DNA of 37,673 nucleotides, from assembly GCA_050485805.1 (NCBI GenBank), contig JBJHCB010000001.1, positions 1 through 37,673 of the forward strand, written 5' to 3'. The notes beneath the pieces are model-generated. The model was not told where the DNA came from and did not search any database. It saw only the letters and a program-made list of their open reading frames with translations. Numbering within the stretch: the first letter of the stretch is position 1; each line of letters starts with the position of its first letter. The translations under genes were made by a program, and so were the position numbers. This stretch comes from Gemmatimonadota bacterium (GTDB lineage: Bacteria; Gemmatimonadota; Gemmatimonadetes; Longimicrobiales; Gaopeijiaceae). Below are positions 1-37,673 of the stretch, in pieces.

Positions 1-86
1 CCCAACCTGGCCAACAACCCGCCCCGGTGATCCTGCCTGGACCCCCGACCCGCCCCCGTCGGGGGTGAGGACGGGGAGGGAAGGAC

Positions 87-122
87 CGAACCCCCCGGCG
101 GCCGCAGCCGCCGGGGGGTTCG
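87..122. terminator. GC-rich perfect hairpin, probable (bidirectional) intrinsic terminator
   Basis: Perfect 16-bp inverted repeat, cgaaccccccggcggc (87-102) and gccgccggggggttcg (107-122), with the 4-nt loop cgca. It lies 63 nt downstream of the stop of the minus-strand DinB-family CDS. No U-tract follows on either strand, which is common in high-GC genomes. Confidence 0.5.
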
Positions 123-184
123 TGCGCGGAACGGAACGGCCTCTCCAGGGCCGTCGGGCAACGCCCCGAGCCTCGTGAGCGGGC

Positions 185-685
185 TCAGCGCGTTCCGGTG
201 AGCCTCTCCACTTGCTTCCGGTGGTGCCGCATGTGGGCCCGGAGGAAGGACACGAGCCTACGCTGGTCCATGGGGCCGGAGACGGGGTGGCGAACCAGGA
301 GCCGCCGGGGGGAACTCCCTCCCCGTTCCCTGAGGAGGGCGTCCAGACGCCGCCCCGCGGCGATCCACCGGGCCTCCACCTCCTGGAAGGACAGGGCCGG
401 TGTGGGGTCCACCCGGGGCGTGGGAATGGACACCCGCAGGCCCAGACGGAAGACGGTCCAGACCACCAGGGCCCCAACGCGATCCCGGATCCGGGGACCC
501 TTCAATGGCTTCTCGGCGGAGAGCGCCGCCAGGAACCCCTCCTCCGTGAGCATCAGGTGCTGGGCCACCTGGGACGGGGACCACCCGCCCTCCGAGGGCG
601 GCCGCTGGGCCGCTCCACCCAGGGACCGCACCGCCTCCAGGAAGGCGGCCCGGTCCGAGGTGAGGGCCGCTACCGGGTCCCGCAC
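185..685 (-). CDS. DinB-family (DinB_2-like) protein
   Basis: 166-aa ORF with a GTG start. It has an early 'WSPSQVAQHL' His motif and a C-terminal 'LRAHMRHHRKQVE' His cluster. Size and spacing fit a DinB/YfiT-like four-helix-bundle metalloprotein. Confidence 0.75.
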   Translation of the reverse strand: MRDPVAALTSDRAAFLEAVRSLGGAAQRPPSEGGWSPSQVAQHLMLTEEGFLAALSAEKPLKGPRIRDRVGALVVWTVFRLGLRVSIPTPRVDPTPALSFQEVEARWIAAGRRLDALLRERGGSSPRRLLVRHPVSGPMDQRRLVSFLRAHMRHHRKQVERLTGTR

Positions 686-749
686 GAGCCTTTCCCGCGC
701 AACCCGTTCCAGGGAGGGGTGCTCCGCCCCCGCTCCACCCCGATCCGCC

Positions 750-1646
750 TCAGCGGTCCTCCGCCACGTCCACCGTCCGCCGCCACTCGTCGTACTGGCG
801 CCGGAGATCCAGGAGGGGGTTCTCGGCCAGACGGTCCGTCCGCACGGAGAGGGCCAGCCATGGGGCCCGATCCGTCCCGGCGTCGGTCATCCCGATGCTT
901 TCGGTGGCGTAGGGCGGATCGCCGCCCCGGGCCACGAGGATGGCGGCCATGGAGGTGGTCTGGCGAATGTTCCCCTGGTTGCAGCGGACGTCGCCCCCGG
1001 CAATGGAACCGGCCTCCAGGGCCCGCAGCAGACGATCGGAGAGGAGGTTGAATCCCGCCGGGTCCTCCCACCGGTACGCGTCCAGCGGGTCCTGTACCAC
1101 GGCGGCGCTCACCAGGGTGTTCCCCTGGGAGCTCACCCCCCGGCTGGCATCCGCCATGACGCCCGCGTACCGGGCCACCCGGTCCTCGCCCATGGTGATC
1201 CCCTGGCGGAGGGGGGTGGTGAAGCCGGCCACGTGGACGAACCCGTCGTGCATGGTCACGACGCCGTACTGCCGCCGGTCCGTCTCCTCGTCCCACTCCG
1301 GGTCCGTGACCCGCTGCACGATCTCCTCGGCGGTGAGGCCCTCCTGGAGGAGGCGGAAGACCAGGTTCCGATTGTCGATGTTGAACCCGGCCTGGGTGGC
1401 CGCCGCCCCCTTCCCCGGGACCAGGGCCGCCACGCCGTCCCCGTAGGTCTCCACGCAGGAGGCCACCGCCACTCCCACGTCCCCGGTGACCGGGTCCACC
1501 CCCACCACCGACCAGGTGGTCATGTCCAGTTCCCGGGGGTACTCCGGGGCCTCGGGGCCGCAGGCGACCATGGCGGCCAGGAGGAGGGCGCCGGCGGCGC
1601 CGGGAAGGCCGGGGAAGGAACGTAGACGAGGGTGGGACGGCGGCAT
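750..1646 (-). CDS. DUF1028-family (Ntn-hydrolase-like) lipoprotein
   Basis: The track ORF 750..1913 was trimmed to the ATG at 1646 (MPPSHPRLRSF...). This start gives a signal peptide with the lipobox 'LLLAAMVAC'. The mature part starts with 'TWSVVGVDPVTGDVGVAVASC', the characteristic DUF1028 N-terminal strand (T-[FW]-S-[IV]-V). The upstream extension is RG-repeat shadow sequence that overlaps the next gene. Confidence 0.8.
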   Translation of the reverse strand: MPPSHPRLRSFPGLPGAAGALLLAAMVACGPEAPEYPRELDMTTWSVVGVDPVTGDVGVAVASCVETYGDGVAALVPGKGAAATQAGFNIDNRNLVFRLLQEGLTAEEIVQRVTDPEWDEETDRRQYGVVTMHDGFVHVAGFTTPLRQGITMGEDRVARYAGVMADASRGVSSQGNTLVSAAVVQDPLDAYRWEDPAGFNLLSDRLLRALEAGSIAGGDVRCNQGNIRQTTSMAAILVARGGDPPYATESIGMTDAGTDRAPWLALSVRTDRLAENPLLDLRRQYDEWRRTVDVAEDR

Positions 1647-1723
1647 CGAGGTCACTCCGGGCTGGAGACGGTGGAATCCCGGCAAGCTATCCCGGCCTCC
1701 CCGATTTCCGCCAGCGCCGGGGC

Positions 1724-2410
1724 TCACCCGCTCGGGACCCCCTGCTCGAGCCGAAGGAGGATGGAGCCCAGGGCGGGTCGGAGCGAGTCCAGCTCCCGGC
1801 TCTCCAGGACCCTCCAGGCCCCGGCTCCGCCCGCGTCCCCGTCCCCGTCCCCGTCCCCGTCCCGCCGCAGGGTGAGGATCTCCCGGTCGGAAGGGGCTCC
1901 CTCCAGCCTCCACTCCAGCCGGTAGACCACGTGGGCCAGATCCTCCCCCTCGTTCACCACGCCCAGGACCCGGGTGGTGCGGTCCACCCAGGCGTTCACC
2001 AGCCCGGGGGCCTCGGCCTGCAGGGCCTGGAGGGACCGATGGAGCACCTGCCCGTCATCGAGGGCCCGGTAGGCCTCCACAGTGGCGACCCCCACCACGG
2101 CGTCCATGACCCCGGCGCGGGGGATCGCGGCCTCCGGCGGCTGGGCCTCCGGGGGCGCCCATGGATCGACCCCGGGGAAGAGAACCACCTCGAACCAGGT
2201 GCGGAAACCTGAGAGGGCCTCGGGGTGGACCCCTTCCACCACCTCTGCCCAGCGCATGGCCTCCACGGCGTCCAGGTAGCTCCTGGCCACCCCCTCCGGG
2301 TCCGTGGAGGGGAGGGCTCCGGTCGGGAGCGGACCGGCCAGGGCCAGGGCCAGGGCCGGCGCGAGAGCGAAAGCGAACAGGGGCCCGGATCGAAGGAAGG
2401 ACTGGGTCAC
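1724..2410 (-). CDS. Secreted hypothetical protein with an internal (GD)n repeat
   Basis: Track ORF 1724..2536. The start preferred here is the GTG at 2410 (VTQSFLRSGPLFAFALAPALALALAG), which gives a clean signal peptide. The ATGs at 2497 and 2536 are alternatives. Protein-like composition, no family recognised. Confidence 0.6.
   Translation of the reverse strand: MTQSFLRSGPLFAFALAPALALALAGPLPTGALPSTDPEGVARSYLDAVEAMRWAEVVEGVHPEALSGFRTWFEVVLFPGVDPWAPPEAQPPEAAIPRAGVMDAVVGVATVEAYRALDDGQVLHRSLQALQAEAPGLVNAWVDRTTRVLGVVNEGEDLAHVVYRLEWRLEGAPSDREILTLRRDGDGDGDGDAGGAGAWRVLESRELDSLRPALGSILLRLEQGVPSG
1835..1863. repeat. Hexanucleotide microsatellite (GTCCCC) x ~4.8 inside a CDS
   Basis: gtcccc gtcccc gtcccc gtcccc gtccc, read directly. 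It is in frame on the minus strand and encodes DGDGDGDGD in CDS 1724..2410. Confidence 0.9.
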
Positions 2411-2661
2411 GGGGCTGTGGGCAGGGGCGGGGTGGAGGAGCGAACGAATCGGGAGAACCCGATGTACAATGGGCTGAAGGGGAGGGATCGGAACCATCCG
2501 GATCCCGGGGCTGCGGTGGAACCCATCCGGCTCCATGCCATGGAACCGGCCTCATGCGACGGGCCCATGTAACGGACGCCGGTCGCCGGCCCTCCCATCT
2601 CCATACACCGCCAGGGCACCCGCGTCCCCCTGGTGACCGGCCTCCGACTCTCGCCTGGTCC

Positions 2662-3867
2662 ATGATGGCACCCTGGGCTCCACCCGAACCTCCGTCGGCC
2701 GCATGCCCCCACGCCCCGCCTGGGGCGCGGCACGGCTCTCTTCCCCGGCCTGGAGGGAGACGCCCTGGCGTACCCGCCCCCCTCTTCCTCCTCCCCATCC
2801 TCCTTGCGGCCCCGCTCCTGTTCCCCGGGGCCGCGGGGGCCCAGGAAACGGGACTGGCCCGCCTGCCCGGCACGGCACTGGACGTGGTCCCGCCCTCGCA
2901 GTGGGCCCGGGGAGAGCCGGGACGGATGGCGGTGGAGCGACCCCGCTGCCGGGAGACGGGCCCTGGGGATCTCCGGCGTCGGATCGTGGACGTGGCGGTC
3001 CAGGAGTGGGGCTACTTCGGTTTTCCCGTCTTCGATCTGGAGGGGGGAGACCGCCTCCCCCCCGCCCTGGTCCGCTCCGGATCGGGAGGGGCCGCCTTCC
3101 AGCGGATTCCCCCGGGAAGGCGGGTACCCCTCCTCACCCCCGATGAGATGGCCCGGGCCGCTCCCACCATCGCCGGATACTGGGCAGCCACCCCCGAAGG
3201 ACCCGGGATCGTGCGGGAACAGAACGGCCGGTGGAACGGGCCCATGGGTCCCGGCGTGCGTTGGCGATACCCGTGGTCCGCCGCCTTCATCTCCTGGGTC
3301 ATGTGTGAATCGGGGGTGGAGGGGGCCGGAGGTTTCCGCTACGCCATCGCCCACTGGAGCTACATCGATCAGGCCATACGGGCCCGGGACGGAAGGGAGG
3401 CCGGTACTGCCTTTGTCGCCCACGACCTGGGAGAGGTCCCGGTGGAGCCCGGGGACCTGCTCTGCCAGTCCAACCGCCCTGCCTATCGGGCGCTGGCGGA
3501 GCGACGCCGGCAGCTGGGGGTCGGGGCCCGGAGCCACTGCGACGTGGTGGTGGAGGTGGACCCGGATGGCGGACGGATCCTGGCCGTGGGAGGCAACGTC
3601 CTGGGTGCAGTCACCCTCAAGGTGTTCCCGGCCCAGGGAGGCCCGAGTGGGCGCCTCGTTCCCGTGTCCGGCCAGGGCCGCCCGCTCTTCGCCCACCTGA
3701 AGCTCCGGGCGGAGCCCATGGGGAACGGTGCCCTTCGGAGCAGTCCCACCTTCCAGGGCGCCCGCTGCGCCGGGCCGGAGGCCTCCTCAGCCCGGATGGC
3801 ATGGGTGGCGGGTGAATTGGGGCTGGGGGGTCCGGCGCTCTCCACCCCGACGGCCGGAGCCTGCTGA
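2662..3867 (+). CDS. DUF2272 domain-containing secreted protein
   Basis: Track ORF 2161..3867 trimmed to the ATG at 2662, since the upstream part overlaps the divergent gene. Hydrophobic signal segment 'PLFLLPILLAAPLLFPGAAGAQ'. DUF2272-like core: 'YPWSAAFISWVM', 'IAHWSYI', 'GDLLC', 'HCDVVVEVD...ILAVGGNV'. Confidence 0.75.
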   Translation: MMAPWAPPEPPSAACPHAPPGARHGSLPRPGGRRPGVPAPLFLLPILLAAPLLFPGAAGAQETGLARLPGTALDVVPPSQWARGEPGRMAVERPRCRETGPGDLRRRIVDVAVQEWGYFGFPVFDLEGGDRLPPALVRSGSGGAAFQRIPPGRRVPLLTPDEMARAAPTIAGYWAATPEGPGIVREQNGRWNGPMGPGVRWRYPWSAAFISWVMCESGVEGAGGFRYAIAHWSYIDQAIRARDGREAGTAFVAHDLGEVPVEPGDLLCQSNRPAYRALAERRRQLGVGARSHCDVVVEVDPDGGRILAVGGNVLGAVTLKVFPAQGGPSGRLVPVSGQGRPLFAHLKLRAEPMGNGALRSSPTFQGARCAGPEASSARMAWVAGELGLGGPALSTPTAGAC

Positions 3868-3981
3868 GGCGGAAGGCTTCCCGGACCGGCTCAGGGGATC
3901 AGGAAAGGGGATGCTCCGGAGGCCCGGCAGCGCCTCCGCCTCAGGGAAGGTGGGCGCACCCGTGGTGGGATCGGTGTGGGG

Positions 3982-4866
3982 CTAATCGCCCAGGGGCGGC
4001 TCCGCCTTCTCTCGGGCGGAGGCCCTGGCCGGACGCCTGGTCTCGAGGGCATCCACGTCGATCCTGAACAGGCGGGCGGCCGTCTTCCACGCAATGGACT
4101 CCAGATCCTCGGCGTCGAACTTGAGCTCGTCCAGGAACCTCAGGTACGGGCCCATCTCCACCAGGGGCCAGTCGCTGCCGTACATGAGCTGCCGGCCCGG
4201 GTTGCCCATGTAGGCGATCATCTCCTTCAACCGCATGGCGACGTAGCGCTCGAACTCGTACGTGAAGGTGCCGAGGGTGAGGCCGGAGATGTCGGCGTAG
4301 ACGTTGTCGTTCTTGTAGAGCACCTGGGCGGCGTCCTGGAACCAGGGATTCCCGAGATGGCACATGACAAGCTTCACCTCCGGGTGGTCCACGGCCACGT
4401 CGTCCACCAGGAGGGGGTGGGCCATCCGCACCTTCGCCTTCGGGCTGTAGGTGTCCCCGGTGTGGATCATCACCGGGACCTGGTGCTTCTCGGCGATGCG
4501 GAAGACGGCTTCCAGGGAGGGGTCGTTGATGGGGTAGAGATCATACCCCGGGTAGAGCTTGATCCCCCGGACGATGCCGTCCCGGATCCGCTCCTCCATG
4601 GAGAAGAGGTCGGTGCGCTGGTCCCCGCGCCAGCGGAGCCCCTCCACCACCGTGACCCGGGGATCGTCGGCCAGGTACTCCACGAGCTGTTCGACGCTGG
4701 GTCGGTCCAGGTCCACCTTGTAGGAGGTGATGACCACCGAATGGTCGACCCCCACCGCCTCCATCGTGTCGAAGAGGTGCTGGACATTCTCCGCGGTCGG
4801 CCGTCGGGTCGACTCGTGGTAGTTGTTGAGGTGGACATGGGCGTCGATGAGGAAGCGTGTCATCAT
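3982..4866 (-). CDS. Amidohydrolase-2 family (TIM-barrel metal-dependent hydrolase)
   Basis: 294 aa. N-terminal 'IDAHVHL' HxH metal motif, 'VMIHTGD', 'VMCHLGNPW' and 'YGSDWP' near the C-terminus. This is the typical PF04909-type signature order. Confidence 0.85.
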   Translation of the reverse strand: MMTRFLIDAHVHLNNYHESTRRPTAENVQHLFDTMEAVGVDHSVVITSYKVDLDRPSVEQLVEYLADDPRVTVVEGLRWRGDQRTDLFSMEERIRDGIVRGIKLYPGYDLYPINDPSLEAVFRIAEKHQVPVMIHTGDTYSPKAKVRMAHPLLVDDVAVDHPEVKLVMCHLGNPWFQDAAQVLYKNDNVYADISGLTLGTFTYEFERYVAMRLKEMIAYMGNPGRQLMYGSDWPLVEMGPYLRFLDELKFDAEDLESIAWKTAARLFRIDVDALETRRPARASAREKAEPPLGD

Positions 4867-4904
4867 GTTCGCAACCTACGGTCCGGAATGGAGTTCGTGA
4901 ACCC

Positions 4905-5879
4905 ATGCCTGTCCCCCTCCATCTCCTGACCGGGTTCCTCGGGGCCGGGAAGAGCACGGTGTTGGGTCACCTCCTGGCCCACGCGGGGGGCGAGCGCATC
5001 GCCGTCCTGGTGAACGAGGTGGGGGAGCTGGCCCTGGACCATCACCTCCTGGAGACGCTGGACGACGACGTCCTCCTCCTGTCCTCCGGGTGCATCTGCT
5101 GCTCCATCGAGGGGGAGCTCTTCGCCGCCCTCGAACGGGTCCTGGCCCTGGGGCCGACCCGCATCGTGGTGGAGACCACCGGTATCGCCGAGCCGGCGCC
5201 GATCCTCCATGGACTGGCGGGCCACCCGCGCCTCGGCACCGAGGTCGTCCTCGGCGGCGTCATCTCGGTGGTGGACGCCGAGCGGGGGGAGCTGCTCCTG
5301 GACGAACCGGAGGCCAGGGCCCAGGTGGAGCTGTCGGACCGCATCATCGTCTCGAAGGTGGACCTGGCGCCATCACGGGTTCCGTCCCTCCGGGCCCGCC
5401 TGGCGGAGGCCGCGCCTGCCGCCGAGGTCCGGGAGGCGGCAAACGGAGCGGTGGAGGTGGATTGGCTCCTGGCAGCGGGACCCTCGGCCCGCCTTCTGGA
5501 GCCCGCCTCTGCCCGGGAGTGGCTCCGCCATCGCCCCGCGGAGGATCACCGCGTCGGGAGCCGCGCCGTCCACTTCGGAGGACCGGTGGACGTGGAGGGC
5601 CTCGCCCTCTGGCTCCGCCTCGTCACCCAGCTGGATGGCGACCGGCTTCTCCGGGTGAAGGGCATTCTGGAGAGCCGGCGCAGCGGCAGGCTCTTCGTCC
5701 TGCAGAGCGTCCAGCACGCCGTCGCCCCCCTCCGGCCCCTGGAGGGACGTCCCCGGGATTGGCCGGGTTCCTCCCTGGTCCTCATCTTCCGCGATGCCCC
5801 CGGGGAGGCGGTGGACCGCTGGGTGGAGTTCGCCCATCTGGCGGCCCGGGGAGAGCCCTGGGCCTCCGGGTCCGGGTGA
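4905..5879 (+). CDS. COG0523/CobW-family G3E GTPase (putative metallochaperone)
   Basis: Start taken at the ATG at 4905 (MPVPLHLLTGFLGAGKST), with GGAG 11 nt upstream. The GTG at 4857 is an alternative. Walker A 'GFLGAGKST', CxCC metal motif 'GCICCS', 'ETTGIAEP', 'SKVDL', and a CobW_C-like C-terminal domain ('RVKGIL...'). Confidence 0.85.
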   Translation: MPVPLHLLTGFLGAGKSTVLGHLLAHAGGERIAVLVNEVGELALDHHLLETLDDDVLLLSSGCICCSIEGELFAALERVLALGPTRIVVETTGIAEPAPILHGLAGHPRLGTEVVLGGVISVVDAERGELLLDEPEARAQVELSDRIIVSKVDLAPSRVPSLRARLAEAAPAAEVREAANGAVEVDWLLAAGPSARLLEPASAREWLRHRPAEDHRVGSRAVHFGGPVDVEGLALWLRLVTQLDGDRLLRVKGILESRRSGRLFVLQSVQHAVAPLRPLEGRPRDWPGSSLVLIFRDAPGEAVDRWVEFAHLAARGEPWASGSG

Positions 5880-5965
5880 GGCCTCGGGGGATGCCCCTTC
5901 CCCGTCCCTGGAACCGGCCGTAATCTCTCCGCATTCCTGCTCCTCGGACCTCTGCCGAAGGCGCC

Positions 5966-6487
5966 ATGCGGGACCATCACGCCGAGCTTGACGACCTCTT
6001 CAGCCTCGCCTACGAGGAACTCCGGCGGCTTGCGACGCAGGTGCGGGGCAGCGGCGAGGGGGAGACCTTCCGTCCCACCGTTCTGGTCCATGAGGCATGG
6101 ATCCGGATGTCCGGATCCCCGGGGCTCGCCTCCCTCCCCCTCCCCCGGTTCAAACAGGTCGCCGCCAGGGCCATGCGCCAGGTTCTCGTGGACGCGGCCC
6201 GGCGGAGGAAGGCGGCGAAGCGGGGGGGAGGGACGGCACTGGTGACCTTCGACGAGTCCCTGGCCGCCGGGGAAAAGACCGTCCAGGAGGTGTTGGCGCT
6301 GGATCAGGCCCTCCAGGCCCTCTCGCTGCTGAGTCCACGGCAGGCCTCCCTGGTGGAGGCGCGCTTCTTCGGCGGTCTGGAGATGCGGGAGGTCGCCGAG
6401 GCACTGGAGATCTCCGAGGCCACGGCGCACCGGGACTGGCGCGCCGCCAGGGCGTGGTTGGCCCGGGAGCTCCAGGAAGCCCCGTGA
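5966..6487 (+). CDS. ECF-type RNA polymerase sigma factor (TIGR02999-like, kinase-associated)
   Basis: 173 aa. 'LAYEELRRLA', 'TVLVHEAWIRM' (region 2) and 'LSPRQASLVEARFFGGLEMREVAEALEISEATAHRDWRAARAWL' (region 4 HTH). Its stop overlaps the start of the downstream kinase. Confidence 0.85.
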   Translation: MRDHHAELDDLFSLAYEELRRLATQVRGSGEGETFRPTVLVHEAWIRMSGSPGLASLPLPRFKQVAARAMRQVLVDAARRRKAAKRGGGTALVTFDESLAAGEKTVQEVLALDQALQALSLLSPRQASLVEARFFGGLEMREVAEALEISEATAHRDWRAARAWLARELQEAP

Positions 6488-9300
6488 GTCCCGAGGAGGG
6501 GGAGGCAGCCGGCACGGAGGGCCCAACCCCAGAGCGGGAGGCTCCGGCTGGGGGGGACGACCGGAGGTGGGTCCGGGTGCAGGATCTCTTCCATGCGGCC
6601 CTGGAACGGGATCCCGGAGAACGCCCAGCCTTTGTGGAGACAGCCACCCGGGATGACCCCTCCATCAGGGCCGAGGTCCTGGACCTCCTGGCTGCCGACG
6701 AAGGGGGGTGGACCTTCCTGGACCGCGGCGTGGGATCCGTTGCGGATCGGATCCTGGACCCTCCCGCCCAGGGGAGCGGGGACACCTCCCCCCACTCCGG
6801 CGGCTCGGGGGAGGGCGCCACCCGGGGAGACGGACCCACCTTCGGGCCCTACCGCATCCTCTCCTTCCTGGGTGAGGGCGGGATGGGGACCGTCCACCGC
6901 GTGATCCGGGACGACCTGGGAAGCGAGGCGGCCCTGAAGATCCTCCGGGACGGCACCCTTTCGCCCGCCCGGCGAGCCCGCTTCCTGGCGGAGCAGCGCA
7001 CCCTGGCCGGCCTTCGCCACCCGGGGATCGCCCACCTCCTGGACGCGGGCGCCCTCCCCGACGGGACCCCCTGGTTCGTCATGGAGCTCGTGGAAGGCGC
7101 GCCCCTGGACGAGTACATCCGGCAGGCCGACCCCTCCCTGGAGGAGCGCCTCCTCCTCTTCCGCTCCGTGGCCGAGGTCGTCCAGCACGCCCACCGCCAC
7201 GCGGTGATCCATCGGGACCTCAAGCCGTCCAACATCCTGGTTGGGGAGGACGGCCAGGTGAAGGTCATCGACTTCGGGATCGCCAAGCGGCTGGGGCCGG
7301 AGGGCCAGCCCCCAAGGGAGGCCACCCGCACGGGGCTCCGCATCCTGACGCCGGCCCACGCGGCCCCGGAGCAGCTCCGGGGCGAAGCGGTGGGGGTCCA
7401 CACGGATGTCTATGCCCTGGGCGTCCTCCTCTTCCAGCTCCTCTCGGGACAGACCCCGTTCCTTGTGGAGGGCGGTTCGCTGGAGGAGGCGGCCGCGGTG
7501 AGGACGGCTGGGCCACCGCCCCGCCCCTCGGCGCTTCGCGTCCGGCACTCTCCAGGCTCCCTCGGATCGGAGGAGGGAGCCCGGAGCGATCCCGGTGCCC
7601 GGGGTAGCCCGGGCACGGGAACGTGGCGCTCCCACGCAGTCCCCCCGGTCCGGGGCGGCTCCCGCTCCGAGTGGGCCGACCTGGACGTCCTCTGCATGAC
7701 GGCCATGCACTCCGATCCACTCCGGCGGTACTCCACGGTGGAAGCCCTTCTCCGGGATCTGGAGCACTTCCTCCGCCGGGAGCCGCTGGAGGCCCGTCCC
7801 GACACCCTGGGCTACCGGGCCGGAACGTTCATGCGAAGGAACCGCACCCCGGTGGGGGTGGCGGCCGCCGCACTCCTGGTCCTGATGGCGAGCTCCGTCG
7901 CCTGGACCGTCTCGCTCCTGGACGCACGGGACCGGGCCCTGGCCGAGGCGGCCCGGGCGGAGCGGGTGCAGCGCTTCACCGTGAACCTCTTCCAGGGAAC
8001 GGACCCGGATTTCGCTCCTGCCGAGGCACTCCGGGTGGTGGAGCTCCTGGAGCGGGGGGTCCAGGAGGCCCGTGCCCTGGAGGCGGATCCGACCCTCCAG
8101 GCAGAGCTCTATCTGGCGCTGGGGGGGATCCATCACCAGCTGGGTCGGTTGGAGGCGGCGGACTCGCTCATCCAGGCGGCGCTGGAGCTGCGCCGCGGCC
8201 GCCGGGGCGGGGAGCACCCGGAGGTGGCCGAGGCGCTCGTGGCGCTGGGGCTGGTGAAGGAGGCCCAGGCCTCCCTCGACGAGGCCGAAGCCCTTGCCCG
8301 GGAGGGCCTGGAGATGACCCTCCGGACGCTCCCCGACCGGCACCCGGGTCGGGCTCGTGCGTTGGCTGCGCTGGGAGGGGTCCTGGAGGCACGGGGTCGC
8401 TACGACGAGGCCCTTCCCCTGGTCGAGGAGGCCGTCCACCTGCACCGCCTCCGGGGGGACCCCGGGGCAGAACTGGCGTCGGCCCTGGGGCAGCTCGTGA
8501 ACCTGAACTTCTACCTGGGCCGCTACCCGCAGGCCGACTCCCTGGGATGGGAGGCCCTTTCCCTCAACCGAAAGCTCTACGGCGAGACCCATCCGGCAGC
8601 CGCCCGGGACCTCATCAACCTGGGGGCGGTGGCCTTCGAGCTGGGGGATGCCCACCGGGCGGAGGAGCTGTTCAGGGAGGCGCTGTCCATCCAGGAGCCG
8701 TGGTACGGTCTCGAGCACCCGGCCACCGCGGCGAATCTGACCATGTTGGGGCGGGCGCTGGTTCGGCAGGAGCGGATGGACGAAGCCACGCAGGTGCTCC
8801 GCACCTCCCTCGCCATCAACCGGGAGACGCTGGGGGAGGTCCACCCTCGGGTGGCCTCGGCGGAGAACGAGCTGGGCCTCATCGCCCAGGCCGCAGGCGA
8901 CTGGGCGGAGGCCCGGAATCACTTCCTCCGCATGACGGCGATCTACGAGGCACTGTACCCGGAGGGTCACTCCTGGGTGGGGGTGGCCCGCTCGAACCTG
9001 GCCGGGACCCACCAGGCGGAGGGCAACCATGGGGAGGCCGAGCGGCTCCTCCGGGAGGTCCTGGAGATGTACGGCCGGATCCTTCCGGAGGGACACCAGT
9101 TGGCGGGGATCGCATGGATCCGCCTCGGAAGCGCACTGGTGGCCCAGGAGCGGTTCCAGGAGGGCCTGGAGGCCCTCCTGTCGGGGCGGGAGATCCTGAC
9201 CGTCCAGGGAGCAAGTCCCGTCTGGGTGGAACGGGCCGACCAGGAGCTGGACCGGGCCCGGGCAGGACTTCGCGGCGAGCCCCCGGAGGCCAGCCGATGA
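6484..9300 (+). CDS. Membrane Ser/Thr protein kinase with C-terminal TPR-repeat domain
   Basis: Track ORF 6097..9300 trimmed to the in-frame GTG at 6484, which overlaps the sigma-factor TGA (GTGA). Hanks motifs are present: 'LGEGGMGTV', 'ALKIL', 'HRDLKPSNIL', 'DFGIAK', 'APE'. One TM helix, 'VGVAAAALLVLMASSVAWTV', is followed by about 400 aa of TPR-like repeats ('LG..Y...G.Y.EA..L...AL'). Confidence 0.85.
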   Translation: MSPEEGEAAGTEGPTPEREAPAGGDDRRWVRVQDLFHAALERDPGERPAFVETATRDDPSIRAEVLDLLAADEGGWTFLDRGVGSVADRILDPPAQGSGDTSPHSGGSGEGATRGDGPTFGPYRILSFLGEGGMGTVHRVIRDDLGSEAALKILRDGTLSPARRARFLAEQRTLAGLRHPGIAHLLDAGALPDGTPWFVMELVEGAPLDEYIRQADPSLEERLLLFRSVAEVVQHAHRHAVIHRDLKPSNILVGEDGQVKVIDFGIAKRLGPEGQPPREATRTGLRILTPAHAAPEQLRGEAVGVHTDVYALGVLLFQLLSGQTPFLVEGGSLEEAAAVRTAGPPPRPSALRVRHSPGSLGSEEGARSDPGARGSPGTGTWRSHAVPPVRGGSRSEWADLDVLCMTAMHSDPLRRYSTVEALLRDLEHFLRREPLEARPDTLGYRAGTFMRRNRTPVGVAAAALLVLMASSVAWTVSLLDARDRALAEAARAERVQRFTVNLFQGTDPDFAPAEALRVVELLERGVQEARALEADPTLQAELYLALGGIHHQLGRLEAADSLIQAALELRRGRRGGEHPEVAEALVALGLVKEAQASLDEAEALAREGLEMTLRTLPDRHPGRARALAALGGVLEARGRYDEALPLVEEAVHLHRLRGDPGAELASALGQLVNLNFYLGRYPQADSLGWEALSLNRKLYGETHPAAARDLINLGAVAFELGDAHRAEELFREALSIQEPWYGLEHPATAANLTMLGRALVRQERMDEATQVLRTSLAINRETLGEVHPRVASAENELGLIAQAAGDWAEARNHFLRMTAIYEALYPEGHSWVGVARSNLAGTHQAEGNHGEAERLLREVLEMYGRILPEGHQLAGIAWIRLGSALVAQERFQEGLEALLSGREILTVQGASPVWVERADQELDRARAGLRGEPPEASR

Positions 9301-9424
9301 CAGCCCGGGAGGGGGGAATGCGCATGGAGGGAGGGGGCGGCCCCCGGGAAGGCCTCGGGGCTGCGGGCGCCAGGAAGGGACCTCGCTGTTCCGCCCCGTG
9401 GAACTCCATCCTCCGGAGGGCACA

Positions 9425-9937
9425 ATGCGCATCCTCGGAACGGCGGCCCTGGTGGCTGCGGTCCTCATGGCAACGGCCGGCGAGGTCGCCGGACAATCCA
9501 ACGGCGAAGTGGGTCGGGTTGGGCTCGGATTCCAGAGCTCCTGGCCGGCCTACGGGATCAGTGGCACCTACGACCTGAACCCGCGGGTGACGGGTCAGGC
9601 GGTGGTGGGTGCCTTCGGGACCCTCTCCACCTTCTCGGCCCGAGGCCTGTACCATTTCCAGCGGGAGGAGAAATATTCCCTCTTCGGCTACGGCACCGCA
9701 GGCGTCTGGCGTCACTCGTTCCGGGCCCTGGGCTCGTCGCAGAGCGAGACGTCTCCGGGGCTGGGGGGAGGCGCCGGGGTCGAACTGAACTGGCGGGGGA
9801 TCCTGGACGGCTCCGGGAACGGGTCGGGGTTTCCGCCCCTCTTCAGCTCCATCGACCTGGGGTTCGTGGCGGCGAGCTTCGACAACTACAACTTCTCCGG
9901 GATGGTGATCGGGGCGGGGCTCCATTACCGCTTCTGA
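9425..9937 (+). CDS. Small outer-membrane beta-barrel protein
   Basis: Start at the ATG at 9425 (MRILGTAALVAAVLMATAGEVAGQ), with GGAGGG 5 nt upstream. It has a signal peptide, alternating hydrophobic beta-strand patterning, G/Y-rich sequence, and the C-terminal 'GAGLHYRF' ending in Phe that is typical of OMP barrels. Confidence 0.75.
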   Translation: MRILGTAALVAAVLMATAGEVAGQSNGEVGRVGLGFQSSWPAYGISGTYDLNPRVTGQAVVGAFGTLSTFSARGLYHFQREEKYSLFGYGTAGVWRHSFRALGSSQSETSPGLGGGAGVELNWRGILDGSGNGSGFPPLFSSIDLGFVAASFDNYNFSGMVIGAGLHYRF

Positions 9938-10043
9938 CGGGGGCGGCCGGAGGCGTTCCGGGCACGCCCATGAACGGGTCGTGTCCGGGACGCGCACCCC
10001 TGGCCCGTTGACGCGGGGGCCCACCCACGGATCCGCCGGGTGC

Positions 10044-11099
10044 CTACTCCCCTCGGAGATCGGGCAGGGAGTCCACCGTCACCCCCACCTCCAGGCCGTC
10101 GGGGGACTGGAAGTAGAGGGCGAGGGGGGGATCCCCCACGGAGCGCACCGGGATCCCCGCTTCCCGGAGGTGCTCCCGCCAGAGCCCCACCGTCTCGCTG
10201 TCAGGAGCCCGGAAGGCCAGGTGGGATGCCTGACCCACCCCAGGACGGGCCCGGTAGTCGGATCCCGGCCAGCCAAAGAGGGTGAGGGCGGACGCCGGCG
10301 CCACCTGGATCCCGTCGTATCGGGCCCAGAGGAGGTGCGCGGTCCGGCCGTCATCCTGGTTCGCCGTCTGCTTCACCAGGCGGAGCCCCAGGGCCACCGC
10401 CAGGAAATCGTGGAAGGCCGCCAGGTCGTCGGTGATCCCCGTGACATGGTGGATGGCCCCGATGTGCATCCCCGGGGTGATCTGGGGGACGGGCTCGGGG
10501 TGGATGGCGGCGGCGATGGCGGCCTCGTCCCGGTGCCCCCGGAGCCGTTCCGCCGGGGGCGTGACGTACCGCTCCCCCAGGGCGTCCGCCGGCTCGTCGA
10601 TGGCGTACCCGGGCCCTTCGGTGGCCAGCTCCAGGATGTGCCCGTCGGGGTCCTGGAAGTAGAGGCTCGTGAAGTATCCCCGGTCGATGGGTCCCTGTGC
10701 CGGGACTCCCGCGTCGGAGAGTCTCCGCTTCCACCGGAGAAGGGCGTCCCGGTCCCCCACCGACAGGGCCAGATGGTGAATCCCCCCGACCCCCCATCGC
10801 CCCCGGGGGAGGCCGGGAGCGATGCGGAAGGCCACCAGCGACCCCGGGCTCCCCTTCCCATCTCCGAACAGCAGTCCCGGATGATGGCTCCCCCCCGCAG
10901 CGTCCGCCGCCGGATCGGGAAGCTGGAGGGAACGGATCCCCTTCGGATCGAGGCGGGTGAGCCCCAGGAGTTCCCCGTAGAAGCGGACGGTCCGGTCGGC
11001 GTCTCCGGAGACGAAGCCCACGTGGTGGAAGCCCTCGGTCCGCATGGGGCCGGGGCGGGGGTGAGGCGCCAGGGGCAGGGAGGGGGCGGTGGCGGGCAT
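10044..11099 (-). CDS. Two-domain VOC/glyoxalase-family ring-cleaving dioxygenase (MhqO/YfiE-like)
   Basis: Track ORF 10044..11414 trimmed to the ATG at 11099. The ATG at 11045 is an alternative. Two VOC modules: 'GFHHVGFVSGDADRTVRFYGELLGL' and 'IHHVTGITDDLAAFHDFLAVALGL', plus 'SLYFQDPDGHILELAT' and 'ALYFQSPDGLEVGV'. Confidence 0.8.
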   Translation of the reverse strand: MPATAPSLPLAPHPRPGPMRTEGFHHVGFVSGDADRTVRFYGELLGLTRLDPKGIRSLQLPDPAADAAGGSHHPGLLFGDGKGSPGSLVAFRIAPGLPRGRWGVGGIHHLALSVGDRDALLRWKRRLSDAGVPAQGPIDRGYFTSLYFQDPDGHILELATEGPGYAIDEPADALGERYVTPPAERLRGHRDEAAIAAAIHPEPVPQITPGMHIGAIHHVTGITDDLAAFHDFLAVALGLRLVKQTANQDDGRTAHLLWARYDGIQVAPASALTLFGWPGSDYRARPGVGQASHLAFRAPDSETVGLWREHLREAGIPVRSVGDPPLALYFQSPDGLEVGVTVDSLPDLRGE

Positions 11100-11395
11100 G
11101 GTGGGACTCCGGGGATCGCAGGGGTCACGCGGCCGATCTGGCCCGGGGCACCCGGAGGAGGGCGCCCTGTACCGATAAACTATTGAAGCTTGAATTGTTT
11201 GCAAGAGGGAGCCGTCCCCTCCTTCCCGGCGGTCGCCATGATCCCCGGTGACGCCATCGTTGCCCGCATCCCCCGGGGCAGCCACTTTGCGCAGCGGTCG
11301 TCCTGTCGGCCCGGGGGCAGCCCCGGCCGGCCAGGGCCGCCCTGCACGGCCGGGCCCGGTCCTCCCACTCCCCCATGAGCCACTGGAGAACGACG

Positions 11396-13807
11396 ATGAG
11401 CCGAGGCGTCCCACGGATGGAGGTGGTGGCCTGTCTGGTCCTGGCCCTGACCCTCCTCGCCCCCGCCCCCGGGGCCTCCCAGGCGATCCAGGAGTATGTC
11501 GACGGGATGCAGTCCCACGATGGGTTCATCCCCGTCCACCTGGACGACGAGACGGGCAACCTCTACATGGAGGTCTCCCGCCTGGAGGAGCCGTTCCTCC
11601 ACACGGTGACGATCCGGCAGGGGACGGGGACCATCGGGCCGGACCGGGGCTCCTCGGCGGGTTCCCGGGTCCTCCATTTCGAGCGCCACGGCCCCAGGGT
11701 CCTGGTGGTGCAGCAGAACTCCGGGATGATCGCCAGCTCCGGGGACCCCGAGGAGATCCGGGCGGTGGAGGAGTCCTTCCCCCGGTCGGTGCTGGCCTCG
11801 CTCCCCATCGTGGCCTCCGAGGGAGCGCGCCTCCTGGTGAACGCCACCGACCTCTTCCTGAGCGATCTCCCCAACAACGCCCCGGCCTTCAACGCCCAGG
11901 TGAACCGGGACCGGAGCGTCATCAACGGGCGCTTCACCCGGGCCTACCCCCGGAACACGGAGGTGTCGGCCCTCATCTCCTTCGTGGCCAGCACCCCGGC
12001 GCCGGGGGCGAACCAGATCGCCCCCGATGGGCGCTTCGTCACCGTGGAGCAGCACCACTCCCTGGTGGAACTCCCCGACGAGCCCCTGGCGCCCCGCCCC
12101 TACGATCCCCGGACGGCCATCGGCGCCCAGGTCTACTGGGACTTTTCCCAGCCCTTCGACGGGGAGTATCGGTTGCGCGTGGCCCCCCGGTGGCGCCTGG
12201 TCCCCAGCGACCCCGAGGCGTACCTCAGGGGGGAGCTCGTGGAGCCGGTGGAGCCCATCGTGATCCATGTGGACCCCGCCACTCCCGAGCCATACCGGAC
12301 GGCCTACCGGGAGGGGATCGAGTGGTGGAACGTGGCCTTCGAGGCTGCCGGGTTCCGGAACGCCATCCAGGCGCCGGACCTCCCCCCGGACGTGGACTGG
12401 ATGGATTCCCGCTACTCCATCCTCCCCGTGGTGCATCGGACCGCCACCGGACCCTCGGTGGGCGGACAGCACCGGGACCCCCGCACCGGGGAGATCCTGA
12501 GAGCCCTCCCCCGGATGGACTCGTACCGCTCCCTGGTGGACTACAACATCTTCGCCGGCCTCATCCCCGTGTTCGAGGATCAGGGGATCGAGCCCCAGAT
12601 CTCGGCGGAGCAGTTCGCCATGGACCGGCGGCGCCAGCACGTGGCCCATGAGGTGGGGCACATCATCGGCCTCCCCCACAACCACATCAGCGCCACCCTG
12701 GACCGGGCCTCGGTGATGGACTACCCCTTCCCCCTCATCGAGGTGGACGCGCAGGGGAACCTGGACATCTCCAACGCCTACCGCCTCAGCGTGGGGTACA
12801 GCGACTCGGTGGCGGTGCGCTACACCTACACCTGGTTCCCCGACGCCCAGTCCGAGGCCGAGGGGCTCCGTCGAATCGTGGAGGAGGCCCTGGAGCGGGG
12901 CCATCTCTACAACACGGACGCCAGGCTTCCCAGCTCCTTCCCCGAGGTCCATCAGTGGGTGGAGGGGGCCACCATGTTCGAGGCCCTGGATCGGACCCGG
13001 GCGGTGCGGCGCCTCATCCTGGACCACTTCGACGAGCGGGTGGTCCGCCCCGGCGAACCCATGGCCTGGCTGAACCAGCGCCTGGCCCACGCGTACCTCC
13101 ACCACCGCTACTCGGTGGAGGCGGTGGTGAAGTACGTGGGGGGAGCCCGCCACTACCCGGCCATGCGGGGCGATGGTCAGGTGCCGGTGGTCCCCATCCC
13201 CGCGGCCGACCAGCGTCGGGCCCTGGAGGAGATCTTCCGGGTGCTCTCCCCTGCCGAGCTGGCGGTCCCCGATCGGATCCTGGACCTCATCCCCCCCACT
13301 CCCTCGGGCTTCCAGCGGCTGGAGCCGTGGATCGACTCCCCCGCCGGACCGGTGCTGGACCCCCTGGCCATCGCCCGGAGCTTCGCCCAGGAGGTGGTGG
13401 ACAACCTCCTGCATCCCGAGAGGGCCCACCGCGTGGTCTCCCTCCACCACCGGGATCCCGGGCAGGTCTCCCTGGACGAGGTGCTGCAGGGGCTCGTGGA
13501 TGCGACCTGGGGGGCCTCCGGGACCCGCTCCGCCCCCCAGGGGAACTACGTCCGAGCCGCCGAGCGGGCGGTGCTGGACGGCTTCTTCACCCTCGCCTCC
13601 GACGAGGACGCCACCGCTGAGGTCCGGGACGCCGCCGAGCGGGCGCTGGTGGACCTGGCGGATCGGATCCGCGGCTCCGGGGGGGACGGGCGTCAGGACG
13701 AGAACCACCGGGCCCGGGCGCTCCGCGAGATCGAGCGGTACCTCACCCATGGAACGCTCCCGCCTCTCCGGACCGGCGTCATCGCCATCCCGCTGCCATG
13801 GCCCTAG
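11396..13807 (+). CDS. Secreted zinc-dependent metalloprotease (DUF5117/DUF4953-type, HExxH)
   Basis: In-frame starts at 11375, 11396 and 11417. 11396 has GGAG 7 nt upstream and gives the signal peptide 'MSRGVPRMEVVACLVLALTLLAPAPGASQA'. Zincin motif 'HVAHEVGHIIGLPHNH', followed by 'SVMDY'. Confidence 0.85.
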   Translation: MSRGVPRMEVVACLVLALTLLAPAPGASQAIQEYVDGMQSHDGFIPVHLDDETGNLYMEVSRLEEPFLHTVTIRQGTGTIGPDRGSSAGSRVLHFERHGPRVLVVQQNSGMIASSGDPEEIRAVEESFPRSVLASLPIVASEGARLLVNATDLFLSDLPNNAPAFNAQVNRDRSVINGRFTRAYPRNTEVSALISFVASTPAPGANQIAPDGRFVTVEQHHSLVELPDEPLAPRPYDPRTAIGAQVYWDFSQPFDGEYRLRVAPRWRLVPSDPEAYLRGELVEPVEPIVIHVDPATPEPYRTAYREGIEWWNVAFEAAGFRNAIQAPDLPPDVDWMDSRYSILPVVHRTATGPSVGGQHRDPRTGEILRALPRMDSYRSLVDYNIFAGLIPVFEDQGIEPQISAEQFAMDRRRQHVAHEVGHIIGLPHNHISATLDRASVMDYPFPLIEVDAQGNLDISNAYRLSVGYSDSVAVRYTYTWFPDAQSEAEGLRRIVEEALERGHLYNTDARLPSSFPEVHQWVEGATMFEALDRTRAVRRLILDHFDERVVRPGEPMAWLNQRLAHAYLHHRYSVEAVVKYVGGARHYPAMRGDGQVPVVPIPAADQRRALEEIFRVLSPAELAVPDRILDLIPPTPSGFQRLEPWIDSPAGPVLDPLAIARSFAQEVVDNLLHPERAHRVVSLHHRDPGQVSLDEVLQGLVDATWGASGTRSAPQGNYVRAAERAVLDGFFTLASDEDATAEVRDAAERALVDLADRIRGSGGDGRQDENHRARALREIERYLTHGTLPPLRTGVIAIPLPWP

Positions 13808-13849
13808 GACGGGGGCGGCGGACCGGCAGACCGGCGGACCCTGGGGGCC

Positions 13850-13891
13850 GTGAGCCTGGACCCGTGGGCCGTGAGCCTGGATCCGTGGGCC
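13850..13891. repeat. 2 x 21-bp intergenic tandem repeat
   Basis: gtgagcctggacccgtgggcc (13850-13870) and gtgagcctggatccgtgggcc (13871-13891) are 20/21 identical. They end 7 nt before the GTG start of the methyltransferase CDS. Confidence 0.9.
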
Positions 13892-13898
13892 TGGAGAC

Positions 13899-14618
13899 GT
13901 GAATCCGGGGCCGTTCCGGAAACGGCTCCGTGGGCTGAGACGGGCGGTCCGCACCGGTCTCTACCGCCTCGCTCCGACCCGGCTGTACCTCCACCTCTAT
14001 TCCAGGGACACGGATCGGCGGGTGGAACGGAATCCCGCACGGGCCAGCGGCCACCCCGAGGCGGCGGTCGCCCCGGTCGTCATGCGGTATGTCCGGCACC
14101 TGGGGCTCCAGCCGCACCACCGCTTCCTCGACTTCGGGTGCGGAACCCTACGGACCGGGAAGCACCTCATCGGGTTCCTCGGTCCCGACTGCTACCTGGG
14201 GGTGGACATCTCGGGGAAGGCGGTGGAGTACGCCCTCGGCCTCATCGAAGCCAGCGAGGGCCTGTCGGGGAAACGCCCCATCGTCCGGAAGGTACGTCCC
14301 TTCGAGGCCCTCGACCTGCCCTGGACACCGGACTTCGTCCTCTGTCACTCCGTGTTCACCCATCTGCCACGTCCTGCCGCCCGACGGACCTTCCGTCAGC
14401 TCCGGGATGCCCTGGGGCCCCAGACGACCCTGGTCCTGACCGCCTTCTGTGGAGGGGAGTACCACCACGCGAAGTACAAGGACATCCGGTATCCGGCGTC
14501 GGAGCTCGTGACCCTCGCTGCGGCACACGGAATCGAGCTCCGCGTTCTCGAGGGCTGGTGGGGGCTCTCGCAGACCATCTTCTTCGGCGGACTGAAGGAC
14601 CGGGATCCCGGCGTGTAA
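13899..14618 (+). CDS. Class I SAM-dependent methyltransferase
   Basis: 239 aa, GTG start. Motif I 'FLDFGCGTLR', 'YLGVDIS' (motif II-like acidic loop), 'FVLCHSVFTHL'. The internal ATG at 14082 is an alternative start but would leave only about 17 aa before motif I. Confidence 0.75.
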   Translation: MNPGPFRKRLRGLRRAVRTGLYRLAPTRLYLHLYSRDTDRRVERNPARASGHPEAAVAPVVMRYVRHLGLQPHHRFLDFGCGTLRTGKHLIGFLGPDCYLGVDISGKAVEYALGLIEASEGLSGKRPIVRKVRPFEALDLPWTPDFVLCHSVFTHLPRPAARRTFRQLRDALGPQTTLVLTAFCGGEYHHAKYKDIRYPASELVTLAAAHGIELRVLEGWWGLSQTIFFGGLKDRDPGV

Positions 14619-14882
14619 GCGTTGCGGGGTGGCATGGCAATTCCTGTCCGTCGCCGCGTTGGCTTCCGAGGCCCATGGGCGGAGTGACGGGCGTGGCCGG
14701 GGAGTGCGCGTGGGGCCGGAAGCGCCCCGGGGGGCACGGGATGGGGTCTCCGCGGGGCTTTCCCCTCGGGGCCCCTTCAGCGGGCATGCTTCCTGCGCCT
14801 TGAGCCTCCCCCGGGCCGGCCGTCCGCTTTCTCTGGCTCGCCCGGCGACCATGAGGAGCCCACAGGAGCTCGAGGAGGAGCC

Positions 14883-15524
14883 ATGACCACGACGGACCCC
14901 ATCCGGCGCGCCGGACAGGATCGCTATTTCGACCCCTTCCCCAGCGGCACGTCCCGGTTCGTGACGGCCGCGTTCTCGGATCTGGACGATGCGTTGGACG
15001 CCACACGGGACCTGGAGGCGCATTCCTATCACCGCGACCGCATCAGCGTCTTCATGTCGACTAAGACGCGGGCCAGTCACATCGACACCCACCCGCGCTA
15101 CGAGGAGCTGGAGGAGGATGCGGTGGTGGTGGAGGAGGTCGCCCTCTCCAAGAAGAGCAAGTCCGCCGAGGGCGCCGGCGTTGGAGGCGCCATCGGGGGC
15201 GCACTGGGAGCGGCGGGTGGTGCCATCGTGGCCGTGGGCACCACCCTCGTGATTCCCCCCCTCGGCATCGCCCTCGCGGGCCCGGTGGCGGCGGCGCTCG
15301 CGGGACTTGGGGCCGGTGCTCTCTCCGGAGGACTCGTGGGAGCCCTGGTGGGTGCCGGCATGTCCGAGTATCGGGCGGAGCACTTCGAGCGTCTCATCAA
15401 GGAAGGACACGTGATGGTCGGTGTGACCGTCGAGACCGAGCCCGAGCGGAAGCACGTCCTGGAGCTTCTGGAGAAGCACGGTGGGGACACGGGGCCGAAC
15501 GAGCCCGAAGGGGGTCGCCGCTGA
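14883..15524 (+). CDS. Glycine-zipper membrane protein with YflT/stress-protein-like soluble ends
   Basis: The ATG is preceded by GAGGAGGAG. The central segment 'GAGVGGAIGGALGAAGGAIVAVGTTLVIPPLGIALAGPVAAALAGLGAGALSGGLVGALVGAG' is a GxxxG glycine-zipper TM hairpin. The flanking segments, 'FVTAAFSDLDDALDATRDLE' and 'GHVMVGVTVETEPERKHVLELLEKHG', resemble small stress-protein domains. The functional call is weak. Confidence 0.65.
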   Translation: MTTTDPIRRAGQDRYFDPFPSGTSRFVTAAFSDLDDALDATRDLEAHSYHRDRISVFMSTKTRASHIDTHPRYEELEEDAVVVEEVALSKKSKSAEGAGVGGAIGGALGAAGGAIVAVGTTLVIPPLGIALAGPVAAALAGLGAGALSGGLVGALVGAGMSEYRAEHFERLIKEGHVMVGVTVETEPERKHVLELLEKHGGDTGPNEPEGGRR

Positions 15525-15530
15525 GCTTCA

Positions 15531-15583
15531 GCGTCCCGCCATAGGCCGGTCCCAAGGGCGGTCCCCGCTTCGCGGCGGGACGC
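15531..15583. other. 10-bp perfect inverted repeat with 33-nt spacer downstream of CDS 14883..15524
   Basis: gcgtcccgcc (15531-15540) and ggcgggacgc (15574-15583) are exact reverse complements. It could be a long-loop terminator stem or a protein-binding site. Confidence 0.4.
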
Positions 15584-15595
15584 CAGCCGGCAAGC

Positions 15596-15625
15596 TTGAC
15601 GCCCCGTTCCCCCCGCGGCTATCCT
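15596..15625 (+). promoter_or_regulatory. Sigma-70-like promoter candidate upstream of the low-GC orphan gene
   Basis: TTGACG (15596-15601), an 18-nt spacer, then TATCCT (15620-15625), about 115 nt upstream of the GTG at 15741. Hexamer resemblance only. Confidence 0.25.
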
Positions 15626-15740
15626 CGCGGGGTCCCGGGGTCAGGGTGGAATCGGACGGGGAGTGCGGGCGGCGGGGATGGCGCCCTGCCCCGCGCCCCC
15701 TGCCCGTTCCACCCTTGTCACGTTCCCAAGAGATTCCGCC

Positions 15741-16484
15741 GTGAAGACACTGGTGCTCTGGGGCAAAGACCACGAGGAGCGGGCCAAGGAACTCGCCGGG
15801 GCGTACGGCTCCGAGTATCGCGAGGCCAAGTCGAAGCCGGCCAAGGTGGACGGTCTCACCCGCCTGACCTTCTGGGGGCATGGGATCCCGGCCGAGTTCT
15901 GCGAGATGTCGGTGGAGGTGTTCGTCGACAGGCTCTTGGAATGGAAGGACAAGAACGGCACGCTGGACAGCGTCGAGATCCTGACGTGCAATGGGCGCTA
16001 CTCGGGAGCCGGAAACCAGTCGTTCACCGACAATGTCCGCGACAAGTTGCTGCGGTTCAGGTATCGGAAGCTGCGGGGGGTGAGGCTGCGGGGGCTTCCC
16101 GACGAAACCACCCCCAGCGGCAAGACGTGCCACTTCTCCATCCTGAGCAGGGACGCCACCACCAAGTCCTGGTCGTACGTGGCGACACCTGGATTTTTTG
16201 AAGGCACGTCATCCCAGCACGAGACCCACATGTTCGGGGCGAAGAACTTCCTCGACCAGCTCCTCGTCACACCCACCGGGCGGCAAGGCTACATCCAGGC
16301 CTATGCCCAGATGATGAACCTCCAGAAGCTCACGCTGCAGAGCCCCTACGCCATCTTCAAGAAGATGGATCAGAAGAAGGTGGATGACTTCAACGCCAGG
16401 ATGAAGTCAGCCAAGGAAGACGCCTTCATCATGGTGGGCAACAGCGTGGGTTCGTTGGTCTGGTACCTGAAGGACATCAAGTAA
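15741..16484 (+). CDS. Orphan protein with peptidase C80 (CPD)-like clan-CD His-Cys signature
   Basis: Track ORF 15663..16484. The GTG at 15741 (VKTLVLWGKD...) is preferred because the upstream residues are A/P-rich shadow-like sequence. 'TLVLWGKDHEERAKELAG' + 'LTFWGHG' (His codon 15879-15881) + 'SVEILTCNG' (Cys codon 15987-15989) lie in the order and hydrophobic context of the C80 cysteine protease domains of MARTX/TcdA-B toxins. G+C is visibly lower than in the neighbours: 53-62% in three hand-counted lines. Confidence 0.6.
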   Translation: MKTLVLWGKDHEERAKELAGAYGSEYREAKSKPAKVDGLTRLTFWGHGIPAEFCEMSVEVFVDRLLEWKDKNGTLDSVEILTCNGRYSGAGNQSFTDNVRDKLLRFRYRKLRGVRLRGLPDETTPSGKTCHFSILSRDATTKSWSYVATPGFFEGTSSQHETHMFGAKNFLDQLLVTPTGRQGYIQAYAQMMNLQKLTLQSPYAIFKKMDQKKVDDFNARMKSAKEDAFIMVGNSVGSLVWYLKDIK

Positions 16485-16519
16485 TCCGGCCGCGTGGCGC
16501 TCGATGGTCGGTGCGACCC

Positions 16520-17716
16520 TCAGCCCAGGACGATCTGCCGGGTGATCTGGCCGTTGCTCTCCCAGTAGGTGTGCTTGTTGGCGAGGATCGGATCATCGGG
16601 CGCGGGTTGGACCCTCCCCCGGGTATCGATGGCCCGGGAGGTGATCCCATGCTCCCCCGTCGACGCGTCCTCCCACCCCAGGGACCAGAAGACCCAGGCG
16701 TTCTCGGCCAGGTTGCTCCGGTCCAGTCGGGCTTCCCTCCAGGGCCCGTCGTCGATCCTCACCTCCACCCGGTCGATGGACCCACCCCAGGCCGCGCCCG
16801 AGATCCGGAGGCTGCCGTTCGTGCGGGAGACCCGGCCCGGCGCTGACTTGAGCCGCTTCGGCCCGATGGAGTTCCGTGTCCAGAGGGTCGTCCCGTCCCG
16901 CTCCTGGGCGCGCAGGGTCACGTATTCGTCGGCCTGGAATCGGCCCTTGAAACGGGAGGGGTGGACCTCGATCCGCTGCAGCCACTTCACGCTGGCCATC
17001 CCATACCAACCCGGGACGATGAGTCGGAGGGGGTAGCCATTCCTCGGAGGGAGGTCCTCTCCGTTCATCTCGTAGGTGAGCAGTGCGCCCACGCCCATGG
17101 CATCCTCCACGGAGAGGGCCCGGGCGAAGTTCTCCTGGACGGTGACGCCATGCACCTCTCCTTCCCCCCGATCCGCGCCCACGAAGACGACGTCCACCCC
17201 GTCGTCCTCGATTCCCACTTCCTGCAGGAGGTCGGCCAGGGGCGTCCCCCCCCAACGGGCGTTGCCGATTCCCGCGTCCAGGAAGGGAAGACCGTGGGTA
17301 CCGGCGCACTCGAGGGTGGCAGTGACGTCCTGGTAGGGTCGCCTCCGGATGTCCTCCAACGAAAGTGCCACCGGATTCCGCACCCGCCCCCCCACGGCAA
17401 GGCGCCAGCTGGCCGGGTCCAGCTCCGGGACGTACTCGTAGCGGGAGATCCCGAAGAACCGATCGTTCGGGGTGATCCAGGAGTCCAGGTCCTCCCAGAC
17501 CTGCTGATTCCGGATGACGTCCGGCATGGGGTTGTCGGGGCGACGGTCCGCCCAGGGGATGACCTCCTCGTCAGGGGAGAGGGCCATGGCCCATGCCGTC
17601 GTGGGCCGCCCGAGAAGATACAGCCCCCCCAGCGCCGCGCCGCCCCGCCGCAACAGGTTCCTCCGCGAGATGAACCGTCTCCGCGTCGATTGCTCCCCCA
17701 CTCCCGGGATGTCCAT
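16520..17716 (-). CDS. Tat-exported sulfite-oxidase-family molybdopterin oxidoreductase
   Basis: The track ORF starts at the GTG at 17728. The ATG at 17716 has GGAGG 5-6 nt upstream. Twin-arginine signal 'STRRRFISRRNLL'. 'TATLECAGT' contains the Mo-ligand Cys. 'GYPLRLIVPGWYGMASVKWLQRIEV' is the oxidoreductase molybdopterin-binding signature, followed by a C-terminal Mo-co dimerisation-like domain. Confidence 0.85.
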   Translation of the reverse strand: MDIPGVGEQSTRRRFISRRNLLRRGGAALGGLYLLGRPTTAWAMALSPDEEVIPWADRRPDNPMPDVIRNQQVWEDLDSWITPNDRFFGISRYEYVPELDPASWRLAVGGRVRNPVALSLEDIRRRPYQDVTATLECAGTHGLPFLDAGIGNARWGGTPLADLLQEVGIEDDGVDVVFVGADRGEGEVHGVTVQENFARALSVEDAMGVGALLTYEMNGEDLPPRNGYPLRLIVPGWYGMASVKWLQRIEVHPSRFKGRFQADEYVTLRAQERDGTTLWTRNSIGPKRLKSAPGRVSRTNGSLRISGAAWGGSIDRVEVRIDDGPWREARLDRSNLAENAWVFWSLGWEDASTGEHGITSRAIDTRGRVQPAPDDPILANKHTYWESNGQITRQIVLG

Positions 17717-18001
17717 GGTGTCCTCCACAAGGGTCCGGCTCCCTGAGCGGCGCCATCGTGCCCGGTACCTCCAGCTTCACCTGCCGGGGCGTGTGGATCG
17801 AGACGACGTCGCTCAGGGAAGAGGCAGTCGGAATCCATCGCCCTCCGGCTCCGCTCACGCCGGAGAGATCCGGCTTGCGGGAAGCTTACACAGACTAACG
17901 CATTATCGGTCTCGGCGGCAGGTGCCGTCGGTGGGCGGTGAGCCCGGCAGTCCCTCCAGAGAACGCCTCGGGGATGAAGTAGCGGAGGATTCGTGGGTCC
18001 C

Positions 18002-18919
18002 TCATCGCTCCCCCGGGATCCCTCCCTCGCGCTCATGTCTTTCATTTTCCTGACTATGGGTCCATCTGTCCCCCTCCTTCTCGCCCCCGGAGCCTCCCCC
18101 GGCCGACACCACCCGCGCGAGTTGGAGCCCGACGGGCTCGCCCCGGAACCAGGGCCACGCCACCAGCAGGCCCAGGGAGAGGACGACGGTCACCGTCCCG
18201 GGGGAGATGGGTGACGCCACCAGCATCATGGGCGCGTTGACGAGGGTGTGGATGGCGATGACAACCGGGAGGTTGGCGGTGCGCAGATACATGGCCACCC
18301 CGAAGATCCCGGCCAGGGTGAGGACGACCTGATCCATCACCAGCGCGCCTCCGGAGAGGCCGGACCCCAGGAGGCGGGTGGGAAGGTGGAGGAGGGCGAA
18401 GACGATGGCTGTGAGCACCGTAGCCCCCAGGAGGGCGGTCCGGCCGCTTCCGAGTCTGAGGGCCAGTTGGGGGAAGAGGAAGCCGCGGAAGGAAACCTCC
18501 TCCAGGATCACGATCCCGAAGAGCATGGCCACCAGGAAGCCGAGCATGGGACCGGGACCGAATTCCTCCCAGAACGGATGCGGGGCGAGTGTCCCCGCAG
18601 CGCCCGCCGCCGCGAGATGCACGGCCTGACTCGCCAACCAGAGCCCCACGAGGACCGCGAGGGCGGCCCGGAGCTTCGAAGCCTCCAACCCGATCTCCGC
18701 CGGCCGGAGTCGGGCCAGCCCCAGGAGGATCACTCCGACCGTGATGCCCAGGATGGGAAGGGCGAAGAGGAGGTTGGGATTGATCAGGTACCCGGTGGCC
18801 TCGGAAAGGCGCACCGTGTAGGGGTTGAGCCGGAGGTGGTAGAGGAGGAGGAGGGCCAGCTGCGCCAGGAAGAAGAGGGCAAGGATCCCGAGGGAGGTCC
18901 TTCGGGTGGTGATGGTCAT
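18002..18919 (-). CDS. CPBP-family (CAAX/Abi) intramembrane glutamic endopeptidase
   Basis: 305 aa and polytopic. Motif 1 'LEEVSFRGFLF' (EExxxR), motif 2 'FALLH' (FxxxH), motif 3 'AIHTLVN'. Confidence 0.85.
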   Translation of the reverse strand: MTITTRRTSLGILALFFLAQLALLLLYHLRLNPYTVRLSEATGYLINPNLLFALPILGITVGVILLGLARLRPAEIGLEASKLRAALAVLVGLWLASQAVHLAAAGAAGTLAPHPFWEEFGPGPMLGFLVAMLFGIVILEEVSFRGFLFPQLALRLGSGRTALLGATVLTAIVFALLHLPTRLLGSGLSGGALVMDQVVLTLAGIFGVAMYLRTANLPVVIAIHTLVNAPMMLVASPISPGTVTVVLSLGLLVAWPWFRGEPVGLQLARVVSAGGGSGGEKEGDRWTHSQENERHEREGGIPGER

Positions 18920-19061
18920 GGAGGCGGGTGGGAGTGGGACGGATGGGTGACAGGCCGTGTTCCCGGCAGGAGCAAGTCCGCCGGGGTGTGGAGGGCCGGG
19001 AAAGAGGGAGTGCCCACACTACCGGTCGACCCCGGTCCGCGGGATGGCGCAGCCCCATCCG

Positions 19062-21653
19062 TCACATCCGCCCCATCCGCCCCATCCTTCCAAGGACGGC
19101 CGCCACCTCGGGATGTGCGTCGGGGTGATGGTCCGCGAGGATCCGGAGTGCGGCCTGGAACTCCTCCCGGGCGGCCCCTTCCTTCCCCTGTAGCCGGAGG
19201 ATCTCCCCGAGCTCCGCCCTCCCCACCGCCACGATGGGGGCGGTGGGCCCGAAGAGTCGGGCCCGGGACGCCAGGGCTCGCCGTTGCGCGGCCTCCGCCT
19301 CCTCCAGGCGGCCGGCGCTCGTGGAGATGGCCGCCAGGGACACCAGGGCCGAAGCCACCGAGGGATGCTCGGAGCCCAGGGTCGCCTCCCGGATCCGGAG
19401 CACCTGTTCCGTCAGGGCAAAGGCCTCCTCGAAGCGGCCCTGTCGGGCACGTGCCTCCACGGTCCTCCGCAGGGACTCCGTACCGCCCAGGGAGCCCTCC
19501 CCGAAGACCACGTCCGAGACGGCCACCGCCTCCCGGAGGAGCGCCTCCTCCGCTTCCCGGTCACCCAGGGCCCCGAGGAGGTCGGCCAGACTGTGGAGGC
19601 CGTGGAGGCGTTCCGGACGGAGCTGGCCCAGATGGGACTCCTGGAGCGCCAGCCCCTCCCGGTAGAGGGCCTCCGCCTCTTCCATCTCCCCTCGGTGCAC
19701 CCGGAGCAGATCTCCCAGGTGGAACATTCCCTTGGCCAACCCGGCGGGATCCTGCGGTTCGGCCGCCCTCCGCAGTGCCAGCGCCTCCCGCCAGAGCCCT
19801 TCGGCCTCATCGATCCGGCCCTCCCGCCTCCGGACCGAGGCCACCAGGTCCATGGCCCGGGTGGTGGCGGGGTGATGGGGGCCGAGGGCTTCGCGGCGGA
19901 TGGCCAGCGCTTCCTGGAAGATGGGGCCGGCCTGGGGCGGATCCGGGGCAAGGGCGCGACCCAACGCCTCGAGGGCATCGGCCACCTGGGGATGCCGCTC
20001 CCCCTGGGCCCCGCGGCGCAGCGCCACCCCGACCTCCAGGAGCGGGACGGCCATGCCGGACTCCCCCCGACCCCCGTGCACGCCGGCCACGGCCTCCAGG
20101 AGCCGGGCCTTCAGGAGCGGGTGGTCCGCCAGGAGGCGCGCCTGGGCGGCGGCCTCCTCCAGGACGGTGGCGCCGGCGAGCCGGGAGTCCGAGGTCCGCT
20201 CCGGGTGGCTCGCCTGGATGAGCCCCAGGAGGGAGGCCGTGACCTGCTCCGCCCGTTCCGCCTCCCGGTCCGCCGCCTCCAGCGCCTCGGACAATCGGGC
20301 GGTGTGGAGGGTGAGGGTGACGGCGTACCCCCCCAGGAGAAGCAGGACGAGGGAGAGGGTCGCCACAGGGAGGGCGTTCCGGCGCAGGAACCGCCCGGTG
20401 CGATAGAGGGGCAGGTGGCCCCGGGCCTCCACCGGTCGGCGCGACCGATGCCGCTCCAGGTCCTCCACCAGGGCCTCCACGGATGGGTACCGCTCCTCCG
20501 CGTGGAATCGGAGCGCCTTCCCCATGATGCTCTCCAGGTCCCCCCCGATCCTCCGTCCCAGTCGACCCGGGGTGGTTGCCCGCATCCAGGCGATCTCCCG
20601 GGGGTCCGGCCTGGCACCCGTGGCTTCCCGACGGGAGGGCCAGACCCCCGTGAGGAGGCCGCGCAGGAGGACTCCCAACTGGTAGACGTCGGACCCGGTT
20701 CCCACCGGCTCCCCTCGGCGTTGCTCCGGGCTGGCGAAAGCGGGCGTAAGGAAGGGGGATCGCGGGGGATGCCCTCCGAGCCCCTCGGGGCCCCCTCTCC
20801 CGCGCCCCTCGAGCGGCTCGAGCGCCCGCGCGATCCCGAAGTCCACGAGGTGGACCTCGCCCGGCTCGGCCGACCGGGAGGCCGGAGGAGTGACCAGGAT
20901 GTTGCCGGGTTTCAGATCCCCGTGCACCACCAGGTTCCGGTGGGCGTGGGCCACCGCCCGGGCCACGGTGAGGAAGAGGCGGATCCGGCCGTCCACGGGC
21001 AGTCGGCGGGCGTCGCAGAACGCATCGATGGGTTCGCCCGGCACGAACTCCATGGCGAACCAGAGCCGGCCTTCCGCCGTGGTGCCGCCATCCAGGAGGC
21101 GGGCGATGCTGGGATGCGTGAGGGAAGCGAGGATCTGTCGCTCGGTCCGGAACCGGTCCAGGATCGGGGCCAGGTCCAGTCCGCTCCGGAGGACCTTGAG
21201 GGCCACCCGCCGACGGAACGCACCGTCGGCCCGTTCCGCGAGGAACACCGTCCCCATGCCGCCCTCGCCGACGAGGCGCAGGAGTCGGTAGGGACCCACC
21301 GGGTCTCCGGGGCGGGCCTCCCCCGGGCCGGGGCCCGGGCCCCCATCCGGCCCGCGCTCCTCCAGGTCCGCCAGGAGTTCCGGGGCCGCCGCGCCGACCC
21401 CTGACTCCAGGAACGCCCCGGCCCCCCGGGCCGCCTCGACGAGGCGCCGCAGCTCCTGCCCCAGGTCCGGATCCAGGCGGGCCCCGTCCCCTGGGTCGGG
21501 CGTCGGCGGGGGGGAGTCCTGCGTCGACGCGTGGGAGTCCTGCCTTGACCGATGGGAGTCGGGAGCGAGGTCCTGGCCCGGATCCGTGAGGGGTTCCGAA
21601 AGGTGCTCCTCCAGGAGCCCTCGAAGTCGGATCCAACGGCCCTTGGCGTCCAT
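19062..21653 (-). CDS. Membrane Ser/Thr protein kinase with C-terminal TPR-repeat domain (paralogue of 6484..9300)
   Basis: 863 aa. 'VGEGGMGTV', 'ALKVL', 'HGDLKPGNILV' (Gly replaces the Arg of HRD), 'DFGIAR', 'SPE'. TM helix 'LPVATLSLVLLLLGGYAVTLTL', then a TPR-like region. The start lies 9 nt after the stop of the upstream sigma gene. Confidence 0.85.
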   Translation of the reverse strand: MDAKGRWIRLRGLLEEHLSEPLTDPGQDLAPDSHRSRQDSHASTQDSPPPTPDPGDGARLDPDLGQELRRLVEAARGAGAFLESGVGAAAPELLADLEERGPDGGPGPGPGEARPGDPVGPYRLLRLVGEGGMGTVFLAERADGAFRRRVALKVLRSGLDLAPILDRFRTERQILASLTHPSIARLLDGGTTAEGRLWFAMEFVPGEPIDAFCDARRLPVDGRIRLFLTVARAVAHAHRNLVVHGDLKPGNILVTPPASRSAEPGEVHLVDFGIARALEPLEGRGRGGPEGLGGHPPRSPFLTPAFASPEQRRGEPVGTGSDVYQLGVLLRGLLTGVWPSRREATGARPDPREIAWMRATTPGRLGRRIGGDLESIMGKALRFHAEERYPSVEALVEDLERHRSRRPVEARGHLPLYRTGRFLRRNALPVATLSLVLLLLGGYAVTLTLHTARLSEALEAADREAERAEQVTASLLGLIQASHPERTSDSRLAGATVLEEAAAQARLLADHPLLKARLLEAVAGVHGGRGESGMAVPLLEVGVALRRGAQGERHPQVADALEALGRALAPDPPQAGPIFQEALAIRREALGPHHPATTRAMDLVASVRRREGRIDEAEGLWREALALRRAAEPQDPAGLAKGMFHLGDLLRVHRGEMEEAEALYREGLALQESHLGQLRPERLHGLHSLADLLGALGDREAEEALLREAVAVSDVVFGEGSLGGTESLRRTVEARARQGRFEEAFALTEQVLRIREATLGSEHPSVASALVSLAAISTSAGRLEEAEAAQRRALASRARLFGPTAPIVAVGRAELGEILRLQGKEGAAREEFQAALRILADHHPDAHPEVAAVLGRMGRMGRM
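19066..19088. repeat. 9-bp microsatellite (CATCCGCCC) x ~2.5 at the 3' end of kinase 2
   Basis: catccgccc catccgccc catcc, read directly. It encodes the C-terminal GRMGRMGRM immediately before the stop codon. Confidence 0.85.
21512..21574. repeat. Imperfect 21-bp tandem repeat (about 2.3 units) in the 5' part of the kinase 2 CDS
   Basis: gggagtcctgcgtcgacgcgt and gggagtcctgccttgaccgat (16/21 identical), followed by gggagtc... On the minus strand this encodes DSHRSRQ / DSHASTQ / DSPP. Confidence 0.7.
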
Positions 21654-21662
21654 GGGGGCGGC

Positions 21663-22256
21663 TCAGGAGGGGCGTGTCGGCGGGGGACGCAACTCCAGCT
21701 CCCTGGCCAGGAATGCCCGTGCCACCCGGGTATGGCGCTTCACCGTGGCCGTGGAGAGACCGAGGATCCGGGCCACGTCGTCCACCGGAGCGTCGCCGAA
21801 GAAGCGGAGCTCTGCCAGGCGGGCCAGACCGGGGTCCAGGGTCTCCAGGCGCTCCAACGCCTGATCCAGCGCCAGCACGGCGACCGCCTGTCGGTCCGGA
21901 TCCGTGGAGCCCCCGGTCAGGGCCTCCAGGGACACCCGGACCCGCTCGCCCCCGCGCTTCTCCGCCATGCGCCGACGGGCGTGATCCACCACCACCTGCC
22001 TCATGGCCATGGACGCCACCGAGAGGAAGTGGTCCCGGTCGGCGAAGGGACCGCCGGCACTCCGGGCCAGCTTGAGCCAGGTCTCGTGGACGAGGGCGGT
22101 GGTGGAGAGCGTCTCGCCGGGCGATCGCCGGCGCCGGTGGACCCGGGCCAGGCGCTTCAGTTCCCGGTACACCAGGGGCAGGAGGACGTCCATGGCCACC
22201 CCGGGGGTGGCCGGACGCCTCGAAGGCGGAGAACTGGGAGCCGGTGCCGTGTCCAC
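21663..22256 (-). CDS. ECF-type RNA polymerase sigma factor (TIGR02999-like, kinase-associated)
   Basis: The GTG at 22256 has AGGAG 6 nt upstream. The ATG at 22193 (MDVLLPLVY) is an alternative. 'LLPLVYRELKRLA', 'TALVHETWLKL', 'LAELRFFGDAPVDDVARILGLSTATVKRHTRVARAFL'. Confidence 0.85.
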   Translation of the reverse strand: MDTAPAPSSPPSRRPATPGVAMDVLLPLVYRELKRLARVHRRRRSPGETLSTTALVHETWLKLARSAGGPFADRDHFLSVASMAMRQVVVDHARRRMAEKRGGERVRVSLEALTGGSTDPDRQAVAVLALDQALERLETLDPGLARLAELRFFGDAPVDDVARILGLSTATVKRHTRVARAFLARELELRPPPTRPS

Positions 22257-22459
22257 GGCGGACTCCTGCCAGGCGAGTGACCGTGCGGAAACCGGCGGGA
22301 GGGCCCCCGGTGCCGCAGGATTCTTCCAGGGTAGGATCGCTCCCGCAGTGCGTCAACGATTCCTTGATCCCTCCCCCGCGCCGAATGCGTGATCTCCCAT
22401 GAAGGGGTGCGCTCCCCCGCGCAAGGCGATGCCCACCCCACCCCCAACCGGAGGTCATC

Positions 22460-23479
22460 ATGTCGGAGCCAAGGATCCAATCCGTCCTCCCCCGCAGGGC
22501 CTTCCTGCGTTCCGGAACCGCTGCCCTCCTGGGCGGCGCCCTCGTTCCCGCCGGTCTGGCCGGGACCCCCGTCCTTCGCCGTTCCGGACCTCCCGGCGCG
22601 GGAGCGGGAAGGTGGCGGGATCCTTGGACCTACCGCTTCCGCATGGGGGACTGGACCCTCACGGTCCTGGGCGACGGGTTCTTCCACCTCCCTTCCGAGA
22701 TCTTCGGCGCCGACGTGTCCCGGGAGGAAAGGGAGGCCTACTACCGCTCGCGTTTCCTCCCCACCGATGCCGTTCGCCTGCCGGTGAACCCGCTCCTCAT
22801 CGAGACCGGGACGCGGACGGTTCTGGTGGACGCCGGAACCGGCGCGCCCCCCTCACCGGAGGAGACCACGGGGCATCTCCCGGCCTCCCTGGCCGCAGCG
22901 GGTGTGGACCCGGCCGAGGTGGACCTCGTCCTCCTCACCCACGCCCATGGGGATCACCTGGGGGGGCTCGTGGACGCAGCCTCCGGGGCACCCCGCTTCC
23001 CCAACGCCGAGGTGGTGCTGTCGGGGACGGAGTATGACACATGGGGCGCCTCCGACGCCCGCGCCCGGATGCCGGAATGGGTCAACGAGGCGGGGTTGGT
23101 GGAAGTGGCCCAGCAGGTCTTCAGCGCCCTGGGCGACCGGATCCGCACGGTTCCCATGGACGGGGAGGTGACGGCGGGGATCCGGAGCGTGTCCGCCCCG
23201 GGTCACACCCCCGGACACATCGGCTTCGTGCTCACCTCCGGCGGCCAGGACCTCCTCCTGGTGGGGGACGCCGTGGCCAACACCCACACCCAGATGGAGC
23301 GCCCGGACTGGCACCTGGCCTTCGATCTGGACATGCCCCAGGGCTCCCGGACCCGAAGGCGCCTTCTGGAGCGGGCGAACGGCGACCGCATGCTGATCCA
23401 CGGGTTCCACCTCCCCTATCCCGGTCTGGGCTACGCCGTGCGGGAGGGGGACGCCTTCCGCTGGGTGCCCACGGGGTAG
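22460..23479 (+). CDS. Tat-exported MBL-fold metallo-hydrolase
   Basis: The ATG has GGAGG 7 nt upstream. Twin-arginine signal 'LPRRAFLRSG'. 'LLTHAHGDHLGG' (HxHxDH), 'APGHTPGH', 'HGFH'. Confidence 0.85.
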   Translation: MSEPRIQSVLPRRAFLRSGTAALLGGALVPAGLAGTPVLRRSGPPGAGAGRWRDPWTYRFRMGDWTLTVLGDGFFHLPSEIFGADVSREEREAYYRSRFLPTDAVRLPVNPLLIETGTRTVLVDAGTGAPPSPEETTGHLPASLAAAGVDPAEVDLVLLTHAHGDHLGGLVDAASGAPRFPNAEVVLSGTEYDTWGASDARARMPEWVNEAGLVEVAQQVFSALGDRIRTVPMDGEVTAGIRSVSAPGHTPGHIGFVLTSGGQDLLLVGDAVANTHTQMERPDWHLAFDLDMPQGSRTRRRLLERANGDRMLIHGFHLPYPGLGYAVREGDAFRWVPTG

Positions 23480-23708
23480 GCGCGGGGTCGGGAGTCGACC
23501 CGGGCTCCCGTCGCCCCGCGACTCCTGCGTTCCGCCGGGGAGCGGGCATTCCGCGAGCCCCTCCGGAGCCCGGAGCTCCGCCTGGATCCTGTGGTTTCGC
23601 CCGGTGGCGACCCGGGGAGCGGGTGGTACGCGCTTTGCAATGGTGTGCGGGCACCGGCGCCCTGGAGGCGCCCCCACCCCCGCCCACGAACCAACGAAAG
23701 GCCGATGC

Positions 23709-24326
23709 ATGTCCGGCCCGACCCTTTTCCGGCCAGACGCCCCGGGTGGGGAGCGCAGGGGACGTGCGTCACCCCTCCTCCCCTCCCGTGAGGTCCTCGA
23801 GGCCCTGGACCTGGTCCTGTCCAAGGGGAGGGTGGAACTCCAACCCCTGCCCGGCGGGGAACGGGGGGAGCTGATGGTGGAGGTGGGCGGGCACGTCGTC
23901 ATCCTCCATCCTCGCCGACGCGGGATCCGGGTGGTGTCCCAGGGTGTGGATCGGGCCCGCCGCTGGTGTGCCCGCCTTTCCGGGTTGGGCGCGGTCCTCC
24001 TCGGGACCGCCTGGGTGATGGTGGGGGTCTCCATCCTGGTCGGAGCATCCCTCCGCCCCGGGACCCTCGTGGGAACGGCCGCCGTGATCCTCTTCATCTT
24101 GCCCCTGGGGCTTTCACTCCCCCTGTCTCGGCGGGTCGTGGAGGTGGATCCGGAACAGGAGATTCCAGGACGGGTGGAGGCGGCCCTCCGAAGCGCCCTG
24201 GAGCTGGAAGCCACGCCACGGGCTACCCCCTGGGCCACCCCACATGGGGCGCCACCCGCCACGCCTCGCGCCACCGCCGGTGCCACCCCACGCGCCACCC
24301 CGCGCCATCCGGCCACCCAGCGCTGA
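23709..24326 (+). CDS. Two-TM hypothetical membrane protein with C-terminal (ATPR)n tail
   Basis: Track ORF 23604..24326. The ATG at 23709 (MSGPTLF...) is preferred, with GAAAGG about 9 nt upstream. The ATG at 23640 is an alternative. An ~85-aa soluble N-terminal domain is followed by 'LSGLGAVLLGTAWVMVGVSILVG' and 'LVGTAAVILFILPLGLSL'. Third codon positions are G/C-rich. No family recognised. Confidence 0.6.
   Translation: MSGPTLFRPDAPGGERRGRASPLLPSREVLEALDLVLSKGRVELQPLPGGERGELMVEVGGHVVILHPRRRGIRVVSQGVDRARRWCARLSGLGAVLLGTAWVMVGVSILVGASLRPGTLVGTAAVILFILPLGLSLPLSRRVVEVDPEQEIPGRVEAALRSALELEATPRATPWATPHGAPPATPRATAGATPRATPRHPATQR
24210..24305. repeat. 12-bp-period in-frame tandem repeat (8 units), encoding ATPR-like tetrapeptides
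   Basis: The codon quartets read ATPR ATPW ATPH GAPP ATPR ATAG ATPR ATPR (gccacSccNcgN units), at the 3' end of CDS 23709..24326. Confidence 0.8.
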
Positions 24327-24478
24327 AGAGCGTTGCGCGCTCCTGCGCACCGCGGCACGTTGGACGGTGCGCAGCCGGTCGTGGTGGAGTGTGCCTTGGA
24401 CGCCGGTCTGGTTCCGGGCCTGCCTGCCGGGGTGGGCCGGGCCTGCTCCCCACCCTCACCGTCACGCTGGAAACCGGA

Positions 24479-25459
24479 ATGAAGGACGGGATCGCGGTGG
24501 AGATCGATGCGGCGGACGCCCTGTCGGTGGACGCCGATGTCCTCGCGCTCAAGTACGCCCAGGGCTTTCACGGGGCCGACCGCGCAGTCGCGGAGCGGCT
24601 GGAGATGGATCTCCCCGGCATCGAGCTTCCCGTGGGAGACCACCTCTTCGTCCCATCGGGCGGGAGACTCGCCGCGGAATCCGTGCTCTTCCTGGGGGTC
24701 CCGCCCCTGTATCTCCTGGATTACGAAGCGATCCGGGCCTTCGCGCGGGGTGTGCTCTCGGCCCTCTCCACGCGGGCCCCGGAAGCAGAACGGCTCTGCA
24801 TCACGCTTCATGGGCCGAACGTCGGCCTCGACGAAAGGGAGTCGTTCAAGGCGCAGATCGCCGGGCTCCTGGATGCGGTGGAGGCCGGGGAGCATCCCCG
24901 GTCCCTGAAGCGCATCTTCATGGCCGAGATCGACGCGCTGCGCGTGGTGCGACTGCGACCGGTCCTCGACCAGTTGCTCCCCGGGGGGCGGATCGAGTCC
25001 CGTGATCGGTTCCACCTCGCCGGCGCGGCGGGAGAGGCGGTGGCCACCCTCAGGAGCGTGGGCCGGGACTCGAGAGCGAAGCCCCTGGCCTTCGTGGCCA
25101 TGCCCTTCGCCCCGGAGTACGACGACCACTTCCACTACGGGATCCAGGGAGCGGCCCACGCCGCCGGCTTCCTCTGCGAGCGTGCGGACTTCACTTCCTT
25201 CACCGGCAATGTGATGGACTGGGTGCGAGGCCGGATCGGTGCTGCGCAGATCGTGATCGCGGACCTCAGCTCCGCGAACCCCAATGTCTACCTGGAGGTG
25301 GGGTATGCGTGGGGCCGCGAGATCCCCACGGTTCTCCTCGTCCGGGACGCCAAGGAGCTGCAGTTCAACGTCCAGGGGCAGCGCTGTCTGACCTACTCCA
25401 GCATCCAGGACCTGGAAGAGACGCTGGGGCGGGAGTTGAAGGCGCTACGGGATCGCTGA
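24479..25459 (+). CDS. Fusion protein: N-terminal Macro-fold-like domain + C-terminal nucleoside 2-deoxyribosyltransferase/TIR-like domain
   Basis: Track ORF 23966..25459 trimmed to the ATG at 24479 (MKDGIAVEID...). C-terminal domain (residues ~200-310): 'PLAFVAMPF', 'AQIVIADLSSANPNVYLEVGYAWGREIPTVLLV'. This matches the beta1 'FxxxPF' and 'D-x7-8-N-V-x-x-E-x-G-Y-A-x-G-x-x-P-x-x-L' pattern of NDT/DNPH1-like and related TIR-like Rossmannoid domains (Glu codon 25295-25297). N-terminal domain (residues ~1-135): 'DADVLALKYAQGFHGADRAVAE', 'VLFLGVPP', 'CITLHGPNVGLDE'. These follow the strand/loop order of Macro or M17-N-type Macro-fold domains. That assignment is by eye and tentative. Confidence 0.65.
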   Translation: MKDGIAVEIDAADALSVDADVLALKYAQGFHGADRAVAERLEMDLPGIELPVGDHLFVPSGGRLAAESVLFLGVPPLYLLDYEAIRAFARGVLSALSTRAPEAERLCITLHGPNVGLDERESFKAQIAGLLDAVEAGEHPRSLKRIFMAEIDALRVVRLRPVLDQLLPGGRIESRDRFHLAGAAGEAVATLRSVGRDSRAKPLAFVAMPFAPEYDDHFHYGIQGAAHAAGFLCERADFTSFTGNVMDWVRGRIGAAQIVIADLSSANPNVYLEVGYAWGREIPTVLLVRDAKELQFNVQGQRCLTYSSIQDLEETLGRELKALRDR

Positions 25460-25555
25460 AGAGCCTCCCTACCGGCCACGCGCCCAAACGGGTAGGAGGG
25501 GTCCGTAGGCCGCCGTGCCCCCACCCGCCCCTGCGGGCCCGAGCCGAGCGCCTCC

Positions 25556-27664
25556 CTAAAGCGCCTGCCGGACGCCCACCTCGAAGCCTCGCCCCGGCCC
25601 CACGTAGATGCCCTGGCGGAGCCCGGTGATGTACCGGGCGTCGGTGACGTTCTTCAGCGCACCGAACACCGAGAGCGACCCGGTCGCCTCCCACTGCGCC
25701 GTGAGGTCGAACACCGTGTAGGCGGGCATGAGGCCACCCCAGATTCCTCCGGCCGCGTTGACCGGGATCTCCCGCAGGTTGGTCTCGTCGCCGAACTGCC
25801 CGCCCCTGTGGTGGACGAGCACGCTGGAGCGCAGGGGACCGTGCCGGAGATCCAGCGCCAGGTTGGCGAGGACGCGGGGGGCATAGGGAATGCGATTGCC
25901 TGCACTCTCCCCCGACTCGAAGCGCGAGACGGGGACCCATGTGACGTTCCCCGAGAGGCCGAGTCCCTCGGCCAGCCGGTACCCCAGGCCGAGCTCAGCC
26001 CCCTGGTGCAGGGTCTCGCCGGCGTTGGATCGCGAGAGGGTGGGATCGGAGTTCCCGGTGACCACCTGGTTCCGGAAGTCCAGGCGGAACAGCGCGAGCT
26101 CGTAATCGAGGGCACCCCGTGTCCCACGGATCCCCACCTCGAGGTTGGTGGAGCGCTCAGCCTCGAGGAGCTGATCCGTCATCCCGTCCAGGGCCACGCC
26201 GTTGGTGGCGGGAGAGAAGGCGCGGTACACGCCCCCGTACAACTGTGCGGAGGGAGTGAGGGCGTAGGTCGTGCCGACGCCGGGAAGGAGCTCGGTGTTG
26301 GAGGTCTCGGCCGTGTCGTCGTTGCTGGTGAGCACGCGCCGCTTCTGCCCATAGGTCTCCAGACGGACGCCGGGGGTCAGGGCGAACCGATCCGAGAACT
26401 GGACGCGGTTGTGGATGTGGAAGGCCATGCTGGTGGCGGAGTCCACAAGGTGCCGGTCGTTGAGACCCGTGCGGTCCTGGGTGCGGTCGGCCCGGATGCG
26501 CCGGTCGTCCGACTCCTCGTAGAAGCCGCGCACGCCGATCTCGGCGTCGCTGTCAAGCCCGAGCAGCCCGTGATCGAACTTGAGGCGGGTGTCGACCCCG
26601 TACCGGTCAAAGGATCGGTTGTTGCCGGTCAAGGCGTCCGTGTACACCCAGCGCCCGGCGGCATTCGACGCCTGCGTGTCGACATCGTAGCGCCAATAGT
26701 CCCGGGTGAGGGTGCTCCAGTACGCCACGCTCGTCAGTGTGGCGCCCGGACCGATGTCGAAGCGATGGTTCAGGTCCAGGGAGGTGCGGTCCGTGAGGTA
26801 CCAGTCGTCGGGGGCCGGATTGTACGTGGCACCCGCGCGGTATTCATCGAACAGGAGCCCCCGGTAGGAGATGTTGGCGTCGTTCTCGTACCAGGAGAGC
26901 TTGACCCCAAGCCGATGCCGATCACCGACGGCGAAACCGGCCTTCGCCATCACGTCGTTCATCTCGTACCCCTTGTCCATGAAGCCCCGCCCACGGGCGT
27001 GGGTGGCCACGACGCCCCCGTACGCGGCGCCGCTCCCGCTGCGCGCACCGGCCTCGACCATCAACTCCCGGGTATCGAAGGAACCGGTCCGGGCCGAGAT
27101 GAGAAGGCCTTCGGCAGGCGTCTTGGTGAGGAAGTTCACGACTCCGCCGATGGTGGAGGGGCCGAACCGCAGGGAGGAGGAGCCCTTCAGGACCTCGATC
27201 CGTTCGATCCGCTGGATACGGGGATTGAAGTAGCGATCATTTCCGATCAGCAGACCGGGGGCCACGGGCACCCCGTCCTCCAGAAGCAGGGACTTCGCCT
27301 CGCTCGAAGAGAGACCCCGCAACCCGATGTTCGAGACGATGGCGGTCTCCTCCTCCGTCTTGGTGTTGACCCCGGGCAGGCGGCGCAGCGCGTCTTCCGT
27401 GGAGATCGCTTGCAGCCCCTCCAACTCCTCCCTGCTCACGATCTGCACGGTCCCGGTCTGCCGAAGCACCGAGCCCGGACTGCGGCCGATCACTTCGATG
27501 ACGGGCAACTCCACGACGGCCGGCAACTCCACCGGGGCCTCCTGAGGCGCCTCCTGCGAGGTCTGGGCTTGCGCGAGGACGGCTCCCGGCACCAGCGCCA
27601 GGACGGTGGCAACCAACCATCGGGGGAGGAGCATTCGGCGGGAACGCATTCGGGAACTCGTCAT
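25556..27664 (-). CDS. TonB-dependent outer-membrane receptor
   Basis: 702 aa. Signal peptide 'LVATVLALVPGAVLAQA'. Plug motifs 'VIEVIGRS', 'VQIVSREELEGLQAISTEDALRRLPGVNT', 'IGLRGL', 'LLLEDGVPV'. A long beta-barrel with 'YGGVYRAFSPAT' and C-terminal strands. Confidence 0.9.
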   Translation of the reverse strand: MTSSRMRSRRMLLPRWLVATVLALVPGAVLAQAQTSQEAPQEAPVELPAVVELPVIEVIGRSPGSVLRQTGTVQIVSREELEGLQAISTEDALRRLPGVNTKTEEETAIVSNIGLRGLSSSEAKSLLLEDGVPVAPGLLIGNDRYFNPRIQRIERIEVLKGSSSLRFGPSTIGGVVNFLTKTPAEGLLISARTGSFDTRELMVEAGARSGSGAAYGGVVATHARGRGFMDKGYEMNDVMAKAGFAVGDRHRLGVKLSWYENDANISYRGLLFDEYRAGATYNPAPDDWYLTDRTSLDLNHRFDIGPGATLTSVAYWSTLTRDYWRYDVDTQASNAAGRWVYTDALTGNNRSFDRYGVDTRLKFDHGLLGLDSDAEIGVRGFYEESDDRRIRADRTQDRTGLNDRHLVDSATSMAFHIHNRVQFSDRFALTPGVRLETYGQKRRVLTSNDDTAETSNTELLPGVGTTYALTPSAQLYGGVYRAFSPATNGVALDGMTDQLLEAERSTNLEVGIRGTRGALDYELALFRLDFRNQVVTGNSDPTLSRSNAGETLHQGAELGLGYRLAEGLGLSGNVTWVPVSRFESGESAGNRIPYAPRVLANLALDLRHGPLRSSVLVHHRGGQFGDETNLREIPVNAAGGIWGGLMPAYTVFDLTAQWEATGSLSVFGALKNVTDARYITGLRQGIYVGPGRGFEVGVRQAL

Positions 27665-27700
27665 GGGGGAGGGGATAAGAGTCTCGGTGAAGCATGCTAT

Positions 27701-27715
27701 TGAAAATGAGTCTCA
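27701..27715. promoter_or_regulatory. Fur-box-like operator candidate upstream of the TonB-dependent receptor
   Basis: TGAAAATGAGTCTCA matches the core TGATAATnATTATCA at 11 of 14 specified positions. It contains the palindrome ATGAG-T-CTCAT (27706-27716) and lies 37-51 nt upstream of the receptor ATG (27664, minus strand), in the only AT-rich patch of the intergenic region. Confidence 0.35.
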
Positions 27716-27825
27716 TCCGCAAGGATCTCTCGCGAGGATGCAGCTCCGCGCGGCGCCTCCACCTCCCGGGCGACCCGTACGGATCGACGGTGTTAGACTC
27801 TTGATCATCCGACGAGTTCACCCAC

Positions 27826-27899
27826 GTCGGACCGCTCGGCCGGAGGATCGGACCGTTCGGCCAGAGGGTCGGATCGCTCCGCCGGGGGATCGGAGGAAG
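27826..27899. repeat. 3.5 x 21-bp intergenic tandem repeat upstream of the hybrid histidine kinase
   Basis: gtcggaccgctcggccggagg / atcggaccgttcggccagagg / gtcggatcgctccgccggggg / atcggaggaag. It ends 43 nt before the GTG at 27943. Confidence 0.85.
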
Positions 27900-27942
27900 T
27901 GGACCTGCCTCCGGAAGCCGAACCAGGGGACAGAGGCTGACC

Positions 27943-30285
27943 GTGCAGACCGAACAACACTCCCAGGACGGGTTCCCGGCCCATCCCCAGGGGCTCCTGG
28001 GCGTCATCGACGCCCTTCCCACCGGCGTTCTCATCCTCTCCGCCGAAGGTGTCGTGGAGCTGGCCAACCGCGGCGCGGCGAGGATCCTGGGGGTGGAGAG
28101 GGAGGCCCTCGCGGGGCGGCCCCTGGACCGGGTGCTCCATGCCATGCAGCCGGAGGCCCGGGATCGACTTGCACGGGCGTTGGATCGGGCGCGCCGCGGG
28201 GAATCCGTTCGGTTCCAGGCGCGGCTGTCCTCGGCGGAGGGAGGTCCGGGCCGCAGCGCCGAGCAGGTCCATGTCGAGTGCTCCCTGGAACCTCTCCGCG
28301 ACGGGGAGGGCGGCATCACCCATGTCATCGCATCCGTCGTGGACACTTCGGAACGGATGAGGGTCACCGCCCAGCTCCGGGAGGGGAATGCCCGTTTCCA
28401 TGCCTTGGTGGACCTGATCCCCCAGCTCGTCTGGACCGCCACCCCCGACGGGTACCACGATTTCTTCAACCGGAGATGGTACGACTACACGGGAATGCCC
28501 ACGGAAGGGGAGCAGGGATGGAACTGGAAGGACTACCTCCACCCCGATGACTACGAGTCCACCCTCGCGGTCTGGCAGCACTCCCTGGACACCGGCGATC
28601 CCTACGAGGTGGAATATCGATTCCGGAGGGCGTCCGACGGAGCGTACCGTTGGTTCATCGGTCGGGCCATGCCCCTCCGCCGACGGGACGGGACCATCGT
28701 CCGGTGGTTCGGGACCTGCACCGACGTCCACGAGGAGCGGATGGTCCTGGACCGCCTGCGGCGGTCGGAGGAGCGCTATCGCACCGTCACCCGGGCCACC
28801 AACGACGTGGTCTGGGAGTGGAACATCGCCACCGGGGCCCTCTGGTGGAACGAGAATGTGGAGCGGGTCTTCGGACTGCGGGTCGAGGAGCTCCCCACCG
28901 TGGAGGACTGGGTGGACCGCCTCCACCCCGACGACCGGGAGGAGGTTCTGGCCGGCCTGGAGGGCCTTCTGGCCGGAGGCGAGGAGGTGTGGGGCGCCCG
29001 CTACCGGCTCCGGAAGCCGGACGGGACGTTCGCCCGGGTGGTGGATCGGGGGCTGGCGATCCGCGACGAGGCGGGACGCCCCGTCTCCATGATCGGGTCG
29101 ATGCAGGACGTGACGGAGCAGAGCCGTCTGGAAGAGGAGCTGCGCCGGGCCCAGAGGCTGGAGGCGGTGGGACAGTTGGCGGGGGGGGTCGCCCACGACT
29201 TCAACAACCTCCTCACCGTCATCACCACCTCCACCCAGCTCGTCGTGGATGCCGTGGACGAGGGGGATCCGAACCTCGAGGATCTGAACGAGGTGCTCCG
29301 GGCAGCGCAGCGCGCCTCGGCCCTCACCCGCCAGCTCCTGGCCTTCAGCCGCCGCCAGGTCCTCCAGCCCAGGACCCTGGACCTGAACGCCATCGTCACC
29401 GGATCCCGCCGCATGCTCGATCGACTCATCAGCGAGCGGATCCGGGTGGAGTTCCAGGCCGACCTCGACCTCCGTCCGATCCGGGCCGACGAGGCACAAG
29501 TGGAACAGGTCATCATCAACCTGGCCCTGAACGCCCGGGACGCCATGGCGTCCGGGGGAGTCCTGACCCTGGGCACTCGGAACGTCACGGTGGCCGGGGA
29601 GCAGGCCCGGCGCCACCCCGACGTGGTTTCGGGAGAGTACGTACGGCTCACCGTGTCCGACACCGGGGTCGGGATGGGTCCGGAGACCCTGGACCGGCTT
29701 TTCGAGCCCTTCTTCACCACCAAGGATCCGGATCGGGGGACCGGGCTGGGACTTCCCACGGTCCAGGGCATCGTGGCCCAATCCGGTGGGTTCATCGAGG
29801 TGGAGAGCCAGCTCGGGGAAGGGTCCCAGTTCCATGTGTATTTCCCCGCCCTCCCGTCGGACCCGACCCTGGAGGAGGGCGAGCGAAGGGAGCCTCCGGG
29901 ACGGGTGGCAGCGCCCGCCGTGATCCTCGTGGTGGAGGACCAGGAGCCTGTCCGTCGGGCGGTTCGTCGGGTCCTGACCCGAGCGGGTCACACCGTCATG
30001 GAGGCCCCCAATGGAAGGGCCGCCTTGGAGGTGATCCGGCGGGAGGGGGAGGGGATCGACCTGATTCTGAGCGATCTGGTGATGCCGGGGATGGGAGGCC
30101 GGGAGCTGGCGGGCCGCGCTCGCGGGGAGGGGCACCGCGTCCCGTTCGTCTTCATGTCGGGGTACGCCGAGGAGGAGATCCTCCGCGGCACCAGTGGCTC
30201 CGGTCCCGTGGAGATCCTGGAGAAACCCTTCACCCCGGACGAGCTGGCCGACGCGGTGGCTGAGGGCCTCCAGGCGAAGCGCTGA
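27943..30285 (+). CDS. Hybrid sensor histidine kinase/response regulator with multiple PAS domains
   Basis: 780 aa, GTG start. At least three PAS/PAC-like modules ('LIPQLVWTATPDGYHDFFNRRWYDYTG', 'HPDD', 'VVWEWNIATGALWWNENVERVFG', 'HPDDRE'). H-box 'LAGGVAHDFNNLLTVI', N-box 'LALNARDAM', G-boxes 'DTGVGM' and 'GTGLGL'. C-terminal receiver: 'VILVVEDQEPVR', 'DLILSDLVMPGMGG', 'LEKPF'. Confidence 0.9.
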   Translation: MQTEQHSQDGFPAHPQGLLGVIDALPTGVLILSAEGVVELANRGAARILGVEREALAGRPLDRVLHAMQPEARDRLARALDRARRGESVRFQARLSSAEGGPGRSAEQVHVECSLEPLRDGEGGITHVIASVVDTSERMRVTAQLREGNARFHALVDLIPQLVWTATPDGYHDFFNRRWYDYTGMPTEGEQGWNWKDYLHPDDYESTLAVWQHSLDTGDPYEVEYRFRRASDGAYRWFIGRAMPLRRRDGTIVRWFGTCTDVHEERMVLDRLRRSEERYRTVTRATNDVVWEWNIATGALWWNENVERVFGLRVEELPTVEDWVDRLHPDDREEVLAGLEGLLAGGEEVWGARYRLRKPDGTFARVVDRGLAIRDEAGRPVSMIGSMQDVTEQSRLEEELRRAQRLEAVGQLAGGVAHDFNNLLTVITTSTQLVVDAVDEGDPNLEDLNEVLRAAQRASALTRQLLAFSRRQVLQPRTLDLNAIVTGSRRMLDRLISERIRVEFQADLDLRPIRADEAQVEQVIINLALNARDAMASGGVLTLGTRNVTVAGEQARRHPDVVSGEYVRLTVSDTGVGMGPETLDRLFEPFFTTKDPDRGTGLGLPTVQGIVAQSGGFIEVESQLGEGSQFHVYFPALPSDPTLEEGERREPPGRVAAPAVILVVEDQEPVRRAVRRVLTRAGHTVMEAPNGRAALEVIRREGEGIDLILSDLVMPGMGGRELAGRARGEGHRVPFVFMSGYAEEEILRGTSGSGPVEILEKPFTPDELADAVAEGLQAKR

Positions 30286-30455
30286 AGCCGTCGGGTGATC
30301 CCGATGCGGGTCGCGGTCGGAGATGGACCCCTCCTGGTGCGTCCGGCCCGCCCCGCCATGGTCCCGCCCGGGTCTCCATGTGAGCGTTCCCCCGTGTGTG
30401 GAGGAATCCGGGGCGAAGGAGAGGCCCTCCGCCATCGAACCCGCGGAGGGGGGTC

Positions 30456-31451
30456 TTGGAGCGAAACACGGCCGGGGACAACGGAGCCCCGTCCCGCATC
30501 ACCACCCAGGTCGAGGCCCTGGCCGCCTCCCAGCACGGGGTCGTGTCCCGGGCGCAACTCATCGGGATCGGGCTTTCGTCCGCGGCCATCGGACGGCGCG
30601 TGCGGGCAGGACGGCTCCGGCCCCTCCACGCCGGAGTCTACCGCATCGGACCGCTGGAGCGCTCGCGTTCGGTCGAGATGGCCGCGGTGCTCGCCGGCGG
30701 GCCGTCCGCCGTGCTGAGCCACCTCAGCGCCCTTCGAGCGTGGGAGCTGGTTCCCGCAGGCACCCGCCTACCCGTGCATGTCACCGTAGTGGGTCGTCGC
30801 GCTCGCAAGCGCCCGGGGATCGTGTTCCATCATGTGCGCTCGATTCCCGACGACGAGCGAGCCGATCTCGACGGGGTCCCCATCACCTCGCCCCTCCGGA
30901 CCCTTGTTGACGCGGCGGGCACACTCGGGAGCCGAGAGTTGGCGAAGGCGTTCGCGGCAGCGGAGCGAGGGGGCCTCGTCACGCCCAAGGATGTCGCGAA
31001 GCTCGGCGAGCGGTACCGAGGCCGACGGGGCGTGAGGCTCCTGCGAAGCCTCGTCCAGCCCCATGGGGATCGCACGTTCACCCGCTCAGAGGCCGAGAAC
31101 CGTTGTTTGGCTCTCCTTCAGAGCGCTGGCCTTCCGCGTCCGCACACCAATGTGCCCGTTGGGCCCTTCGAGCTGGATCTCTTCTGGCCGGACGCAAACG
31201 TGGCGGTGGAGGTGGACGGATGGGCGTTCCACGGGAACCGGCGCCGTTTCGAAAATGATCGGCGAAAGGACAACTGGCTCCGGGGACGCGGCATCGAGGT
31301 GATTCGCCTCACGTGGCGCCAGATCATGAGGGAGCCCGTGACCGCGGCGGTCCAGGTGGGTCAGGCACTGGCACTGGCCCAGGCGCGACGGCAGGGGCGG
31401 GAGGTGGGCACGGGTCCCGGAAGCGGGGCCGCCATCGGCGGACCCCGATAA
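30456..31451 (+). CDS. AbiEi_4-like N-terminal wHTH + DUF559 (Vsr/PD-(D/E)xK-like endonuclease fold) protein
   Basis: Track ORF 30396..31451 (GTG). The TTG at 30456 is preceded by GGAGGGGGG at 4-12 nt. N-terminal 'QHGVVSRAQLIGIGLSSAAIGRRVRAGRLRPLHAGVYRIG'. C-terminal 'ELDLFWPDANVAVEVDGWAFHGNRRRFENDRRKDNWLRGRGIEVIRLTWRQI' is the DUF559 signature. Confidence 0.8.
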   Translation: MERNTAGDNGAPSRITTQVEALAASQHGVVSRAQLIGIGLSSAAIGRRVRAGRLRPLHAGVYRIGPLERSRSVEMAAVLAGGPSAVLSHLSALRAWELVPAGTRLPVHVTVVGRRARKRPGIVFHHVRSIPDDERADLDGVPITSPLRTLVDAAGTLGSRELAKAFAAAERGGLVTPKDVAKLGERYRGRRGVRLLRSLVQPHGDRTFTRSEAENRCLALLQSAGLPRPHTNVPVGPFELDLFWPDANVAVEVDGWAFHGNRRRFENDRRKDNWLRGRGIEVIRLTWRQIMREPVTAAVQVGQALALAQARRQGREVGTGPGSGAAIGGPR

Positions 31452-31647
31452 GGATGCGCCACTGGGCGCCTGGGGGATGCCCGGGGTCGTCCTTTCTCTC
31501 GGATTTCGAGAAGCATTCTGCTTTCGGTACGATTTCGGTCGCGGAGGTATGATTCGATCTCGAATTCCGGGAAGGAAGTCTCATTCGGCACTCCCGGAAC
31601 CCCCCAAGGCAGAGTCCTTATCGCTCCCCCGGCCTCGCAACCGCCAC

Positions 31648-33135
<1,488 letters not shown>

Positions 33136-33165
33136 GATGCAGGCCCTCCCCGGGGTGCGCCCAGG

Positions 33166-33732
33166 CTATTCGAACAGAGCCCGCAGGGCGACCACACGGA
33201 CTCCCCAGGCCTCTCGGGCCGCCTCAGCCGCCTGGGCATCGGGGAAACCCGAATGCTGGAACTGGACCGAGCTCTTCGCGTCCCCCTTGGCGGTGAACCA
33301 GGCCTGGACCCGGGTGCCGTCAGGGACCTTCCAGCGGATGGATCGTCCCTCGGTGGACGTGGATTCCTCCACCTCCAGGTCCGGGAGCCAACGCGGCCGG
33401 GCCTCCTCGTCCCGGATGGTCCTCCAGAGCCTCACCGCGTCCACCGGGACGGTGAGGCTCCGGCTCACTTCGTAGCTCCCTCCACGCCGCTGTCCGGCCT
33501 CCCGGAGGCCTCGGATCCGCTCATACCCCACCGTCACCGTCTGACTCCACCAACCACCCAGGCCATGCTCCTCCGCGAGGCGCCGGGCGATGTCGCGATG
33601 CTTCAGGGACTCGGCCCCCATCCCGTCCAGGACGGCCACCCACTCGGCCCACCCCCGCCCGGTGGCCTTCCTCACCGCCTCTTCGCTGGTTCCGGCCAGG
33701 GAGAGGTCGTCCTCCGCCTGGGCCGCACTCAT
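33166..33732 (-). CDS. SRPBCC/AHSA1-like domain protein with small N-terminal helical domain
   Basis: Track ORF 33166..34044 trimmed to the ATG at 33732, which overlaps the TGA of the upstream peptidase gene by 4 nt (ATGA). N-terminal 'GWAEWVAVLDGMGAESLKHRDIARRLAEEHGLGGWWSQTVTVGYERIRG'. C-terminal 'VPVDAVRLWRTIRDEEARPRWLP...VQFQHSGFPDAQAAEAAREAWGVRVVALRALFE' is like SRPBCC ligand-binding domains. Confidence 0.65.
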   Translation of the reverse strand: MSAAQAEDDLSLAGTSEEAVRKATGRGWAEWVAVLDGMGAESLKHRDIARRLAEEHGLGGWWSQTVTVGYERIRGLREAGQRRGGSYEVSRSLTVPVDAVRLWRTIRDEEARPRWLPDLEVEESTSTEGRSIRWKVPDGTRVQAWFTAKGDAKSSVQFQHSGFPDAQAAEAAREAWGVRVVALRALFE

Positions 33733-35918
33733 CGCCCATCCGCCACGGCCTCTCCCAGCCAGTGATCGAACCAGCTCCGGAGACGGACCATCCGGTCCAC
33801 CAGGAGCCACGGCTCCCCGGTCCGGGACAGGCCGTGGGAGGATCGGGGGTAACGGACGAACTCCACCGGCACCCCCAGACGCTGCAGGGAGAGGTACCAC
33901 ATCTCCCCGTCCTGCATGGGGGTGCGATGGTCCTCTTCGCTGTGGATGATGAGGGTGGGGGCGGTGACATTTCCCACATGGGTGATGGGAGAGGCGGCCC
34001 GGTACGTGTCCGGCACCTCCCAGGGGGTGCCGAAGAAGTGCCATTCCAGGGTGGCCAGGGAGTCCGAGGTCCCCCAGAGCGTCTCCAGGCTCACGATGGA
34101 GCGACTGGTGACGGCTGCGGCAAAGCGATCACTCCGGGCGGTGAGCCAATTGGTGGCATAGCCCCCATAGCTCCCCCCCGAGACCCCGAGCCGCTCCGGG
34201 TCGATCTGGGGATAGGCGGCCAGGGCGGCGTCCAGGCCGGTCAGGAAATCCTCTTCGTCCATGAGTCCCCAGTGGCCCCGGGTGGCCATCATGAAGTCGT
34301 GCCCGTACCCCGTGGAACCCCTGGGATTGGGATAGAGGACGTAGAAGCCGGCCTGGGACAGGACGTGAAAGGTCTGGAAGAAGGTGTGGCCGTACATGCT
34401 GTTGGGCCCGCCATGGATCTTCAGGACCATGGGGTAGCTGCGACCGGGCTCCACGTTCACGGGAGGGATCACCCACCCCTCCACCTCGGTCCCATCCGCC
34501 ACGGTCCACACCAGGCGCTCCGCCGGGCGGAGGGCCACCTCCTGCAACCATGCATCGTTGAAGCCGGTGAGGCGGTGCTCCCCGGTGCCATCGGCCCGGG
34601 CCACGAAGACCTCCTCAGGAGAGGTCACGTCGGTGGAGGTATAGGCCATCCAGCGGCCGTCCGGCGTCCCGGAAAGCGAGGACACCTGCCGCTCGCCCGT
34701 GGTCACGGATCGGGGCTCGGTGCCCGGAGCGTCGATCTGAAAGAGGTGGACGCTCCCCCGGTCCAGGGCGATGAACCGGATCCCTCCCCCCTCCGGATGC
34801 CACTCCGGGGCGCCCGGGGAGAGGCCCAGCCCCTCCATCCAGACCTCGGCCTCCCCTTCGAATCCCCCGTCGGCGGAGAGGCTCCGAACCTCCAGTCGGG
34901 TGGGGCTGTTGGGATCGGAGGAGACCAGGTAGGCCAGCCTCTCACCATCCGGTGAGAAGGCAGGGGCCCGAAAGGACCCCTCCCCCGGGGTGAGGGTGTG
35001 GAGGTCTCCCAGCCCCGTCCCCGCGCCCACCGAGACGCGGTAGAGATCGGACCGGCGCAGGAAGGGGTCCGTATCCTCTTCCTCGTTCCCGGAGAAGGCG
35101 ATCCATCGGCCGTCGGGGGACCAGGTGACCCCGCCGACGTTGAACCCCACGTGGGTGAGCTGCCGGGGCTCACCCCCCTCGGCCGGGACCACGAAGACCT
35201 GGTTCTTTCCCCGGGCGTCGGGATGGGGAAGAAGAGGATGGGTCCCGTCGGACTTGTACCGGACATGGGTGATGACCCGCCCGTCGAAGCGGTCCCGGTT
35301 CTCCGTCACGGTGATGGCGTCCGGGGCGATCCACCCGGCCCGGGGCCCCGACTCGGCCCCATTGGCATCGGAGCGGTCCACGAAGGCGATCCACTCCCCG
35401 TCGGGGGACCAGATGGGGGCGCCGTTCACCCCCGGGATGCGGTAGGCCTCGCCGCCGGGGGCCTCCACCCGCGCAAACCAGGTGCCGGATTCCTCGTCGC
35501 GCCGGGACTGGAAGGCCAGGGTGCGCCCGTCGGGGGACCAGACCGGGGCCCACGCCTCCCGGGTGGGGTCGGTGAATCGGAAGGGCTCGCCCGCCGGCTC
35601 GCCGTTCCGGAGAGGAGCCAACCAGATCTCTCGGTGTCGACGGTTCTCCTCCTCCACCACCCGGGTCCGGGTGAAGGCCGCTATCTCACCGTTTGGTGAG
35701 ATGGCCACATCGGAGACGAAGCTCATCCGGTAGTAGTCCCGGGGGACGATCCCCCGCTCCTGGGCGGGAAGGGACTGACTCCCCAAGAGCAGAAGGAGGA
35801 CGAGAAGGAGGGGGCGTGGGGAACCGGAGAGCGCGCACCGGGCGGGCGTGGTGGGAGGGCGCTGCGCGGACACACCGCGGGTACGCCGGGTGCCCGGGCG
35901 GAAAGGGATCGAGGGCAT
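33729..35918 (-). CDS. S9-family serine peptidase (beta-propeller + alpha/beta-hydrolase; acylaminoacyl/prolyl oligopeptidase-like)
   Basis: Track ORF 33729..36089 trimmed to the ATG at 35918, with GGAGG 6 nt upstream. Signal peptide 'LLLVLLLLLGSQSLPAQ'. Repeated propeller blades 'WSPDGRTLAF', 'WSPDGEWIAF', 'WSPDGRWIAFS', 'FSPDGERLAY'. Nucleophile elbow 'GVSGGSYGGY', then 'IIHSEEDHRTP' and 'SSHGLS'. Confidence 0.9.
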   Translation of the reverse strand: MPSIPFRPGTRRTRGVSAQRPPTTPARCALSGSPRPLLLVLLLLLGSQSLPAQERGIVPRDYYRMSFVSDVAISPNGEIAAFTRTRVVEEENRRHREIWLAPLRNGEPAGEPFRFTDPTREAWAPVWSPDGRTLAFQSRRDEESGTWFARVEAPGGEAYRIPGVNGAPIWSPDGEWIAFVDRSDANGAESGPRAGWIAPDAITVTENRDRFDGRVITHVRYKSDGTHPLLPHPDARGKNQVFVVPAEGGEPRQLTHVGFNVGGVTWSPDGRWIAFSGNEEEDTDPFLRRSDLYRVSVGAGTGLGDLHTLTPGEGSFRAPAFSPDGERLAYLVSSDPNSPTRLEVRSLSADGGFEGEAEVWMEGLGLSPGAPEWHPEGGGIRFIALDRGSVHLFQIDAPGTEPRSVTTGERQVSSLSGTPDGRWMAYTSTDVTSPEEVFVARADGTGEHRLTGFNDAWLQEVALRPAERLVWTVADGTEVEGWVIPPVNVEPGRSYPMVLKIHGGPNSMYGHTFFQTFHVLSQAGFYVLYPNPRGSTGYGHDFMMATRGHWGLMDEEDFLTGLDAALAAYPQIDPERLGVSGGSYGGYATNWLTARSDRFAAAVTSRSIVSLETLWGTSDSLATLEWHFFGTPWEVPDTYRAASPITHVGNVTAPTLIIHSEEDHRTPMQDGEMWYLSLQRLGVPVEFVRYPRSSHGLSRTGEPWLLVDRMVRLRSWFDHWLGEAVADGR

Positions 35919-35959
35919 GGCGACCTCCGGGAGTTGGGACGGGGTTCGGGGGACCCCCA

Positions 35960-37507
35960 TCATAGGGATCCGTTCGGCGCCGGGGCAAAGGAACCCCGGA
36001 GGCGCCAGGCCAGGAAGAGCACGCCCAGCGTCCTCCCACACACCAGGGCCGCCATGGCCGCGGTGACCCCCATCCACCCCAGGCCCCACCCGAAGAAGGG
36101 GAAGAGGAGGGCGATGGTGGTCACCTCCAGCGCCGTGGCCAGGGTGATGGGGCGGGTACGCCTCGCCTGCACGAGAAGCGCCCGCTGGAACCCCATCACC
36201 ACGGAGAGGGCCGGGGCCAGGGCGATGATCCGGGCGGGAGCGAAGGCCAGCGCCGCCAGCCCGGGCTCCAGCCCCGACACCCCTTCGAACCAGACGCCGG
36301 CCAGGGGGGTGAACGCGATGACGGCGAGACCGCCGGAGGCCACCACGGCCAGACCGGTGGAGAAGGGGATCAGGGCACGACGGTGCTCCCCCCGGCGACC
36401 CACCAGGGCGATGGCCGCCTCCTGCCAGGAGAGCCCAAGGGTCCCGAAGAGGAAGTAGAGGGCCACCACCACGGGAAAGACGGCCAGCGACTCCACCGGT
36501 GCCGGGGCCCGCCCCATGAAGAAGGTCAGGATGGGCTGGGTGGTGAGCCCGATGAAGGAGGTGAGGGCGAGGGGATAGTAGAACCGGAGGATCGCGCCCA
36601 GGTCCAGCTCCTGTCCCCCCGGAGCGTCGTCGGACCCGGGGCGCCGGCCTGCGCGCCCCCCCCGAGCCCCGCCGTCTCCCCCGCCGGCCACCCTACCGGC
36701 ATCCCCGCCAGGAACCCCGCCTTCCCTCCCTCCATCCCTTCCCGCCACCGCTACGGCACGGGCACTTCCCCTCCCCGGAACCGGGGCCCTCGGCGCCGCC
36801 GCCAGGGTGGTGGGTCCCCCGGTCCCCGCGGGAGGGAGGCCGGCCTCTCCCCCCTCGCCCTCCAGGAGGCGCGCCACGACCCCGCGGGACATCCACCAGG
36901 CGGCGGCGGCTTCCACCACCACCCCCACGGAAAGGGCGCCGGCCCCCACCCACGCCCCGGGCAACCCCGTGCCGGCCAGGAGAAGCCCGGTGGTGGCCAT
37001 GGCCCCCAGGCGGATGAAGGTCCCGTACATGACCCATCGGGTCCGTCCCGCCCGGATGAGGATGCCGTGGAGGAAGCGCCGGTACCCGATGGCCGCGGGC
37101 CAGGGCAGGAGGATCCAGAGGGAGCCGTAGACCAGGTCCGCCACCTCGGGGGGGAGCCCGAGCCCCCCCCGGAGGACCAGGTCGAAGACCCCGGGCACCA
37201 GGAGGAGGACCAGGAGCCCCGTGGAGAGGGCGTTCAACGCCTGGGCGAAGGCCCGGAGCTTCCGGTAGCTCGCTGCGTCCTCCACCAGGGCGGTGGACGC
37301 GCTCATGAGCATGATCACCGGTGACTCCACCAGGATGGCGAAGGCGAACGCCACCCCGTAGGCCGCCAGGTTGAAGGTGGGGTCGGCCAGCCGCGCGATG
37401 ACCGCCGCCAGGAACGGCCCCTCCAGGGCCATCATGATCCACTGGAGGGCCAGGGGGAGCCAGAAGGCCAGGATGGCCCAGGTGGTGCGGTCCGTATCGG
37501 GAATCAT
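35960..37507 (-). CDS. MATE/MOP-superfamily-like polytopic membrane transporter with a long G/A/R-rich central loop
   Basis: 515 aa with about 12 predicted TM helices in two halves. They are separated by an ~85-aa low-complexity loop ('EGEGGEAGLPPAGTGG...GGARGGRAGRRPGSDDAPGG'). It ends 41 nt upstream of the S9 peptidase start. The family call is tentative. Confidence 0.6.
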   Translation of the reverse strand: MIPDTDRTTWAILAFWLPLALQWIMMALEGPFLAAVIARLADPTFNLAAYGVAFAFAILVESPVIMLMSASTALVEDAASYRKLRAFAQALNALSTGLLVLLLVPGVFDLVLRGGLGLPPEVADLVYGSLWILLPWPAAIGYRRFLHGILIRAGRTRWVMYGTFIRLGAMATTGLLLAGTGLPGAWVGAGALSVGVVVEAAAAWWMSRGVVARLLEGEGGEAGLPPAGTGGPTTLAAAPRAPVPGRGSARAVAVAGRDGGREGGVPGGDAGRVAGGGDGGARGGRAGRRPGSDDAPGGQELDLGAILRFYYPLALTSFIGLTTQPILTFFMGRAPAPVESLAVFPVVVALYFLFGTLGLSWQEAAIALVGRRGEHRRALIPFSTGLAVVASGGLAVIAFTPLAGVWFEGVSGLEPGLAALAFAPARIIALAPALSVVMGFQRALLVQARRTRPITLATALEVTTIALLFPFFGWGLGWMGVTAAMAALVCGRTLGVLFLAWRLRGSFAPAPNGSL

Positions 37508-37595
37508 CGCGGAATCTACATCCCCCTGGACTCTCCGCTATCTTCCGCCGGAGCCTGCCTTCTTCGCCGGGTGGCGTCCTCTCCCCAGTCAGCCC

Positions 37596-37673
37596 ATGCT
37601 CCTGGCTCTCCTCCTCCTGGCCCACGCCGTGGGCCTCGCCACCTCGGTGGCGGCCCTCATCTACACCCCGACC
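37596..37673 (+). CDS. 5' end of an ORF with hydrophobic N-terminus (runs off the window)
   Basis: The ATG at 37596 gives MLLALLLLAHAVGLATSVAALIYTPT, which stays open to the window end. It is divergent from the transporter gene. Too short to assign. Confidence 0.3.
   Translation, partial: MLLALLLLAHAVGLATSVAALIYTPT

Follow-up and report, generated by a model that had tools for sequence, protein, structure and literature searches.

Two adjacent genes in a 37,673-nucleotide stretch of a Gemmatimonadota contig (hereafter, the window) raise the question of whether they constitute a defence or toxin module centred on NAD+ or nucleotides. The original prediction treated them as a two-gene cassette, in which a protein with two transmembrane (2-TM) helices partners a fusion of a Macro-like domain and a nucleoside 2-deoxyribosyltransferase (NDT)-like or TIR-like domain. 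We carried out a computational analysis of the locus, of both products and of their relatives in other genomes.

The arrangement was found as described. The two ORFs, of 205 and 326 aa, are co-directional and separated by 152 nt (Table 1), and the flanking genes had been named correctly: upstream lies an MBL-fold hydrolase that carries an RRxFL signal and downstream, in convergent orientation, a TonB-dependent receptor. A scan of positions 23300-25800 returned no promoters or terminators. The start codons of both ORFs are backed by the N-termini of homologues, and the GC3 of the fusion gene is 0.87 as against 0.64 in its upstream in-frame extension; on GC3 and homologue N-termini, a 497-aa GTG-extended ORF (23966..) and a 768-aa antisense ORF (22853..25159) were ruled out as shadow ORFs. 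The upstream MBL gene carried a weak Anti-Pycsar Apyc1 label, which was judged to reflect generic MBL-fold similarity. The window copy of the fusion gene is solitary among housekeeping-type genes.

Table 1. Features of the locus, with their positions in the window and the evidence for each
Feature	Position	Strand	Evidence
Gene for a two-domain Macro-like + NDT/DrHyd-like protein, 326 aa	24479..25459	+	ORF, homologues, AF2
N-terminal macro-fold domain, residues 1-170	24479..24988	+	Foldseek vs PDB, hhalign, conservation
Interdomain linker, low confidence, residues about 171-200	24989..25078	+	pLDDT, alignment variability
C-terminal NDT/DNPH1/MilB/TIR-like Rossmannoid domain, residues about 201-326	25079..25456	+	Foldseek, BFVD, Pfam, PADLOC
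E273 codon, putative N-glycosidic-bond nucleophile	25295..25297	+	Invariance in family, MilB alignment
N244 codon, departs from family consensus Asp ('FTGD')	25208..25210	+	151-sequence alignment
2-TM orphan gene, 205 aa (not shown to be part of the feature)	23709..24326	+	Single homologue, codon pattern
12-nt tandem repeat (CCACGCGCCACC x4.5), codes for ATPR-rich tail of 2-TM protein	24252..24305	+	TRF

AlphaFold2 gave a confident model of the 326-aa protein (pLDDT 86.3, pTM 0.87), in which the two domains are joined by a linker of low confidence (pLDDT ~62 at residues 171-190 and <50 at 176-179) that is variable across the family alignment. Both fold assignments of the original prediction were borne out by this model and by Foldseek searches. 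Against the PDB, residues 1-170 matched macroH2A1.1, YmdB, MacroD1, OiMacroD and PARP14 (E from 1e-5 to 1e-7, TM(target) 0.65-0.75, rmsd ~3.3 Å), and the N-terminal half, as modelled, is a macro fold. Pfam Macro did not match the window protein at E ≤ 1, Peptidase_M17_N gave weak matches among relatives, and hhalign with E. coli YmdB placed the macro motifs in colinear order at E=0.076. In that order, the YmdB motifs 'aDvIVNAAN', 'GVDgAI', 'VvHtVGP' and 'aFPaIStGvYGyP' correspond to 'ADVLALKYAQ', 'GVDxAV', 'VLFVGVxP' and 'ALTIHGPGYGLDE' in the family. Fold and colinear motifs are common to the family and to MacroD-type proteins (E. coli YmdB, human MacroD1, OiMacroD), but in the family loop 1 has three residues fewer and no GGG. 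The predicted ADP-ribose-type pocket consists of D20, K25, G32, D34 and T109-H111-G112-x-x-x-G116-L117-D118-E119-x-E121, motif residues that are conserved at ≥97% in 151 family sequences.

Residues 185-326 matched Chroococcidiopsis NDT, DNPH1/Rcl, BcmB, TIR-STING and plant TIRs in the PDB, the best being NDT, DNPH1 and BcmB (TM 0.6-0.75). Against BFVD, the top structural match of the C-terminal domain was a CAP12/Pycsar TIR-domain protein, and an hmCMP hydrolase and NDTs were also matched. In the model, the C-terminal half folds as a Rossmannoid domain of the NDT/DNPH1/MilB/TIR-like kind. Pfam PF05014 matched the window protein at E=8e-4 (20 bits, under the 28.8-bit cut-off); of 40 long relatives, 20 were matched at E ≤ 1e-3, the best of them at 3.9e-10, and a precomputed PF05014 label is present on a few family members. 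The fold is shared with the metabolic NDT/DNPH1 (Rcl)/MilB-BcmB N-glycosidases (PF05014, clan Nribosyltransf, 'DrHyd'), from which the family differs in the fusion of the domain with a macro domain and in its contexts, which are those of immunity and not of metabolism. After strand 1 the family reads 'FVAMPF', at the position where NDTs have 'YxAGPxF'; this string, extended to 'AFVAMPF', and the second string that had been quoted, 'IVIADLSSANPNVYLEVGYAWGREIPTVLL', were both read in the product. The Glu singled out earlier as catalytic, E273, proved to be invariant (151 of 151 family sequences), and in a profile search against the PDB it pairs with the Glu of MilB 'HVEIG', the MilB motif 'PGTHVEIGWASG' lying against the family motif '..NPNVYLEVGYAWG' in a weak alignment (E=0.38). 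Position 244 is D in 147 of the 151 family members and N in the window copy. Single-sequence and profile searches of PDB sequences gave non-significant matches only, and NCBIfam did not match the 326-aa protein.

A further likeness is to the TIR-like effectors of CBASS/Pycsar (Cap12/PycTIR). The PADLOC model PDLC00733 (CBASS effector 'TIR') was matched at E=3.6e-11 by the C-terminal 65 residues, with residues 253-315 aligned to model positions 301-366; of the 388 positions of the model, the match covers no more than this C-terminal part, and the N-terminal domain of the family is macro, not SAVED, STING or TM. No CD-NTase or cyclase was found in the window: when its 24 ORFs were searched with PADLOC at E ≤ 1e-4, the best 25 of 37 matched families were kinase-domain models only.

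At least 1,984 full-length homologues, ~50% identical, were counted for the 326-aa protein. The Macro-NDT proteins form a large, uncharacterised and unnamed family of ~2,000 clusters at 90% identity and 404 representatives of 50%-identity clusters (E ≤ 1e-30), whose members are ~50% identical to one another in a star-like pattern and are all annotated as "hypothetical". Family members occur in 315 of 185,579 GTDB species (0.17%), in many phyla. Sequence conservation is unusually high for a defence gene. Solitary forms make up ~77% of the representatives and are under strong constraint. None of the PADLOC-2023 or Pfam models matches the architecture over its full length. A scan of IMG/VR gave no relatives, and a tblastn search of phages and plasmids found no full-length member, only stand-alone or otherwise fused relatives of the C-terminal domain.

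The family is linked to immunity by its fusions and neighbours. N-terminal extensions occur in 31 of the top 150 representatives, and ~12% of representatives carry an N-terminal TIR domain. Among 40 long variants, 18 have TIR_2, and further domains are ThsB_TIR, CAP12-TIR, DUF4062, EAD7 (3), EAD1, EAD11, the bacterial death-like domain bDLD1 and caspase-like CHAT (2); HD and astacin-like domains are likewise fused to the module. EAD1, EAD7 and bDLD are recruiters of effectors (PMC7159879). A TIR gene lies within 1.5 kb at 7 of 80 genome loci, at a density of 2.07 per 100 kb, whereas between 1.5 and 8 kb away it is ~0.5 per 100 kb, and the TIR associations are scattered over unrelated lineages with differing TIR architectures. 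One CHAT-fused member adjoins an nSTAND1-WD40 gene, and another long variant a TIR gene. For immediate neighbours in general, the enrichment of PADLOC matches over the distal control is weak or unclear in an underpowered comparison. The claim of an NAD+/nucleotide conflict module gains support at the level of the family, from the TIR neighbours and from fusions to TIR, EAD, death-like and CHAT domains that recur; the window locus itself is no recognisable defence island. Most family loci, the window included, have housekeeping-type surroundings and lack TIR genes or other defence genes in the vicinity.

The reading that we tentatively favour, at a probability somewhat short of even, is that the fusion gene encodes a solitary member of an effector family in NAD+/ADP-ribose-centred immunity, in which the macro domain senses and the NDT-like domain acts, a division of roles that we infer. 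The MacroD-like domain is predicted to bind or process ADP-ribose (ADPR)-type ligands, and in the C-terminal NDT/DNPH1 ('DrHyd')/TIR-like domain the invariant Glu is predicted to act as the nucleophile of an N-glycosidase; across bacteria, the Macro-NDT module would be the effector of NAD+/ADP-ribose-centred conflict systems. Infection would give rise to an ADPR-type molecule, possibly from a TIR or other NADase, acting in cis where the domains are fused and in trans where, as in the window, the copy is solitary. The macro domain would capture this molecule, and ligand binding would activate the C-terminal domain, probably via oligomerisation. The latter would then cleave the N-glycosidic bond of NAD+ or a nucleotide, and depletion of an essential metabolite would arrest the cell. 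In known systems, the macro domains of ThsA oligomerise and have ADPR or IAD as ligands (PMC11204291), the NDT-fold N-glycosidase of retron Ec86, with its catalytic Glu, is an abortive-infection effector that depletes NAD+ and adenine nucleotides (PMC13276650; bioRxiv 10.1101/2023.08.16.553469), and DrHyd domains are NADase effectors (PMC9503650).

The favoured reading is supported by the confident model, the two fold assignments, the invariant E273 and the conserved pocket, by the colinear YmdB motifs and the CBASS effector match, by a distribution that is sparse yet extends across many phyla, and by the fusions and neighbours that link the family to immunity. It is weakened by the lack of defence genes at most loci, vertical inheritance in Anaerolineales, the PADLOC enrichment just described, the unusually strong conservation, the absence from IMG/VR and the N of the window copy at the ≥97%-conserved D244.

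Among described systems, ThsA of Thoeris (TM-macro in type II, SIR2-SLOG in type I) resembles the family in uniting the sensor of an NAD+-derived signal and an effector in one protein. Also shared is the macro fold, the ADPR-type sensor of ThsA (PMC11204291) and a putative one in the family, and Macro-NDT proteins recurrently lie beside, or are fused to, TIR/ThsB-like domains. However, the effector consists of TM helices or SIR2 in ThsA and of an NDT/DrHyd-like domain in the family, most family copies have no linked TIR, and a good many of the TIR partners are joined to the module in cis. No TIR ORF lies within the 37.7-kb window, hence the linked TIR (ThsB) gene that Thoeris requires is absent, and the ThsA models (SIR2-SLOG, TM-macro) gave no PADLOC match to the window protein at E ≤ 1. 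The effector of retron Ec86 (Retron-Eco1) likewise has the NDT fold with a catalytic-type Glu, of which the family version is a predicted N-glycosidase, but here the putative regulatory module is the N-terminal macro domain. Among the neighbours of the fusion gene of the window, the MBL hydrolase, the 2-TM orphan and the TonB receptor, there is no reverse transcriptase/msDNA partner, and the PADLOC retron models, those of effectors included, did not match its product. Features of EAD/STAND-type conflict systems (Kaur et al. 2020) are found in relatives (EAD7, EAD1, EAD11 and bDLD1 fusions, an nSTAND1 neighbour) and not in the window copy; no STAND gene was found near it, and its product has no effector-associated or death-like adaptor as an N-terminal extension.

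A more specific form of the favoured reading is possible, though on the unlikely side. Solitary Macro-NDT proteins would stand alone as N-glycosidase effectors, gated by ADPR and listening in trans, and would serve as a shared second line, and the TIR-Macro-NDT fusions would be a self-contained form, ancestral or derived. The triggers would be ADP-ribose-type molecules from NAD+-cleaving immune systems (TIR, SIR2) or from phage ADP-ribosyltransferases.

Rather unlikely is a housekeeping or salvage enzyme that acts in NAD or nucleotide turnover or detoxification and has no part in immunity; its macro domain would process an ADPR metabolite (O-acetyl-ADPR, ADPR-1''-phosphate) and its NDT/DNPH1/LOG-like domain would hydrolyse a nucleotide or nucleoside. 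The neighbours of family genes, like the surroundings of the window copy, are mostly of the housekeeping kind (polyprenyl synthetase, transporters, glycosidases, tRNA synthetase), and in Anaerolineales the gene is inherited vertically inside a conserved housekeeping neighbourhood with stable synteny. This reading also fits the strong conservation, the metabolic nature of the nearest solved folds (NDT, DNPH1, MilB/BcmB, YmdB) and the lack of viral copies in IMG/VR. However, the 167 loci compared hold no conserved metabolic operon, the family is very sparse with an HGT-like spread over many phyla, and recurring TIR, EAD, death-like and CHAT fusions with TIR/STAND adjacency would be unexpected for a salvage enzyme.

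The association with TIR genes, the catalytic-type residues kept in both domains and the alignment of D34, in the 'GVD' motif, to the Asp that is catalytic in MacroD-type hydrolases would also suit a regulator that degrades TIR-derived ADPR-type second messengers by combined macro hydrolase and N-glycosidase activity. Such a protein might set the activation threshold of immunity or reset it, by analogy with the ring nucleases of type III CRISPR, and macro domains of TIR systems are predicted to target cADPR (PMC9503650). We consider it distinctly unlikely, given that a TIR gene is linked to only a minority of copies, that the EAD7, EAD1 and bDLD fusions indicate recruited effectors rather than regulators (PMC7159879) and that the MacroD loop lacks its 'N-x6-GGG' part.

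There is a slim chance that the roles are reversed, with Macro-NDT as a pure ligand sensor or oligomerisation scaffold that activates a fused TIR, CHAT or other effector, and with solitary copies as sponges, decoys or remnants. An N-terminal TIR on a ligand-binding module does resemble TIR-STING, itself among the structural matches, and TIR-SAVED; the CHAT, HD and astacin-like fusions and the D244N of the window copy point the same way. Against this, solitary copies likewise keep E273 and the catalytic-type motif around it without variation, these copies form the constrained majority of the family, and the EAD fusions imply that the module is the recruited effector (PMC7159879).

The 2-TM protein does have the two hydrophobic segments and the P/T/R tail ascribed to it, the tail arising from the 12-nt tandem repeat. 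In 5.8 billion clusters it has a single homologue (P0122; 70% identity, 69% of the query). Codon-position differences between the 2-TM gene and this homologue are 38/34/59, a third-position excess that fits a genuine gene in rapid evolution; the repeat tail, where GC3 falls to 0.73, is missing from the homologue. Pfam, PADLOC and NCBIfam gave no matches. In the 285 nt that follow the homologue on its contig, none of the reading frames holds a fusion-family motif. All-vs-all clustering of flanking ORFs, at 80 and then 167 loci, yielded no conserved neighbour of the Macro-NDT gene, the top clusters being shadow ORFs, generic ABC/kinase families and vertical synteny within Anaerolineales. An apparent recurrence of small 2-TM proteins upstream (3 of 79 loci, the window among them) equals the 3% background and was rejected. 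The proposed cassette fails the synteny test that the original prediction had set for it, in that no co-occurrence of the two genes was found across these genomes; the 2-TM gene is a lineage-specific orphan, adjacent by chance and outside any conserved system. It is thus very improbable, despite the co-directional order with no terminator-like site in the gap, the repetition of the arrangement in the sample's own 4.9-kb contig and the existence of TM-macro ThsA effectors (PMC11204291), that the pair is a dedicated system in which the 2-TM protein, with its lone homologue and unconserved tail, is a membrane anchor, sensor or pore partner of Macro-NDT.

The record of the locus is hereby corrected, and the neighbouring 2-TM gene should not be annotated as a system component. 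If the inferred function of the fusion protein is true, a widespread unnamed effector architecture, a macro sensor with an NDT/DrHyd N-glycosidase, would be added to NAD+/ADP-ribose-based immunity, and if solitary copies do listen in trans, they would be a relative of Thoeris that consists of one protein and uses a new effector chemistry. A single protein of ~330 aa would then be a tractable subject for the gating of an enzyme by a macro domain, and would offer a handle on the ADPR-type signals that circulate in cells with no linked TIR gene.

The two co-directional ORFs of the original prediction, separated by a 152-nt spacer, were found exactly where it had placed them, and its motifs were recovered in the product of the second, the fusion protein. 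Start codons of both genes were set by the N-termini of homologues and, since GC3 was 0.87 in the fusion gene vs 0.64 in its in-frame upstream extension, the longer ORFs overlapping this region (window G+C ~71%) were rejected as shadow ORFs. A direct repeat (x1.9) lies in the spacer, which yielded neither promoter-like nor terminator-like sites.

Coordinates of features in the window and at loci carrying related genes
Feature	Sequence	Coordinates	Strand	Length
Two Ser/Thr kinase genes	window	6097-9300, 19062-22256		
MBL-fold hydrolase, RRxFL signal (upstream flank)	window	22460..23479		
2-TM ORF	window	23709..24326	+	205 aa
Tandem repeat, 2-TM ORF	window	24252-24305		12-nt unit
Direct repeat, spacer	window	24402-24446		23 nt
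Fusion ORF	window	24479..25459	+	326 aa
Codon 114	window	24818-24820		
Codon 244	window	25208-25210		
Codon E273	window	25295-25297		
TonB-dependent receptor (downstream flank, convergent with fusion ORF)	window	25556..27664		
P0122 gene	L001	2519-3109		
PF09720 ORF	L006	~9.0-9.3 kb		~85 aa
PF09720 ORF	L083	7200-7451		~85 aa
Astacin-like-variant gene	L082	8001-9704		
CHAT-Macro-NDT locus	L175	1360-5688		
NDT-like-domain protein	L169	2983-3642		219 aa
NDT-like-domain protein	L170	3641-4594		~300 aa
NDT-like-domain protein	L171	3509-4384		~300 aa

The AlphaFold2 model of the fusion protein, built on a 40-sequence alignment (pLDDT 86.3, pTM 0.87), consists of two domains and a low-confidence linker (residues ~171-200). 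In Foldseek searches against the PDB, the N-terminal half matched macro domains (macroH2A1.1, E. coli YmdB, MacroD1, OiMacroD, PARP14 and the macro-like N-domain of leucine aminopeptidase; TM(target) 0.65-0.75, rmsd ~3.3 Å, ~170 columns). Residues 185-326, modelled separately (pLDDT 83.7), matched Chroococcidiopsis NDT, DNPH1/Rcl, the CMP N-glycosidase BcmB, TIR-STING, plant TIRs and SARM1, and in BFVD a CAP12/Pycsar TIR protein, hmCMP hydrolases and phage NDTs. Sequence evidence was weaker and pointed in the same direction: Pfam PF05014 scored 20 bits, under the 28.8 cut-off; the PADLOC CBASS effector model PDLC00733 matched residues 253-315 (E=3.6e-11); the family profile paired 'NPNVYLEVGYAWG' weakly with the MilB motif 'PGTHVEIGWASG' (E=0.38); and an hhalign alignment to YmdB was colinear over 153 columns (E=0.076), with family macro motifs paired to those of YmdB ('ADVLALKYAQ' to 'VDVIVNAAN', 'GVDxAV' to 'GVDGAI', 'VLFVGVxP' to 'VVHTVGP', 'TIHGPGYGLDE' to 'PAISTGVYGYP'). 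The Macro-like and NDT/TIR-like assignments of the original prediction are correct.

E273 is invariant across the 151 non-identical sequences compared from the family, and D20, K25, G32, D34, T109, H111, G112, G116, D118, E119 and E121 are at least 97% conserved, so that, judged from sequence, both domains look ligand-competent. The window copy has N244 vs D ('FTGD') in 147/151 relatives, and N114 in the 'GPGYG' loop vs G in 127/151; it may be attenuated or of altered specificity.

A word-indexed search returned at least 1,984 relatives, of which the 120 listed (coverage ≥94% of the query, ~50% identity) are mostly ~330 aa, three having C-terminal extensions, and are all annotated 'hypothetical'. 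Exhaustive searching at E≤1e-30 gave 404 representatives of 50%-identity clusters, and relaxing the threshold to E≤1e-3 raised this to 8,933. Members occur in 315 of 185,579 GTDB species representatives, their taxa including Acidobacteriota, Cyanobacteria, Chloroflexota, Planctomycetota, Bacteroidota, Proteobacteria, Actinoplanes and Gemmatimonadota, with star-like pairwise identities around 50%. No member was found in IMG/VR, nor any full-length member in phage and plasmid collections, where the C-terminal domain alone does turn up in other architectures, examples being an antisense 'moron' of Staphylococcus phietaviruses and proteins on plasmids of Bacillus, Serratia and Agrobacterium. The protein of Staphylococcus phietaviruses, whose gene runs antisense to their replication module (L169, phage vB_SauS_Mh1), and those on Bacillus mycoides and Serratia plasmids (L170, L171) all match PDLC00733. 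The literature searched yielded no description of a family of Macro+NDT fusions, and the family is uncharacterised.

There is good family-level evidence for a conflict module, though most copies are solitary. Of the 150 top representatives, 31 are extended at the N-terminus by 80 aa or more, and in 40 long variants Pfam identified TIR_2 (18), TIR (9), CAP12-TIR (5), ThsB_TIR (4), EAD7 (3), CHAT (2) and, once each, DUF4062, EAD1, EAD11, bDLD1, HD and astacin. One TIR-Macro-NDT ORF (L043) matches the PADLOC ThsB model in its TIR part, and one further long variant lies upstream of a TIR gene. TIR genes of differing architecture (SIR2-TIR, TIR-TPR and Zn-ribbon-TIR among them) lie within 1.5 kb of the family gene at 7/80 genome loci, TIR ORF density being 2.07 per 100 kb there vs ~0.5 at 1.5-8 kb; the TIR-linked members are dispersed across the family, which implies that the associations arose independently. 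Some loci carry IS elements, toxin-antitoxin components or Mrr.

Several individual loci were also recorded. In L175 an nSTAND1-WD40 gene is followed, 0.65 kb further on, by the gene for a 741-aa CHAT-Macro-NDT protein, a candidate STAND/caspase-like conflict system using the Macro-NDT module. Variants of 564-567 aa (P0053, P0110, P0117) have a C-terminal astacin-like domain (~230 aa) whose metal motif, 'HQFGRAIGLEPEH', is degenerate, and one such gene (L082) is surrounded by genes for an IS66 transposase, a BrnT toxin and an Mrr endonuclease. At four loci (L006, L083, L084, L085), from a Nostocales genome and soil-metagenome contigs, a PF09720 (Unstab_antitox) ORF of ~69% identity directly follows the family gene; the two may be a co-transferred pair, a hint of toxin-antitoxin-like control in some lineages.

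EAD1, EAD7 and bDLD have been described as adaptors recruiting effectors, in systems whose listed NAD+-linked domains include DRHyd and Macro (PMC7159879). DrHyd domains function as NADase effectors (PMC9503650), the macro domain of ThsA binds either ADPR or IAD and forms oligomers (PMC11204291), and retron Ec86 has an NDT-like effector that depletes both NAD+ and adenine derivatives (PMC13276650; bioRxiv 10.1101/2023.08.16.553469). The folds, conserved residues, fusions and adjacency were observed; in the mechanism inferred beyond them, the macro domain would sense an ADPR-type ligand that a TIR or another NADase makes in cis or in trans. Sensing would switch on the NDT-like domain, which would use E273 to cut an N-glycosidic bond, either in NAD+ or in a nucleotide.

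Rival readings make the protein a salvage enzyme or a regulator that clears the signal, or reverse its sensor and effector roles. Counted against the conflict-module reading are the mostly housekeeping immediate neighbours of family genes, stable inheritance in one lineage (Anaerolineales), conservation unusually high for a defence gene, N244 in the window copy, and an underpowered comparison in which PADLOC matches showed no clear enrichment among immediate neighbours vs a distal control.

The weakest rival, a cassette with the 2-TM gene, was rejected. The only homologue of the 2-TM protein, P0122 (70% identity over 69% of the query), lies on a contig that shares its sequencing run (SRR31311414) with L173, the short contig of the window itself, and is therefore either a paralogue or a sister-strain copy; it lacks the ATPR-rich tail, encoded in the window by a tandem repeat, and the family motif occurs in no frame of the 285 nt downstream. 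Differences by codon position (38/34/59) point to a real, fast-evolving gene. Clustering of flanking ORFs at 80 and then 167 family loci yielded no conserved neighbour, the largest clusters being shadow ORFs, generic ABC or kinase families and vertical synteny of closely related Anaerolineales; small 2-TM proteins precede the family gene at 3/79 loci, the window included, vs a 3% background.

Genes flanking the fusion gene showed no mobile-element-like or defence-island-like features, more distant ones encoding an ECF sigma factor, a Ser/Thr kinase-TPR protein, a PAS histidine kinase, a molybdopterin oxidoreductase and QueG. A locally built TIR profile found no TIR ORF in the window. A PADLOC scan of 24 window ORFs matched 37 families, and the 25 of these that were listed comprised only generic kinase-domain matches. 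Both Ser/Thr kinase genes, one of which is paired with an ECF sigma factor gene, match many PADLOC kinase models (PD-T4-6, mad6, PglW, MkoA); these matches are read as generic kinase-domain similarity and do not count as evidence for a defence system. The MBL hydrolase, which bears a twin-arginine signal, has a weak precomputed match to PF23023 (Anti-Pycsar Apyc1), probably generic MBL-fold similarity.

Of the conflict module originally proposed, the domains and the conflict theme (TIR/EAD/CHAT fusions and TIR adjacency in the family) stand and the two-gene arrangement falls. The window gene belongs to the family's solitary members and is a new variant of the Thoeris/CBASS-type proteins that join a sensor domain to an NAD/nucleotide effector. 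The window locus itself contributes no system context; it is the family that merits experiments.
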